Assembly: GCA_902595555.1 (NCBI GenBank)
Contig: CACJQM010000005.1
Location: 23,534-87,533, forward strand
Length of the DNA: 64,000 nucleotides
Direction: 5' to 3'
Origin: an uncultured Bacteroidota bacterium
GTDB lineage: Bacteria; Bacteroidota; Bacteroidia; Flavobacteriales; Flavobacteriaceae
Shown: positions 1-64,000 of the stretch, one piece after another
Layout: each line of letters opens with the position of its first letter
Position numbering within the stretch: position 1 is the first letter of the stretch
Translations under genes and position numbers: made by a program
The notes under the pieces: generated by a model
Told to the model about the DNA's origin: nothing
What the model saw: only the letters and a program-made list of their open reading frames with translations
Database searches by the model: none

Positions 1-1073
1 TCTAATTGAAGACCATAATAATAATTACTGAAAATTAAAGATGTATTTGTAAATGTTTTCTCATTTATTAGATGATTCCAACGTAAATTTAAAGTACTAT
101 TTCCATATGTGTTAGAAAAGGTACCGTCAAGTTTAAATAGATCTCTACCAAAATAACCGGATAGGTATATTTTGTTTTTTTTATCAATTACAAAATTTGA
201 TTTGGTATTAAGATCGTAGAAATAAGCAATATTTTCTATATCTGTTAGCTTTAGAAACAAATGAGCATAAGTTCCCCTAGAAGCAACTAGAAATGAGCTC
301 TTATTTTTTTGTATTGGTCCCTCTGCAAGAAATCTACTTGATATTGCTCCAATACCTCCATTAAATGAAAAATTCTGATTATTACCATCCTTTTGATAAA
401 CATCTAAAACTGAAGATAACCTTCCTCCGTATGATGATGGAATTCCACCTTTAAATAATTTAACTTCTTTTATTGCATCGGAATTAAAAACAGAAAATAA
501 ACCAAACAGGTGGGAGGAGTTATAAATAATAGCCTCATCAAATAAAATTAAATTTTGGTCAGCTCCACCTCCTCTGACGTTAAAACCTGAGGCTCCCTCA
601 CCTGCACTTGAAACACCTGGAAGTAATTGGATTGTTTTTAGGATATCAGACTCTCCAAAAACAACCGGAGTTTGTCGAATAGTTTTTCCAGATAAAATGT
701 TTAGACTTAGTACTGGTAATTCTATATCTATTTCCTCATTATTCTCTGTTACAACTACTGCATCTAGAGATTCAATTTCTTCTTCCATGTAAAGATTCAA
801 TGAGATGTTTTTATTTAGATTTATCGTTTCGCTGTAATCTTTGTATCCAAGGCTTTGTAATCTTAACTTATATTCACCCTGCTTCAAAGTAATTGAATAA
901 AAACCATAACTATTAGTAACTGTTCCTGCCTGAAGTTCTTCAATAATAATACTTGCTCCAATAATTAGCTCATTACTCTTACTATCCAATACATAGCCAT
1001 TAATAGTGTAATCTTCCTGTGAATAAATAGCTACTAGATTTAGAAAAAAGATTAATGAAATGAATTTTTTCAC
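1..1073 (-). CDS. TonB-dependent outer-membrane receptor, N-terminal part (C-terminal part lies beyond the left window edge)
   Basis: Absent from the ORF track because it is edge-truncated. Manual minus-strand translation from GTG at 1073 gives MKKFISLIFFLNLVAIYSQEDYTINGYVLDSKSNELIIGASI... (signal peptide plus carboxypeptidase-regulatory-like domain). Plug-domain motifs follow: ...FGESDILKTIQLLPGVSSAGEGASGFNVRGGGADQNLILFDEAIIYN... The frame stays open to position 1. Confidence 0.8.
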   Translation of the reverse strand, partial: MKKFISLIFFLNLVAIYSQEDYTINGYVLDSKSNELIIGASIIIEELQAGTVTNSYGFYSITLKQGEYKLRLQSLGYKDYSETINLNKNISLNLYMEEEIESLDAVVVTENNEEIDIELPVLSLNILSGKTIRQTPVVFGESDILKTIQLLPGVSSAGEGASGFNVRGGGADQNLILFDEAIIYNSSHLFGLFSVFNSDAIKEVKLFKGGIPSSYGGRLSSVLDVYQKDGNNQNFSFNGGIGAISSRFLAEGPIQKNKSSFLVASRGTYAHLFLKLTDIENIAYFYDLNTKSNFVIDKKNKIYLSGYFGRDLFKLDGTFSNTYGNSTLNLRWNHLINEKTFTNTSLIFSNYYYGLQL

Positions 1074-1119
1074 TTAAGCAAATTAATTAAAAATTAACGA
1101 AATATTTTTGTACCTAATA

Positions 1120-2349
1120 CTATGATACTTTTGAATCAAGGTTTGTCTTGATTGCATTTAAAAACTCTTGAGTGTTTAAGTAATGCTGTCTTTTCAAATT
1201 ACTTCCATGTATTAGAAGAGCTAAATCTTTTGTCATCTTGCCAGATTCTACTGTTTCGATGCAAACTTTTTCCAATAGATTGCAAAAAATTAGCAGTTTA
1301 TCATTAGAATCCAATTCTGCTCTGTGAATTAATCCTCTTGTCCAAGCAAAAATTGAAGCAATTGGGTTAGTTGAGGTTTCTTTTCCTTTCTGATGTAACC
1401 TGTAATGTCTTGTTACTGTACCATGAGCAGCCTCAGCTTCCATAGTTTTGCCATCTGGTGTTAGTAAAGTTGAAGTCATAAGGCCTAAAGACCCAAAACC
1501 TTGCGCTACAGTATCAGATTGTACATCACCATCATAGTTTTTACATGCCCAAACGAAACCACCTTCCCATTTCATTGCTGCCGCTACCATGTCATCAATA
1601 AGTCTATGTTCATAAGTGATTCCAAGTTCATCAAACTTATCTTTAAATTCATTTTCAAAAACTTCGTGAAAAATATCCTTGAATCTTCCATCGTATGCTT
1701 TTAGAATGGTGTTTTTGGTTGACAAGTATAGTGGCCACTGTTTTGAAACTGCTCTATTCATACACGATCTCGCAAAACCATAAATAGACGAATCAATGTT
1801 ATACATACCCATTGCAATCCCATCCTCTTGAAAATTATATATTTCCCACGTCTTAACATCATCACCATTTTCTGGTGTAAATGTCATTGTTAGTTTACCT
1901 TTTCCATGAGTAACAAAATCAGTTGCTCTGTATTGATCTCCAAAAGCATGTCTTCCTATGCAGATTGGTTTAACCCATCCTTGAACATATCGTGGAATGT
2001 TTTTCATTATAATAGGTTCTCTAAAAACAGTTCCACCAATAATATTTCGTATTGTTCCGTTAGGAGATTTCCACATCTTTTTTAAAGTGTACTCCTTCAC
2101 CCTTTGCTCATCAGGTGTGATTGTAGCACATTTTATTCCTACATTATATTTTTTAATAGCATTAGCAGCATCAACAGTAACCTGATCGTCAGTAAAATCT
2201 CTGTTTTTAATACCTAAATCATAATATTTGATGTCAAGATCAATGTATGGAAGAATGAGTTTTTGTTTGATATAATCCCATATTATCCTTGTCATTTCAT
2301 CACCATCAAGCTCAACAACAGGGTTTTTGACTTTAATTTTGGACATCAA
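1120..2349 (-). CDS. icd: NADP-dependent isocitrate dehydrogenase, eukaryote-like (type II homodimeric) form
   Basis: 409 aa. Motifs [29 protein letters not shown] and [16 protein letters not shown] are typical of IDH1/IDH2-like enzymes. Confidence 0.95.
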
Positions 2350-2351
2350 GA

Positions 2352-2702
2352 TTATTTTTTAACTTCTTTGATTCTAGCTTTTTTACCTCTTAATTCTTTG
2401 AAATAATAAATTCGGGATCTTCTTACTTTCCCTTTTTTATTAACCTCAATCTTTTTAATTGTAGGAAGATTAAATGGAAAAATTCTTTCAATACCTACGG
2501 TACCTGACATTTTTCTTATTGTAAATGTTTTTGTTTTTCCTGTTCCTTTTATTTGAATTACAACTCCTTTGAAAAACTGAGTTCTTGATTTTTCACCTTC
2601 TTTAATTTCGTAGTAAACTGTGATGGTATCACCAGATTTAAACTCTGGATAATCATTTTGAGTTATAAATTCGTCTTGAACGTATTTTAGTAAAGACTTC
2701 AT
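2352..2702 (-). CDS. rplS: 50S ribosomal protein L19
   Basis: 116 aa. L19-like [33 protein letters not shown]...GIERIFP. Lies downstream of trmD, as in the classical trmD operon. Confidence 0.95.
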
Positions 2703-2806
2703 TTTATTTTAATTTTAAAAATGACCAACATTCGTAGATACCAGAGGTTAATCAAGCGGTGGCAAACTTACATATTTTATAGTTAAAAAAAAATTATTTA
2801 TAAGTA

Positions 2807-3472
2807 TTAAGGCTTAATTACCTTTGTTTTTTCATCAGATTTTTTTTCTCTCCACTCTTTTACTTTTTTTGGGTCACCAGAAAGAAGTATCTCCGGAACT
2901 TTTAAATTTTTGTATTTAGATGGTCTGGTGTAAACCGGTGGTGCAATCAACCCGTCTTGAAAAGAATCTTCAAGTGCGGAAGTTTCATCATTTAAAACAC
3001 CTGGAATCAATCTTATAATCGAATCACATAAAACAGCAGCCGGAAGCTCACCTCCTGAAAGAACATAATCTCCAATTGAAAGTTCCATAGTTACCAAGTT
3101 GTCTCTTACTCTTTGATCAATACCTTTATAATGACCACATAGGATAATTAGATTTCCAGAGATTGATAATTTATTTGAAATTTTTTGAGTTAATTTTTTT
3201 GCATCTGGTGTCATAAAAATAACTTCAGAATAATCATTAGACTTCTTAAGATGTGAGATACAGTTATCTATTGGTTCAATCATCAAGACCATGCCAGATC
3301 CACCACCATATTGGTAATCATCAATTTGTTTTTTATTATTGTTCGAAAAATCTTTTAAATCGTGAATATTAATTTGAACAATTCCCTTTTCAATAGCTCT
3401 GCTCATTATTGATCCTGAAAATGGACTTTTTAAAAGTTCAGGTGTCGCACTTATAATATCAATGATTTTCAT
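2807..3472 (-). CDS. trmD: tRNA (guanine37-N1)-methyltransferase
   Basis: 221 aa. SPOUT/TrmD pattern MKIIDIISATPELL..., GHYKGIDQRV, SIGDYVLSGGELPAAVLCDSIIRLIPGVL. Confidence 0.95.
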   Translation of the reverse strand: MKIIDIISATPELLKSPFSGSIMSRAIEKGIVQINIHDLKDFSNNNKKQIDDYQYGGGSGMVLMIEPIDNCISHLKKSNDYSEVIFMTPDAKKLTQKISNKLSISGNLIILCGHYKGIDQRVRDNLVTMELSIGDYVLSGGELPAAVLCDSIIRLIPGVLNDETSALEDSFQDGLIAPPVYTRPSKYKNLKVPEILLSGDPKKVKEWREKKSDEKTKVIKP

Positions 3473-3477
3473 TAATA

Positions 3478-4872
3478 TTAATCAAAAATAAGTTTCTCCT
3501 TTTCTCCATTCAAATCAACAAAAGTTATCTGAAAAATATCGGCTCTTTCGAATGATTTTAATTCAGATGTATTAGAAATTTGAGTGTTATTTATTTCGGT
3601 CAAAATATAACCTGATCTGATACCCATCCTAAAAAGTGTTCCATTTCTATTGATTACAACTTTTACACCATTTTCAGTATTTAGTTCGTCTAGTTCACTT
3701 TCGCTTGCATCTTTAAGTTGCATTCCATAGAATTGAACGTATGTGCTTCTTTTTAACTGCACACCAACATTAAGAGATTTATTATTTCTAAAAATTTTAA
3801 CATTTAATTTATCACCTGGTCTCTTAGAATTTAAATATCCTGAGAGATCAGCGAATTTATTTATTTTGACATTATCAATTTGTTGAATTATGTCACCTTT
3901 TCGAATTCCAGCGATGTGAGCACCCATATTTGGATCTGTGTCATTTATGTAAAACCCTTCTGTAATATCAATTCCTAACTCATTAGAATTTTGAGAATTC
4001 AAACTTTGTCCTGTTACGCCAAGCAATCCTCTTTGAACATCTCCAAATTCAAGAATATCCTCATATATTTTTCTAGCTATGTTACTAGGCACAGCAAATG
4101 AATAACCAATAAAACCTGCATTTGTACTTTGAATTGCAGTATTTATACCAATTAAATCACCATTAATATTAACAAGTGCTCCACCACTATTACCACTATT
4201 AACAGCTGCATCTGTTTGTATGAAGGATTGGTTTTTGGAATCGTAATCATTTAGATCTCTTGATTTTGCACTTATGATACCAGCTGTAACTGTAGATGTT
4301 AGGTTAAATGGATTGCCTACAGCCAAAACCCATTCTCCAATTTTAGTTTGGTCAGAGTCAGCAAATCTAATGTAGGGAAATCTACTTTCACCGTTAATTT
4401 TCAGTACAGCTATATCAGAATTTTGATCTGTTCCAATCAACTCGGCATCAAAAGATTTATTATCATTTGTGGTAACCTCAATTTGAGTTGCATTTTCAAT
4501 AACATGATTGTTTGTAATTATGTAGCCGTCACTAGAAACAATTACACCAGATCCGGTTCCAATCGTTGTTCGGTCATCAGAGTTACCGTAAAATAAGTCC
4601 CACAGACTATTAGAATTTTTAGCTTTAGCAGTATTTTTGACATGTACTACACTGTTAATAGTTTTCTCAGCAGCAACAGTAAAATCTGGATTTCTTACTA
4701 TAAAATTTCTGCTTTGCGGAGCTTGATTATTAATGGTTTCTGAACTTAAAATTGTATTTAAAACATTAGAATTTGGTTCAGACTCATTATTTCTTTCTGA
4801 AAAAACAAAAACAGCTAATACAATCATTAGTACTGGTATAGTGATATTGTATATAAGCTTTATATTCTTCAT
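3478..4872 (-). CDS. htrA: Do/HtrA-family periplasmic serine endopeptidase with PDZ region
   Basis: 464 aa. N-terminal membrane anchor. Trypsin-like triad contexts TNNHV, DIAVLK and GNSGGALVN. C-terminal PDZ-like segment GIRKGDIIQQIDNVKI. Confidence 0.9.
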   Translation of the reverse strand: MKNIKLIYNITIPVLMIVLAVFVFSERNNESEPNSNVLNTILSSETINNQAPQSRNFIVRNPDFTVAAEKTINSVVHVKNTAKAKNSNSLWDLFYGNSDDRTTIGTGSGVIVSSDGYIITNNHVIENATQIEVTTNDNKSFDAELIGTDQNSDIAVLKINGESRFPYIRFADSDQTKIGEWVLAVGNPFNLTSTVTAGIISAKSRDLNDYDSKNQSFIQTDAAVNSGNSGGALVNINGDLIGINTAIQSTNAGFIGYSFAVPSNIARKIYEDILEFGDVQRGLLGVTGQSLNSQNSNELGIDITEGFYINDTDPNMGAHIAGIRKGDIIQQIDNVKINKFADLSGYLNSKRPGDKLNVKIFRNNKSLNVGVQLKRSTYVQFYGMQLKDASESELDELNTENGVKVVINRNGTLFRMGIRSGYILTEINNTQISNTSELKSFERADIFQITFVDLNGEKEKLIFD

Positions 4873-4964
4873 AATTATTTTTTTATAAAATTAATTTTTT
4901 AAAATTTTCTTTTTTAATATTTAACTTCTTTTTAACACGATGAACTATATTTACATCTAGGATA

Positions 4965-5753
4965 ATGAATATATATTTTGATAAATACCATGGTTGCGGT
5001 AATGATTTTATTATTATAAATAATTTATCAAATACCTTTCCAAAAACATCTATTGATACAATAAAAAATCTTTGTGATAGAAATTTAGGAATTGGTGCAG
5101 ATGGATTGATTTTAATTAATGAATGTAAAAGCCAACCTTTTGAAATGGTTTATTACAATTCAGATGGTAAAATTAGTACAATGTGTGGCAATGGTGGAAG
5201 GTGTGCAATGCACTATTCATATCTTAATGGTATTTCAGCCAAAAAATCTAAATTTTTAGCATGTGATGGTATACATGATGCGGATGTATCAGGTAACTTT
5301 GTTAGAATTTCATTGAAAGATGTTAATAAATACAAGTTCATTAATGATGATATTTTTATTGATACGGGTTCTCCTCATCTTGTGAAAATTATAGAAGATG
5401 TTTCTAAAATTAATATTTTGGAAATATCTCGTAGTATTCAAAAATTGGAAGATTTTAAATCAGATGGTGTTAATGTTAATTATGTTTCAGTAATAAATGA
5501 AGACACAATTCAATTAAGAACATATGAAAGAGGAGTTGAGAATGAAACACTATCTTGTGGAACCGGAGCGGTAGCTGCAGCTCTTTCACTAAGTATAGTT
5601 TCAAAATCTAATTTGAAAAAAGTTTCAGTTAAAACACTCGGTGGTGATTTATTTGTTGAATTTAAGAATCATGATAATAATTTTTATGATATTTACTTGT
5701 CTGGAAAAGTAAAAAAAGTTTTTTCTGGTGAGATAAATTATGAAGAAAATTAA
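4965..5753 (+). CDS. dapF: diaminopimelate epimerase
   Basis: 262 aa. FDKYHGCGNDFIII, plus the two catalytic Cys contexts MCGNGGRC and SCGTGAVAAA. Confidence 0.92.
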   Translation: MNIYFDKYHGCGNDFIIINNLSNTFPKTSIDTIKNLCDRNLGIGADGLILINECKSQPFEMVYYNSDGKISTMCGNGGRCAMHYSYLNGISAKKSKFLACDGIHDADVSGNFVRISLKDVNKYKFINDDIFIDTGSPHLVKIIEDVSKINILEISRSIQKLEDFKSDGVNVNYVSVINEDTIQLRTYERGVENETLSCGTGAVAAALSLSIVSKSNLKKVSVKTLGGDLFVEFKNHDNNFYDIYLSGKVKKVFSGEINYEEN

Positions 5754-6774
5754 ATACCTAATATTAATTTTACTTTGTTGTGGGGCTATAATTTTTGTCT
5801 TTGAGTCATACAAGACATATTTCATGAAAAACACTTCTTTTTCATCTGAATCCGTTTACTTAAAGATCCCTTCAAATACTACAAAATCTCAATTGCTTGA
5901 TTCTCTATCTAATTATTTAATTGATCTTAGATCATTTGAAAAAGCCGCAAACAAGAAGGAATACCTGTTAAATATTAAAGCTGGAAGATTTTTAATAAAA
6001 AAAGATTATAGCAATAATGAAATTATTAACTCGTTAAGGTCTAATAACATACCAGTACAAGTAACCTTCAATAATATTGAAACTTTAAACAAGTTAGCTG
6101 GAACTATTTCTAAAAAAATTGAAGCTGATAGTGCCAGTATAGTCATGGCATTTAGTGAAACTAAATTTCTAAATGAGCTAAATCTCAACGAGGACTCGGT
6201 TTTCAGCTTATTTATTCCTAATACTTATGAATTTTTTTGGAATACTGATGCAATTGGATTCAGAGAAAGGGTTGTGAAAGAGTTTGATAACTTTTGGAAT
6301 GATAACAGAGTCGAAAAAGTTAAAAAAATAAATTTAAACCCTATTGAAGTAATGGTTTTAGCATCTATTGTTCAAAAAGAAACACCAAAAGTTGATGAAA
6401 GGCCAACTATAGCTGGGGTTTACCTGAACAGATTAAGAAAAAATATGAAATTACAAGCCGATCCTACTGTAGTTTACTCAATAAAACAAAAACAAGGGTT
6501 TGACAAAGTTATTAGAAGAGTTTTATATAAGGATTTAAGAATAAAATCTAAATATAATACATATTATGTTAAGGGATTACCACCTGGACCAATTGTAACA
6601 CCAGATATTTCTTCAATAGAGTCTGTTATAAATTATTCTTCAAATTCCTTCTTATTTTTTGTTGCTGATGTATCAAATCCGGGCTATCATTTGTTTTCAA
6701 GAACATTATCTGAGCACAACAAGAAAAAAAGACAATATACTAAGTGGTTAAGAGAGAGAAATATAAGAAGATAA
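5740..6774 (+). CDS. mltG: endolytic murein transglycosylase (YceG/MltG family)
   Basis: 344 aa. Single N-terminal TM helix. YceG-like core ...LASIVQKETPKVDERPTIAGVYLNRL...YNTYYVKGLPPGPI. Overlaps the dapF stop by 14 nt. Confidence 0.9.
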   Translation: MKKIKYLILILLCCGAIIFVFESYKTYFMKNTSFSSESVYLKIPSNTTKSQLLDSLSNYLIDLRSFEKAANKKEYLLNIKAGRFLIKKDYSNNEIINSLRSNNIPVQVTFNNIETLNKLAGTISKKIEADSASIVMAFSETKFLNELNLNEDSVFSLFIPNTYEFFWNTDAIGFRERVVKEFDNFWNDNRVEKVKKINLNPIEVMVLASIVQKETPKVDERPTIAGVYLNRLRKNMKLQADPTVVYSIKQKQGFDKVIRRVLYKDLRIKSKYNTYYVKGLPPGPIVTPDISSIESVINYSSNSFLFFVADVSNPGYHLFSRTLSEHNKKKRQYTKWLRERNIRR

Positions 6775-6854
6775 AGTACTGAAAATCAGATAATTATAAA
6801 AATACTTATGTTTGTGCTGTAAAAAGCTAAATTAAATTAGTTGCTTTTTAAGTA

Positions 6855-7463
6855 ATGTTTAATAATTTAAAACTTAGTTTTATTTTCTTTTTGACCGCTT
6901 TTTTTATAAGCAGTCCAGAGTCTCTAGCCCCTAAATTCGACAACATTGATTACTCAGTTAAATTAAATATTAATGCAAATATTTATGTGCCAGTACCTTT
7001 TACAGTCAAAGATTTTGTTGGTTTTAAAAACTTTTTAGGGTTTTTTGAATCAGGTTCTAATTACAAAAAAGTAAATAGATTTGGATACTTAGGTAAATAC
7101 CAATTTGGTAAAGGAACTTTAAAAATGTATGGTGTTAGAAATTTATCTGAATATAGGCTTAATCCCGAACTTCAAGAAAAAGTTTTTTTAATGAATGTCA
7201 TGAGAAATAAGTGGATTTTAAGAAGAGAAATCTCTTGGTATTCAAATAGATATTTAAACGGCACCTACATAAGTGAATCTGGAATTATAGCTGCTGCTCA
7301 TTTATCAGGGCCTGGAAATGTAAAAAAATTTTTGAGAAGTCATTGCAACCCTGATTTAGATAAAAGAGATGCAAATGGCACATCTATTTCCGATTACTTA
7401 AACATTTTTAAAGATTATGACTTGGAAAAGATCCCTGCCATCCAAAAGCCAAAAAGAAATTAA
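6855..7463 (+). CDS. secreted hypothetical protein, lysozyme/lytic-transglycosylase-like
   Basis: 202 aa with a signal-peptide-like N-terminus. GYLGKYQFGKGTL and IIAAAHLSGPGNVKKFL resemble the G-x-YQ and AHL-G motifs of lambda-lysozyme-like muramidase folds. The functional call is tentative. Confidence 0.5.
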   Translation: MFNNLKLSFIFFLTAFFISSPESLAPKFDNIDYSVKLNINANIYVPVPFTVKDFVGFKNFLGFFESGSNYKKVNRFGYLGKYQFGKGTLKMYGVRNLSEYRLNPELQEKVFLMNVMRNKWILRREISWYSNRYLNGTYISESGIIAAAHLSGPGNVKKFLRSHCNPDLDKRDANGTSISDYLNIFKDYDLEKIPAIQKPKRN

Positions 7464-8881
7464 TCTGAAAATTTCTTATTTAAATCTTCAACGTACTTTC
7501 TAAATTGTTTATCAGTGAAAGCAAGATTATCAACAGTCTTACAGGCATGTAGTACAGTTGCATGGTCTCTGTGACCAATTTTAGTTCCAATACTTGCCAA
7601 TGAAGCTTTGGTAAACTTTTTAGAGAAAAACATTGCAAGTTGTCTTGCTTGAACAATATGTCTTTTTCTTGTTTTTGATTGAAGAGTTGAAACATCCATT
7701 TGAAAATAGTCAGATACAACTTTTTGAATATGATCTATTGATATTTCCTTTTTTGTATTCTTTACAAATTTTTCAACAATAACCTTAGCTAAATCAATTG
7801 TAATATTTTTTCTATTGAATGATGATTGAGCCATTAATGAAATTATAGCACCCTCCAACTCTCTAACATTAGTTTTTATATACTTGGCAACATAAAAAAT
7901 AATTTCTTCATCCATTTCTACACCATCACGATCTAATTTATTTTTGATTATTGATACTCTGGTTTCATAATCAGGAGTTTGAAGCTCGGCTGATAACCCC
8001 CACTTGAATCGAGATAATAATCTTTGTTCGATTTCTTGCATATCCACAGGTGCTTTGTCAGAAGTAAGTACCAGCTGTTTACCATTTTGATGTAAGTGGT
8101 TAAAGATATGGAAAAAAACATCCTGAGTTCCAGACTTACCAGAGAAAAACTGTACATCATCAATTATCAAAACATCAATTAGTTGGTAAAAATGAATAAA
8201 ATCATTTCTGTTATTTTTTTTCACTGATTCAATATACTGTTGCGTGAATTTTTCTGCAGAAATATATAAAACTGTTTTGTCTGGAAATTTTTGTTTGATA
8301 TTAACACCAATGGCATTTGCGAGATGGGTTTTACCTAAACCAACTCCTCCAAATATTAATAAAGGATTAAATGAGGTTCCACCTGGTCGATTTGATACTG
8401 CATAACCTGCAGATCTGGCCAATCTATTGGAATCACCTTCTAAAAAATTATTAAAATTGTAATTTGGATTCAATTGAGAATCAATTTTTAAATTTTTAAT
8501 ACCTGGAATTATGAATGGATTGGTAAGTTCGGTTTTAAAATATGCCGAAGAGCTTTCAATTTTTTGTGACTCCATTTTTGGTTTATATTCACTTGGTATT
8601 TTTTCAGTAAAAGATTTAGTAGATCCGAATGAATTTTCCATTCTAATTACATAAACTAATTTGGCGTCTTTTCCTAGCTCTTTGGTAAGTGCCATTTTAA
8701 GTAATTTAACATAGTGTTCCTCCAACCACTCATAGAAAAATTTACTTGGTACTTGAATACTTAAGATATTGTCATCTAGTTTTACAGGCTGGATTGGTTC
8801 AAACCATGTTTTATAAGCTTGTTCCTGTATATTATCTTTTATAAATTCAAGACAATTATTCCATACAGGTTGTAAGCTCAT
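7460..8881 (-). CDS. dnaA: chromosomal replication initiator protein DnaA
   Basis: 473 aa. AAA+ Walker A GGVGLGKTHL. DnaA C-terminal DNA-binding signature ...IGHRDHATVLHACK. Confidence 0.97.
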   Translation of the reverse strand: MSLQPVWNNCLEFIKDNIQEQAYKTWFEPIQPVKLDDNILSIQVPSKFFYEWLEEHYVKLLKMALTKELGKDAKLVYVIRMENSFGSTKSFTEKIPSEYKPKMESQKIESSSAYFKTELTNPFIIPGIKNLKIDSQLNPNYNFNNFLEGDSNRLARSAGYAVSNRPGGTSFNPLLIFGGVGLGKTHLANAIGVNIKQKFPDKTVLYISAEKFTQQYIESVKKNNRNDFIHFYQLIDVLIIDDVQFFSGKSGTQDVFFHIFNHLHQNGKQLVLTSDKAPVDMQEIEQRLLSRFKWGLSAELQTPDYETRVSIIKNKLDRDGVEMDEEIIFYVAKYIKTNVRELEGAIISLMAQSSFNRKNITIDLAKVIVEKFVKNTKKEISIDHIQKVVSDYFQMDVSTLQSKTRKRHIVQARQLAMFFSKKFTKASLASIGTKIGHRDHATVLHACKTVDNLAFTDKQFRKYVEDLNKKFSD

Positions 8882-9045
8882 ACTTAATAAAATTTTTAAT
8901 TTGTTGTTACTAAACAGTTAAATCGGAGTGAGGATTCAATTGTTAATAAGTCAAACAAATATGTACATTTTTTTTAAAAAAAAAAATCATTTTAGTATTG
9001 AATTTTAAAAAAGTTTTTTTGATATTATAAGCTAACTGAAAATAG

Positions 9046-9456
9046 GTGAATTTAGATCAATTAAAATCCTTTAAAACTACTATAACCGCTAGGTATTCAG
9101 AGACCGACTCTATGTCTTATGTTCACCATAGTAACTATCTAAAATATTTTGAAATTGGTAGATTAGCTTGGTTCAAAAATGTTGGATTTTCTTATAAAAA
9201 ATTGGAAGAAGAAAACATTATCTTACCTGTTATTAGGACCAATATTACTTTCAGAAGACCAGCATTTTTTGAGGATGAATTGATATTAGAGACTACATTA
9301 ATTAAAGTGCCATCTTATTCCATAGAATTTGAATATAAAATTTTCAAGGAATCAGAATTAATAAATGAGGGTTACACCAAGTTGGTTTTTCTAAATAAAA
9401 AAACTAACAAACCAATTAGATGTCCAAAAAAAATAATTGATGCAATTATTAATTGA
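9046..9456 (+). CDS. YbgC/4HBT-family acyl-CoA thioesterase
   Basis: 136 aa with a GTG start. Hot-dog fold pattern ...RYSETDSMSYVHHSNYLKYFEIGR.... Confidence 0.8.
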   Translation: MNLDQLKSFKTTITARYSETDSMSYVHHSNYLKYFEIGRLAWFKNVGFSYKKLEEENIILPVIRTNITFRRPAFFEDELILETTLIKVPSYSIEFEYKIFKESELINEGYTKLVFLNKKTNKPIRCPKKIIDAIIN

Positions 9457-10411
9457 AATAAAATTGTATCGAGTCACCATCTATCATGATCTCCTTGATT
9501 AGTCTTGAATTTAAGACAGGTGATTTAGTTCCAGAGTTTAATTTATTTTTCGAAATAACCACTCTCGCTTCATCCCAACAGTTACTATTTATGAACATTT
9601 CAAGTGTTTTTTTCCCCCCTTCAATAATAATTGATTGAATATTTTTTTTAAAAAGAATATCATTTATTTCATTAACAGTCAAATGTTTTTTATTTGATAT
9701 AATTTCAAAATTATTATTATAAATTTTTTTGTTTTTGGTTAATATAAATCTCAGAGGGTCATTGCTGTCCCAATTCCTTGCATTTAGTATTGGGTTGTCA
9801 ATTTCATAGGTTTGCCCTCCAACTAAAATAGCATGTTCTTTACTTCTCCACTTGTGTGAGAGTTGTCTACTAAATTTATTTGATATCCAAAAGGGCCTGC
9901 CACTTTTATTTATAGACGGACTGATGAAACCATCAATTGTTTCAGCCCATTTTAAAATAATATATGGTCTCTTTTTTTGATGAAATGTAAAAAATCTTTT
10001 ATGTAAATCTTTACACTCTTTTTCCAAAATACCATATTCCACATTTACGTCATTGGATTTTAAAAAATTAATACCTCCTCCATTTACAAGTTCATTCGGA
10101 TCCTTACATCCAATAACAACGTTTTTAATTTTTTTATTGAAAATTGCATTACAGCATGGTGGAGTTTTACCAAAATGTGAACAAGGTTCAAGTGTAACAA
10201 ATAATGTTGATTTTTTTAAAATATCATTATCATTTATTTTATTTATCACGTTTATTTCAGCGTGGTTTTTTCCGTATTCACTTGTGAAGCTTTCAGATAT
10301 TATTTTACCATCATAAAAAAGTAAAGAACCAACATTGGGATTAGGGTAAGTTTTTCCCAACGCTTTTTCTCCTAAATTAATGCATCTTTGCATTAGTTTA
10401 TGATAGTTCAT
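9449..10411 (-). CDS. ribD: bifunctional riboflavin biosynthesis deaminase/reductase RibD
   Basis: 320 aa. Cytidine-deaminase zinc motifs HAEINVI and LEPCSHFGKTPPC, followed by a RibD C-terminal reductase domain. Confidence 0.92.
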   Translation of the reverse strand: MNYHKLMQRCINLGEKALGKTYPNPNVGSLLFYDGKIISESFTSEYGKNHAEINVINKINDNDILKKSTLFVTLEPCSHFGKTPPCCNAIFNKKIKNVVIGCKDPNELVNGGGINFLKSNDVNVEYGILEKECKDLHKRFFTFHQKKRPYIILKWAETIDGFISPSINKSGRPFWISNKFSRQLSHKWRSKEHAILVGGQTYEIDNPILNARNWDSNDPLRFILTKNKKIYNNNFEIISNKKHLTVNEINDILFKKNIQSIIIEGGKKTLEMFINSNCWDEARVVISKNKLNSGTKSPVLNSRLIKEIMIDGDSIQFYFN

Positions 10412-10454
10412 ATAAGTTTTTGAGTTATTTTATATCTAATCCTAATTTAATAAA

Positions 10455-10937
10455 ATGAAAATTGAAATTAGAAAAATTAAAGACAAAGATAATGACAAAA
10501 TAAAACAAGTATTGGTCAGTGTCATGACTGAGTTTGGAGTTCCAGATCATGGTACTGCGCTTCAAGATGAGGAATTAGACAGTATGTCTGATGCATATAA
10601 AACCGAAAATTCTATTTATTATGTTGTTACTGCGGATAATATGGTTTGTGGTGGAGCTGGAATTTCTAAGCTAAAGGGTACAAATAAAAATATTTGTGAA
10701 CTTCAAAAAATGTATTTTTTACCTAAAATTAGGGGTCTAGGTTTAGGGTCAAAACTCATAAAGAAGTGTCTTTATTTTGCAAAGAAAAAGGATTATAATC
10801 TTTGTTACATAGAAACTATGTATAATATGAAAGATGCACAGAGACTATACCAAAAAAATGGATTCATTTATATTGACCATCCACTTGGAGATACTGGTCA
10901 CAGTTCATGTCCTGTTTGGATGACACTAGAATTATGA
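10455..10937 (+). CDS. GNAT-family N-acetyltransferase
   Basis: 160 aa. Acetyl-CoA-binding motif LQKMYFLPKIRGLGLGSKLI. Confidence 0.8.
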   Translation: MKIEIRKIKDKDNDKIKQVLVSVMTEFGVPDHGTALQDEELDSMSDAYKTENSIYYVVTADNMVCGGAGISKLKGTNKNICELQKMYFLPKIRGLGLGSKLIKKCLYFAKKKDYNLCYIETMYNMKDAQRLYQKNGFIYIDHPLGDTGHSSCPVWMTLEL

Positions 10938-11773
10938 ACTTAAAGTCTTTCAAAAAATATCTTCATGATGAGCTAAAAGATTTATATTCCTTAGAGGAAT
11001 TAGATTCTCTTTTTTTTATTTTAATAAATTATTATTTAGAAATATCTAAAATTGTATACCTTCAAAATCCTCAAAAACTCTTAAACAAATCAATCCTTAA
11101 AAAAATTTTTAGCAAAATAAAATTGTTAAAAGAAAATATGCCAATTCAATATGTTATTGGAGAAGTCGTTCATAAAAAATTAAAATTTTATTTAAATAAA
11201 AATGTATTAATTCCAAGGCCAGAAACTGAAGAATTATGTAATTGGGTAATATCATCTACAAATAAAAATAATCGTATACTAGATATTGGAACAGGATCTG
11301 GTTTTATAGCAATAATCTTAAAAAAGTTTATTGATGATTGTGAAGTTGAAGCATGGGATATCTCTAATGAGGCCTTGAAAGTAGCCAAAAAAAATGCACA
11401 AACTAACAATGTTAAGATTGATTTTAAACAAGTAGATATTCTTGAGAATAATATTTCATCATCTAGTTTTGATGTTATAGTTTCAAATCCACCTTATGTT
11501 GATTACTCTGAAAAAAATCAGATTAATTCCAGAGTGAAGAATTATGAACCACATGATGCAATTTTTGTTAATCATGATGATAATATGATTTTTTATAAAA
11601 AAATTATAGAAAAATCTGAGAGATTATTAAATAAAAATGGCTTCTTATATTTTGAATCTCATTCATCTAGAATAAATATTTTAGAGAATATGCTAAAGAT
11701 TAATAACTTTAAAAGAATTATAATTAAGGAAGATTTGTTTGGTAAAAAAAGAATGATTTCGGCTCAAAAATGA
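10934..11773 (+). CDS. prmC: release-factor glutamine N5-methyltransferase (PrmC/HemK)
   Basis: SAM motif ILDIGTGSGFIA and catalytic VSNPPYV. I prefer the ATG at 10934 (ATGA overlap with the GNAT stop) over the ORF-track start at 10907. Confidence 0.88.
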   Translation: MNLKSFKKYLHDELKDLYSLEELDSLFFILINYYLEISKIVYLQNPQKLLNKSILKKIFSKIKLLKENMPIQYVIGEVVHKKLKFYLNKNVLIPRPETEELCNWVISSTNKNNRILDIGTGSGFIAIILKKFIDDCEVEAWDISNEALKVAKKNAQTNNVKIDFKQVDILENNISSSSFDVIVSNPPYVDYSEKNQINSRVKNYEPHDAIFVNHDDNMIFYKKIIEKSERLLNKNGFLYFESHSSRINILENMLKINNFKRIIIKEDLFGKKRMISAQK

Positions 11774-13767
11774 ATGTTGAAAATAAAATATTAGAACTCA
11801 GAAATTCATTGCACAGACACAACCACCTGTATTATATGTTGGATAATCCAGAAATCTCTGACTATGAATATGATCAAATGCTAAAAAATCTTGAAGAACT
11901 TGAAAAAGCGCATCCAGAATTTCAAGATTCAAATTCTCCTACACAGAGGGTGGGAAGCTCACTAAATAACGATTTTATTAGTGTTCAACATAATTATCCA
12001 ATGTACTCATTGGAAAATTCTTACACACAAGACGAATTAATTAAATGGAAAGACCGTTTAGTTAAAATATTAAATACAGACAAAATATCCTTTTCTTGTG
12101 AATTGAAACTTGATGGTGTTTCAATTTCTTTGAGTTATCAAAATGGCAGTCTTGTGAGAGGGTTAACAAGGGGAGATGGACAGAAAGGTGATGATGTTAC
12201 CAAAAACATAAGAACCATAAATACAATACCATTAAAAACATTAAAAAAAATTGATTATGATTTTGATATTAGAGGAGAAGTTGTGATTGAAAAAACTGAT
12301 TTTGAACAGTTAAATAAACTGAGGTTAAAAAATGGAGAGGAAGCATATATGAACCCAAGAAATACTGCATCTGGAAGTATTAAATTAGTGAGTAGTAAAG
12401 AGGTAAGAAAAAGACCATTGAAGTGTTATTTTTTTCAAATTATCTCTGAAGAAAGTCCGTTTAAATCTCAATCTGAGTCACTAAGTTTAGCAAAAGAATT
12501 AGGTTTTAACGTTTCAAATACTCACAAGTATTGTAAAAATATTGACGAGGTATTTGATTACATTAATTTTTGGGATAAAGAAAGAAAAAATCTCAATTTT
12601 GAAATCGACGGAATAGTAATTAAAGTAAACAATTTAAAAATGCAAACTGAATTAGGATTTACTTCAAAATTTCCTCGATGGGCTATTGCTTTTAAATTTC
12701 AAACCGAACAAGTAAGCACAAAATTAATTGATGTAACATACCAAGTGGGTCGTACTGGAGCAATAACACCAGTAGCTAATTTAAGTCCTACATTATTAAA
12801 TGGAACAATTGTTAAGAGAGCTTCATTACACAATGAAGAGCAGATAGAAAAACTTGATTTGTATTATGATGATAAAGTTTTTGTTGAAAAGGGTGGTGAA
12901 ATTATACCCAAAATTGTTTCTGTCGATAAAAAGTCCAGAGATATTTTACAAAAAAAGGTAAAGTTTATTCAAGAATGTCCTTATTGTAATACTAAATTAA
13001 AAAAGAATAATGATGAAGCTCAACATTATTGTCTAAATAGTTCAACATGTTACCCTCAAATCGTTGGAAGATTTAAGCATTTTATATCACGTAAGGCGAT
13101 GGATATTGATGGTTTTGGTTCAGAAACTATAGAAAGATTATTAGATAAAAATATTATTAAAAACTTTGATGATATATATAAGATTGAACTCAGTCAATTG
13201 GTGGATTTAGATAGAATGGCACAAAAGTCAGCTGAAAATCTTATTAATGCCATAAATGATTCTAAAAAACAACCATTCAATAAGGTTCTTTTTAGTCTAG
13301 GAATAAGATATGTTGGAGAAACTGTATCTAAGAAACTAGCAAATCATTTTAAATCCATTGATGAACTAATAGATGCCAATTATGATGATATTCTTAACGT
13401 TGATGAAATTGGAGAAAAAATCGCTATGAGTTTGAAAGAATACTTTGGTATGTCATCAAATATTAGACTTATTGAAAGGTTGAAAAATCATAAACTGAAT
13501 TTTTATCAAAATGAAAATGATAAATCTGGCAATTCACTTAAGAATTTATCTTTTGTAGTTACAGGCACATTTGAAAATATAAGTAGAGATAAATTGAAAG
13601 ATATAATAATAAATAATGGAGGAAAAGTTACAAGTGCCGTTTCCTCAAAATCTCAAATTATAGCTGGAAATTCACCAGGACCATCAAAGATGGCTAAAGC
13701 TGATAAGCTTGGATTAAAACCCTTAAATTTTGAAGAATTTATTAGTCTTTATAAAATCGAGATTTAA
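11770..13767 (+). CDS. ligA: NAD-dependent DNA ligase
   Basis: 665 aa. Adenylation lysine motif CELKLDG, Cys4 zinc finger CPYCNTKL...C, HhH repeats and C-terminal BRCT (FVVTGTF). ATGA overlap with prmC. Confidence 0.97.
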   Translation: MNVENKILELRNSLHRHNHLYYMLDNPEISDYEYDQMLKNLEELEKAHPEFQDSNSPTQRVGSSLNNDFISVQHNYPMYSLENSYTQDELIKWKDRLVKILNTDKISFSCELKLDGVSISLSYQNGSLVRGLTRGDGQKGDDVTKNIRTINTIPLKTLKKIDYDFDIRGEVVIEKTDFEQLNKLRLKNGEEAYMNPRNTASGSIKLVSSKEVRKRPLKCYFFQIISEESPFKSQSESLSLAKELGFNVSNTHKYCKNIDEVFDYINFWDKERKNLNFEIDGIVIKVNNLKMQTELGFTSKFPRWAIAFKFQTEQVSTKLIDVTYQVGRTGAITPVANLSPTLLNGTIVKRASLHNEEQIEKLDLYYDDKVFVEKGGEIIPKIVSVDKKSRDILQKKVKFIQECPYCNTKLKKNNDEAQHYCLNSSTCYPQIVGRFKHFISRKAMDIDGFGSETIERLLDKNIIKNFDDIYKIELSQLVDLDRMAQKSAENLINAINDSKKQPFNKVLFSLGIRYVGETVSKKLANHFKSIDELIDANYDDILNVDEIGEKIAMSLKEYFGMSSNIRLIERLKNHKLNFYQNENDKSGNSLKNLSFVVTGTFENISRDKLKDIIINNGGKVTSAVSSKSQIIAGNSPGPSKMAKADKLGLKPLNFEEFISLYKIEI

Positions 13768-14288
13768 TGTTTAAAAAACTATTAAATAAATTAAGAACAA
13801 GATTTTTAGAAAATAAAATAGATGAGTCTATTTCAATTTTAAAATCTTCTCACAGATCTCCAAAAAAACCAATTAAGACAATTGGTTGTATTGTAGATAC
13901 TAATCTTGATTTGGATTATTCTGACATTTTAGATTTAGCAATAGAAATGGGTTTGAAAGAAAAGGACATAAAAATAATTAGTTATTCAAATAGTATTTAT
14001 AATGATCCCTTTTGTAAAATGAGAATATCTGATAAATCTGTCAATTTTTATGGTAATATAATATCCGCTGATGCTGAGGAGTTCACCTCATCTAAATATG
14101 ATATACTTATTAATTATTTTGGAGAAAATAGAATACTGACATTATTGTCATCAAAGACAAATGCAAAATTTAGAGTTGGTTTTGACTGTACTAACCAAAA
14201 TATTAATGATATAATTTTTACTGACATTTTTAATAATTTTGAAAAATTTAAAAAACAATTAATCAAATATTTAAATTACATAAAGTGA
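13767..14288 (+). CDS. hypothetical protein
   Basis: 173 aa. Translationally coupled on both sides (TAATG with ligA, GTGA with dapA). No motif recognised. Confidence 0.6.
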   Translation: MFKKLLNKLRTRFLENKIDESISILKSSHRSPKKPIKTIGCIVDTNLDLDYSDILDLAIEMGLKEKDIKIISYSNSIYNDPFCKMRISDKSVNFYGNIISADAEEFTSSKYDILINYFGENRILTLLSSKTNAKFRVGFDCTNQNINDIIFTDIFNNFEKFKKQLIKYLNYIK

Positions 14289-15262
14289 GCGATTATAATT
14301 TGAAAGGAGACTATAAAATCAACCCATTTATAATTGAAAAAAATGAATCTCCATTTGCTGGTATAGGTGTAGCTGTTGTTACTCCATTTGATGAAGATAA
14401 TAAAATTGATAAGCAGGCCATCTACAGAATTAGTGACCATTTATTTCACAATGGTGTCTCTTATGTAGTTGTTCAAGGTACAACAGGTGAATCCTCAGTC
14501 CTAAGTCCTGATGAAAAAAATGAAGTCAATTCCATTTTTATTGATGCTTTTAAAGATCGCCTTCCTTTAATACTAGGTATAAGTTCTAATGATACAAACT
14601 ATTTAACTCAACAAATTTCAAAAACTGATTTAACAGGATTTGAAGCAATAATGTCAGTTTGTCCTTATTATAACAAACCCTCTCAAGAGGGTTTATATCA
14701 ACATTTTAAAAGTGTATGTGATGTTTCACCAATTCCATTATTATTGTACAATGTCCCTGGAAGAACTTCTTGTGATATATCTAATGAAACAATCATAAGA
14801 TTAAGTGAGTATTCTGATAAAATAATAGGCATAAAAGAGGCATCTGGAGATGTTAAAAGGATAATAGAGTTACGTAAAAAGATCAAAAGAAATTTCCTTA
14901 TTATTTCTGGAGATGATTTCACCATGATTGATGCAGTTAGAAATGGTGCCGATGGGATAATTTCTGTTGCAGGCAATGCCTTTCCATCAATAATGAATAG
15001 TACTTATATATCTTTAATTTGGGAGAATGATAAAAAAGTGCCTAATAACATTAAAGAATTGGGAACTGTAGACTCATCTACTTTTCGATTAAATGATTTT
15101 TTTAATTTAATTTTTGAGGAGGGTAACCCGTCAGGCATAAAATTTGCTTTGCAATGTTTAAATTTGTGTAATGACAAAGTTAGATTACCTTTGACTGGAA
15201 TTTCAGATAATTTAAAAAGTAGAATTTCAAGCTTCATTGATAAAAATAGTTCTGATGAATAA
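14285..15262 (+). CDS. dapA: 4-hydroxy-tetrahydrodipicolinate synthase
   Basis: 325 aa. GIGVAVVTPF, VQGTTGES and the Schiff-base lysine context IIGIKEASGD. The GTG start is uncertain and gives about 20 extra N-terminal residues compared with typical DapA. Confidence 0.9.
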   Translation: MSDYNLKGDYKINPFIIEKNESPFAGIGVAVVTPFDEDNKIDKQAIYRISDHLFHNGVSYVVVQGTTGESSVLSPDEKNEVNSIFIDAFKDRLPLILGISSNDTNYLTQQISKTDLTGFEAIMSVCPYYNKPSQEGLYQHFKSVCDVSPIPLLLYNVPGRTSCDISNETIIRLSEYSDKIIGIKEASGDVKRIIELRKKIKRNFLIISGDDFTMIDAVRNGADGIISVAGNAFPSIMNSTYISLIWENDKKVPNNIKELGTVDSSTFRLNDFFNLIFEEGNPSGIKFALQCLNLCNDKVRLPLTGISDNLKSRISSFIDKNSSDE

Positions 15263-16067
15263 AAATTTAAATAAAATATTTATAGTTTTTTCATTCTTGT
15301 TTTTGAATTCATGTAATGATTTTCAAAAGCTTTTAAGAAATGAGGATGTAAAATTAAAGTATGAGATGGCAGAAAAGTATTATGAAAATGAAGAGTGGAG
15401 AAGAGCTGCTACACTTTTTGAACAAATTCAACCTCAATACAGAGGAAAACCACAAGGAGAAAGAATTACATTTTTTTATGCCAACAGTTTATTAAATAAA
15501 AAGAATTATGTTTTGGCTGCTTTTCAATTTGAAAGTTTCGTAAAATCATATCCTATTAGCCAAAAGGTTGAAGAGGCAGCATTTTTAGGTGCATATTGTT
15601 ATTATAAACAATCACCTAGACACAGCTTAGACCAAGAAGAAACTAGAACTGCGATTGAGAAACTGCAAAATTTTATTAATTATTATCCTTATTCTGAAAA
15701 ACTTTCAGAGGCTAATGATTTAGTACAGGAATTAAGAATCAAATTGGAGTATAAACAATTTGAGATTGCTAAACAGTACAATACAATTAGGGATTATACC
15801 TCAGCCATAAAAGTCCTTAATAGTTTTATATCTGATTATCCAGGAACACCATATCGTGAAGATGCACTTTATTACCTATTTGACTCTTCATATCAATTGG
15901 CTGTTAATAGTGTACCTTCAAGGAGACTAGAAAGACTAAATAATGCAGTAAAAGTATATGATGAGTTAATTAAAGATTATCCTGAAACAAAGTTTATTAG
16001 TGAATCTCAAAAGAAGATAACAGCAATAGAGAAAGAAATTGCTATATTTGCGGCCGACAAGTCATAA
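15255..16067 (+). CDS. bamD: outer-membrane assembly lipoprotein BamD (YfiO-like TPR protein)
   Basis: Lipoprotein signal ...FSFLFLNSCNDF and TPR-like repeats. ATG at 15255 is preferred over TTG at 15237. Conserved position upstream of rpoZ/coaBC in Bacteroidota. Confidence 0.78.
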   Translation: MNKNLNKIFIVFSFLFLNSCNDFQKLLRNEDVKLKYEMAEKYYENEEWRRAATLFEQIQPQYRGKPQGERITFFYANSLLNKKNYVLAAFQFESFVKSYPISQKVEEAAFLGAYCYYKQSPRHSLDQEETRTAIEKLQNFINYYPYSEKLSEANDLVQELRIKLEYKQFEIAKQYNTIRDYTSAIKVLNSFISDYPGTPYREDALYYLFDSSYQLAVNSVPSRRLERLNNAVKVYDELIKDYPETKFISESQKKITAIEKEIAIFAADKS

Positions 16068-16071
16068 AATT

Positions 16072-16395
16072 ATGGATTTTAAAAAAATTAATGCCCCTAC
16101 ATCAACAGTAACTTATGATAGGGATAAGATTGATTCTCAATCTGAAAATATCTACAAAGCAATCTCAATAATTTCAAAAAGAACAATTCAAATAAATGAG
16201 GATATTAAGAAAGAGCTCATAAGTAAACTTGAAGAGTTTGCTACGCCAAGTGAAAATCTAGAAGAAATTTTTGAAAATAAAGAACAAATAGAGGTTTCGA
16301 AATTTTATGAAAAGCTCCCAAAAGCTCATGCCATAGCTATCGACAATTGGTTATCTGAAAAAATATATCACAGAAAGCCCGAAGAAGAAAAGTAA
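16072..16395 (+). CDS. rpoZ: DNA-directed RNA polymerase omega subunit (Rpb6-like, Bacteroidota form)
   Basis: 107 aa from ATG 16072 (the ORF-track start at 16039 overlaps bamD). NIYKAISIISKRTIQIN resembles the omega core helix. Synteny bamD-rpoZ-coaBC supports the call. Confidence 0.65.
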   Translation: MDFKKINAPTSTVTYDRDKIDSQSENIYKAISIISKRTIQINEDIKKELISKLEEFATPSENLEEIFENKEQIEVSKFYEKLPKAHAIAIDNWLSEKIYHRKPEEEK

Positions 16396-16402
16396 GTAGG
16401 AT

Positions 16403-17608
16403 ATGTCAGTTCTTAAGGATAAAAACATCTTACTTGGTGTTTCTGGCGGAATAGCAGCTTATAAATCAATTACGTTACTTAGGTTATTAAAAAAAAATGG
16501 AGCTAACGTTCAAGTTATTTTTACTAGTTCAGCTCACGATTTTGTTACATCACTTACTTTTTCAACTTTATCTGAAAGAAATGTTTTAACGAATTTTTTT
16601 GAAGAAGAAGACGATAACAAAACTTGGAATAATCATGTTGATTTAGCAGAGTGGTCTGATTATTTCCTAATTGTTCCGGCAACATCATCAACTATTTCAA
16701 AAATGGTTTCAGGAAATGCAGACAATCTTCTTGTAGCAACATATTTATCATGTAAATCCCAAGTTTTTTTTGCTCCTGCGATGGATCTAGAAATGTATAA
16801 ATCAATTTCAACTAAAAATAATATTTCAGCACTTCAAGATAAAGGTGATATTTTAATTAAACCTGGTAAAGGTCCTCTTGCAAGTGGGTTATCTGGTGAA
16901 GGAAGAGTTGAAGAACCAGAAAAAATTTTAGAACTACTTAAAAAACACGTTAAAAAAAAACTAATTTTTAATGGAAAATCAATTTTAGTTACAGCTGGTC
17001 CAACATATGAAATGATTGATCCAGTAAGGTTTATTGGTAATTTTTCAAGCGGAAAAATGGGCTTTGAAATTGCAAAACAAGCAAGTACAATGGGTGCCAA
17101 AGTATTTTTAATTTCAGGCCCATCAAATGAAATTGTGGATGACGAAAATATTATTTTAAAAAAAATAATATCTGCGGATCAAATGTACGATGAATGTATC
17201 AAGATTTTTCCTGAAATAGATATTTGTATTATGTCTGCAGCTGTTTCTGACTATAAACCCTTAAAATCATATAAAAATAAACTCAAAAAAAGTTCAACTA
17301 AGTCTTTACAAATAGAATTAAAACAAAATAAGGATATAATTAAAACTTTAGGTTCAATAAAAGATAAAAATCAAAAATTAATTGGCTTTGCGTTAGAGAC
17401 CGATGATGAAATAAAAAATGCTAAAATTAAATTAAAAAATAAAAATCTTGATGCAATTGTATTAAATTCACTAAATATTAATGGGGCAGGATTTAATTCC
17501 GATACAAATAAAATAAGTTTCATAACTTCAACCTTAATTAAAGATTTTCCCTTAAAGAATAAAAGAAATGTTGCTAAAGATGTCTTACTTGAAATATTTA
17601 ATTTATAG
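16403..17608 (+). CDS. coaBC: bifunctional phosphopantothenoylcysteine decarboxylase / phosphopantothenate-cysteine ligase
   Basis: 401 aa. Flavoprotein N-domain LLGVSGGIAAYKS...PAMDLEMY and CoaB domain ...VTAGPTYEMIDPVRFIGNFSSGKMG. Confidence 0.95.
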   Translation: MSVLKDKNILLGVSGGIAAYKSITLLRLLKKNGANVQVIFTSSAHDFVTSLTFSTLSERNVLTNFFEEEDDNKTWNNHVDLAEWSDYFLIVPATSSTISKMVSGNADNLLVATYLSCKSQVFFAPAMDLEMYKSISTKNNISALQDKGDILIKPGKGPLASGLSGEGRVEEPEKILELLKKHVKKKLIFNGKSILVTAGPTYEMIDPVRFIGNFSSGKMGFEIAKQASTMGAKVFLISGPSNEIVDDENIILKKIISADQMYDECIKIFPEIDICIMSAAVSDYKPLKSYKNKLKKSSTKSLQIELKQNKDIIKTLGSIKDKNQKLIGFALETDDEIKNAKIKLKNKNLDAIVLNSLNINGAGFNSDTNKISFITSTLIKDFPLKNKRNVAKDVLLEIFNL

Positions 17609-18479
17609 TGCAATTATATTTAGTCAAATTAATCTTTCGCAAGAATTAAATTGTAATGTTACTGTAAATTATTCACTGGTTAATCAGACAGAATCTAAAA
17701 TTTTCATAGAACTTGAAAATAAGATTAAAGAATTTGTAAACTCAAAGAAATGGACTAATAAAAGCTATAAAGATTTTGAAAAAATTAATTGCTCATTTTT
17801 TATTACAATTTTAGACTATTCTAACAGTTCATTTCGTGTAAATTTTGAAATAAATTCATTCCGACCAGTTCTCAACTCAACCTTTGCTTCCAATAATTTT
17901 TTATTTAGAGATAATGGACTAGATTTTAAATTTGACACAAACCAATCAATCATATTTTCAGAATCTAAATTTGAATCAGATTTATCATCATTGCTTGCAT
18001 TTTATTCTTTAATAATAATTGGATATGATAATGATACATTCTCAAAAAATTCAGGAATGGAAAATTATTTAAATGCAAAAAAAGTATTAGACTTTAGTTC
18101 TAGCTTTTCAAATTCCCAAATGTGGGCACCATCGCATGGCGGTGGAAGAATTAATAAGTTTTGGCTAATTGATAACTTAACTTCGTCAAATTATCAAACA
18201 ATTAAACAAATCAACTATAATTACCACTTGAATGGTCTCGATTTACTTATTGGAGATGAAGTCGAAGCAAAACAAAACATTATAGCTACTTTAAAAAATT
18301 TCCAATCAATAAACAGGTTTAGACCAAACTCACTCTTACAACAAATGTTTTTTCAATCTAAAAGTGATGAAATATTTAATTTATTTTTATTATTTGAAAA
18401 TAAAAGTGAGATTAAAGAGCTCAAAGAATTATTAATTAATGTAGCTCCTTTTTATACAAATAAATGGGAGAAACTATAG
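17580..18479 (+). CDS. DUF4835-like secreted protein (conserved coaBC-recN neighbour in Bacteroidota; possibly T9SS-associated PorD-type)
   Basis: About 299 aa from ATG 17580, with a signal-like N-terminus. The call rests mainly on remembered synteny, not on motifs. Confidence 0.5.
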   Translation: MSYLKYLIYSAIIFSQINLSQELNCNVTVNYSLVNQTESKIFIELENKIKEFVNSKKWTNKSYKDFEKINCSFFITILDYSNSSFRVNFEINSFRPVLNSTFASNNFLFRDNGLDFKFDTNQSIIFSESKFESDLSSLLAFYSLIIIGYDNDTFSKNSGMENYLNAKKVLDFSSSFSNSQMWAPSHGGGRINKFWLIDNLTSSNYQTIKQINYNYHLNGLDLLIGDEVEAKQNIIATLKNFQSINRFRPNSLLQQMFFQSKSDEIFNLFLLFENKSEIKELKELLINVAPFYTNKWEKL

Positions 18480-18490
18480 AATAAAATATT

Positions 18491-20143
18491 TTGTTATTAA
18501 AATTATCCATAAAAAATTATGTTTTAATAGATAATCTAACTATTGGATTCAATAATGGGTTTTCTGTTTTAACAGGTGAAACAGGAACCGGAAAATCAGT
18601 AATATTAGCTGCTTTAAATTTGCTTTCAGGTACAAGAGTTGATCATAAAATTGTGGGTCCTAAATTGAAGAAATGTATTGTCGAAGGAGATTTTAAAATT
18701 AAAAGGGATTTATTCTTTGATTTTTTTGATTCCAATGATTTAGACTATGAGGAAATAACAATTGTTAGAAGAGAGATATTAAATAATGGCAAATCAAGAG
18801 CATTTATAAATGATTCACCAGTAAAATTAGAAATATTAAAAATTTTTTCTGAAAAATTAATAAATATCCATACCCAAAATCAATCACATATCCTTGAGAA
18901 TAATGATATGTTTTATAATCTATTGGATATTTACGCTAATCAGGTTGATAAAGTAAAAATTTATAAAAACTTATTAATTGATTACAATAAAATCAATAAA
19001 GAACTCAATTTACTTAAGATTGATAGAGATAATTTTTTAGGCAATTTAGAGTACAATAAATTCATTTTTGATGAGATTGATAAAATGAATTTAGTTGAAG
19101 GTGAAAAAACAAAATTAGAAGAGTCATTTAATGACATGAGAAATTTTGATAAAATAAGTAATCTTTTAGATGAATTTAAAATGTTTTCATCAATACAAGA
19201 TCAAACTATAAATCAGAGGTTTTTAAAACTTTCAAATACTGCAAAAAAAATAAGTAATTATTCAAATGAGTTTAAAAGTTACAGCGAAAGGTTCAATAAA
19301 TTAAATATCGAAATGGATGATTTATTTATTTCAATTAACAATTACGTTGAAAATTTATCCTTCAATCAAAATGAATTTGAAGATACTCAGAGTAGATTGT
19401 ATAAAATTAATGAACTTGAAAAAAAACATAATGTAGCTTCACTTTCAGAGTTAATTGATAAAAAAAATGAAATTAAAAAGCTTTTAGAAAATTCTGATTA
19501 TCATAATGATAAGATAAGATTACTGGAAAGTGAAATTGAACTTATTAAAAAACAGATGAACAATATCTCAAAAAAAATAAGTTCAGCAAGAAAATTATCA
19601 AAATCTAAGATTCAGGTTGGCATAGAATCAGCATTTAAAAATCTTGCATTGAAAAACTCTAAAATTGATTTTAATCTCACAGAATCTGATGAATTTAATA
19701 AGAATGGTATTAACAACATCGAGGTCTTATACAAGCCAAGTGAACAGTCAAGTCCTAAATTGCTTTCAAAAATTGCCTCTGGTGGAGAAAAATCACGAAT
19801 ATTATTTGCTTTAAAATCTATTTTATCTAAAAAAATTGATTTACCCACATTAGTTTTTGATGAAATTGATTCTGGAACCTCGGGTGAGATTGCAAATGCT
19901 ATTGGTAAGATGATGAAGATTATGGGAAAAAAAATACAAATTATTGCTATAACTCACCTTCCACAGGTTGCTTCATTAGCTGATTATCATTACAAAGTTT
20001 TTAAAATAGAAGGAGAAAAAAATATAAGTACAAATATCAAAAAATTAGATAAGTCAAGCAGAATTAAAGAAATTGCATCTATGATTTCAGGAGAAAATAT
20101 TACAGAATCAGCAATTAATCAAGCACAAGAGTTACTTAAATAA
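18491..20143 (+). CDS. recN: DNA repair protein RecN
   Basis: 550 aa with a TTG start. SMC-like Walker A LTGETGTGKS, long coiled coil, signature SGGEKSR and Walker B LVFDEIDSG. Confidence 0.95.
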   Translation: MLLKLSIKNYVLIDNLTIGFNNGFSVLTGETGTGKSVILAALNLLSGTRVDHKIVGPKLKKCIVEGDFKIKRDLFFDFFDSNDLDYEEITIVRREILNNGKSRAFINDSPVKLEILKIFSEKLINIHTQNQSHILENNDMFYNLLDIYANQVDKVKIYKNLLIDYNKINKELNLLKIDRDNFLGNLEYNKFIFDEIDKMNLVEGEKTKLEESFNDMRNFDKISNLLDEFKMFSSIQDQTINQRFLKLSNTAKKISNYSNEFKSYSERFNKLNIEMDDLFISINNYVENLSFNQNEFEDTQSRLYKINELEKKHNVASLSELIDKKNEIKKLLENSDYHNDKIRLLESEIELIKKQMNNISKKISSARKLSKSKIQVGIESAFKNLALKNSKIDFNLTESDEFNKNGINNIEVLYKPSEQSSPKLLSKIASGGEKSRILFALKSILSKKIDLPTLVFDEIDSGTSGEIANAIGKMMKIMGKKIQIIAITHLPQVASLADYHYKVFKIEGEKNISTNIKKLDKSSRIKEIASMISGENITESAINQAQELLK

Positions 20144-20162
20144 CACTATATTTAAAAAAAAA

Positions 20163-20981
20163 ATGAGTAATAATTTATTAAGAAATAAAAAAGGAATCAT
20201 TTTTGGTGCATTGGATGAGAATTCTATTGCATGGAAGACTGCGGAAAAAATAAAAGCTCAGGGTGGAGAATTTATCCTTACTAATGCACCTGTTGCCCTT
20301 AGAATGGGCAAATTGAATGATTTAGCTAAAAAAACAAACTCTATAGTTGTTGCGGCTGATGCAACTCGTAATGATGATTTAGAAAACTTAATTGATAAAA
20401 CTCTTGAACATTTTAATGGGAAAATTGATTTTGTTTTACACTCAATCGGAATGTCAGTTAATGTTAGAAAAGGAAAACACTACACAGACCTTAATCATGA
20501 TTGGTTGACAAAAGGATGGGATGTTTCAGCAGTTTCATTTCATAAATTAATGCAAGTCCTTTACAATAAAGATGCTATGAATGAATGGGGAAGTATCGTA
20601 GCTCTTTCATATATGGCGGCTCAAAGAGTTTTCCCAGATTACAATGATATGGCCGACAATAAAGCATACCTTGAGTCCATTGCAAGAAGCTTTGGTTATT
20701 TTTTTGGTAAAGAAAAAAAAGTTCGAGTAAATACTATAAGCCAATCACCAACACCAACAACTGCAGGACAAGGGGTTAAAGGCTTTGATGGTTTTATAAA
20801 TTATGCTGAAAAAATGTCTCCACTTGGAAATGCTACAGCAGATGAATGCGCTGATTATACTATAACTCTCTTTTCAGACCTGACAAGAAAAGTAACCCTA
20901 CAAAATTTATTTCATGATGGTGGTTTTAGTAATGTTGGAGTAAGTCAAGAAGTTATTGATATAGTTTCAAAGAATAGTTAA
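20163..20981 (+). CDS. fabI: enoyl-[acyl-carrier-protein] reductase (NADH), FabI
   Basis: 272 aa. FabI-type SDR with ...FVLHSIGMS... and Tyr/Lys active-site spacing (SYMAAQRV...MADNKAYLES). Confidence 0.9.
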   Translation: MSNNLLRNKKGIIFGALDENSIAWKTAEKIKAQGGEFILTNAPVALRMGKLNDLAKKTNSIVVAADATRNDDLENLIDKTLEHFNGKIDFVLHSIGMSVNVRKGKHYTDLNHDWLTKGWDVSAVSFHKLMQVLYNKDAMNEWGSIVALSYMAAQRVFPDYNDMADNKAYLESIARSFGYFFGKEKKVRVNTISQSPTPTTAGQGVKGFDGFINYAEKMSPLGNATADECADYTITLFSDLTRKVTLQNLFHDGGFSNVGVSQEVIDIVSKNS

Positions 20982-20995
20982 TTCATCTTGTTAAA

Positions 20996-21592
20996 ATGTT
21001 TTCAATTGGTCTAACTGGTGGAATTGGCTCTGGAAAAACTTTTATTGCAGAGATACTTAAAGCTAATTTTGATATTAAAATTTTTGATTCTGATTATAGT
21101 GCAAAAGAAATAATTCAAAAAAATAGATTAGTTAAAAAAAGTATAATCTTAAATTTTGGTAAAAAGTCTTACATAGATGATCAAATCAACAATAAATTTA
21201 TTTCTAAAATAGTTTTTAATAATCCTGATAAACTCATCAAATTGAACAGCATTGTTCATCCATTAGTTTTTAAAGACTTTGAAGATTTTAAATTAAAATA
21301 TTCTGAAAAAATAATTATTGTTGAATCTGCTTTATTGTTCGAGAGTGGTATGTATTTATCAAATAATATTAATATTCTTGTTACTTCTCCTCTAGAAATT
21401 AAACTTCGAAGACTAATTGTGAGAGATAAAAGAAATGAAGAAGATGTATTAAAAATAATTAATTCTCAATGGGACGATTCTAAAAAAATAAAACTTGCTG
21501 ATTTTGTAATCGAGAATATTAATAAATTAGAAACTGAAAAAAAAGTTAAAAAATTAATGAGTGATATTATATCTAAGTATGAAGAAAATTAG
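20996..21592 (+). CDS. coaE: dephospho-CoA kinase
   Basis: 198 aa. P-loop GLTGGIGSGKT at the N-terminus. Confidence 0.9.
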   Translation: MFSIGLTGGIGSGKTFIAEILKANFDIKIFDSDYSAKEIIQKNRLVKKSIILNFGKKSYIDDQINNKFISKIVFNNPDKLIKLNSIVHPLVFKDFEDFKLKYSEKIIIVESALLFESGMYLSNNINILVTSPLEIKLRRLIVRDKRNEEDVLKIINSQWDDSKKIKLADFVIENINKLETEKKVKKLMSDIISKYEEN

Positions 21593-23153
21593 TTTTTCAT
21601 TATTGATTTTTTTGATGACGACAGCCTTAATTGGTATTATTTTAGTACAGAGCTTCTGGATAAAAACTACCATTGACACAAAAGAAAGACAGTTTTCGTT
21701 GAATGTTAATCAAGCATTAAAATCTGTTGCTGATGATATAAAAAGTAGAGAAATGAGTGATTATTTGGCAGTATATCAGAAGTTGATTGATAGTATAGGA
21801 AGTCCAAAAGAATCTCAATTGACCTCTGTTTTCCAGTATGTAGATAGGAATCAAAATACAAATAAGACATATATATATTCTCAAGGTATTTTAGAGGATG
21901 ATTATAATATTACCTCTAATTTGATAGAACCAATTAGTGATGATTCTTTATCGATTATTGACTATACTAAGCTAAAAACTACGACAATCATTGACGATGC
22001 TTTTGATAGAGAAATGCAAAATATGAGCTCAATTGAAAGATTACAGAGAGTTGAAAAAATGTCATTAATTGATCAAGCAAAGTATTCATCAATTTTTAGT
22101 GACTTAGCAGCTCTGAAACCCATTCATAAAAGAGTTAGCAATGTAGAAATTGAATTACTACTTCAAAAAGAATTTAAGGATAGAGATTTAGATTTAGATT
22201 TTGACTACAGGGTATTTAATGGTGAATTAGCCACAAAAGTTGGTTCAGATAGATACACAAACTTGGAGGGTTTGGACAAATATAGTATGCCTCTTTTTGA
22301 TGATGATGAGGGTATTAGTGAATACTCACTCGTTGTGGGCTTTCCCAATAGAACACATTACTTAAGATCATCTATTTCATACTTGATTATTTTATCTGTC
22401 TTATTTACACTAACTATTATTTTATCTTTTTATTTCACTGTGTTAAATTCTATTAAACAAAAGAATATTTCTGAGATGAAAACAGATTTTATTAATAATA
22501 TGACACACGAATTTAAAACTCCCATAGCAACAATTGATTTGGCATTGAATGCTATAAAAAATGAAAAAGTAAAACAAGATGAGAATCTAAAAAATAAGTA
22601 TTTAAATGTGATCAATGAAGAAAATAAAAGGATGAATAAACAAGTTGAGAATGTATTAAAAATATCACAACTTGATAAAAATAAAATTACCTTAATAAAA
22701 AAAGAAAATGATTTACATAAAGTAATTAATGAGGCTGCTGAAAGAATATCTCTTTTACTCAAAACTAAAGATGGTAGTATTAATTTTAATTACAATGCTG
22801 ATAAATCGATAATTGATTTATCTTTTGAGGACCTAACAAATGTATTTGTAAATATATTTGAAAATGCTATAAAATATTCAACTACAGAACCCAAAATTGA
22901 TGTCAAAACAATAAATGAAAATAGTGATATCATAATTTGCATTAGTGATAATGGAATGGGTATGTCAAATAAGGTAAAATCAAAAATATTTGATGAGTTT
23001 TATAGAGTTTCCCAGGGTGATGTTCACAATGTTAAAGGCCATGGTCTAGGCTTATCTTTTGTTAAAAAAATTATTGATTTACACAATGGTACAATTTCTG
23101 TATCAAGTGAATTAGGAAAAGGATCGGAATTTAAAATTATTTTTAAAATATAA
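21579..23153 (+). CDS. two-component sensor histidine kinase
   Basis: N-terminal TM helix, a roughly 250-aa extracytoplasmic region and a second TM helix. H-box MTHEFKTPIATI, N-box NAIKYS, G-boxes DNGMGM and GHGLGLSFV. ATG at 21579 is preferred over 21561. Confidence 0.88.
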   Translation: MKKISFSLLIFLMTTALIGIILVQSFWIKTTIDTKERQFSLNVNQALKSVADDIKSREMSDYLAVYQKLIDSIGSPKESQLTSVFQYVDRNQNTNKTYIYSQGILEDDYNITSNLIEPISDDSLSIIDYTKLKTTTIIDDAFDREMQNMSSIERLQRVEKMSLIDQAKYSSIFSDLAALKPIHKRVSNVEIELLLQKEFKDRDLDLDFDYRVFNGELATKVGSDRYTNLEGLDKYSMPLFDDDEGISEYSLVVGFPNRTHYLRSSISYLIILSVLFTLTIILSFYFTVLNSIKQKNISEMKTDFINNMTHEFKTPIATIDLALNAIKNEKVKQDENLKNKYLNVINEENKRMNKQVENVLKISQLDKNKITLIKKENDLHKVINEAAERISLLLKTKDGSINFNYNADKSIIDLSFEDLTNVFVNIFENAIKYSTTEPKIDVKTINENSDIIICISDNGMGMSNKVKSKIFDEFYRVSQGDVHNVKGHGLGLSFVKKIIDLHNGTISVSSELGKGSEFKIIFKI

Positions 23154-23848
23154 TGCCTTCAAAGAAAAAAATATTATTAGTTGAGGATGATAATAACTTT
23201 GGATCAATTCTTAGAGATTATTTAACCTTACATTCGTATGAAACCACCCTAGCTAAAAATGGTATTGAGGGTCTAGAAAAATTTAGAAAGCACAATTATG
23301 ATCTTTGTATTCTTGATGTAATGATGCCTTTTAAAGATGGTTTTTCATTGGCATCAGATATTAGGGCAATTAATGACGAAGTTCCATTAATTTTTTTAAC
23401 AGCAAAATCATTAAAAGAGGATGTTATAAAAGGATTTAAAATTGGAGCAGATGATTACTTAATTAAACCTTTTGATTCAGAAATACTTTTATTTAAAATA
23501 AAATCAATTTTTAAAAGAAAAATTTCTTTAAAAAAAGCAACTGATAATAAGGTTGATTATATTTTTTCATCATTTAGATATAATTCAAAATTTAGAGAAC
23601 TACAATTTAAAAATGATAAACCTGTCACACTATCACCAAAGGAAGGCAAATTGTTAACACTTCTGTTAGACAACATGAATGATTTGACAACTCGTGAGGA
23701 AGCCTTAGTAAAAATTTGGAATGATGACAACTATTTTACATCTAGGAGTATGGATGTATATGTAACTAAGATTCGAAAATATCTGAGCAAGGATCCCAAA
23801 ATAAAGATTGAAAATATTCATGGAAAAGGGTTTAAGTTTTCTATTTAA
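23153..23848 (+). CDS. OmpR/PhoB-type response regulator
   Basis: 231 aa. Receiver domain (ILLVEDD, phospho-acceptor context LCILDVMMP, LIKPF) plus a winged-helix output domain. TAATG overlap with the kinase gene. Confidence 0.9.
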   Translation: MPSKKKILLVEDDNNFGSILRDYLTLHSYETTLAKNGIEGLEKFRKHNYDLCILDVMMPFKDGFSLASDIRAINDEVPLIFLTAKSLKEDVIKGFKIGADDYLIKPFDSEILLFKIKSIFKRKISLKKATDNKVDYIFSSFRYNSKFRELQFKNDKPVTLSPKEGKLLTLLLDNMNDLTTREEALVKIWNDDNYFTSRSMDVYVTKIRKYLSKDPKIKIENIHGKGFKFSI

Positions 23849-23850
23849 TT

Positions 23851-24747
23851 TTAGCTTCTTGGATGATATTTTAAAACAGAATCAATTAAGTGTTTATTTT
23901 TCACATGTAGATATTTCTCAGTCGTGACAATATTTTCATGACCCATCATTTTTTGAATACTTATTATATCCGCTCCATTTTCTATCAAATGAGTTGCGAA
24001 TGAATGTCGTAGAACGTGTGGACTAATCTTTTTTTTGAGTCCAATATGATTAGCAAGGTTATTCAAAATCGTATAAATCATTACTCTGGTTAGTTTTTGC
24101 CCTCTGTTGTTGATAAAAAGAGTATCCTCGTGACCTTTTTTTATTTTCTTAAAATTTCTAATTGATTCAATATATTCAACAATTAGTTTTTTTGCAGTAT
24201 TACTAACGGGAACAAATCTTTCTTTGTTTCCTTTTCCTAATACTTTAATCAAATTTTCATCCAGAAATAAATCTGATATTTTTAAATCTATTAATTCTGA
24301 TACTCTCAAACCGCAACTGTATAAAACCTCAATTATGGTTTCATTTCTTAATCCATTATTTTTATTTAATCCTGCCTCAGCAATTAGCGAATCAATCTCC
24401 GTAGTTGTAAGAGTTGTAGGTATTGATGTGCCAATCTTTGGGTAATCAATTTTTTCAAGTGGATTTTCAATTATAATTTTTTCAAGAATCATAAAGTCAA
24501 AAAACAAGTTTAAGCTAGAAATTAATCTTCCTTGTGTGCTTGATTTTATTTTTTTTGATTGCGAATACAAGAATTCTCTAATTAAATCTGTACTGATTTG
24601 ATTTGGATTGTAGTTAATATTTTTCAGACGTAGATAGTCTATTAATTTTTTTAAGTCTGCTAGATAACTTGAAATGGTATTTTTTGAAAGGTTTCTTTCA
24701 AATCTTAAAAAATTTTCAAATTCTTTTGATGATGTATTCCATTTCAT
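23851..24747 (-). CDS. xerD: site-specific tyrosine recombinase XerD
   Basis: SAM-like N-domain FLRFERNLSKNTISSYLADL. Catalytic residue contexts GLRVSEL, HVLRHSFATHL and TEKYLH. Start at MKWNT (24747) is preferred over 24783. Confidence 0.88.
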   Translation of the reverse strand: MKWNTSSKEFENFLRFERNLSKNTISSYLADLKKLIDYLRLKNINYNPNQISTDLIREFLYSQSKKIKSSTQGRLISSLNLFFDFMILEKIIIENPLEKIDYPKIGTSIPTTLTTTEIDSLIAEAGLNKNNGLRNETIIEVLYSCGLRVSELIDLKISDLFLDENLIKVLGKGNKERFVPVSNTAKKLIVEYIESIRNFKKIKKGHEDTLFINNRGQKLTRVMIYTILNNLANHIGLKKKISPHVLRHSFATHLIENGADIISIQKMMGHENIVTTEKYLHVKNKHLIDSVLKYHPRS

Positions 24748-24791
24748 GTCAATAAATAATACTTTTATAAATAAGTTTATCAATTATTGTT

Positions 24792-25211
24792 ATGAAAATA
24801 CAAATAATTAATGGTCCTAATTTAAATCTTCTAGGTGTTAGAGAAAAAGATATTTATGGTAGTTTATCATTTGATGAATATTTTCTAAAACTCAAAACCA
24901 AATTTAAAAATATTGATTTATTTCATTATCAATCTAACATTGAAGGAGAGTTAATTAATAAAATTCAAGATGTTGGATTTGATTTTGATGGTATAATATT
25001 AAATGCTGCAGCATATACTCACACATCTGTTGGTATAGCAGATGCAATTAGAGGAATTACTTCACCTGTTATTGAAGTTCATATATCAAACACTAAATCT
25101 AGAGAAGATTTCAGAAAAAAATCATTTATTAGTCCACATGCAAAAGGAGTAATTCAAGGTTTTGGATTGTATAGTTATGAATTAGCTATTTTAAGTTTTT
25201 TAAATAACTAA
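24792..25211 (+). CDS. aroQ: type II 3-dehydroquinate dehydratase
   Basis: 139 aa. INGPNLNLLGVRE, NAAAYTHTSVGIADA, EVHISN. Confidence 0.95.
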   Translation: MKIQIINGPNLNLLGVREKDIYGSLSFDEYFLKLKTKFKNIDLFHYQSNIEGELINKIQDVGFDFDGIILNAAAYTHTSVGIADAIRGITSPVIEVHISNTKSREDFRKKSFISPHAKGVIQGFGLYSYELAILSFLNN

Positions 25212-25213
25212 AA

Positions 25214-26602
25214 TTATAAATGTATAACCTCGTCATAAGCATCTGCAACCGCTTCCATAACAGCTTCGCTCAGAGTTGGATGAGGGTGTATGGCTTTTAG
25301 AACTTCATGTCCCGTAGTTTCTAACTTTCTACCTACGACAGCCTCCGAAATCATTTCTGTGACATTAGAACCAATCATGTGACATCCAAGCCACTCTCCA
25401 TACTTTGAATCAAAAATTACTTTGACAAATCCATCAGATTGACCTGAAGCTTGCGCTTTTCCAGATGCACTAAAAGGAAATTTACCAACTTTTATATCAT
25501 ATCCCTCGCTTAATGCTTTTTCTTCTGTATAACCCACAGAAGCAACTTCTGGTTTGCAATATGTACATCCTGGTATGTTATTGTAATCGATTGGATTTGG
25601 ATTTAGACCTTTAATATTTTCGATACAAGTTATTCCTTCGGCTGATGCTACATGAGCTAAAGCTGGTCCTGAGACAACATCACCAATTGCATAAATATTA
25701 TCAATATTTGTTCTGTAATAATTATCAATTTTAATTTTATCGTTTTCAACCTCTATGCCAAGATCTTCCAGACCTATGTCTTCAATATTTGATTTGATAC
25801 CAACTGCACTTAAAACAACATCAGCAGAAATAGTTAATGTATCTTTTTTATTTTCAACTTTGACATCAACTTTATCTCCAACGATTTTTGATCCAATTAC
25901 TTTAGTTGAGCAAAGAATATTTATACCTGATTTTTTTAATATTTTTTCTAATTCTTTGGAAATATCTTTATCCTCATTAGGAGCAATATTTTTTTCATAT
26001 TCAACTAATGTAACTTTTGTACCCATTGAATTATAAAAATATGCAAATTCAACACCTATCGCTCCTGACCCAACTATTATCATTTCCTTTGGTTGTTTAT
26101 CTAAAACCATAGCCTTTCTATAACCAATAATTTTTTCTCCATCTTTTTTAAGAGAATCAATATCTCTCGATCTTGCACCTGTAGCTATTATAATATGTTC
26201 TGCACTAACATTTATTGTTTTCTCATCTTTAGTGACAGTAATTGTTTTATCTGAGTTAAGCTTTCCAAAACCACTGTAAACTTTTATTTTATTTTTTTTC
26301 ATTAGAAAATTTACACCCTTACTCATGGTTCCAGCCACAGTTCTACTCCTTTTAATAACTTTTTCAAAATTCTTGGAGAAATTTTCAACTTCAATTCCAT
26401 AACTTTCAGCGTGATTAAGATAATCATATACCTCTGCAGATTTTAAAAGAGCTTTTGTAGGAATACATCCCCAGTTTAAGCAAATACCCCCTAAACTTTC
26501 TTTTTCGATTATCGCAGTATTAAAGCCTAACTGTGATGCTCTGATTGCCGTTACGTATCCGCCTGGGCCGCTTCCTAAAATTACTACATCATGATTTTCC
26601 AT
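25214..26602 (-). CDS. lpdA: dihydrolipoyl dehydrogenase
   Basis: 462 aa. FAD motif VILGSGPGGY, redox disulfide GGICLNWGCIPTK and C-terminal HPHPTLSE. Confidence 0.95.
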   Translation of the reverse strand: MENHDVVILGSGPGGYVTAIRASQLGFNTAIIEKESLGGICLNWGCIPTKALLKSAEVYDYLNHAESYGIEVENFSKNFEKVIKRSRTVAGTMSKGVNFLMKKNKIKVYSGFGKLNSDKTITVTKDEKTINVSAEHIIIATGARSRDIDSLKKDGEKIIGYRKAMVLDKQPKEMIIVGSGAIGVEFAYFYNSMGTKVTLVEYEKNIAPNEDKDISKELEKILKKSGINILCSTKVIGSKIVGDKVDVKVENKKDTLTISADVVLSAVGIKSNIEDIGLEDLGIEVENDKIKIDNYYRTNIDNIYAIGDVVSGPALAHVASAEGITCIENIKGLNPNPIDYNNIPGCTYCKPEVASVGYTEEKALSEGYDIKVGKFPFSASGKAQASGQSDGFVKVIFDSKYGEWLGCHMIGSNVTEMISEAVVGRKLETTGHEVLKAIHPHPTLSEAVMEAVADAYDEVIHL

Positions 26603-26607
26603 ATTAT

Positions 26608-26988
26608 TTATTTTTTAAAATTTAAACTTGCTGAATTTACACAATACCTCATTCCAGTTTCAGTAGGTCCATCATTAAATACATGACCAAGGTGTCCATC
26701 ACATTTAGAACATAATATCTCAGTTCTAATTCTGCTTAATGATTTATCTTCTTTATAAATAACCGAACCCTTAACTGCCTTATCAAAACTTGGCCATCCA
26801 CAGCCACTATCAAATTTAGAGTTGCTTTCAAACAGCAGATTGCCACATCCTTTACACTTATACGACCCATCTTCAAAATGCATATTGTATTCACCAGAAA
26901 AAGGCATCTCTGTCCCAGCTTCTCTTAATATTTTATAACTAAACCTATCTAGTTTTTTTGACCAATAACTATTATCTTTCTTTGTCAT
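26608..26988 (-). CDS. msrB: peptide-methionine (R)-S-oxide reductase MsrB (cytoplasmic form)
   Basis: 126 aa. Two CxxC zinc motifs (CKGCGNLLF, CSKCDGHLGHVFNDGP) and catalytic RYCVNS. Confidence 0.93.
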   Translation of the reverse strand: MTKKDNSYWSKKLDRFSYKILREAGTEMPFSGEYNMHFEDGSYKCKGCGNLLFESNSKFDSGCGWPSFDKAVKGSVIYKEDKSLSRIRTEILCSKCDGHLGHVFNDGPTETGMRYCVNSASLNFKK

Positions 26989-27449
26989 GTTTTTTTAAAA
27001 ACTAAAGCAACAGAATTAACACAATGTCTAATCCCGGTAGTTTCTTTAGGACCATCATTAAAAACATGCCCTAAGTGCCCACCACATTTCTTACATTTTA
27101 TTTCAGTTCTTGGATATCCTAATTTATAATCAACGTCATACTCTAGTTTGTCACTAATTTCTCTATCAAAGCTTGGCCATCCACAATATGAGTTATACTT
27201 GTGATCAGATTTATACAATGGTTCATCGCAACCAGCACAATGATAAGTTCCTTTTTCATAAAAATCATCATATTTACCAGTGTAGGGACGTTCGGTATAA
27301 GCTTTTCTAAGGACTAGGTATGATAATTCATTAAGCTGGCTTCTCCATTCTTTGTCAGTTTTTGTAACCTCATACTTATTTTGAGAAAAAGTAGATTGAA
27401 AAGCAAAAACAAAAATTAGTATTAAATAATAAACTTTATTAATATTCAT
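26985..27449 (-). CDS. msrB: peptide-methionine (R)-S-oxide reductase MsrB paralog with signal peptide
   Basis: From ATG 27449: MNINKVYYLILIFVFAFQSTFSQ (signal), then CAGCDEPLY, CKKCGGHLGHVFNDGP and RHCVNS. Its stop overlaps the downstream msrB start by 4 nt. Confidence 0.88.
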   Translation of the reverse strand: MNINKVYYLILIFVFAFQSTFSQNKYEVTKTDKEWRSQLNELSYLVLRKAYTERPYTGKYDDFYEKGTYHCAGCDEPLYKSDHKYNSYCGWPSFDREISDKLEYDVDYKLGYPRTEIKCKKCGGHLGHVFNDGPKETTGIRHCVNSVALVFKKT

Positions 27450-27501
27450 TTGTATATTACAAACTACAAAAATAAGGCATATTTTCAATTAATTAAGTTC
27501 C

Positions 27502-28827
27502 ATGACAAAAAGAATTTTTAAGAAAGGAGACCAAAAAGTTCTTAAAGCTTGGGCTTTTTACGATTGGGCTAATTCTGTTTATCCCTTAGTTATTTCAACT
27601 GCAATTTTTCCAATTTTTTATGGTAGCTTATTTATTGAGAGTGACTATATAGAATTCTTGGGAATTAATTACAAAAACACAGCTTTAATCCAACATATTA
27701 CATCTCTTGTTTTTCTTTTTTTAGCTTTTTTTATCCCAATACTTTCAGGTGTTGCAGATTTTTTGGGTAATAAAAAGTTTTTTATGAAACTCTTTTGTTA
27801 CTTAGGTAGTATTTCTTGTATGGGATTATATTTCTTTAATTTAGAAAACATCTACTTAGGTCTTGGGTTTTATTTTTTGGCTCTTTTTAGTTTTTGGGCA
27901 AGTCTAGTCTTTTACAATTCATATTTACCCGACATAGCACTTCCAAAGCAGCAAGATAGAATTAGTGCTCTTGGTTACTCATACGGATATATTGGTAGTG
28001 TAATTCTCTTATTATTTAATTTAACGATGGTAATGTTTCCCGAAACATTTGGTTTATCAAATGAAAACAATGAAGGCGCTATTCAGGCAATGAGAATTTC
28101 GTTTTTACTTGTAGGATTATGGTGGGCTGGTTTCAGTCAATATACTTTTTATTACTTACCCGAAAATTTAAATAATGTAAACAAAAAGGATGCTTTAAAA
28201 AAATCTGTGATATTTAGTGGGTTTCTTGAGCTTAAGGAAGTTTGGCAAATACTGAAAATGGATAATTCAGTCAAGAAATTTTTAGTTGCATTTTTTACTT
28301 TTAGTTGTGCTTTACAAACAATAATTCTTATAGCCACATATTTTGGTGAGTCTGAAATACTATGGGGGGAAACTGATAAAAACTTAGGTTTAATTCTTAG
28401 CATGCTAATTATTCAATTAATTGCCATATTTGGTGCAATGTTAACTGCCAGAGTCTCAGATAAAATTGGCAATATCAGAACATTAATAATACTTAATTTA
28501 ATATGGTTTGTTTTGTGTTTAATTGCATATTTTGTTCAGTATCCAATTGAGTTTTATTTAATTGCAGGTTTTGTTGGAATGGTAATGGGGGGAACACAAG
28601 CATTATCAAGATCAACTTACTCAAAATTAATTCCTAAAACAGATAATACCTGTTCATATTTTTCATTTTATCAGATGTCTATGATTATCAGTGTGGTGTT
28701 AGGAACATTCATGTCTGGTGTAGTGGATCAACTAACAGGAAGTCTGAGAAATTCAATCATTGTTTTTGCTGTTATATTTATTTTAGGTGCAATATTACTA
28801 AGAGATATTAAAATGAAAAGCATATAA
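27502..28827 (+). CDS. MFS transporter (UMF1 / Atg22-like family)
   Basis: 441 aa with about 12 predicted hydrophobic helices. N-terminal KAWAFYDWANSVY is typical of the UMF1 family. Confidence 0.82.
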   Translation: MTKRIFKKGDQKVLKAWAFYDWANSVYPLVISTAIFPIFYGSLFIESDYIEFLGINYKNTALIQHITSLVFLFLAFFIPILSGVADFLGNKKFFMKLFCYLGSISCMGLYFFNLENIYLGLGFYFLALFSFWASLVFYNSYLPDIALPKQQDRISALGYSYGYIGSVILLLFNLTMVMFPETFGLSNENNEGAIQAMRISFLLVGLWWAGFSQYTFYYLPENLNNVNKKDALKKSVIFSGFLELKEVWQILKMDNSVKKFLVAFFTFSCALQTIILIATYFGESEILWGETDKNLGLILSMLIIQLIAIFGAMLTARVSDKIGNIRTLIILNLIWFVLCLIAYFVQYPIEFYLIAGFVGMVMGGTQALSRSTYSKLIPKTDNTCSYFSFYQMSMIISVVLGTFMSGVVDQLTGSLRNSIIVFAVIFILGAILLRDIKMKSI

Positions 28828-28913
28828 TATCTACGTTCTATAAGTGGCATGAATCTTGAAACTTATAGTTACATCTTGTTATATTGATTTATTACTGACA
28901 AGTTGACATAATA

Positions 28914-31352
28914 ATGGCAAATTTTTTTGATTTTAATGCTGATTTTAGTCCTGGAGAGGAAGAATCTGAATTGATTCCTCTAATGACTTCTGACGATGAG
29001 GAAGCTATACTTAAAGAATCTTTGCCAGAATCAGTACCAATTTTGCCACTTAGAAATGCTGTCTTGTTTCCTGGAGTTGTCATTCCAATCTCTGCAACAA
29101 GAGATAAATCAGTCAAACTCATCAAATATGCTAATTCTAAAAACAAATTGATTGGTGTCGTATCTCAAAAAGATTCAGCTGTTTCAGACCCAACAATAAA
29201 TGACATAAATAAAATTGGAACTGTTGCAAAGATTCTAAGGGTATTACAAATGCCAGATGGCAATCTTACTATTATAATTCAAGGAAAGAAGAGGTTTTCT
29301 ATTGAAAAGGTAATTTCAAAAAAACCATTTTTAACATGTTCTATAAATGAGCTTACGGAAATAAGTCCAAAAAATGACAACAAAAAATTTATAGCAATAA
29401 CTGACTCAATTAAAGATTTGGCACTCAAAATTATTGAAGAAAATCCAAATATTCCTAGTGAGGCCTCATTTGCTATTAAAAATATTCATAGTAGCTCATT
29501 TCTTGTAAACTTTGTTTCTTCAAACATGAATATTAGTGTTGCAGAAAAATTTAAAATATTATCAATTAATGACCTTCAAAAAAGAGCTCTCAGGTGTCTA
29601 AAATTTATGGATGTTGAATTTCAAAAATTGTCTCTGAAAAATGATATACAATCTAAAGTTAGAAATGATCTTGATCAGCAACAAAGAGAGTATTTCTTAA
29701 ATCAACAATTAAAAACAATACAAGAAGAGTTAGGAGGTTCATCAAATCATCAAGATATTGATGAAATGAAATTAAAGTCAAACTCAAAAAAATGGAATAA
29801 AGAAGTTGGAAATCACTTTAACAAGGAATTAATTAAATTACAGAGAATGAATACTCAAGCTGCTGAGTATTCAATTCAAAGAAATTATCTCGATTTGATG
29901 TTAGATCTGCCTTGGAACGAATATTCTAAAGATAATTTTAGTTTAAATAATGCCCAAAAAACTTTAAATAAAGATCATTATGGTTTGGATGATGTCAAAA
30001 GACGAATAATTGAGCAAATTGCTGTAATGAAACTCAGAGGTGATATGAATTCACCAATACTTTGTTTTTATGGGCCGCCTGGAGTTGGAAAAACTTCGTT
30101 AGGTAAATCTATTGCAGAATCATTAGGAAGGGAATATGTTAGGATATCATTAGGTGGTTTAAGAGATGAGGCTGAAATAAGAGGACATAGAAAAACCTAC
30201 ATAGGAGCTATGCCTGGAAGAATTATACAAAATTTGAAGAGAGTAAAAACATCTAATCCAGTATTTGTATTGGATGAAATTGATAAACTTTCAATTGGAA
30301 ATCAAGGAGACCCCTCTTCTGCAATGCTTGAAGTTCTTGACCCAGAACAAAACAGTTCTTTTTATGATAATTTTTTGGAGCTTGGATTTGATTTATCTAA
30401 GGTTTTATTTATTGCTACTGCGAATAACTTGGCAACAATTCAACCTGCTTTATTAGACAGAATGGAGATAATTAATATCTCGGGATACAGTATTGAAGAA
30501 AAAGTTCAAATAGCAAAAAAACATCTAATTAATAAACAGATATCTAATCATGGATTAAATAATCACAAATTTAAAATTTCAGATAAAGCTCTAAAAAATA
30601 TTATTAACGGATATACAAGAGAATCAGGAGTCAGAAAACTTGATAAAAACATTGCTAAAGTTTGTAGATGGATTGCAAAATCAATTGTAAAAAATGAAAA
30701 GTTTAAGGAGATTATTCAAGCCGAAGATATAAAAGAAATTTTAGGTGTTTCTAATCAACAAAGAATTTATGAAAATAATGATTACGCTGGAGTTGTGACT
30801 GGTTTAGCCTGGACTCAGTATGGTGGTGAGATACTATTTGTTGAATCAACAATTTCAAAAGGAAAAGGAAATTTGTCTTTGACTGGAAATCTAGGTAAAG
30901 TCATGAAGGAATCTGCAACTATATCATTGGAATACATAAAATCTAATGCAAAATTATTGAACATTAAAGAAAGTATATTTAATGATTATAACTTTCATTT
31001 ACACGTTCCTGAGGGAGCCACACCTAAAGATGGTCCTAGCGCTGGTGTAACAATGATTACATCTTTAGTTTCACTTTTATCCCAAAGAAAAGTGAAAAGT
31101 AAATTGGCAATGACAGGCGAAATAACCTTGAGAGGTAAAGTTTTACCTGTAGGCGGAATAAAGGAAAAAATATTAGCAGCCAAAAGAGCAAAAATAAATT
31201 CAATAATATTACCTGCTGATAATAAAAAAGATGTTGATGAAATTGATAAAAAGTACCTTAAAGGTTTGAATTTTTTCTATGTTGAAAATATTTTAGAGGT
31301 TGTAGAATATGCTTTGCTAAGAAAAAAAGTTTCTAATTTTAAAAAATTATAA
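28914..31352 (+). CDS. lon: ATP-dependent Lon protease (LonA)
   Basis: 812 aa. LON N-domain LPLRNAVLFPGVVIPI, Walker A GPPGVGKTS, Walker B VFVLDEIDK, and protease Ser context PKDGPSAGVT with Lys in GGIKEKILAAKRA. Confidence 0.97.
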   Translation: MANFFDFNADFSPGEEESELIPLMTSDDEEAILKESLPESVPILPLRNAVLFPGVVIPISATRDKSVKLIKYANSKNKLIGVVSQKDSAVSDPTINDINKIGTVAKILRVLQMPDGNLTIIIQGKKRFSIEKVISKKPFLTCSINELTEISPKNDNKKFIAITDSIKDLALKIIEENPNIPSEASFAIKNIHSSSFLVNFVSSNMNISVAEKFKILSINDLQKRALRCLKFMDVEFQKLSLKNDIQSKVRNDLDQQQREYFLNQQLKTIQEELGGSSNHQDIDEMKLKSNSKKWNKEVGNHFNKELIKLQRMNTQAAEYSIQRNYLDLMLDLPWNEYSKDNFSLNNAQKTLNKDHYGLDDVKRRIIEQIAVMKLRGDMNSPILCFYGPPGVGKTSLGKSIAESLGREYVRISLGGLRDEAEIRGHRKTYIGAMPGRIIQNLKRVKTSNPVFVLDEIDKLSIGNQGDPSSAMLEVLDPEQNSSFYDNFLELGFDLSKVLFIATANNLATIQPALLDRMEIINISGYSIEEKVQIAKKHLINKQISNHGLNNHKFKISDKALKNIINGYTRESGVRKLDKNIAKVCRWIAKSIVKNEKFKEIIQAEDIKEILGVSNQQRIYENNDYAGVVTGLAWTQYGGEILFVESTISKGKGNLSLTGNLGKVMKESATISLEYIKSNAKLLNIKESIFNDYNFHLHVPEGATPKDGPSAGVTMITSLVSLLSQRKVKSKLAMTGEITLRGKVLPVGGIKEKILAAKRAKINSIILPADNKKDVDEIDKKYLKGLNFFYVENILEVVEYALLRKKVSNFKKL

Positions 31353-31370
31353 TTTTAATAAAACTCTTTT

Positions 31371-32057
31371 TTGAAAAAAACAACAATAATAGCTATAGAT
31401 GGTCCCTCATCATCTGGAAAAAGCACGATTGCCAAATTAATTGCTCAACATTTTAATTATACTTATATCGATTCAGGTTCAATATATAGATTAATAACAT
31501 ATATTGCTGTAAAACACAATTTAATAGATGGTTTAAAGGTCAATACTTCAGCTATAATTGAAATTTTAAAAAAAACATCTATTTCTTTTTCATTTAATTC
31601 AAAAAACCAAAATATTATTAGTGTAGATGGTGTTGAACTTAAAAATAAAATAAGAACTTTTAAAATTTCAAGTTTGGTAAGCTTAATTGCTGAAAAAAAT
31701 GAAATTAGACAATATGTGGTAAAAATTCAAAAAGATATAAGCATAAATAAGTCTGTAGTGATGGATGGTAGAGATATTGGCTCTGTTGTTTTTCCCAACG
31801 CTGACGTAAAGTTTTATCTTGATGCTTCATTAGAAAAAAGAGCTGAAAGGAGATGGATGGAATTACAAAAGATCGAACAAGTGTCACTTGATGATGTAAA
31901 AAAAGATCTTCATAAAAGGGATTTAAAGGATTTGAATAGAGAATTCTCTCCCTTGATCAAACCAAAAAATTCAATAACTGTTAACTCGGATAATTTATCA
32001 ATTGAACAAGTTGTAGATAATATGATTAAAATAATTGACAAAGTTTTACACACTTAA
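31371..32057 (+). CDS. cmk: (d)CMP kinase
   Basis: 228 aa with a TTG start. P-loop IAIDGPSSSGKST. Classical cmk-rpsA adjacency. Confidence 0.92.
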   Translation: MKKTTIIAIDGPSSSGKSTIAKLIAQHFNYTYIDSGSIYRLITYIAVKHNLIDGLKVNTSAIIEILKKTSISFSFNSKNQNIISVDGVELKNKIRTFKISSLVSLIAEKNEIRQYVVKIQKDISINKSVVMDGRDIGSVVFPNADVKFYLDASLEKRAERRWMELQKIEQVSLDDVKKDLHKRDLKDLNREFSPLIKPKNSITVNSDNLSIEQVVDNMIKIIDKVLHT

Positions 32058-32210
32058 ATAATCCAATTAAAACTTGTAATAAAGATAAATTGATATTAAA
32101 TTCGCCTACCTTTTAATGGGATATTAGGAGTTAAACAGGTTTAATTTTTATTAACACCTCTTATGCTTTCCCTTAAACCTAACTAAGCATAGGATACAAT
32201 TTTTGAAATA

Positions 32211-34235
32211 ATGCCTAAAAGCAAAAAAGAGGATGAGACTACTAAAAAATCCTCTCTAACCAAATCAAAGAAAACAGCTACAAAGACTGCTGCAAAGAAG
32301 ACAGCTACAAAGACTGCTGCAAAGAAGACAGCTACAAAGACTGCTGCAAAGAAGACAGCTACAAAGACTGCTGCAAAGAAAACAGCTACAAAGAAAACAG
32401 CTACAAAGACTGCTGCAAAGAAGACAGCTACAAAAACATCTGAAAAAAAGACTTCAACAAAAAAAACTGAAAGTAAATCAATTAATAAAGTTGTTGAAAT
32501 ATCTGATGATGGATTTAATTGGACAGAGTTTGAGGAAGGAATTCAAACTATTAGTAAAAAACAGATTGATGAATTTGATAAATTAATTGATGAAAATTTT
32601 GTTGATACATATACTGAAAGTGTTATAGTTGGTACAGTTGTAAATATTACTGAAAGAGAGGCAATTATTGATATTAATGCAAAATCTGAAGGTGTTATAT
32701 CATTAAATGAATTTAGATATAACCCCGATTTAAAAATTGGAGATAGTGTTGAAGTTATTGTTGATATTCAAGAAGATAAAACAGGTCAGTTAGTATTATC
32801 ACACAGAAAAGCAAGAACAATTAAAGCATGGGAGAGAGTTATAGAAGCTCATGAAAAAGAAACTGTTGTTACTGGATTTGTTAAATGCAGAACTAAGGGG
32901 GGAATGATTGTAGATGTTTTTGGCTTAGAAGCATTTTTACCTGGTTCTCAAATAGATGTTAAACCAATCAGAGATTATGACCAGTATGTTAATAAAAACA
33001 TGGAATTCAGGATAGTGAAAATAAATCATGAATTTAAAAATGTAGTAGTTTCTCATAAAGCCTTGATAGAGGCAGATATTGAAGAGCAGAAAAAAGAAAT
33101 TATTTCTCAACTTAAAAAAGGACAAGTTCTAGAAGGAATTGTAAAAAATATTACAACATATGGAGTTTTTGTTGATTTAGGTGGAGTAGATGGATTGATT
33201 CACATAACTGATCTTTCATGGAATAGAATCAATCATCCCACTGAAATTTTAGAGTTAGATCAAAAATTGAATGTCGTCATTCTAGATTTTGATGATGATA
33301 AATCTAGAATTCAACTTGGTGTTAAACAGTTAAGTAAACATCCATGGGAAAATCTAGATAGTAATCTTAAAGAAGGTGATAAAGTAAAAGGTAAAGTATC
33401 TGTTTTAGCTGATTATGGAGCTTTTATTGAAATTGCTGATGGTGTTGAGGGGCTAGTACATGTTTCAGAAATGTCTTGGTCAACTCATTTAAGATCTGCT
33501 CAAGATTTTGTTAAAGTTGGTGATGAGGTAGAAGTTATAATATTAACACTAGACAGAGAAGAAAGAAAAATGTCTCTTGGCATAAAGCAGTTAACTTCTG
33601 ATCCATGGACTGATATTACAAATAAGTATCCAATTGAATCAAAACATAGTGGAAAAATTAGAAATTTTACAAACTTTGGAGTTTTTGTTGAACTTGAGGA
33701 AGGAATTGATGGTTTAATTTATATTTCAGACTTATCATGGACAAAGAAAATTAAACATCCGTCTGAACTTTTTTCAATAGGTGATAAAATTGACGTAATT
33801 GTTCTTGAACTTGATGTTAATGAAAGAAAGTTAAGCCTTGGCCACAAACAAACCAAGAAAAATCCTTGGGATGATTATTTAAAGAAGTACCCAGTTGACT
33901 CTACTCATAAATTTAAGTTGGAGTCGGTTGGAGAAAGAGGAGCTTCAATCTTTTTAAATGATGAAATAAGTGCTTTTGTTCCTAAAAAGCATGCAGTTAA
34001 AGAGGATGGATCATCACTTAAAGAGGGAGAGGAGGCTGAGTTTAAAGTTATTGAGTTCAACAGTGATTTTAAAAGAATTGTAATGTCTCACTCTGCTACC
34101 TATAAAAAAGAGACAGTAGAGAAGAAAAAAACTAAGCCAGCTGCAAAAAAAGATAACATTGATAAGTCAACTTTAGGGGATATTGAGGCTCTTGCTGATT
34201 TGAAGAAAAAAATGGATGAGAAAGAGGATAAATAA
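32211..34235 (+). CDS. rpsA: 30S ribosomal protein S1 with an N-terminal Lys/Thr/Ala-rich repeat extension
   Basis: 674 aa. Six S1/OB repeats are recognisable (e.g. GTVVNITEREAIIDI, GFVKCRTKGGMIVDV, GIVKNITTYGVFVDLGG, GKVSVLADYGAFIEI, GKIRNFTNFGVFVEL). They are preceded by about 95 residues that include (KTATKTAAK)n. Confidence 0.95.
   Translation: MPKSKKEDETTKKSSLTKSKKTATKTAAKKTATKTAAKKTATKTAAKKTATKTAAKKTATKKTATKTAAKKTATKTSEKKTSTKKTESKSINKVVEISDDGFNWTEFEEGIQTISKKQIDEFDKLIDENFVDTYTESVIVGTVVNITEREAIIDINAKSEGVISLNEFRYNPDLKIGDSVEVIVDIQEDKTGQLVLSHRKARTIKAWERVIEAHEKETVVTGFVKCRTKGGMIVDVFGLEAFLPGSQIDVKPIRDYDQYVNKNMEFRIVKINHEFKNVVVSHKALIEADIEEQKKEIISQLKKGQVLEGIVKNITTYGVFVDLGGVDGLIHITDLSWNRINHPTEILELDQKLNVVILDFDDDKSRIQLGVKQLSKHPWENLDSNLKEGDKVKGKVSVLADYGAFIEIADGVEGLVHVSEMSWSTHLRSAQDFVKVGDEVEVIILTLDREERKMSLGIKQLTSDPWTDITNKYPIESKHSGKIRNFTNFGVFVELEEGIDGLIYISDLSWTKKIKHPSELFSIGDKIDVIVLELDVNERKLSLGHKQTKKNPWDDYLKKYPVDSTHKFKLESVGERGASIFLNDEISAFVPKKHAVKEDGSSLKEGEEAEFKVIEFNSDFKRIVMSHSATYKKETVEKKKTKPAAKKDNIDKSTLGDIEALADLKKKMDEKEDK
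32271..32435 (+). repeat. in-frame 27-bp tandem repeat (unit AAGACAGCTACAAAGACTGCTGCAAAG = KTATKTAAK), about 6 copies with one truncated
   Basis: Read directly. Units 2-4 are identical at the nucleotide level, and flanking units differ by 1-2 nt. The array lies within the 5' end of rpsA. Confidence 0.95.
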
Positions 34236-34237
34236 TT

Positions 34238-35305
34238 TTATTCTTTTTCTATCCTTTCTTTGATCCAATCACCAACCTGGCTAGTTGAGAATGATTTATT
34301 ATTTTCAGCTAAATCTTCGGTCACGATCTTTTTTTCTATTGAATCAGAAACTATTTTTCTAATCATTTCAGCTTCTTTAGTTAAATTAAAGCTGCGTTCA
34401 AACATCATTGAAGCAGATAAAATTGTTGCAAGAGGATTAGCAATATTTTTCCCCTTTGCCTCTGGAAAAGACCCATGTATTGGTTCATATACTGATGTTT
34501 GTGATCCTATTGAGGCTGAAGGCATTAAACCCATTGATCCTGAAATTACAGATGCTTCATCAGTTAAAATATCCCCAAATAAATTACTTGTAATTAAAAC
34601 ATCATATTTATTTGGAGAATGAATTAATCTCATTGCGACAGCATCAACAAATTCATAAGTAACCTCAACATCTTTGTAATTTCTTTCCATTGATTGAACC
34701 GTCTTCCTCCACAAACGAGATGTTTCTAATACATTAGCTTTATCAATACAGCATAACTTTTTAGATCTTTTTCTAGCTAACTCAAAACCAATTTTTGCAA
34801 TTCTTTCAACTTCTTCTTTTTTGTATTCACATGTATCAAATGCATAATCATTTTCTGGACTTTTGCCTCTTTTCCCAAAATAAATGCCCCCAGTTAATTC
34901 TCTTACAAAAATTAAGTCAGTTCCCTTAACTATACTTCTTTTAATAGGTGACATTTCAAGAAGAGATTCAAACGTGAATGTAGGTCTAAGATTAGCATAT
35001 AATCCTAGTTTTTTTCTCATTCTTAATAACCCCTCTTCAGGTCTTACAGAAAGAGTTGGATTATTATCAAATTTAGGATCACCAACTGCACCAAACAGCA
35101 CGGCATCTGAATTTAGACAGATTTCGTGGGTTGTATCTGGATATGGATCTCCAGTCTTATCAATTGCTGCAGCACCAACAAGACCTTCTTGCCAAGTTAT
35201 TGAATGATTGAATTTTTTTGTGATAGCATTACAGATTTTAACAGCTTCTTTGATAACCTCAGGTCCTATACCATCGCCAGGCAATAAAGCTATTTTTAAG
35301 TTCAT
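34238..35305 (-). CDS. leuB: 3-isopropylmalate dehydrogenase
   Basis: 355 aa. IALLPGDGIGPEV and NLFGDILTDEASVISGSMGLMPSAS. Confidence 0.96.
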   Translation of the reverse strand: MNLKIALLPGDGIGPEVIKEAVKICNAITKKFNHSITWQEGLVGAAAIDKTGDPYPDTTHEICLNSDAVLFGAVGDPKFDNNPTLSVRPEEGLLRMRKKLGLYANLRPTFTFESLLEMSPIKRSIVKGTDLIFVRELTGGIYFGKRGKSPENDYAFDTCEYKKEEVERIAKIGFELARKRSKKLCCIDKANVLETSRLWRKTVQSMERNYKDVEVTYEFVDAVAMRLIHSPNKYDVLITSNLFGDILTDEASVISGSMGLMPSASIGSQTSVYEPIHGSFPEAKGKNIANPLATILSASMMFERSFNLTKEAEMIRKIVSDSIEKKIVTEDLAENNKSFSTSQVGDWIKERIEKE

Positions 35306-35308
35306 ATT

Positions 35309-36826
35309 CTATATAATATTAAGCATTTTTTCAGTTGCTTTAATAGCTGAAACTGTTTGATCTGAATCTAATCCTCTAGTAACAAATTCTTTTTCTGAAT
35401 TTTTCCAAGTTATAAATGTTTCACAGAGAGCATCAGAGTGACTTCCTGGTGGAATTGTAACTGAATAATCTGTTAATAGGGGTAAAGAATACCCATTTTT
35501 TTTATAAAGCTTTTTAACTGCATTCATAAATGCATCAAACTGTCCATCTCCAGTTCCTTTCTCCGAATATGTCTTACCTTCTATTTCAATTTTAACATCA
35601 GCAGATGGCTTTTCATTTTTTTTATGCTTTAAATAATATGATTTTATTTTAATTTTTTCATGAATGCTTCTTCTGTTGAGTACATCAGAAATAATGTATG
35701 GAAGATCTTCTGCGGTTACCCTTTCTTTTTTATCTCCTAGTTCAATAATTTTTTGGGTGACTTTTTTCAAATTCTCATCAGATAGCTTCAGTCCTAATTC
35801 ATCAATATTTTTTTTAATATTCGCTTTTCCAGATGTTTTACCTAGTGCATATTTCCTTTTTCTACCAAACCTTTCAGGTAATAAGTCATTAAAGTAGAGA
35901 TTCTTTTTTGTATCTCCGTCAGCATGTATCCCAGCAGTTTGAGTAAAAACAAAATCACCTACAATTGGCTTATTTGGAGGTATTCTAAATCCACTGAATG
36001 TAGAAACTAATTTGCTAACTCTAAACAGTGCTTCCTCATTAATATTAATTTTATATTCTGGTAAAAAATCTTTTATTGCAGCAACAATACTAGCCATGGG
36101 TGTATTTCCCGCTCTTTCACCCATTCCATTAATTGTTGTATGTATTCCATGACAGCCTGCTTTTAATCCTTCTAATGTATTAGCTACACTAAGGTCATAA
36201 TCATTATGAGCATGAAAATCAAAATGAATATTTGGATATTTTAATATGATTTCATTTAAATAATTATAAGCATCTTCCGGATTTAAAACACCAAGTGTGT
36301 CAGGTAACAATACTCTTTTAACTGGCATTTTTTCTAAGAAGTTTAAAAAACTAAACACATAGTCTTTCGAGTTTTTCATTCCGTTACTCCAATCCTCTAA
36401 ATAAATGTTAGTTTCTATTTTACTTTTATTAGCTATTTCAATTATTTTTTCAACATCATTAAAATGTTGTTGGGGAGTTTTTTTTAGTTGATATTTCAAG
36501 TGATTCAAAGAACCTTTTGAAAGTAAATTTTGAATCTTTGCACCACTTTTGTTCATCCAATCCAATGAAATTCCATCATCAATAAATGTTAAAATTTCAA
36601 CTTTATTTTCAATATTTTCTGTTTTGGCCCAATCTAAAATTTTTTTTACTGCATTAAATTCACCGCTTGAAACTCTAGCAGATGCCACTTCAATTCTATC
36701 AACCATAAGATCCTTTAGCAAAAGTTTAGAAATTGTAAGCTTTTCATATTCAGAAAATGACATACCTGAGGTTTGTTCTCCATCACGAAGAGTAGTATCC
36801 ATTATTTCAATCTTTTTTTTATTCAC
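35309..36826 (-). CDS. 2-isopropylmalate synthase / (R)-citramalate synthase family enzyme with C-terminal LeuA-dimer regulatory domain (candidate CimA)
   Basis: 505 aa. HMGL-like TIM barrel [14 protein letters not shown]...HFDFHAHNDYDLSVANTL. C-terminal domain ...EKGTGDGQFDAFMNAVKK...SDQTVSAIKATEKMLN. Sits between leuD and leuB. Confidence 0.75.
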   Translation of the reverse strand: MNKKKIEIMDTTLRDGEQTSGMSFSEYEKLTISKLLLKDLMVDRIEVASARVSSGEFNAVKKILDWAKTENIENKVEILTFIDDGISLDWMNKSGAKIQNLLSKGSLNHLKYQLKKTPQQHFNDVEKIIEIANKSKIETNIYLEDWSNGMKNSKDYVFSFLNFLEKMPVKRVLLPDTLGVLNPEDAYNYLNEIILKYPNIHFDFHAHNDYDLSVANTLEGLKAGCHGIHTTINGMGERAGNTPMASIVAAIKDFLPEYKININEEALFRVSKLVSTFSGFRIPPNKPIVGDFVFTQTAGIHADGDTKKNLYFNDLLPERFGRKRKYALGKTSGKANIKKNIDELGLKLSDENLKKVTQKIIELGDKKERVTAEDLPYIISDVLNRRSIHEKIKIKSYYLKHKKNEKPSADVKIEIEGKTYSEKGTGDGQFDAFMNAVKKLYKKNGYSLPLLTDYSVTIPPGSHSDALCETFITWKNSEKEFVTRGLDSDQTVSAIKATEKMLNII

Positions 36827-36827
36827 T

Positions 36828-37424
36828 TTATAATGGAGTTTTAGTTGAAAATGTCTGGATTGAATCTTTTATATTTAGAAGGTAATCAATATCATCGTAT
36901 CCATTTAATAGATTATTCTTTTTGTATCCGTTTATATCAAAATTTTCAATTTGAGAAGTTCCTTCAATCTCAACAGTTTGTTTTTTCAAATCAATAACTA
37001 AATTGGTTTGAGGATTTTTGAATACGATTTCAAATATCTTATCTAAAAAATTTGGGGATACTTGAACTGGCAAAACACCAATATTCAAGCAGTTGTTTTT
37101 AAAAATGTCAGCAAAGAAACTTGAAATAACACATCTAAAGCCATAATCATAAATAGCCCACGCGGCATGTTCTCTAGATGATCCTGAACCAAAGTTTTTT
37201 CCGCCAACTAAAATTTTACCGGAGTAATTGTTGTTGTTTAATACAAAATCCTTTTTTTTAGTATTATCTGCATGGTATCTCCAATCACGAAACAAATTAT
37301 CACCAAATCCAACTCGCTCTGTTGCCTTTAAAAATCTTGCGGGTATTATTTGATCAGTATCAACATTCTCAATTGGTAGTGGAACTACACTGCTTTTTAA
37401 TATTTTAAACTTTTCGTAACCCAT
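36828..37424 (-). CDS. leuD: 3-isopropylmalate dehydratase small subunit
   Basis: 198 aa. ...NVDTDQIIPARFL...GKNFGSGSSREHAAWAI. Confidence 0.95.
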   Translation of the reverse strand: MGYEKFKILKSSVVPLPIENVDTDQIIPARFLKATERVGFGDNLFRDWRYHADNTKKKDFVLNNNNYSGKILVGGKNFGSGSSREHAAWAIYDYGFRCVISSFFADIFKNNCLNIGVLPVQVSPNFLDKIFEIVFKNPQTNLVIDLKKQTVEIEGTSQIENFDINGYKKNNLLNGYDDIDYLLNIKDSIQTFSTKTPL

Positions 37425-37425
37425 A

Positions 37426-38823
37426 TCAAGTTATTAATTCTCTAGGATCAGTGATTTTTCCTGTTATTGCAGCAGCAGCAGCAACTATTGGGCTTGCAAG
37501 TAAAGTCCGTGAGCCTGGTCCTTGTCTTCCCTCAAAGTTTCTATTTGAAGTGCTAACCGCATATTTTCCACTTGGTATTTTGTCATCATTCATAGCTAGA
37601 CATGCAGAACAACCTGGTTCCCTTAATTCGAATCCAGATTCATTTAAAATAGATAATAAGCCTTCATCTTTAATCGCTTTTTCAACCTTGTGAGATCCTG
37701 GGACTAACCATGCTGTTACATTTGGAGACTTTTTCTTTCCTTTAACAACTTCGGTAAATGCTCTAAAATCTTCAATTCTTCCATTTGTGCAACTACCTAG
37801 AAAAACAAAGTCAATATTTTTTCCTAATACTTTTTCGCCTTCCGTGTAATCCATATATTCTAATGACTTTAAAAATGTTTTTTTATTTCCCTTATGCTGA
37901 TCAGAATTAGGAATACCTCCACCAATTGACATTCCCATTCCAGGATTTGTGCCATATGTAATCATTGGTTCAATTTTAGATCCATCAAATGAAATTTCCT
38001 TATCAAAAATAGCCTCATCATCAGTTTTTAAATTTGACCAGTATTTCATTGCATTGTTCCAATCATTATTTTTAGGTGTAAATTCTCTTCCTTTGATGTA
38101 ATTAAATGTTTTTTTATCAGGAGCTATCATACCTCCTCTTGCACCCATTTCTATACTCAAATTACAAACAGTCATTCGACCTTCCATCGTCATTTCTGAA
38201 AAGACTTCTCCGGCGTATTCAACAAAATAGCCTGTGGCACCAGATGTTGATAATTGGGATATAATAAATAAGGCTACATCTTTAGGTGTAACGGCTTTAT
38301 TGAGTTTGCCATTAATCGTTATCCTCATTTTTTTTGGCTTTGGTTGCATAATACATTGAGTTGAAAGAACCATTTCAACTTCAGATGTTCCTATACCAAA
38401 AGCAATAGCTCCAAAAGCTCCATGAGTAGATGTATGTGAATCACCACAGACAATTGTAGCTCCTGGAAGTGTTATACCATGTTCAGGACCAATAACATGA
38501 ACAATACCGTTTTTCTCATGACCAAGACCCCAGTATGAAATACCATGATATTTAGCATTAATTTCTAGAGCTTTTAGTTGTTTTGATGATAAAATATCTT
38601 TAACTGGTAAATGCTGGTTTCGAGTGGGTGTGTTGTGATCAGCTGTAGCAAATGTTTTTTCAGGAAAAAGAACTTTTATATTTCTATTTTTTAATCCAAG
38701 AAAAGCAACTGGGCTAGTAACCTCATGAACCATATGTCTATCAATAAAAAGAACATCAGGCCCATCATCTATTTTTTTTACGACATGAGAGTCCCATACT
38801 TTATCAAATAATGTTTTTCCCAT
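37426..38823 (-). CDS. leuC: 3-isopropylmalate dehydratase large subunit
   Basis: Aconitase-family Fe-S ligand contexts [25 protein letters not shown] and GCSACLAMN. Start at [10 protein letters not shown] (38823), immediately after the leuA stop. Confidence 0.95.
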
Positions 38824-38824
38824 T

Positions 38825-39979
38825 TTAAATTTTTGCAAGTTGAATTATGTTAGGTAGGTCAGAGTCAGTAACCTCTTTATTTTTATCAGCAAATTCCAAA
38901 AATTGACTGTAAACTTTATCAAGCTGAATTTTAGTTAAATCAAAACCAATATTTTTTGCTCTATATGCTAAAGCAGCTCTTCCACTTCTTGCAGTTAAAA
39001 CAATAGAAGATTCATTAACCCCAACATCATTAGGATCAATTATCTCATATGTCTCTCTTTTTTTTATCACTCCATCTTGATGAATTCCAGAACTGTGAGC
39101 AAAAGCATTTGCACCAACTATTGCTTTGTTGGGTTGAACTACCATACCCATGAGTTCCGAAACCATTTGACTAGTTTCAAGTAATAGTTTTGTATTAATA
39201 TTAGTATCTAAACTTAATTCATCATGTTGTTTAAGAATCATGACTACTTCCTCTAAAGAAGTATTTCCTGCTCTTTCTCCAATACCATTTATTGTACATT
39301 CAATTTGTCTTGCGCCACTTATGACACCTTGGATGGAATTGGCAGTTGCAAGCCCTAAATCATTATGACAATGACAGGAAATAATTGCCTTATCTATGTT
39401 TTTTACATTATTTACCAAAAAACTAATTTTTTCCCCATATTCATAAGGTAGACAATAGCCAGTTGTATCTGGAATATTAATAACAGTTGCACCTGCATCA
39501 ATTACTTTTTCGCAAATTAAAGCCAAGAAATCATTGTCAGTTCTTCCTGCATCTTCAGCATAAAACTCCACATCTTCAATAAATTTTTTAGAATATTTAA
39601 CAGCCTCTACAGCTCTCTCTAAAATTTTTTCAGGAGTTGAATTAAATTTGTGAAGTATGTGAGATCTAGAAGTACCAATTCCCGTGTGTAATCTAGGTTT
39701 TTTGGCATATTTTAAAGCATCTACCGCAACATCAATATCATTTTTTACAGCACGAGTTAAACCACAGACACTTGCATTTTTAACAACTTTTGAAATTTCT
39801 AATACTGATTTAAAATCTCCAGGACTTGATACAGGGAAGCCTGCTTCAATAATATCAACACCTAAACTATCAAGCTTTTCAGCTATTTTTAGCTTTTCTT
39901 TTGTTTCTAATTTACACCCTGGGACTTGCTCACCATCCCTTAATGTTGTATCAAATATTTTGATTTTATCTTTCATCAA
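38825..39979 (-). CDS. leuA: 2-isopropylmalate synthase, short form lacking the C-terminal regulatory domain
   Basis: 384 aa. [31 protein letters not shown] and HSSGIHQDG. The protein ends shortly after the catalytic barrel and subdomain. Confidence 0.85.
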
Positions 39980-40037
39980 AAGGAGTACAAGCTCGTAAAT
40001 GTAATAAAATATAAGTAAATATGAGGGGATTTCTTTC

Positions 40038-40697
40038 TTATAATGACCAAATATTGCTATTTGGTGGTTGTGCAGTAATAGTTAATTCTTTTTTTGTTAC
40101 TGGATGAATAAATTCAATTTTATTTGAATGTAGACAAATGCTTCTATCTTTATTAGGTCTCTTTGCACCATATTTAACATCTCCTTTAATAGGACATCCA
40201 ATATGTGATAGTTGACATCTAATTTGATGGTGCCTTCCTGTTTCTAAAATTATTTCTAGTAAAAAATAATTTTCTAATTTTTTAATCATCTTATAATTCA
40301 AGACTGCCCTTTTAGATTTAACATCACTCTCATCAACTACAAATGACTTATTTTTTATTTGATTTTTCTTTAAAAAATTTGTGAGTTTGCCGCTAGCTTT
40401 GTTTGGTTTTTTTTCTGTTATGGCATAATATGTTTTTTTTATTTTCCTGTTTTTTTGAAGATCATTCATTCTAGCTAATGATTTACTTGTCTTCGAAAAA
40501 ATTAATAAACCACTTGTTGGTCTATCCAATCTGTTGACTAAGCCTAAATAGGCATTTCCTTTTTTGTTGTATTTAAATTTTAGGTAATTTTTTAATTGAT
40601 CCACTAAAGAAATATCTTTCGTTTTGTCAGATTGAGAAAGTTCTCCAGCAGCCTTATTAATTATTATCAAATGATTATCCTCATAAATAATATTCAT
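40038..40697 (-). CDS. RluA-family pseudouridine synthase
   Basis: 219 aa. Catalytic Asp motif [17 protein letters not shown] and downstream GRHHQIR. Confidence 0.88.
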
Positions 40698-40702
40698 GAG
40701 AA

Positions 40703-41515
40703 CTAATACATTTCATCTTTATTTGGAAAAGATTCTGACTTAACATCATCAATATATCTGGAAACAGCATCCTTGATGGAGTTATTTAAATCAAGGTATC
40801 TTCTTAAAAACCTGGGATTGAACTCATTTGTTAATCCGATTAAATCATGTAAAACTAAAACCTGGCCATCAACATGATTTCCGGCACCTATACCTATCAA
40901 AGGGAATTTTGTTTTTTTTGAAACATTTTTTGCTAGCTGAGCGGGAATTTTTTCTAATACGGTTGCAAAGCAACCAATTCTTTCCAAATCTTGTGCATCA
41001 CTTATTAGTTGATCTGCTTCAGCTTTGTCAGCACCTCGAACATTGTAGGTTCCAAACTTATATATAGATTGTGGCGTAAGACCCAGATGGCCCATGACTG
41101 GTATTCCAGCATTGATAATCCTTGTTATTGATTCGCTTACTTCAATTCCACCTTCCAATTTTACCGCATGAGCACCAGATTCTTTCATAATTCTTATAGC
41201 TGACCTAAGTGCCTCTTGAGGATCAGATTGATATGTTCCAAAAGGTAAATCAACAACAACAAGAGCTCTTTTTACACCTTTGACAACAGATTTAGCATGA
41301 TAAATCATTTCATCCAATGTAATTGGAACAGTAGTTTCATTTCCTGCAAAAACGTTTGATGCAGAATCTCCAACAAGTATGATATCAATGTTTGCCTCAT
41401 CTAAAATTTTAGCAAATGTGAAATCATAAGATGTTAGCATGCTAATTTTTTCTCCATTTTTTTTCATTTCATGGAGTGTTTTAGTGGTAATTCTCTTGTA
41501 AGGACTTGTTTTCAC
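40703..41515 (-). CDS. panB: 3-methyl-2-oxobutanoate hydroxymethyltransferase
   Basis: 270 aa. ILVGDSASNV, VVDLPFGTYQ, AVKLEGG, GHLGLTPQS. Confidence 0.95.
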   Translation of the reverse strand: MKTSPYKRITTKTLHEMKKNGEKISMLTSYDFTFAKILDEANIDIILVGDSASNVFAGNETTVPITLDEMIYHAKSVVKGVKRALVVVDLPFGTYQSDPQEALRSAIRIMKESGAHAVKLEGGIEVSESITRIINAGIPVMGHLGLTPQSIYKFGTYNVRGADKAEADQLISDAQDLERIGCFATVLEKIPAQLAKNVSKKTKFPLIGIGAGNHVDGQVLVLHDLIGLTNEFNPRFLRRYLDLNNSIKDAVSRYIDDVKSESFPNKDEMY

Positions 41516-41611
41516 GTGCCAAATGTAATTAAAAAATAAATTATAAAAACTGACATAGTGTCAGCATATTAAATTGGCATAACTCTTGTCTATATCTAGA
41601 AAAAATTAGTT

Positions 41612-43525
41612 ATGAGTAAAATAATTGGAATAGACTTAGGAACAACGAATTCATGTGTTTCCGTTATGGAAGGTAATGAACCGGTTGTTATACCGAATGC
41701 CGAGGGTAAAAGAACCACCCCCTCAGTTATAGCTTTTGTTGAAGGTGGAGAGATAAAAGTGGGTGATCCTGCTAAAAGACAAGCTGTTACTAACCCAACC
41801 AAAACAATTTCATCAATAAAAAGATTTATGGGTAGTAAATTTTCAGAATCAAAAAATGATGCGAAAAGGTCTGCCTACAAAGTTGTGAAAGGAGATAATG
41901 ATACTGCTAGAGTTGATATTGATGGCAGGTTGTATACTCCTCAAGAACTTTCTGCGATGATTCTACAAAAAATGAAGAAAACTGCTGAGGATTATTTAGG
42001 TACAACTGTTACTGAAGCTGTTGTAACTGTTCCTGCATATTTTAACGATGCTCAAAGACAAGCAACAAAGGAGGCTGGTGAAATATCTGGACTTAAAGTT
42101 CAGAGAATTATCAATGAACCAACTGCTGCAGCTTTGGCTTATGGATTAGATAAATCCAACAAAGACCAAAAAATTGCAGTTTACGACCTTGGTGGAGGAA
42201 CATTTGATATTTCTATTTTAGAATTAGGTGATGGTGTTTTTGAAGTTTTATCAACAAATGGTGATACTAGGCTAGGAGGAGATGATTTTGATGATGCTAT
42301 TATTCAATGGTTGGCATTTGAATATGAAGAGGAAGAAGGCATGGATTTAAGAAAAGATCCAATGGCTTTACAAAGATTAAAGGAGGCAGCTGAAAAAGCT
42401 AAAATTGAATTATCTTCATCTACCCAGACTGAAATTAATTTACCTTACATAACTGCTACGGATGCTGGACCTAAACATTTAGTTAAGTCATTAACTAGAT
42501 CAAAGTTCGAACAATTATGTTCAGATCTTGTAAAAAGATCTATGGAACCTGTTAAAAAAGCTTTGAAAGATGCAGGTTTAAGTAAAAGCGATATAAATGA
42601 AGTTATTTTGGTTGGAGGTTCAACTAGAATACCTGTAATTCAAGATGAAGTTGAAAAATTCTTTGGTAAAAAACCATCAAAAGGAGTTAATCCTGATGAG
42701 GTAGTAGCCGTTGGTGCTGCAATACAAGGTGGTGTACTTACAGGAGATGTTAAAGATGTATTATTACTAGATGTTACTCCTTTATCATTAGGAATTGAAA
42801 CAATGGGAGGTGTTATGACTAAATTAATTGAGTCAAATACAACTATACCCTCCAAAAAATCACAAGTTTTCTCAACAGCTGCAGATAATCAACCTTCTGT
42901 AGAAATACATGTTCTTCAGGGTGAAAGATCAATGGCCAAGGATAATAAAACTATCGGAAGGTTTCATTTAGATGGTTTACCGCCAGCTCCTAGAGGTGTT
43001 CCTCAAATTGAGGTAACATTTGATATAGATGCTAATGGTATCATTCAAGTAACTGCGCTTGACAAAGCAACAAACAAATCTCAAGATATTAGAATTGAGG
43101 CTTCATCAGGTCTTACGGAAGAAGAAATTGAAAAAATGAAAAAAGAGGCGGAAGCTAATGCTGAATCTGATAAAAAGTTAAAAGAAGAAGTTGATACTTT
43201 AAATAGTGCTGATGCTATGATTTTTCAAACTGAAAGTCAATTAAAAGAATATGGCGATAAAATTTCTGATGATAAAAAGAAATCCATAGAAGATGCTCTT
43301 GAAACATTGAAAAAAGCTCATGAGTCCAAGGATATTGACTCAATTAAGTCTGAGCTTGAAAAAATTAATGAAGCATGGAAAAATGCATCGGAAGAACTTT
43401 ATAAGGCTCAAGCAGAGTCTGGTAAAGCAACAGAACCTAATCAAGATGATTCTAAAAAATCATCCAAAAAAGGTAAAGGATCTGACGATGATGTCCAGGA
43501 TGTTGATTTTGAAGAAGTTAAATAA
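41612..43525 (+). CDS. dnaK: molecular chaperone DnaK (Hsp70)
   Basis: 637 aa. Hsp70 signatures [24 protein letters not shown] and [11 protein letters not shown]. Confidence 0.98.
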
Positions 43526-43540
43526 AGTATCTAAATATGT

Positions 43541-43571
43541 AAAAACGTGTCTTTTAGGCACGTTTTTTTTT
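43541..43571 (+). terminator. rho-independent terminator after dnaK
   Basis: AAAAACGTG (43541-49), a 9-nt loop and CACGTTTTT form a stem. The stem is followed by a run of 9 T in total, 16 nt after the dnaK stop. Confidence 0.7.
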
Positions 43572-43583
43572 GTTATAAAATCA

Positions 43584-44003
43584 ATGATGAGTAAAAAACT
43601 AAAATTAAGTACTATAAACAAGACTAATAAAAATACATTGATGGAGTCACTTAAAATTGAATTCACAGATGTAGGAGATGATTATTTGGTTGCTAAAATG
43701 CCAGTCAATCATAAAGTTTATCAACCTGATAAAGTTTTGCATGGAGGTGCTTCAGTTGCACTTGCCGAATCTGTAGGTAGTGCAGCATCATATTTGTTTA
43801 TTAACCCAATTACTCATACAATAAGAGGAATTGAGATATCAGCAAATCATATAAAATCTGTAAAAAATGGGTACGTTTTTGCGAGAGCAAATCCTTTGCA
43901 TATTGGAAAAACCACTCATATTTGGGAAATAAAAATCACAGATGAAAATGATAAATTAATTTCCCATTGTAAACTCACAACAATGGTCATACAAAAAAAA
44001 TAA
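43584..44003 (+). CDS. menI: hot-dog thioesterase closely resembling 1,4-dihydroxy-2-naphthoyl-CoA hydrolase (YdiI/MenI, PaaI family)
   Basis: 139 aa from ATG 43584. MPVNHKVYQPDKVLHGGASVALAESVGS, EISANHIKS and PLHIGKTTHIWEIKITDENDKLISHCKLTT parallel the E. coli YdiI/EntH motifs as I recall them. The ORF-track N-terminal extension (43320-43583) overlaps dnaK and spans the terminator. Confidence 0.78.
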   Translation: MMSKKLKLSTINKTNKNTLMESLKIEFTDVGDDYLVAKMPVNHKVYQPDKVLHGGASVALAESVGSAASYLFINPITHTIRGIEISANHIKSVKNGYVFARANPLHIGKTTHIWEIKITDENDKLISHCKLTTMVIQKK

Positions 44004-44059
44004 ATTGACCCGTAATTGTATTTATTTATATGTTACATTTGCCATTTAAATAAATATTC

Positions 44060-45424
44060 ATGAAAAGCGTAATTACATGTGATTTAGAAGGACTTATCGA
44101 AACGATAAATCCCGACGGTGAAAAGTTATTTGGATATACTAAAGAAGAACTTGTAGGAAAAAAAAGAGTTTCTATATTTTCCTCTGGTGAGGTTGTAATC
44201 CAAAATGTTGGAGTTTGGCTTTCTTCCGCTCTAAAAAATGGTGAACATAATACTAAAACATACTTTATCAGAAAAGATGGTACAAAGTGGAATGCTGCTA
44301 TAAAAATAACACCAACATATAAAAATGGTAAAAATAATCCCCCAACTGGATACTGTGGAATAACAATACCAATAAATGAGGAAGTAAAAGTTCCTATTAA
44401 ATTTTCAACAATTTTTATCAAATGGGCTTTTGCAATCACAAGAGGAGGTTTTACGAGCGCATCATTATTTCCAATTTTTGCCATTGCAGCTTTTTTTGCT
44501 GGTTCTGGTGATGGATTATTTAGTGTTCTTTCACTTGTGCTTTGCGCTGCTGGTATTGTCTTTTTACATGTTTCATCAAATTTGTTTAATGATTATTATG
44601 ATGTTAAAGATGGTACAGATGGAGCTAATACAGAATATTTTAATGCTGGTCTTAATTCAACAGTCCTAGAAGGAGCTCAGCTCTCAGGTGGTAGTAGATC
44701 AATTGAATTAGGCTTAATTACATTAGATGGAACCTTATCACTTGCTAGAAAAATGCTTGTTGCAGCTATTATTTTTACAGCTGGTTTACTATATAATAGT
44801 TACTTAGTTACAGGTGAAATATCCAATGCTCAAAATGCTTTGATTATTGGATGTATTGGTGGGTTATTAGGATACTTTTACACTGCTAGACCAGTAAGGC
44901 TAGTAGCTAGGAGAGGACTGGGTGAGATTGCAATTTTCCTTGCTTTTGGTCCAGTACTTACACTTGGGGCACTTTTTGCTATATCAACTACAACGATTGA
45001 AATATATTCAGAAGAGTTTTTTAACGCTATTTATATTGGTATTCCTTTCGGATTTTTAACAACAAATATTCTTTACATAAATCAATACCCAGATACAGTT
45101 AGTGATGCTAAAACAAATAAAAATCATTTAATTGTGACATTAGGTAAGAAAAATGCAAGATGGGGTTATTTATTAATTCTTTTAGCTGCTTTTGGATCTT
45201 CAATTTATCTGACTGAGATTTTAGCTGATAATTTAATAAACTTCAATAAGAATGTATTTTATATTGGTAATGCGTTATTATTTTTATATGGAATGCTTGC
45301 CTTTGTTAATTTGTTTAAAAATTACAACAGTAGGGATTTAATTCATTCAAATTTAAAAACCATCTATCTACAAATTTTTTATGGACTTTTTATTGTGATA
45401 GCATTTAATTTATTTTTTCTGTAA
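44060..45424 (+). CDS. PAS domain fused to a UbiA-superfamily prenyltransferase (MenA-like 1,4-dihydroxy-2-naphthoate polyprenyltransferase)
   Basis: 454 aa. Residues about 1-115 look PAS-like (ITCDLEGLIETINPDGEKLFGYTKEELVGKK...FIRKDGTKWNAAIKITP...GYCGIT). About 8-9 TM helices follow, with Asp-rich motif 1 NDYYDVKDGTD, a GGSRSIE segment and motif 2 NQYPDTVSDAKTNKNHLIVTLG. Confidence 0.78.
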   Translation: MKSVITCDLEGLIETINPDGEKLFGYTKEELVGKKRVSIFSSGEVVIQNVGVWLSSALKNGEHNTKTYFIRKDGTKWNAAIKITPTYKNGKNNPPTGYCGITIPINEEVKVPIKFSTIFIKWAFAITRGGFTSASLFPIFAIAAFFAGSGDGLFSVLSLVLCAAGIVFLHVSSNLFNDYYDVKDGTDGANTEYFNAGLNSTVLEGAQLSGGSRSIELGLITLDGTLSLARKMLVAAIIFTAGLLYNSYLVTGEISNAQNALIIGCIGGLLGYFYTARPVRLVARRGLGEIAIFLAFGPVLTLGALFAISTTTIEIYSEEFFNAIYIGIPFGFLTTNILYINQYPDTVSDAKTNKNHLIVTLGKKNARWGYLLILLAAFGSSIYLTEILADNLINFNKNVFYIGNALLFLYGMLAFVNLFKNYNSRDLIHSNLKTIYLQIFYGLFIVIAFNLFFL

Positions 45425-46353
45425 TGTATATTGAAAAAGCAAAAAATATAAAAAATAATTGGTGGAGGTATTTCCTTGTTGGTCCATTAATTATTTTCAC
45501 GTTCTGGCAGATTATTGGTGCTATTCCCTTTGGTGTTGGCTTTGCTTTAAATGCTGACCTTGATACATTAACAGCTGAAAACAGCAGTGACATGGCTTAT
45601 ATGTTCTCTGTTTTTCCATCTAAAAATATTGGTATATCTCTTTTTTTATTAATGTTTGTTTTTGGTTTTGTTGGTTTATATTTAACTACTAAGTTTATAC
45701 ACAAGCAGACATTTATATCTCTCACAACATCAAGGGAAAAAATTGATTTTTCAAGAGTTTTTTATTCTTTCATTTTAGTTATTACCATTAGTGTAATTGG
45801 ATTCACAATAGGTTATTTTTTATCACCCGAGGATTATGAGTTAACATTTAACTTAAATCAATTTTTAATTCTTTTGCTCATTTGTTTTACTTTATTGCCA
45901 ATACAAACGAGTTTCGAGGAGTATTTAATGAGAGGTTATCTCTTACAGGGAATTGGTATTTGTACCAAAAGCCGTGCATTAGCTTTTACAATTCCATCAA
46001 TTTTATTTGGCTTATTACATTTTGCAAATCCAGAAGTTGATAAATTTGGAAATGAATTTATCATAGCTTATATACTAATGGGGTTTTTTTTAGGAGCAAT
46101 TACATTGATGGATGAAGGCTTGGAATTAGCACTAGGTTGGCATTTTGCAAACAATATTATTGCAGCTGCACTTGTTACAGCAGATTGGTCTGCACTACAA
46201 ACCAATGCTATATTTACTTATGTTGGTGATCCAGATGTTGTTACTATGATTCTGCCCTCATTAATTATATTTCCATTACTTATATATCATTTTTCTGTAA
46301 AGTATAAATGGTCTGGTTGGAAAGAAAAATTATTTGGTAAAGTAAATATTTGA
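45424..46353 (+). CDS. CPBP-family intramembrane glutamic endopeptidase (CAAX protease / Abi-like)
   Basis: 309 aa, polytopic. CPBP motifs EEYLMRGYL (EExxxR) and FGLLHFANP (FxxxH), later HFANN. TAATG overlap with the upstream gene. Confidence 0.85.
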   Translation: MYIEKAKNIKNNWWRYFLVGPLIIFTFWQIIGAIPFGVGFALNADLDTLTAENSSDMAYMFSVFPSKNIGISLFLLMFVFGFVGLYLTTKFIHKQTFISLTTSREKIDFSRVFYSFILVITISVIGFTIGYFLSPEDYELTFNLNQFLILLLICFTLLPIQTSFEEYLMRGYLLQGIGICTKSRALAFTIPSILFGLLHFANPEVDKFGNEFIIAYILMGFFLGAITLMDEGLELALGWHFANNIIAAALVTADWSALQTNAIFTYVGDPDVVTMILPSLIIFPLLIYHFSVKYKWSGWKEKLFGKVNI

Positions 46354-46361
46354 TTGTCTCT

Positions 46362-46535
46362 ATGAATAAAAATACAATTTTTGCCTGGGCATCTTTTATC
46401 CTTTTTATAATTGGGTCCTCTCTAGTTTTGTTGGGTGTATTTAAGTATCCTGAATACCTCGTCGAACTAACATTAGCAGGTTTAGGTTTTATTACAATTG
46501 GTTGGGCGTTTAATGCCTTGAAGGGTAGGATATAG
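46362..46535 (+). CDS. small two-helix membrane protein, hypothetical
   Basis: 57 aa from ATG 46362, 9 nt after the CPBP stop. Two hydrophobic helices. No homology recognised. Confidence 0.45.
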   Translation: MNKNTIFAWASFILFIIGSSLVLLGVFKYPEYLVELTLAGLGFITIGWAFNALKGRI

Positions 46536-46541
46536 ATAAAA

Positions 46542-47933
46542 TTATTCTCCTGTCATTTTATTTGGATCTACCCATTTGTCAAACTCTTCCTCAGAGAGAT
46601 ATTTTAATTTTAAAGCTTCTTCTTTTAAAGTTGTACCATTTTTATAAGCATTATTTGCAATTTCAGCTGCCTTATAGTATCCTATTTTATTATTTAATGC
46701 AGTAACTAACATTAAAGAATTATTCAAGTGTTCATTAATCTTTTTTTTGTTAGCTTCTAATCCTTTTAAACAGTTTTTATTAAAGCTAATTATAGCATCA
46801 GAAAATAATTTCAATGATTCGATTATTTTAGCAGCCATTAAAGGTTTATAAACATTTAATTCTAGATGTCCTTGAGAGCCTGCAAAACTAATTGTATAAT
46901 CATTACCAATTATTTGAGCACAAACCATACATATAGCCTCACATTGAGTTGGATTTATTTTACCTGGCATTATTGAGCTACCTGGTTCGTTAGCAGGTAA
47001 AATTAATTCAGAAAATCCTGCTCTAGGACCACTTCCAAGTAATCTTATATCATTAGCAATTTTATATGTAGAAACTGCTAATTGTTTAATAGCAGCGTGT
47101 GTTTCTACAATAGCGTCATGAGCTGCTAGTGCTTCAAATTTATTATCAGCTACTTTAAAATTTATGTTACATTCTTTAGAGATGTTTTCAACAGTTATTT
47201 TATCGAAATTTTTTGGTGTATTAAGTCCTGTTCCTACAGCGGTTCCTCCGATGGCCAATTCTGATAAATGATCCAATGAATTATTAAGGGTTTTTAAACC
47301 ATGTTCAATTTGTGATGCATAACCTGAAAACTCTTGACCTAGAGTCAATGGTGTGGCATCCATTAAATGTGTTCTTCCAATTTTAACATCGTCTTTAAAT
47401 TCCTTTTCCTTTATTTTAAGTGTTTTATGAAAATCTTTAATAGCAGGTATTGTTTTTTCAACTATTAACTTATAAGCAGCTATATGCATAGCAGTAGGAA
47501 ATGTATCATTTGATGATTGTGATTTGTTAACGTCATCATTTGGTTTCAGAGTCTTATCATTTGAATTTAAATCCTTTCCCTCTAGTATGTGAGCGATGTT
47601 AGTGATAACTTCGTTTACATTCATATTTGTTTGTGTACCTGATCCAGTTTGCCAAATAACCAGAGGAAACTGCTCATCATATTTACCATCAATAATTTCT
47701 TGACAAGCTTTATTAATTAGAATCATCTTATCTTTTTCAATAGCACCTAATTCATGATTAGATTTAGAGCAAGCTTTCTTTAATATTGCATAAGCATAGA
47801 CAATCTCGATTGGCATCGATCCAGGGTTACCAATTTTAAAGTTATTTATTGATCTTTGAGTTTGAGGACCCCACAAAGATTCACTGGGAATTTGAACCTT
47901 TCCTAATGTGTCAGACTCTGTTCTGAATTTCAT
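46542..47933 (-). CDS. fumC: class II fumarate hydratase
   Basis: 463 aa. Fumarate lyase signature [15 protein letters not shown] and N-terminal [13 protein letters not shown]. Confidence 0.97.
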
Positions 47934-48023
47934 AGAACAAAAAATTATTTAACAAAGTTACAAAATAGCGTTCAAAACCTGTTTATAAACTATTTATAAT
48001 ACTATTTCCTTTGAATTAAACTT

Positions 48024-48206
48024 ATGCTTATCTTTGTTTATATGTTTGAATTTGACCAATATTTAGGATTTTTACTTTTTATGACAGTTGTCACTATGGG
48101 GTTTTGGTTAATGATTTTATTATTGACATTTATAATACCATATTGGGTCACTGGATCCTTTTTCGAATGGTTAAATGAAAGAAAAAATAAAAATTCAAGC
48201 AAATAG
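48024..48206 (+). CDS. small hydrophobic hypothetical protein
   Basis: 60 aa with two hydrophobic helices and a basic tail. Coding status is uncertain. Confidence 0.35.
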   Translation: MLIFVYMFEFDQYLGFLLFMTVVTMGFWLMILLLTFIIPYWVTGSFFEWLNERKNKNSSK

Positions 48207-48208
48207 AT

Positions 48209-49298
48209 TTAATTTTTCCCTCTAGACATTAAATAAGATTTTAAGAAAGGATCTATATTTCCATCTAAAACAGAGCCTGCATCCGATATTTCAGTAGACG
48301 TTCTAACATCCTTAACTACTTTGTAAGGGTGCAAAACATAGTTCCTTATTTGTGAACCCCATTCAATTTTCTTTTTACTTTCTTCTATTTCTTTTCTAGT
48401 TTCTAGTTTTTTATTGAGTTCAATCTCATAAAGTTGAGATTTTAATAGTAGTAATGCTTTATTTTTATTATCCAACTGAGAACGTGTCTCAGAATTTTCA
48501 ACAACAATTCCACTAGGTAAATGTTTTAGCCTTACAGCGGTTTCAATTTTATTGACACTCTGCCCACCAGCCCCACTGGATCTCATAGTTTCCCACTCAA
48601 TTTCAGAATTATTTATCTCTATGTTAATAGTTTCGTCAACAAGTGGATATATATAAACTGATGCAAAAGATGTATGTCTTTTTGCATTACTGTCAAAAGG
48701 AGAAATTCTGACTAATCTATGAACACCGTTTTCTCCTTTGAGCCAGCCAAATGCATAATCACCCTGAATTTCTATGCTAATTGTTTTAATACCTGTTACA
48801 TCTCCCTCTACGATATTTAGTTCTTTAGTTTTAAAATTTCTCTTTTCACACCACATTAGATACATCCTACATAGCATATTAGCCCAGTCACAACTTTCAG
48901 TTCCACCGGCACCAGCAGTGATTTGAAGTACTGCAGACATTTCATCTCCTTCATCAGAAAGCATATTTTTGAATTCAATTGATTCAATTTTTTTTGATGT
49001 TTTTTCAAAACACTTGATTAATTCATTTTCTTCAACTTCATTATTTTTGAAATATTCAAAAGTTATCTCTAGTTCATCGCATAAACTTGAAGCAGAACTA
49101 TAATCATTAACCCAGTCCTTTAATGATTTAATTTTCTTTAAAATGATTTGAGCTTCAGCTGGTTTATCCCAAAAATCTTCTTTAAATGTGTCTTTTTCTA
49201 ATGCAGAGATTTGACTATTTTTTTTATCAAGGTCAAAGATACCTCCTTAAAGCACCTAGGCGTTCAATTAAGTTTTTTATTTGTTCAGAAGTAATCAA
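48209..49298 (-). CDS. prfB: peptide chain release factor 2, expressed via programmed +1 ribosomal frameshift at 49235
   Basis: The ORF track shows only the 251-aa C-terminal piece (SPF tripeptide in RISPFDSN, GGQ in SSGAGGQSVNK). Manual reading upstream gives frame 0 as TTG(49298) ATT ACT TCT GAA CAA ATA AAA AAC TTA ATT GAA CGC CTA GGT GCT TTA AGG AGG TAT CTT TGA. Skipping the T at 49235 gives GAC CTT GAT AAA..., which is continuous with the long ORF. The joined product is about 362 aa. Confidence 0.93.
49232..49247 (-). promoter_or_regulatory. RF2 autoregulatory +1 frameshift cassette: AGGAGG-TAT-CTT-TGA-C
   Basis: The minus strand reads AGGAGG TAT CTT TGA C. The SD-like element lies 3 nt before the CTT slippery codon, followed by an in-frame TGA and then C. 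This matches the E. coli architecture (AGGGGG TAT CTT TGA C). Confidence 0.9.
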
Positions 49299-49394
49299 AA
49301 TTATTGTAAAATTAAATAATTTAATTGTTTTAAAATATTACATAAATTATATTTATTGTAAAGTGGTCTATTTTAAAATTTATTCTTAATTATT

Positions 49395-50420
49395 ATGGAA
49401 ATTAATCTAATAAGTGATACTGTAACCAAGCCATCAAATGAAATGATTAATTATATGATTAATTGTGAAGTTGGAGATGATGTCTTTAAAGAAGATCCAA
49501 CAGTTAATGAACTTGAGGAAAAAGTTGCAAAAATGTTCAACATGGAAAAAGCTCTTTTTTTCCCCTCAGGAACGATGACAAATCAAACTGCGATAAAAAT
49601 AAACACCAACCCAGGTGATCAACTAATATGCAGTAAAACAGCACACGTATACAATTATGAAGGAGGTGGTGTTAGTTTTAATTCTGGTGTTTCTTGTAAG
49701 TTGATTGATAAAGAGAGAGGTTTTTTTTCTTCAACTGATGTAGTTAAGACAATCAATCCGCCTGATTTTTATCATAGCCCTAAGACAACTTTAGTCTGTG
49801 TAGAAAATACAACGAACAAAGGTGGCGGTGCATGTTGGGAATTAAGTGAGTTGAAAAAAATAAAAGAAGTATGCGAAGAAAATAATTTAAAATATCATTT
49901 AGATGGAGCTAGAATTTGGAATGCAGTTGTTAAAAAAAATCAAGATCTTTCAGAATATGGGAGTTTGTTTGATACAATTTCAGTGTGTTTAAGCAAGGGG
50001 CTTGGTTGCCCAGTCGGATCACTTTTATTGTGTTCAGAGAAGGATTTCCAAGAAGCGATAAGGATTAGAAAGGTTTTTGGAGGAGGTATGAGACAATCTG
50101 GTTACTTAGCTGCTTGTGGTATTTATGCTTTAGAAAATAATATTAAAAGACTATCCGATGATCATCAGAGAGCTAAAGAAATTGAGAAAGTTCTAAAGGG
50201 ATTAGACTTTATTAGCAAGGTTGAAGAAGTTGAAACCAACATAATTATATTTGAAATTCACGAGAAATTTAGTTCCGAAAATTTCATTAATCATCTAAGT
50301 AAACAAGGAGTAAAACTAATTGGTATGGGTGATAATAAGCTCAGATTGGTTACGCACATGGATTATACTCAAAACCATCATGATTATTTTTTAGATTTAT
50401 TAAAAAATGTTTCTCTATAA
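49395..50420 (+). CDS. ltaE: low-specificity L-threonine aldolase (PLP-dependent)
   Basis: 341 aa. SDTVTKPS, VGDDVFKEDPTVNELE, FPSGTMTNQ and Schiff-base Lys context SVCLSKGLG. Confidence 0.88.
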   Translation: MEINLISDTVTKPSNEMINYMINCEVGDDVFKEDPTVNELEEKVAKMFNMEKALFFPSGTMTNQTAIKINTNPGDQLICSKTAHVYNYEGGGVSFNSGVSCKLIDKERGFFSSTDVVKTINPPDFYHSPKTTLVCVENTTNKGGGACWELSELKKIKEVCEENNLKYHLDGARIWNAVVKKNQDLSEYGSLFDTISVCLSKGLGCPVGSLLLCSEKDFQEAIRIRKVFGGGMRQSGYLAACGIYALENNIKRLSDDHQRAKEIEKVLKGLDFISKVEEVETNIIIFEIHEKFSSENFINHLSKQGVKLIGMGDNKLRLVTHMDYTQNHHDYFLDLLKNVSL

Positions 50421-50485
50421 AGTGTAAAAAAAATCAATTAGATTTTTTAATGTATTTTTGCACATTGTGATATACAAAAAGGTGC

Positions 50486-51523
50486 ATGAAAAATAAAATC
50501 AATGCTCACGAAAATATCCTTTCATTAATTGGCAACACCCCGCTAGTTAAGTTAAATAAAGTAACAAAAAACTTTGAAGGTGATTACTATGCTAAGTATG
50601 AGGCTATGAATCCTGGACAGTCTAATAAAGATAGGATTGCTCTACACATAATTGAGTCAGCGGAAAAAAAAGGTCTAATAGATAAGAATACAACTATTAT
50701 TGAAACAACCTCTGGAAATACTGGTTTTAGTCTATCAATGGTATCTATGGTAAAAGGTTATAAATGTATTGTAGCTGTTTCGTCTAAGTCTTCACCTGAT
50801 AAAATAGATATGTTGAAAGCTATGGGAGCCAAGGTTTATGTTTGTCCAGCAAATGTTCCAGCAGATGATAAAAGATCATATTATGAGGTTGCTAAAAGAC
50901 TAAATGAAGAAATTAAAGATTCATTTTATGTTAATCAATATTTTAATGAATTAAATATCGATGCCCACTACAAGACTACAGGTCCGGAAATATGGAAACA
51001 AACAAATGGATCAATCACACATTTAGTTGCCAGTAGTGGTACTGGAGGTACTATATCTGGTATTGGAAGATTTTTAAAGGAAAAGAACCCAAATATTCAA
51101 ATTATCGGGGTTGATGCATACGGATCAGTTCTCAAAAAATTTCATGAAACTGGAGAGTTCGATTCAAATGAAATATATCCTTACAGAATTGAAGGTTTAG
51201 GTAAAAATTTAATACCAACTTCAACTGATTTTGATGTTATAGATTTATATGAAAAGGTTAATGATGAAGATAGTGCTCATTCATCAAGAGAGATTGCAAA
51301 AAAAGAGGGTGTATTTGTTGGGTATACCTCTGGTGCATGTTTACAAGCAATTAAACAATTAAATAAAAGAAAAGTATTTAAAAAAAACAGTATTGTTGTT
51401 ACAATTTTCTGTGATCATGGATCAAGATATATGAGTAAAATATTTAGTGATAAGTGGATGAACGAACAAGGTTTTGATCCAAAGAGTATTGAACAAGAAT
51501 CATCAATAGAACATATTCGATAA
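50486..51523 (+). CDS. cystathionine-beta-synthase-like / cysteine synthase family PLP enzyme without CBS domains (candidate cysteate synthase CapA-like)
   Basis: 345 aa. Tryptophan-synthase-beta fold motifs [11 protein letters not shown] (PLP lysine), TSGNTG and [10 protein letters not shown]. Confidence 0.7.
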
Positions 51524-51524
51524 A

Positions 51525-52772
51525 ATGTCTGATTTATTTAAAAAATTTGAAAATAATATGGGTCCGCTTGGTAAGTGGGCATCAATCGCTGAAGGCTACT
51601 TTGTTTTCCCAAAATTAGAGGGTCCTATATCCAATAGAATGACCTTCAATGGCAAACAGGTCATAACATGGAGCGTAAACGATTATTTAGGTTTATCTAA
51701 TCATCCAGATGTAAGAAAAGCTGACTCAGAAGCTGCCAAAGATTATGGTTCAGCTTATCCAATGGGTGCTAGAATGATGTCTGGCCATACTTCAATGCAT
51801 GAAAAGCTTGAAAATGAACTTGCAGACTTTGTTAATAAAGAAAGTGCTTATGTCTTAAACTTCGGATATCAAGGTATTTTATCTATTGTTGACACTCTAG
51901 TTAACAAGAATGATGTGATTGTTTATGATATTGATTCTCATGCATGTATTGTAGATGGTGTACGATTGCATGTGGGTAAGCGTTTTACATTTCAACATAA
52001 TGACATTGAAAGTTTAGAAAAGAATTTAGTAAGGGCTCAAAATATTACTGAAAAGACAGGTGGTGGTATATTAGTTATATCTGAGGGTGTTTTTGGTATG
52101 AGAGGTGAGCAAGGAAAAATTAAAGAAATTGTTGATTTAAAGAAAAAATACAATTTCAGGTTATTAGTTGATGATGCACATGGTTTTGGAACATTAGGAA
52201 GCGATGGTTCTGGTGTTGGTAATGAACAGAATGTTCAGGATGATATTGATGTTTATTTTGCAACTTTTGCAAAATCACTGGCCTCGACAGGTGCTTTTGT
52301 AGCTGGTTCATCCAATGTAATCAAGTTTTTAAAATATAATATGCGCTCCCAAATGTTTGCTAAATCGTTACAAATGCAGCTAGTGATAGGAGCAATCAAG
52401 CGCTTAGAAATCCTCAAAAAAGAACCACAACATAGAGAAAAGCTTTGGAAAAATGTTAAAGCACTTCAATCGGGTTTAGTTAAACACGGTTTTGACATAG
52501 GAACCACAAAAAGCTGTGTAACTCCAGTATTTTTAAAAGGCGATGTTCCTGAAGCAATGGTACTTGTTAAAGATCTTCGTGAAAAACATAATATTTTTTG
52601 TTCAATAGTTGTTTATCCTGTAATTCCCAAAGGGCTAATATTATTAAGATTAATTCCAACTGCAGCTCATACAATGGATGATATAAATGAAACTTTAGAT
52701 TCATTCCTTGCAATTAGAGATAAATTGGAAAATGGTCATTATAAAAAGATTTCCGAGAGAATAACTGCCTAA
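51525..52772 (+). CDS. alpha-oxoamine synthase family enzyme, serine-palmitoyltransferase-like (candidate cysteate-C-fatty acyltransferase CapB/SulA-like; alternatively Kbl/BioF-like)
   Basis: 415 aa. WSVNDYLGLSNHP, DDAHGFG and PLP-Lys context FATFAKSLAS. Starts 1 nt after the upstream stop. Confidence 0.7.
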   Translation: MSDLFKKFENNMGPLGKWASIAEGYFVFPKLEGPISNRMTFNGKQVITWSVNDYLGLSNHPDVRKADSEAAKDYGSAYPMGARMMSGHTSMHEKLENELADFVNKESAYVLNFGYQGILSIVDTLVNKNDVIVYDIDSHACIVDGVRLHVGKRFTFQHNDIESLEKNLVRAQNITEKTGGGILVISEGVFGMRGEQGKIKEIVDLKKKYNFRLLVDDAHGFGTLGSDGSGVGNEQNVQDDIDVYFATFAKSLASTGAFVAGSSNVIKFLKYNMRSQMFAKSLQMQLVIGAIKRLEILKKEPQHREKLWKNVKALQSGLVKHGFDIGTTKSCVTPVFLKGDVPEAMVLVKDLREKHNIFCSIVVYPVIPKGLILLRLIPTAAHTMDDINETLDSFLAIRDKLENGHYKKISERITA

Positions 52773-52774
52773 GT

Positions 52775-52803
52775 TTTGAATTTATAAAATTTGTTTACAT
52801 TTG
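52775..52803 (+). promoter_or_regulatory. Bacteroidota-type sigma-A promoter candidate for pyrR (TTTG -33, TAcaTTTG -7)
   Basis: TTTG at 52775-52778. After a 17-nt spacer, TACATTTG at 52796-52803 matches TAnnTTTG exactly. The ATG at 52811 is only 8 nt downstream, which implies a leaderless or near-leaderless mRNA. Confidence 0.4.
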
Positions 52804-52810
52804 CACTTTA

Positions 52811-53374
52811 ATGAGCGTGCTGAACAATAAAAAAATCTTAAACGCTTCAAAACTTTCATTAATCCTCAATCGATTAGCTAGTCAATTATTTGAAAATCAC
52901 AATGACTTTTCTGAGGTTGTGTTAATTGGCCTACAGCCAAGAGGAACAATTTTATCAAAAAAATTAAAACAACTTATTGAAAAAAATTATTCAATTAAAA
53001 ATGTAAATCTTGGTTTTCTAGATGTTACCTTTTTTAGAGATGATTTTGGAAGAGGAGATAAAATCTTAAGTGCTAATAAGACAGCGATAGATTTCATTGT
53101 GGAAGATAAAACCGTTATACTTATAGATGATGTTTTATACACTGGAAGAAGTATAAGAGCAGCACTTTCAGCTATTCAGTCCTTTGGAAGACCCAAAAAA
53201 GTTGAGTTATTAAGCTTGATTGACAGGAGGTTTTCAAGACATCTACCAATTCAACCTGATTATTGTGGTATTCAAGTAGATTCTATTAATAATCAAAGAT
53301 TAACAGTTAAATGGGATGAGCTAGATGGTGAGGATGCAGTTTATATATATAAAAAAGATGGGAAAAAAACTTAG
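52811..53374 (+). CDS. pyrR: bifunctional pyrimidine regulatory protein / uracil phosphoribosyltransferase PyrR
   Basis: 187 aa. PRPP-binding motif VILIDDVLYTGRSIRAAL and the overall PyrR layout. Confidence 0.9.
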   Translation: MSVLNNKKILNASKLSLILNRLASQLFENHNDFSEVVLIGLQPRGTILSKKLKQLIEKNYSIKNVNLGFLDVTFFRDDFGRGDKILSANKTAIDFIVEDKTVILIDDVLYTGRSIRAALSAIQSFGRPKKVELLSLIDRRFSRHLPIQPDYCGIQVDSINNQRLTVKWDELDGEDAVYIYKKDGKKT

Positions 53375-54284
53375 TGTTTCTAACTTATTGGGTATTAAAT
53401 ATTTATCAGAAAAAGATATTAATTTAATTTTTGAAACATCTGATAATTTTAAAGAAGTCATTAATAGAAAAATAAAAAAAGTTCCTAGTCTAAGAGACAT
53501 TACTATAGCTAATCTATTTTTTGAAAATAGTACCAGAACAAAAATTTCATTTGAATTAGCTCAAAAAAGACTTTCGGCTGATATTGTAAATTTTAGTTCA
53601 TCTGGTTCATCTATAAAAAAAGGGGAAACTTTAGCAGACACTGTTAATAACATCCTTTCGATGAAAGTAGATATGGTTGTAATGAGACATCCAAGTCCTG
53701 GTGCAAGTGTTTTTCTTTCAAATAATGTCAATTCATGCATAATAAATGCCGGTGATGGTTGTCATGAACATCCTACTCAAGCCTTATTAGATGCTTTTAC
53801 ATTAAGGGAAAGGTTCGGTTCATTAGATAATAAGAAAATTTTAATTACTGGTGATATTCTACATTCCAGGGTTGCTTTATCCAATATTTTTATATACAAA
53901 AAATTAGGTGCTGAGGTTAAGGTTTGCGGACCTAAAAGTTTAATTCCTAAGTACATAAATGATTTAAACATAACATACGAACCTAATTTTGATAAGGGAT
54001 TAAAATGGTGTGATGTAGCAAGCATGCTTAGGATTCAAAATGAGAGAATGAAAGACAGTTACTTCCCTACAACAAGAGAATACGCTGTACAATATGGACT
54101 TGATTTAAACAGACTTAATTCAGTTGACAAGGAAATTATTATTACACATCCTGGGCCTATAAACAGAGGAGTAGAATTAAATAGTGACGTTATTGATTCA
54201 GGAAAAACAGTAATATTAGATCAAGTTGAAAATGGTGTTGCGGTAAGAATGGCAGTCATGTATTTGCTTGCTGCTAAATTATGA
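53358..54284 (+). CDS. pyrB: aspartate carbamoyltransferase catalytic subunit
   Basis: Carbamoyl-phosphate motif ENSTRTKISFE, HPSPG and HEHPTQALLD. ATG at 53358 is preferred over 53325. Confidence 0.93.
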   Translation: MGKKLSVSNLLGIKYLSEKDINLIFETSDNFKEVINRKIKKVPSLRDITIANLFFENSTRTKISFELAQKRLSADIVNFSSSGSSIKKGETLADTVNNILSMKVDMVVMRHPSPGASVFLSNNVNSCIINAGDGCHEHPTQALLDAFTLRERFGSLDNKKILITGDILHSRVALSNIFIYKKLGAEVKVCGPKSLIPKYINDLNITYEPNFDKGLKWCDVASMLRIQNERMKDSYFPTTREYAVQYGLDLNRLNSVDKEIIITHPGPINRGVELNSDVIDSGKTVILDQVENGVAVRMAVMYLLAAKL

Positions 54285-54571
54285 ACAAAAATTATATAAA
54301 AATTTGTATTGATGACAACTATATTTCAAATGATAGTGAGAATCAATTTTCAGAAAATTTCGATAATAATATAATTGTTGAATTTAAAAATGATAATCCA
54401 AAAAAAAATATCCTAGAGTTTTTAAATAATCACAAAAAACAATCAAAAAAATCATTAGTTATCGTATCCAATGTAATAAATAATAAAAATTATTTATTTT
54501 CAATTGTTCCTACTTTTCAAGAAGCTTTAGATATCATTGAAATAGAGGAAATTGAAAGATTAATTAGTTAA
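54281..54571 (+). CDS. hypothetical small acidic protein
   Basis: 96 aa. Coupled by ATGA to pyrB and by TAATG to the RNase Z gene. No motif recognised. Confidence 0.5.
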   Translation: MNKNYIKICIDDNYISNDSENQFSENFDNNIIVEFKNDNPKKNILEFLNNHKKQSKKSLVIVSNVINNKNYLFSIVPTFQEALDIIEIEEIERLIS

Positions 54572-55341
54572 TGATAAATTCATTAAGAATATTAGGATGT
54601 TACTCTGGTTCAGGTGGTTATAACAGGTATCCGTCATCACAATTACTTATCTTAAATAATAAATCATATTTGATTGATTGTGGAGAGGCTACCCAATTTT
54701 TATTAAAAAAATATAAAACTAAATTAAGTTCAATTGATAATATATTTATCTCACACCTACATGGAGATCATTATTTTGGACTTCCTGGCTTAATATCATA
54801 CTTTAATTTAAAAGGAAGAACTAAGGATCTTAAAATCTATGCTCCAAAAGGCTTAAAAGAAATTATTACGCTAATGATGAAGTATGGGAAATCATGGACC
54901 AGTTATAATTTAATTTTTAATGAACTTGATCATAAGAGCCTCCAAATTATTAATAATGATGAAATTTCAGTTCATACATTAAAATTAAATCACAGAATTC
55001 CTAGCACAGGTTTTTTATTTAAATCAAAAAAAAATCAAGATATTTCATATGCTTATTGCTCAGATACATCTTATAATCCTCAGATTTCAAGTCTTATTGA
55101 GGGAGTTAATATTTTGTATCATGAGTCTACTTTTTTATCAAAACATCAAGATTTAGCTGATAAAACAAAACATTCTACTGCACTGGAAGCTGGTAAAATA
55201 GCTGTAAAAGCAAGAGTAAAGAAACTGATCTTAGGACATTTTTCATCCAGATATAAAAATTTAGATGAATTCAAAATTGAAGCAACTTCATTGTTTTCAA
55301 ATACATTTATTGCCGAGGAAGGGAAAATATATACTTTTTAA
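54571..55341 (+). CDS. rnz: ribonuclease Z-like metallo-beta-lactamase, short form lacking the flexible arm
   Basis: 256 aa. HLHGDH (motif II), LNHRIPSTGF (III), YCSDTS (IV), the RNase Z-specific LYHESTF (HEAT-F-like) and KHSTALEAGKIA...LGHFSSRY. Only about 23 residues separate motifs III and IV. Confidence 0.75.
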   Translation: MINSLRILGCYSGSGGYNRYPSSQLLILNNKSYLIDCGEATQFLLKKYKTKLSSIDNIFISHLHGDHYFGLPGLISYFNLKGRTKDLKIYAPKGLKEIITLMMKYGKSWTSYNLIFNELDHKSLQIINNDEISVHTLKLNHRIPSTGFLFKSKKNQDISYAYCSDTSYNPQISSLIEGVNILYHESTFLSKHQDLADKTKHSTALEAGKIAVKARVKKLILGHFSSRYKNLDEFKIEATSLFSNTFIAEEGKIYTF

Positions 55342-55358
55342 ATATTAATTTTATAACG

Positions 55359-55997
55359 ATGAAAGATTTATCTGACTTTAGAATTAGTTATGAAAAATAT
55401 AATTTAAGTGAAAATTCAATTAGTGAGGACCCTCTATCACTATTTAAAAACTGGTTTGATGAGATTTGTGACTCAAAACAAGTAAAAGAGCCTAATGCTA
55501 TGACATTGAGTACTGTCGATAGTCAAAACACACCAACTAATAGAGTAGTACTTCTAAAAAAATTCTCCGAAAAAGGTTTTGTTTTTTATACAAATTATGA
55601 TAGTAGAAAAGGAAAAAGTATTGCTAATAACCCCAATGTTTGCATCTCTTTTTTTTGGCCATCACATGAAAGACAAGTAATAATTAAAGGTTCTTGTAAA
55701 TTATTATCTGATAAAGAATCTGATAAATACTTTTATTCTCGGCCTAAAGACAGTCAGATAGGAGCGGTTGCTTCTGATCAAAGTAAAGAAATTCCAAATA
55801 GAAAGTTTATTGAGGACAAGTTTAGATTATTAAATGAAAGTAAATCCAAGATAACTAGGCCAAAACATTGGGGAGGAATCATAGTTAGTTGTGACTCCAT
55901 TGAATTTTGGCAAGGCAGAAAAAACAGATTACATGATAGGATTTTATTTGATAAGGATAAAAAAAATAATTGGGTTTATAAGAGGTTAAGTCCGTGA
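55359..55997 (+). CDS. pdxH: pyridoxamine 5'-phosphate oxidase
   Basis: 212 aa. RVVLLKKFSEKGFVFYTNYDSRKG...IEFWQGRKNRLHDR. Confidence 0.93.
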   Translation: MKDLSDFRISYEKYNLSENSISEDPLSLFKNWFDEICDSKQVKEPNAMTLSTVDSQNTPTNRVVLLKKFSEKGFVFYTNYDSRKGKSIANNPNVCISFFWPSHERQVIIKGSCKLLSDKESDKYFYSRPKDSQIGAVASDQSKEIPNRKFIEDKFRLLNESKSKITRPKHWGGIIVSCDSIEFWQGRKNRLHDRILFDKDKKNNWVYKRLSP

Positions 55998-56476
55998 AAA
56001 AACTTACAATTATAAGGCATGCCAAATCAGACTGGAGTTTTGATGTTCCTGATATGGATAGACCCATTTCGAAAAGAGGGAAAAATGATGCTCAAATTAT
56101 GGCTGAGTTAATCGATACAATAAATTGTTTTCCACAAATTATTTATTCAAGCCCCTCTAAAAGAACAGTTGAAACTTATGAGTATTTTTTTAAATATTCT
56201 TCTGTATTTAAAAATATTGAGTTTCAAAAGTCTAATCAACTGTACGATTTTAGTGGATATAATGTTTTGGAATTCATTAGAAATATTGATGATGCTTATT
56301 CAAGTGTAGTGCTGTTTTCCCACAATAATTCATGTAGTTTCTTGACTGCTGAACTAGGTGGTGAGTATAAACATGTACCAACATGCGGAATAATTATTTT
56401 TGATTTTGATGTATCTTTGTGGAGTCAAATTACAGATGGAAAATTAAATCATTATTTTCCTAAATCTTACAGATGA
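55994..56476 (+). CDS. histidine phosphatase superfamily protein (SixA-like)
   Basis: 160 aa with a GTG start (GTGA overlap). N-terminal catalytic RHAKS motif (LTIIRHAKSDW) and a later FSHNNS. Confidence 0.75.
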   Translation: MKKLTIIRHAKSDWSFDVPDMDRPISKRGKNDAQIMAELIDTINCFPQIIYSSPSKRTVETYEYFFKYSSVFKNIEFQKSNQLYDFSGYNVLEFIRNIDDAYSSVVLFSHNNSCSFLTAELGGEYKHVPTCGIIIFDFDVSLWSQITDGKLNHYFPKSYR

Positions 56477-58518
56477 AACAGTATACATTCAAAAATAGAG
56501 AGATAAGCTGGCTGGATTTTAATGCTAGAGTTTTACAAGAAGCTGAGGATTCGAATGTTCCTCTAATAGAAAGAATTAGATTTATAGGTATATTTTCAAA
56601 TAATCTGGATGAGTTTTACAAAGTAAGATATGCTACCGTTAAAAGGATAGCTCTTTCAGCTAAAAAACAAAAAAAATTATACAAAGGACTAAATGCTATT
56701 GATTTACTCAAAGAAATAACAAAAAAAACAATTTCATTACAAAATAGGAGTACAAATGCATTAAATACAATAATTGATAAATTAAAGTCTGAAAATATAT
56801 TTTTTGTTGATGAAAAATCAATTCCTAAGAAATTTATAAATTATATAAATGAGTATTTTATTGAGAAAATTCAACCACAGCTTGAAATAGTTGTTCTTGA
56901 TGAAAAGTCAAAGTTTCCCAATCTAACTGACTCATCATCTTTTTTGACTATTAAAATAGTTTCTAAATCATTTGATCATAAATACGCACTAATAAAAATA
57001 CCTACACAGTTAGATAGATTTTTAGTTTTGAACGAAACTAAATGTAAATATGTCATTCTAATAGACGATATAATTAGATATCATTTAAATGAAATTTTTG
57101 AGATTTTTTCCCCTAAGAAGATAAATGCCAATATGATTAAAATTAGTAGAGATGCTGAACTTGATTTTGCTTATGATATTTCAAAAAGTTATTTAGAAAA
57201 AATTTCACTTAGTATCAAAAATAGATCAACAGGAGAACCTGTTCGTTTTGTTTATGACGATAAAATTGAAAAAGAAACCTTAGATTTTCTTTTAGATAAG
57301 TTAAATTTTGATAATAATACCGATAGTATTATACCTGGAGGTAAGTACCATAATAGAAGAGATTATATGTCTTTTCCTTCAATGAATCAAAATAAACTTA
57401 ATTATGAGAAACTTAAACCACTTGACTTATATAATTTTGATTTATCAAAAAATATATTTGATACAATAAAAGAAAGAGATTACCTGTTACATACTCCTTT
57501 TCATAAATTCACTTATATATTACGATTTTTAACTGAGGCATCAATTGATCCAAGTGTAACAAAAATTTCGATTACTATCTACAGGTTGTCAAAATTATCA
57601 AGTGTTGCAAATGCATTAATCAATGCAGCAAAAAATGGTAAGGAAGTTACTGTACAAATTGAATTACAGGCAAGATTTGATGAAAAAGCTAATATCAAGT
57701 ATGCTAAATTATTAGAAGAGCAAGGTGTAAAGCTAATTTTTGGTATTCAAAATTTAAAGGTTCATGCTAAAATCTGTGTTATAGAAAGAAAAACACCAAA
57801 AGGTTTAGAAAAGTATGGTTTTATTAGCACAGGTAACTTCAATGAATCTACAGCAAAAATATATACGGATTTCACATTATTCACACACAATAAGAAGATT
57901 TTAAATGATGTATCTAAAATTTTCAAGTTTTTTAATGCTAATTATAAAAACTTTAAGTACGACCACTTGAAGCTATCGCCATTCGATACACAATCATTTT
58001 TCACAAAAATGATTAAACGTGAAATCAAAAATGCAAAAAAAGGCCTTACAGCATCTATTAAAATTAAGTTGAATAGTCTTACTAGTTATGCCATGGTTGA
58101 GGAACTATACAAAGCTGCAAAACAAGGAGTTAAAATAAAAATGATTATTAGAGGAATTTGCTGTTTAATACCAGAAAATGAAAAAAATATTGAAGTTATC
58201 AGCGTTGTTGATAGATTTTTAGAACACACTCGTTTTTTTATATTCAATAATAATGGTAAAAATGAAACTTATATTTCATCAGCAGATTGGATGACTAGAA
58301 ACCTAGACAATAGGGTAGAAGTTACATGTCCTATATTAGATAAAAATATAAATGATGAAATAAATAATATTTTTAATATTTATTGGTCTGATAATATTAA
58401 ATCTAGAAGAATAAATACAGAAATTCCAAATCAATATCAATCTAATCCAAAAAGTAAAAAAGTTATTAGATCTCAAATTGAGATCTATAATTACTACAAA
58501 TTAAAACTTGAAAAATAA
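56473..58518 (+). CDS. ppk1: polyphosphate kinase 1
   Basis: 681 aa. N-terminal NREISWLDFNARVLQEA...FIGIFSNNLDEFYKVR and two PLD-like C-terminal domains (KVHAKICVIE, RFLEHTRFFIF). Confidence 0.96.
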   Translation: MKQYTFKNREISWLDFNARVLQEAEDSNVPLIERIRFIGIFSNNLDEFYKVRYATVKRIALSAKKQKKLYKGLNAIDLLKEITKKTISLQNRSTNALNTIIDKLKSENIFFVDEKSIPKKFINYINEYFIEKIQPQLEIVVLDEKSKFPNLTDSSSFLTIKIVSKSFDHKYALIKIPTQLDRFLVLNETKCKYVILIDDIIRYHLNEIFEIFSPKKINANMIKISRDAELDFAYDISKSYLEKISLSIKNRSTGEPVRFVYDDKIEKETLDFLLDKLNFDNNTDSIIPGGKYHNRRDYMSFPSMNQNKLNYEKLKPLDLYNFDLSKNIFDTIKERDYLLHTPFHKFTYILRFLTEASIDPSVTKISITIYRLSKLSSVANALINAAKNGKEVTVQIELQARFDEKANIKYAKLLEEQGVKLIFGIQNLKVHAKICVIERKTPKGLEKYGFISTGNFNESTAKIYTDFTLFTHNKKILNDVSKIFKFFNANYKNFKYDHLKLSPFDTQSFFTKMIKREIKNAKKGLTASIKIKLNSLTSYAMVEELYKAAKQGVKIKMIIRGICCLIPENEKNIEVISVVDRFLEHTRFFIFNNNGKNETYISSADWMTRNLDNRVEVTCPILDKNINDEINNIFNIYWSDNIKSRRINTEIPNQYQSNPKSKKVIRSQIEIYNYYKLKLEK

Positions 58519-59392
58519 GTTAGAAATAGATAAAGTCGCGACAATTGATATTGGATCCAATGCTATAAGACTATTGATATCAAATGTTTTTTCTGTAAAT
58601 GGAAAATTGCAACATACAAAAAACTCTTTATATCGTGTTCAGCTTCGATTGGGAGAGGACTCCTTTAAAAAAGGTATAATTAGCCCAAAAAATCTTGAAA
58701 AATTAAAATCAACACTAAAATCATTTAAATTTTTAATGGATGTAAATGATGTAAAAAAATATTTGGCATATGCGACATCAGCAATGCGAGGCATAAGTAA
58801 TGCTGAAAAGCTACTTAAATCATTGGAAATTGAAACAGGTGTTAAGGTTGAAATAATAACAGGTAAAAAAGAATCAGAGATAGTTGCAAAAAACGACATA
58901 AGTACACACATTGGAAAAACAAAGAACTATTGCTTTATTGATGTAGGAGGTGGTAGTACCGAAGTTGTAATATATAAAAAAGGAGAGTTTTACAAGTCTA
59001 AATCATTTAAAATTGGAGGGGTAAGGTTAATAAATGGGCTTGTCGAGGATTCAACTTGGAAAGAATTCGAGCTTTGGCTTAAAAGCCATGCAGTAGAATT
59101 AAAAAAATTAAAGATTATTGGTATTGGTGGGAACATAAATAAATTATATAAATTATCTGGTGTAAAATATACAAAGCCACTTGAAAGAAAAAGATTCAAA
59201 AAGACCTTAGTTAGACTTGAAAATATGTCATATACAAAAAAACTTACCAAACTTAAATTGAATCCAGATAGAATAGATGTTATTGTTCCAGCTGGAAAAA
59301 TTTATTTTTTCATGATGAAGACTTTAGGAATTAAGGAAATATATGTTCCTCGAATTGGACTTGCTGATGGTATGGTTAATGAAATAATTTAA
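58508..59392 (+). CDS. ppx: exopolyphosphatase (Ppx/GppA family, N-terminal two-domain form)
   Basis: 294 aa with a TTG start. ASKHA-fold motifs ATIDIGSNAIRLL and IDVGGGSTEV. Confidence 0.88.
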   Translation: MKNKLEIDKVATIDIGSNAIRLLISNVFSVNGKLQHTKNSLYRVQLRLGEDSFKKGIISPKNLEKLKSTLKSFKFLMDVNDVKKYLAYATSAMRGISNAEKLLKSLEIETGVKVEIITGKKESEIVAKNDISTHIGKTKNYCFIDVGGGSTEVVIYKKGEFYKSKSFKIGGVRLINGLVEDSTWKEFELWLKSHAVELKKLKIIGIGGNINKLYKLSGVKYTKPLERKRFKKTLVRLENMSYTKKLTKLKLNPDRIDVIVPAGKIYFFMMKTLGIKEIYVPRIGLADGMVNEII

Positions 59393-61075
59393 CTAAAGAT
59401 CCAGTTTTAAATCTTTTTTAAACTGATCTAATAGAGGATTAATTTTATTTAATTTTTCAAACTTTTCTTGAGGTGTGGAATAATACTCTTTGCTCGTACT
59501 CTTATCAACAATAACTTCTAATTCTATTAAATCGTTTTGTAATTCTAATCTCAAAAATTTGATTAGATTTTCTCTATCATTATCAATTTCTTTTTTATTA
59601 CTTTTTGAAGGAACAGTAAATATAATTTTATTGTTTTGAAATATATTAGGTTCATTAATTTCTAAAAGACTAGATAAGCTATTATTACCGTTTTCAGAGA
59701 GATTCTTTGAATATTGAATCCATTTTAGTTTTAGTTTTTCAGAATTAAACTCATTACTCAATTTTTCAGCATGCTCCTTTTCTTTATTTTTTTCATCGAT
59801 TACTTCTTTTTTGAGTTTAAGACTGGACAGTGACAGAGCACTAATTTCTTTTTTTTCTGATTCTTTAATCTCCTCAACTTGGGGAATTTCTTCAATTATA
59901 GTTTCTTTTTCTTTTTTTACTGATTCTTTATGAAATGAATTATCTTCCGATTTTTCAATATCATGAGTTTTTAAATCAATTTTTTTTTTTTGTGTTTTGG
60001 TGGTAATTACACCTTCATTGTCTTTGGATTTACATATTTTCATTAATGTGATTTCGACAAGAAGTTTTTTATTCTCAACCTGATTATATTTAAATATTGA
60101 TTGTTCAATTACAGTAATTATCTCAACAATTTGGTTTTTATCAATTACCTCACCTTGTGAAACAAATGAACTTAATAAGTTATTATTAAAATCAAAGATT
60201 GCATGAGATTCTATTGATTTAGCTACAAGAATATTTCTAAAATGGTTAGCTAATCCTGTTAAAAACTCTTTTTCATTATATCCTTTGTCACAGATTTCAT
60301 TGAATTGAATCAATGTTGGAATTAATTCACAGTTAATTATATTTTGAGATAGTTTTAGAAAAGATTCATTATCAAGAACATTTAATAATTCAGATGTTTT
60401 TTCTGTTGTAATATTTTTATTTGTAAAACTTACAATCCTGTCTAAAATTGTTAACGAATCTCTTAAAGATCCATCTGATTTTCTTGCAATTATTGATAAA
60501 GCTTCATCATCAAATTTAAAATCCTCTTGTTTACAAATATTAATTAAAGCTTCCACTATTTCCACATCACTAATTCTATTAAAATCATAAATCTGACATC
60601 TTGAAAGAATAGTTGGAAGAATTTTGTTTTTTTCAGTGGTCGCGAGGACAAAAACAATATGTTTTGGTGGCTCCTCTAATGTTTTTAAAAAAGCATTCAT
60701 TGCTTGAGTTGTTAGCATATGAACTTCATCAATAATATATACTTTATATTTTCCGATTTGAGGTGGAATTCTTACCTTATCAATAAGATTTTTCATTTCC
60801 TCAATTCCTCTATTTGATGCTGCATCCAATTCAAAAACATTAAATGACAAATCATGAGAATCAATATTTTCAATTGAAGATTTATTAATTTCTCTAGCAT
60901 AAATTCTAGCACAAGATGTTTTTCCAACCCCTCTAGGACCGCAAAACAGTATTGCTGAAGGAATTTTATTTTCTTTTATTGAATTTTTTAGAGTTCCTGT
61001 AACATGATTTTGCCCAACAACAGTTTCAAAACTTTTAGGTCTATATTTAAGCGAAGAGACAACAAAATCATTCAT
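59393..61075 (-). CDS. dnaX: DNA polymerase III subunit tau (gamma/tau, DnaX)
   Basis: 560 aa. Walker A GPRGVGKTS, Walker B IIDEVHML and SRC motif TILSRCQ. The C-terminal half is low-complexity and Lys/Glu-rich. Confidence 0.95.
   Translation of the reverse strand: MNDFVVSSLKYRPKSFETVVGQNHVTGTLKNSIKENKIPSAILFCGPRGVGKTSCARIYAREINKSSIENIDSHDLSFNVFELDAASNRGIEEMKNLIDKVRIPPQIGKYKVYIIDEVHMLTTQAMNAFLKTLEEPPKHIVFVLATTEKNKILPTILSRCQIYDFNRISDVEIVEALINICKQEDFKFDDEALSIIARKSDGSLRDSLTILDRIVSFTNKNITTEKTSELLNVLDNESFLKLSQNIINCELIPTLIQFNEICDKGYNEKEFLTGLANHFRNILVAKSIESHAIFDFNNNLLSSFVSQGEVIDKNQIVEIITVIEQSIFKYNQVENKKLLVEITLMKICKSKDNEGVITTKTQKKKIDLKTHDIEKSEDNSFHKESVKKEKETIIEEIPQVEEIKESEKKEISALSLSSLKLKKEVIDEKNKEKEHAEKLSNEFNSEKLKLKWIQYSKNLSENGNNSLSSLLEINEPNIFQNNKIIFTVPSKSNKKEIDNDRENLIKFLRLELQNDLIELEVIVDKSTSKEYYSTPQEKFEKLNKINPLLDQFKKDLKLDL
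59980..59991 (-). other. A12 homopolymer (slippery run) inside dnaX at codons 362-366; candidate recoding site for a gamma-like truncated product
   Basis: The minus strand reads ACA CAA AAA AAA AAA ATT GAT TTA AAA. The -1 frame gives AAT TGA and the +1 frame gives TTG ATT TAA. Confidence 0.45.
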
Positions 61076-61131
61076 CTTTACAAATATAATCGAGCTTATG
61101 GATAATATTCAAAATAATATTCAAAATATAT

Positions 61132-61139
61132 TAAATTTG
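61132..61139 (+). promoter_or_regulatory. Bacteroidota -7 promoter box TAAATTTG upstream of rnpB
   Basis: Exact TAnnTTTG match ending 4 nt before the first base of the P1 helix of RNase P RNA (61144). No clear -33 TTTG was seen. Confidence 0.4.
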
Positions 61140-61143
61140 TTCT

Positions 61144-61421
61144 GGCAGGCTACCTTATCGCTTTTTAAAGAGGAAAGTCCGGACACCATAGAGCATTACA
61201 GCGGGTAACACCCGTCGCTATTTATAGTAGGAAAAGTGCAACAGAAAGAATGTACAGTTAGGCTGTAGTGAAATCATGTAAACTCTGTAAGGTGAAACGC
61301 CAAGTATATCAACTTTTAGGACTGCTCGTCCAATGTTGAAGGGTAGGCGGTTAGAATGTAGTAGTAATATTACATCAAGATAGATGATAAGGCTCGACAG
61401 AATCCGGCTTATAGGCCTGCC
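61144..61421 (+). ncRNA. rnpB: RNase P RNA, bacterial type A, compact (about 278 nt)
   Basis: P1 GGCAGGC/GCCTGCC and P2 CCTTATC/GATAAGG. Universal P4 strands GAGGAAAGTCCGGAC and ACAGAATCCGGCTTAT. Also GGGTAACACCCG (P8), AGTGCAACAGAAAG (J11/12), GTAAACTC and GGGTAGGC (L15 region). Followed by T6. Confidence 0.9.
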
Positions 61422-61425
61422 TTTT

Positions 61426-62025
61426 TTAAAAATAATCTATGGAATTAGGACCACAGTTGAAAATTAAATCAATAACACTTAGATCATTAATAAACCCATT
61501 ATTAGTTTCAAATGTTTGATTATACTTCTTTTGTTTTAAATAACTAGTTCTTTTACAGTTTGACATGTGTGTCAAATCATGAATTTTAAAATCGTATTTA
61601 TCTTTTTTATTGTAAATATCTTCTGGCATTTTAATTTTCAACCAATTACAAACCATTTTTATTGATTTTAAGTTTAAATCATATAAATTTTCATAATCAA
61701 GATTGAAAAAACTTATTATGTCATCTTCATAGAATTCATAAAATGGAGATGATTGATAACATATTTTTATTGATTTAAAATGATTTTTTTTCCAATCTGA
61801 ACTTAAATCAAGTTTTATATCAGATAAAACTCTTGGTTGATTTTTTCCTGAATGTTTAATTGGTACTGTTAGCATCAATTCCCCATTTGCGGAGTCTATG
61901 TAAGTTCTGTTTGTAAGTGTTTGTTTATTGTATCTGGAATTTATAGACCATAATAAATCTTTAGATTTAATAAATTTCCAATGTGAAATAGGAGGAAAAT
62001 AAGTTGGTTCTATTAACCTAACCAT
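61426..62025 (-). CDS. WbqC-like family protein
   Basis: 199 aa. N-terminal IEPTYFPPISHWKFI...YNKQTLTNRTYI...LTVPIKH resembles the WbqC family. Commonly sits next to lepB in Flavobacteriia (from memory). Confidence 0.65.
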   Translation of the reverse strand: MVRLIEPTYFPPISHWKFIKSKDLLWSINSRYNKQTLTNRTYIDSANGELMLTVPIKHSGKNQPRVLSDIKLDLSSDWKKNHFKSIKICYQSSPFYEFYEDDIISFFNLDYENLYDLNLKSIKMVCNWLKIKMPEDIYNKKDKYDFKIHDLTHMSNCKRTSYLKQKKYNQTFETNNGFINDLSVIDLIFNCGPNSIDYF

Positions 62026-63721
62026 TTTTAATTAGCTTATCCAATAAGTATTTGTTAAATAGCCACAAGATGAAACAAAAAATTATGAAATGAACTAAAT
62101 ATGACTTAGGTTCTCCATCTTCGTGTATTGTAGTAAAAACTCTATCCCATCTTATATTCCAATTTTTAATTCCATCATTTATACCATCTATGCTCATCCA
62201 TATAAAGATTGGTCTACCTACTATGTGATCTTCTGGAACAAAACCCCACATTCGACTATCTTCAGAGCTGTACCTGTTATCTCCCATCATCCAATAATAA
62301 TCCATTTTAAATTTGTAACTGTCTGTTTCTTTATCATTAATAAAAATTTTATCATCTAAAATTTTTAGATCATTCTTTTCATAATCCTTTATAATCTTTT
62401 TATACAACGGAAGGTTGGTTAAGTTGATTTCTGTTGTTTGATTTTTCTTAGGGATTACAATTGGTCCGAAGTTATCCTCATTCCAATCAAAAGTTATATT
62501 ATTGGGGAAAAACGCAGTATTGTAAGATTTAGTTTTATTGAAATCTCTAACTATGCTGTCGACTACATTGCTGCTAAGAATGTTTTTATAATCTGACTCT
62601 GTAAGAGTTAGTCTTTTAGTTTTTTCGGTTATTTCTGCAATTGATAATCTATTTTTCCTAATTTTTTCTGTGGGTATTCCTTTTGAGTTAGTTATTATAG
62701 TGAAGTTTTCTATGTTGTTATCACTAAGGCTTAAAATATGAGTCTTAATATCATCAAATGATTTTTGTGTAATATTTTTAATTCTAAATTTTCTTTGAAA
62801 ATCATAGAGGCCCAGTTGATTAAGTTTTTGGCTAGATATTCCCTTTGAATTGTACGCAATATATTTAAATAATGGTTTTGCACGATAAGGTAAAATACTT
62901 TTATCCCCATTGATTCTTAATTCACCATTGAAAATTTCTAAGGTATCACCTGGAATTCCAACACATCTCTTTACGTAATTTGATTTTTTATCAATAGGTT
63001 TTTTTACTCCTTTTTCTCTTACAAAAAACTGTCTGACCGTATCTGCAGGCCAATTAAAGGTGACAATATCATTTCTTTTTATTTTTTGAATTTTAGGCAA
63101 TCTTAAATAGGGTAGTTGAGGCTTATTCAGATAGGACCTAACACCAGTTCCAACAATAGTATCATGCACCATTGGAAAGGATATCACGGTTTTAGGTACT
63201 CTAGCACCATAATGATACTTACTTACAAAAAGAAAATCTCCAACAAGTAGGGATCTTTCAAGAGATCCTGTTGGTATAATGAATGGTTGTATAAAATATG
63301 TATGAACAACTGTGGCTAATATAACAGCAAAAATTATAGAACCGAACCATTCTTCAAATCCACCTTTTGGGTTCAAATCTCTATCCTTGATATATTGTGC
63401 ATTTTTGTCGTAGTTAACTAGAAAAATATATAAGCCTAAAGAAAAAATTACTTTAATAGTATCAGTAGTCTTATTTTTACCAAAACTTCTAATTGTTTCA
63501 ATCCAAACTATCGGGAAAATTAAAAGATTTACAATTGGAATAAACAATAATATAACCCACCACCATGGTCTATTAATTATTTTCATTAAAACTAAACTAT
63601 TGTAAAAGGGAATTATTGAAGAAATCGGATTAAAACCGGCTTTTTGATATAATTTCCATGTGGCTAAAGAATGAATTAGCTGTATTGCAATAAAAAAAAT
63701 TGACCACTCAAACCAACTCAT
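62018..63721 (-). CDS. lepB: signal peptidase I (long Bacteroidota form with N-terminal multi-TM domain)
   Basis: 567 aa. S26 boxes PTGSLERSLLVGDFLFVSK (Ser), VKRCVGIPGD (Lys) and MMGDNRYSSEDSRMWGFVP. Confidence 0.9.
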   Translation of the reverse strand: MSWFEWSIFFIAIQLIHSLATWKLYQKAGFNPISSIIPFYNSLVLMKIINRPWWWVILLFIPIVNLLIFPIVWIETIRSFGKNKTTDTIKVIFSLGLYIFLVNYDKNAQYIKDRDLNPKGGFEEWFGSIIFAVILATVVHTYFIQPFIIPTGSLERSLLVGDFLFVSKYHYGARVPKTVISFPMVHDTIVGTGVRSYLNKPQLPYLRLPKIQKIKRNDIVTFNWPADTVRQFFVREKGVKKPIDKKSNYVKRCVGIPGDTLEIFNGELRINGDKSILPYRAKPLFKYIAYNSKGISSQKLNQLGLYDFQRKFRIKNITQKSFDDIKTHILSLSDNNIENFTIITNSKGIPTEKIRKNRLSIAEITEKTKRLTLTESDYKNILSSNVVDSIVRDFNKTKSYNTAFFPNNITFDWNEDNFGPIVIPKKNQTTEINLTNLPLYKKIIKDYEKNDLKILDDKIFINDKETDSYKFKMDYYWMMGDNRYSSEDSRMWGFVPEDHIVGRPIFIWMSIDGINDGIKNWNIRWDRVFTTIHEDGEPKSYLVHFIIFCFILWLFNKYLLDKLIKNG

Positions 63722-63722
63722 A

Positions 63723-64000
63723 TTATTTTTTTAAACTATTTATAACATCGCTCATATCGTATACTCCATTTTTATCTACTAAAAATTCAGCAGAAATAAC
63801 TGCACCAAGTGCAAAAGCAAATCTCGACTTTGCAGTATGGCTTATTCTTATTATATCATCATCAGAGGAAAAAATAACGCTATGGTGACCTTTTTGATCT
63901 CCTTCTCGTTCGGACCTAATTTTTAACATGTCTTTATTTTCATTTTCATTTAAAGTCCAAGAATTATAGTCAGATTTTGATATTATATCATTAGCAATTT
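63723..64000 (-). CDS. dapB: 4-hydroxy-tetrahydrodipicolinate reductase, C-terminal part (N-terminus beyond the right edge)
   Basis: ...EREGDQKGHHSVIFSSDDDIIRISHTAKSRFAFALGAVISAEFL is the DapB C-terminal signature. The frame stays open upstream to position 64000 (IANDIISKSDYNSWTLNENENKDML...). Confidence 0.85.
   Translation of the reverse strand, partial: IANDIISKSDYNSWTLNENENKDMLKIRSEREGDQKGHHSVIFSSDDDIIRISHTAKSRFAFALGAVISAEFLVDKNGVYDMSDVINSLKK

Follow-up and report, generated by a model that had tools for sequence, protein, structure and literature searches.

The dnaX locus and its A12 tract

The DNA analysed here, a stretch of 64,000 nt hereafter called the window, derives from an uncultured marine flavobacterium that is abundant and genome-streamlined, and has a GC content of 29%. 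On its minus strand lies a dnaX gene in which one uninterrupted ORF encodes full-length tau, as identified from the ORF list and from matches to clamp-loader profiles (Table 1). The N-terminal profile TIGR02397 (dnaX_nterm, 355 model positions) matched residues 7-348 with 358 bits, and PF12169, representing domain III, matched residues 223-349; further matches were obtained to PRK14971 and PRK05563 of NCBIfam and to DNA_pol3_delta2, DNAX_ATPase_lid and DNA_pol3_gamma3 of Pfam. Residues 5-273 could be aligned to E. coli gamma/tau structures. Within the tau C-terminal region, an alignment of relatives revealed the conserved motif YTxxEKFxxMxEKNPxLxxLxxxLDLD, and proteins identical to the DnaX of the window carry PF28557/DUF8439 as a precomputed annotation.

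Table 1. Features of the dnaX gene, with positions counted along the window.
Feature	Position	Strand	Basis and remarks
dnaX ORF, 560 codons and stop	59393..61075	(-)	ORF list and profile matches; read in the zero frame it encodes full-length tau (64.4 kDa)
Clamp-loader domains I-III (AAA+ module, lid, collar), codons 1-349	60029..61075	(-)	TIGR02397 and PF12169; common to tau and predicted gamma
A12 tract (T12 on the plus strand), within codons 362-366 CAA AAA AAA AAA ATT	59980..59991	(-)	Sequence
Stop TGA, -1 frame	59976..59978	(-)	One codon after the tract; ...TQKKKN would be made from an mRNA carrying one additional A, or by a -1 ribosomal shift
Stop TAA, +1 frame	59971..59973	(-)	Two codons after the tract; loss of one A from the mRNA, or gain of two, would give ...TQKKK(K)LI, 367-368 aa
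Tau-only C-terminal region, codons 366-560	59393..59979	(-)	ORF translation; Lys/Glu-rich linker and conserved C-terminal module; missing from predicted gamma

Across the tract the minus strand reads ...ACC ACC AAA ACA CAA AAA AAA AAA ATT GAT TTA AAA..., and both the T12 run and codons 361-367 (ACA CAA AAA AAA AAA ATT GAT) were found exactly where a sequence-only reading of this DNA had placed them. That reading had called the run the longest coding homopolymer that it noticed; it is in fact the longest homopolymer of the entire window and the sole coding run of at least 10. The tract starts 13 codons past the end of domain III (approximately residue 349), about 65% along dnaX, and the previously proposed placement just after domains I-III was thereby confirmed. 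In the zero frame a further 195 codons follow within the 560-codon ORF, in agreement with the Lys/Glu-rich tau C-terminus of about that length described before. Likewise, an additional A or a -1 shift leads to AAT TGA, and the loss of one A or a +1 shift to TTG ATT TAA, and the products of approximately 366-367 aa that had been anticipated were computed as 366 aa and 41.6 kDa for ...TQKKKN and as 367 aa and 41.7 kDa for ...TQKKKLI.

The tract is exceptional in its genome

It could be argued that an AT-rich genome and a Lys-rich linker simply produced, as a compositional accident, a functionless A-run with off-frame stops nearby. The low GC content of the window, where 81% of the Lys codons are AAA, speaks for this, and so does the frequency of off-frame stops, which lie within 1-2 codons for about 33% of the positions in this dnaX when the -1 frame is considered, and for about 24% in the +1 frame. 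Both stops are this near at about 3.5-5% of positions, and their joint closeness at the window site was only mildly unusual (p approximately 0.04-0.05). As evidence from this site alone we rejected the stops, since each frame gives p of about 0.3 in genes of 26-27% GC, and they are informative only when pooled across lineages. The sequence-only reading had warned that Lys runs and near off-frame stops may both arise by chance, and the warning was justified for the stops but not for the run itself. ORFs of the window contain 40 sense-strand A8 runs, three A9 runs and none of A10 or A11. Only two of the 14 KKK triplets are all-AAA compared to 7.5 expected (binomial P=0.003), the other 12 being interrupted by AAG, whereas no such depletion was observed for all-AAA KK pairs in the same ORFs.

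A sharp fall in run counts was previously used to mark the length at which slippage turns harmful (Baranov et al., 2005; PMC1088944), and by this criterion the threshold in the present genome lies between A8 and A9, on a base of only 64 kb. The same authors cautioned that slippage on long runs may be suppressed in some AT-rich bacteria; the avoidance of A-runs in the window, on the same 64 kb, argues against suppressed slippage here. Given this avoidance, the A12 run is not expected by chance.

Conservation of the tract

The A12 tract was identical across 11 independent assemblies, and all 120 protein variants of 95-99% identity retained QKKK followed by x-D-L-K and were full length, one of them reading KKKKK, showing that A12 is fixed in the population. 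Relatives with 78, 66, 53, 52 and 42% identity carry A11, A11, A11, A12 and A10, respectively, at the homologous site, and the A-run is thus kept among them despite a flanking peptide that is not conserved. The most distant of these is a cultured species, Aureibaculum luteum. The -1-frame stop lies one codon after the tract in the window and in the marine relatives of 52-78% identity, and two codons after it in Aureibaculum.

Two broader surveys were carried out. At the protein level, using 150 representatives with mutual identity below 50%, KK[K/N/T] occurred no more than 45 aa past domain III in 118 representatives, against a background of 8% in C-terminal and 0.6% in N-terminal windows of the proteins; EKKK, EKKN and EKKT are the peptides expected from a GAAAAAAAAA(A) run. 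At the DNA level, 57 diverged dnaX clusters were compared, with clustering at 90% identity, as single linkage at 75% identity fused 45 loci into one group. The survey included 80 metagenome loci, and its breadth within Bacteroidota was judged by their similarity to a Bacteroidota consensus and by some named taxa. A homologous tract of A8-A12 was present in 38 of the 57 clusters, most often as A10 (24 clusters) or A11 (8), and as A12, A9 and A8 in two clusters each. The conservation of at least 9 A with near off-frame stops despite the availability of AAG, for which the sequence-only reading had proposed looking among orthologs, was accordingly found, well beyond Flavobacteriia. Among the tract-bearing clusters are genes with a GC content of 45-51% as well as genes in which the AAA fraction is 0.34-0.39, and A10 is attained in three different codon phases.

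To avoid circularity, the codon test used a motif that was delimited by its amino acids and not as an A-run. The leading Lys codons of this motif were AAA in 75 of 76 cases and AAG in one, compared to 75% AAA for KK pairs elsewhere in the same dnaX genes (P=1e-8). Moreover, both non-tau frames in the 38 clusters end within at most 11 codons of the tract, mostly within 3, and this closure exceeds chance (joint Fisher p=1e-16), also for the +1 frame alone (p=0.002). Closure of both alternative frames is needed only by a mechanism that feeds both of them. Judging from these comparisons the tract is maintained by selection and is more conserved than codon usage would lead one to expect. The tau linker of one locus (L008) contains another A11 at a different place, which would fit a compositional accident; however, the breaking of KKK by AAG and the lack of any other coding run of at least 10 in the window, the homologous tracts in GC-richer and AAA-poorer genes, and the almost exclusive use of AAA in the motif leave such an accident strongly disfavoured, and we regard it as very improbable.

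Alternatively, selection could act on the protein, with a basic Lys-Lys-Lys hinge patch being conserved, for example as a recognition site for a protease or a partner, and the A-run being a by-product. KKK is indeed kept within an otherwise variable linker, and the gamma of Caulobacter arises by proteolysis. The residues nevertheless vary in the way that an A-run of fixed length predicts: the last is K, N or T, and the preceding one is E, Q, L, V, P, S, D, T, I, A or G. Together with the retention of A10 in three codon phases, the single AAG among 76 codons and the fact that the reading frame itself changes at the tract in eight clusters, this makes a conserved peptide a most unlikely explanation.

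Single-ORF and two-ORF arrangements

Tau is in frame, as in the window, in 30 of the 38 tract-bearing clusters. In the remaining eight, gamma is in frame and tau lies out of frame, seven times in the -1 frame and once in the +1 frame (L042/L051, L060, L072/L079, L080, L081/L097, L083, L086/L088 and L092). A zero frame ending right after the tract, which characterises these two-ORF loci, was not found in the window, where it continues for 195 codons. Since tau is essential in E. coli, its out-of-frame position in eight clusters points to efficient shifting at the tract in those lineages. The occurrence of both shift directions within one gene family is a criterion for transcriptional realignment (Antonov et al., 2013; PMC3711429).

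The two arrangements lie close to each other in sequence. Over the N-terminal 340 aa, the two-ORF locus L092 with A8 shares 97.6% identity with the single-ORF locus L102, which has A9, and the two forms are intermingled among relatives of 75-79% identity. Considering also that homopolymers are hypermutable, this could be taken to mean that the tract serves phase variation at the DNA level, with replication slippage heritably altering its length and turning tau on or off. In the population of the window, on the other hand, every one of the 120 variants is full length and all 11 assemblies have exactly A12. Furthermore, gamma ORFs were predicted for three common haplotypes with the tract set to A10, A11, A13 or A14, and exact look-up returned none of them among approximately 15 billion proteins, a result that bears on DNA variants in assemblies and not on RNA. 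Loss of an essential subunit would in any case not be viable unless slippage at the RNA level supplied tau. We therefore find phase variation highly improbable as the working mechanism, and the flips between arrangements seem instead to have arisen in evolution as a result of slippage.

These data suggest that a single-ORF poly-A dnaX is the common state across Bacteroidota-like lineages, beyond the two-ORF cases reported in 2013. We lean slightly towards a wider reading, in which a tract of about 10 A at the domain III/IV junction would be the ancestral way of setting tau:gamma by RNA-polymerase slippage in Bacteroidota and the sister Chlorobiota, most gut Bacteroidales-like lineages excepted, and single-nucleotide indels would have flipped the gene repeatedly between tau in frame and gamma in frame. 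The majority single-ORF class would then have gone unrecognised, as it looks normal to gene finders and frameshift finders.

Transcriptional slippage as the proposed mechanism

We consider it probable that selection maintains the A12 tract as a Thermus-type recoding site, at which transcriptional slippage yields tau together with a gamma of approximately 42 kDa. As RNA polymerase transcribes T12, the growing A-tract would realign on the template, leading to a pool of dnaX mRNAs that differ in the number of A. Those retaining 12 A, or differing from this by 3 in either direction, would be translated into full-length tau of 560 aa, the C-terminal region of which, by analogy with E. coli, would hold the polymerase and helicase contacts. 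Messages with 13 A (or 10) would stop one codon on at TGA, giving ...KKKN, and those with 11 or 14 A two codons on at TAA, giving ...KKK(K)LI. The truncated products would be gamma-like, consisting of clamp-loader domains I-III only. We infer from the sequence comparisons that slippage occurs, mainly during transcription, and that gamma production and the tau:gamma ratio follow from it.

The same products in the -1 frame could mainly be made by the ribosome, as the sequence-only reading had offered as a second mechanism. In E. coli, dnaX uses -1 frameshifting, and an in-phase A_AAA_AAA heptamer lies within A12, as it does in any run of at least 9 A; a ribosome shifting there would terminate at the TGA one codon on, and the position of this stop right after the tract in the window and the marine relatives, and two codons after it in Aureibaculum, would suit such a route. 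The stimulators of the E. coli site are, however, absent. The 55-60 nt downstream of the tract in the window fold with only -5.3 to -6.3 kcal/mol (z approximately -0.6), giving no stimulatory stem-loop, and over the 38 lineages the mean z was -0.36 with two below -2, thus revealing no 3' hairpin that is stable or conserved. In Bacteroidota, SD pairing plays only a small part. An SD-like stimulator would be expected roughly 10 nt before the shift site; the window offers no more than a weak GGTG, 18 nt upstream, and an SD-like core within 25 nt upstream was present in just 7 of the 38 lineages. A cmscan search of positions 59600-60400 at E<=10 detected no Rfam DnaX frameshift element, the output consisting of just five unrelated sub-threshold matches.

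Of the slippery heptamers, the window contains the A_AAA_AAA form and no AAG-ending A_AAA_AAG, and according to work summarised in the review by Atkins et al. (2016) the former is far less shift-prone in E. coli. In addition, a conserved length of about 10 regardless of codon phase exceeds what a heptamer needs, the +1 frame is closed beyond chance, and tau is located in the +1 frame in one cluster. Because its stimulators are absent, the -1 ribosomal route is less likely than the Thermus-type transcriptional route, and as the main source of the shift we regard it as unlikely, although with such a heptamer present the ribosome may contribute. Of the two mechanisms put forward previously, the Thermus-type one is thus retained.

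Comparison with known systems

Transcriptional slippage at the A12 tract has its closest counterpart in Thermus thermophilus. There, tau is encoded by one dnaX ORF that contains an A9 tract, each of the other two frames is closed by a stop, and slippage produces tau and gamma at 1:1 (Yurieva et al., 1997; Larsen et al., 2000; as described in PMC5009743 and PMC1088944). The analogy drawn in the sequence-only reading holds in that the window gene likewise encodes tau in one ORF, with a sense-strand poly-A downstream of the clamp-loader core and near stops in both non-zero frames, so that any change in length by a non-multiple of three gives a truncated gamma. The two sites differ in tract length (A12 and A9) and in position, the Thermus site being given as seven-eighths along the gene (PMC1088944) and that of the window lying at about 65%, and the window gene belongs to another phylum and a very AT-rich genome. 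Slippage in Thermus was demonstrated experimentally, whereas in the window it is predicted from sequence.

Within the phylum, two-ORF dnaX genes with A7-A10 were previously identified in Bacteroidetes, Chlorobi and Verrucomicrobia, and transcriptional realignment was predicted for them (Antonov et al., 2013; NAR 41:6514, PMC3711429, 'dnaX fs-genes' section, Suppl. Fig. S3). The earlier remark that no description of such a site in Bacteroidota dnaX was known was therefore outdated, as A9-A10 tracts were listed for Flavobacterium johnsoniae, F. psychrophilum, Cytophaga hutchinsonii and Capnocytophaga ochracea. These genes share with the window the homologous junction and a poly-A tract with stops close behind, but their zero frame leads to gamma and tau needs the shift, the reverse of the window, where tau is in frame and the shift is required for gamma. 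The single-ORF form is invisible to frameshift-finding programs and is absent from that study. No description of a single-ORF poly-A dnaX in Bacteroidota was found in the open-access literature, although absence there is not proof.

The E. coli gene resembles that of the window in its outcome, in a slippery sequence of Lys codons and in a gamma that ends one codon into the -1 frame. It combines A_AAA_AAG with a 5' SD and a 3' stem-loop, while the window shows no AAG-ending heptamer, hairpin, conserved SD or Rfam match, and instead has a tract longer than a heptamer and a +1 frame that is closed too. In Caulobacter crescentus, one dnaX gene also gives two forms, the short one lacking the tau C-terminus; in contrast to the window, it is made post-translationally by ClpXP proteolysis and involves no signal at the nucleotide level. 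Finally, RNA polymerase slips on long A-tracts in the AT-rich endosymbionts Buchnera and Blochmannia, including the dnaX of Blochmannia vafer (PMC3017870). Here too long A-tracts occur in AT-rich genomes with dnaX among the genes affected, but the endosymbiont slippage was interpreted as compensating for frameshift decay within the tau-only region and not as a conserved site at the gamma/tau junction.

Significance

The kind of mechanism is not new, having been shown in Thermus and predicted for other Bacteroidota, and the window provides a further example. The purpose of two DnaX forms in bacteria is still debated, and each independent route to gamma strengthens the case for the short form; the present site adds an abundant, uncultured and streamlined marine flavobacterium to the candidate gamma-makers. 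For annotation pipelines, this means that two-ORF dnaX genes in Bacteroidota should not be labelled as pseudogenes, and that a predicted gamma of approximately 42 kDa should be expected from dnaX genes that look ordinary. In addition, A10-A12 tracts of this kind are a ready natural reporter for RNA-polymerase slippage in Bacteroidota.

The dnaX tract and its predicted products

The 560-codon ORF is identified as dnaX by its matches to NCBIfam TIGR02397 (dnaX_nterm; 358 bits, residues 7-348), to PRK14971 (514 bits) and to the Pfam families DNA_pol3_delta2, DnaX ATPase lid and DNA_pol3_gamma3 (domain III, residues 223-349), and residues 5-273 align with the E. coli gamma/tau chains of solved clamp-loader structures. 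Minus-strand positions 60000-59971 read CCAAAACAC-A12-TTGATTTAA, and codons 361-367 are ACA CAA AAA AAA AAA ATT GAT, an exact match to the codons and tract position given by the sequence-only reading. Since domain III ends at residue 349, the tract starts 13 codons past the clamp-loader core, and its proposed placement just past domains I-III is thus borne out by both TIGR02397 and the Pfam domain. The two off-frame endings that had been proposed are also present; one extra A or a -1 shift leads to AAT TGA and a predicted product of 366 aa (41.6 kDa), and one A fewer or a +1 shift leads to TTG ATT TAA and a predicted product of 367 aa (41.7 kDa), compared to 560 aa (64.4 kDa) for tau, the full-length protein read in the zero frame. 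The Ppx/GppA phosphatase gene and dnaX converge at 59392/59393 with zero bases between their stop codons, leaving no room for a terminator there, and this layout is common to all population contigs.

Features of the window, with runs of A outside dnaX
Feature	Position	Strand	Remark
dnaX, 560 codons	59393..61075	-	ORF list
A12 tract	59991-59980	- (T12 on +)	within dnaX ORF
Ppx/GppA phosphatase gene	58508-59392	+	
coaBC (Dfp) ORF	16403-17608	+	
A9 run, domain linker	16952-16960	+	within coaBC
A9 run	16489-16497	+	within coaBC
T8A11 block	8968-8986		non-coding, between ORFs 7460-8881(-) and 9112-9456(+)
A10 run	20154-20163		abuts ATG of ORF 20163-20981, making an A-rich leader

Chance expectation within the window

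The window has 29.3% GC and AAA makes up 81% of its Lys codons, and it had been cautioned that Lys runs and nearby off-frame stops are expected fairly often by chance in such a genome. This holds for the stops, as 33% of dnaX codon positions have a -1 stop as close as that at the tract and 24% a +1 stop as close (both jointly ~3.5-5%), but not for the runs. Sense-strand A-runs in window ORFs fall from 40 of length 8 to three of length 9 and none of lengths 10 and 11, the dnaX A12 being the only one beyond length 9, and just 2 of 14 Lys-Lys-Lys triplets are all AAA as compared to 7.5 expected (binomial P=0.003). Lys-Lys pairs in the window show no depletion (158 observed vs 146 expected), and the remaining runs of at least 10 are all non-coding. 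A sharp fall of run counts with length is taken to mark the length at which slippage turns harmful in an organism (Baranov et al., 2005; PMC1088944); for coding A-runs here the fall comes between lengths 8 and 9, well short of the dnaX tract.

Gene coaBC carries two of the three coding A9 runs of the window. One of these (GTT AAA AAA AAA CTA, residues 184-186) lies exactly in the linker from the CoaC flavoprotein domain (residues 7-179) to the CoaB domain (190-373), with stops within 1-3 codons in both alternative frames; it may be another slippage site at a domain junction, or it may have arisen by coincidence.

Conservation of the tract in the population and in relatives

The source lineage is an abundant, uncultured member of the marine Bacteroidota, with GORG single-cell genomes as the closest genome matches. 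Exactly A12 recurs in 11 independent assemblies (JGI, NCBI single-cell genomes, TARA, Logan), and the tract is therefore no assembly artefact. Q-K-K-K-x-D-L-K is kept in 120 of 120 protein variants of 95-99% identity, once as KKKKK, and the adjoining residues vary. Relatives at 78, 66, 53, and 52% DnaX identity carry A11, A11, A11, and A12, respectively, and the cultured Aureibaculum luteum (42%) carries A10 at the homologous position; all five have a -1 stop 1-2 codons past the tract, and the peptide around it is otherwise unconserved among them. The tract is absent from two Bacteroidales genomes among the relatives compared. A second A11 occurs at codon 382 of one marine relative (L008), in the tau-only linker, where L007 has A9, showing that long runs are not absolutely barred from the Lys-rich linker. 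A contig labelled 'Gammaproteobacteria bacterium SP266' (L006, PBKO01000002.1) carries almost the same dnaX as Cryomorphaceae MED-G60 (L005) and is probably mis-binned or mislabelled.

With the gamma-equivalent part of DnaX as query, 1.84 billion protein representatives were searched and the best 150 matches, mutually <50% identical, were retained. KK[K/N/T] was found within 45 residues past domain III in 118 of these best 150 (median offset ~10); Lys-rich C-terminal windows gave a background of 8%, and the N-terminal domains one of 0.6%. The commonest junction forms were EKKK (25), EKKN (23), LKKK (13), VKKK (9), and EKKT (7), and the residue differences, read from the protein sequences, are just those expected of a nucleotide run GAAAAAAAAA(A). 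Bacteroidales-like gut and rumen dnaX loci without an A-run (L010, L030-L036, L038-L075) share the junction peptide ...(A/G)DD..GGR.P..(I/L)KP(I/L)F, which also occurs in proteins P0175, P0179, P0220, P0230, and P0257.

A consensus-first alignment (A1), chosen for broad sampling, served as query for a metagenome scan. The 80 loci found came from soil, freshwater, marine, digester, and gut sources and had a gene GC of 33-55%; together with the earlier relatives' loci these formed 57 clusters at ≥90% identity. A junction tract was present in 38 of the 57 (A10 in 24, A11 in 8, and A12, A9, and A8 in 2 each), including genes of 45-51% GC (e.g., L025, L060, L077, and L082) and genes whose own AAA fraction is just 0.34-0.39. 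As counting codons within tracts defined by their A-run would be circular, the codon test used the protein-defined motif KK[K/N/T]; its leading Lys codons were AAA in 75 of 76 cases, compared to 75% in KK pairs from other parts of these genes (P=1e-8), and 32 of 38 clusters had A as the last base of the preceding codon. The proposed check, whether a run with near off-frame stops is conserved here despite the AAG option, comes out positive. Moreover, genes arrive at A10 by three codon phases (GAA-AAA-AAA-AAy, xTA-AAA-AAA-AAA-C, and GAT-AAA-AAA-AAA-Axx), indicating that the conserved thing is nucleotide length and not peptide. As explanations of the tract, chance, a peptide-level motif and phase variation at the DNA level keep small residues of probability. 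The sole cluster with AAG inside the junction KKN motif (L061; CAA AAG AAA AAC, longest A-run 7) appears, by its sequence, to have lost the tract and kept the peptide.

Reading frames after the tract

In 38 of 38 clusters a single frame stays open for ~150-250 codons, save where the contig ends, and the other two close within 11 codons, mostly within three; with null medians of 3-21 codons this gives a joint Fisher p of 1e-16. Among the 30 single-ORF clusters, with tau in the zero frame, p was 0.027 for the -1 frame alone and 0.002 for the +1 frame alone. In two-ORF genes the zero frame ends just past the tract, and tau lies in the -1 frame in seven clusters and in the +1 frame in one. Two gut-metagenome loci, L092 (2501-3628; A8, two ORFs, tau in -1) and L102 (2501-4321; A9, single ORF), share 97.6% identity across their N-terminal 340 residues, and the one A between them is either a real one-nucleotide flip or an assembly error; L099 and L103 are also A9 and single-ORF. 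Of the Bacteroidota-like dnaX lineages sampled, about two in three thus have a junction tract, most often A10 and mostly in a single-ORF gene, with repeated flips between arrangements.

Polymerase or ribosome

The tract is probably in the main a transcriptional recoding site, at which RNA polymerase would slip, as in Thermus thermophilus dnaX, to give the short clamp-loader form gamma beside tau. Transcriptional slippage is favored because the tract is 9-12 long, far above what a heptamer needs, and keeps its length regardless of codon phase, and because neither alternative frame stays open, which would be of no consequence unless both were populated. It is also favored because two-ORF relatives occur in both directions, shifts in both directions being a criterion for inferring transcriptional realignment (Antonov et al., 2013; PMC3711429). 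A mainly ribosomal shift to gamma could use the in-phase A_AAA_AAA within the tract; however, the stimulators of the E. coli frameshift are absent, with no stable or conserved 3' hairpin (z about -0.6 in the window, mean -0.36 over 38 lineages), an SD-like motif 5' of the tract in only 7 of 38 lineages, and no DnaX-element match to the site in Rfam at E≤10, making this unlikely as the main route, although the ribosome may contribute. The earlier interpretation, a gamma-like product predicted from slippage at the tract by polymerase or ribosome, is supported by the comparative test (38 of 57 clusters).

Work of Penno and colleagues from 2015 reportedly shows that hairpins formed in the nascent RNA 5' of a slippage site stimulate transcriptional slippage. 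Structure predicted for the 45 nt 5' of the tract was unusually stable (z below -2) in 4 of 38 lineages (L029, L067, L081, and L084; mean -0.75 over all 38), and those of the window gave z=-1.3, nothing notable.

Tau is essential in E. coli. Since two-ORF relatives make tau only by shifting, shifting at the tract must be efficient in the phylum.

Relation to known dnaX recoding

The window shares three features with Thermus dnaX: tau is encoded in one ORF, a poly-A tract is present, and stop codons occur in each of the other two frames. The sequence-only reading knew of no such description for Bacteroidota, but Antonov et al. (2013; PMC3711429) had already listed 17 dnaX genes of 12 genera with two adjacent ORFs. 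In Supplementary Figure S3 of that study, poly-A tracts (A10 according to its main text) from Flavobacterium johnsoniae, F. psychrophilum, Cytophaga hutchinsonii, Capnocytophaga ochracea, several Chlorobi, and Coraliomargarita are set against the A9 of Thermus, and transcriptional realignment is predicted. In contrast to these genes, the window holds the in-frame-tau counterpart, an arrangement to which frameshift-finding programs are blind, and truncating slippage was explicitly left out of the screen of Baranov et al. (2005; PMC1088944). No description of a single-ORF poly-A dnaX in Bacteroidota was found in the open-access literature. The site is a further case of a known mechanism and not a new one, and the junction-tract pattern is a modest extension, of interest to recoding specialists.
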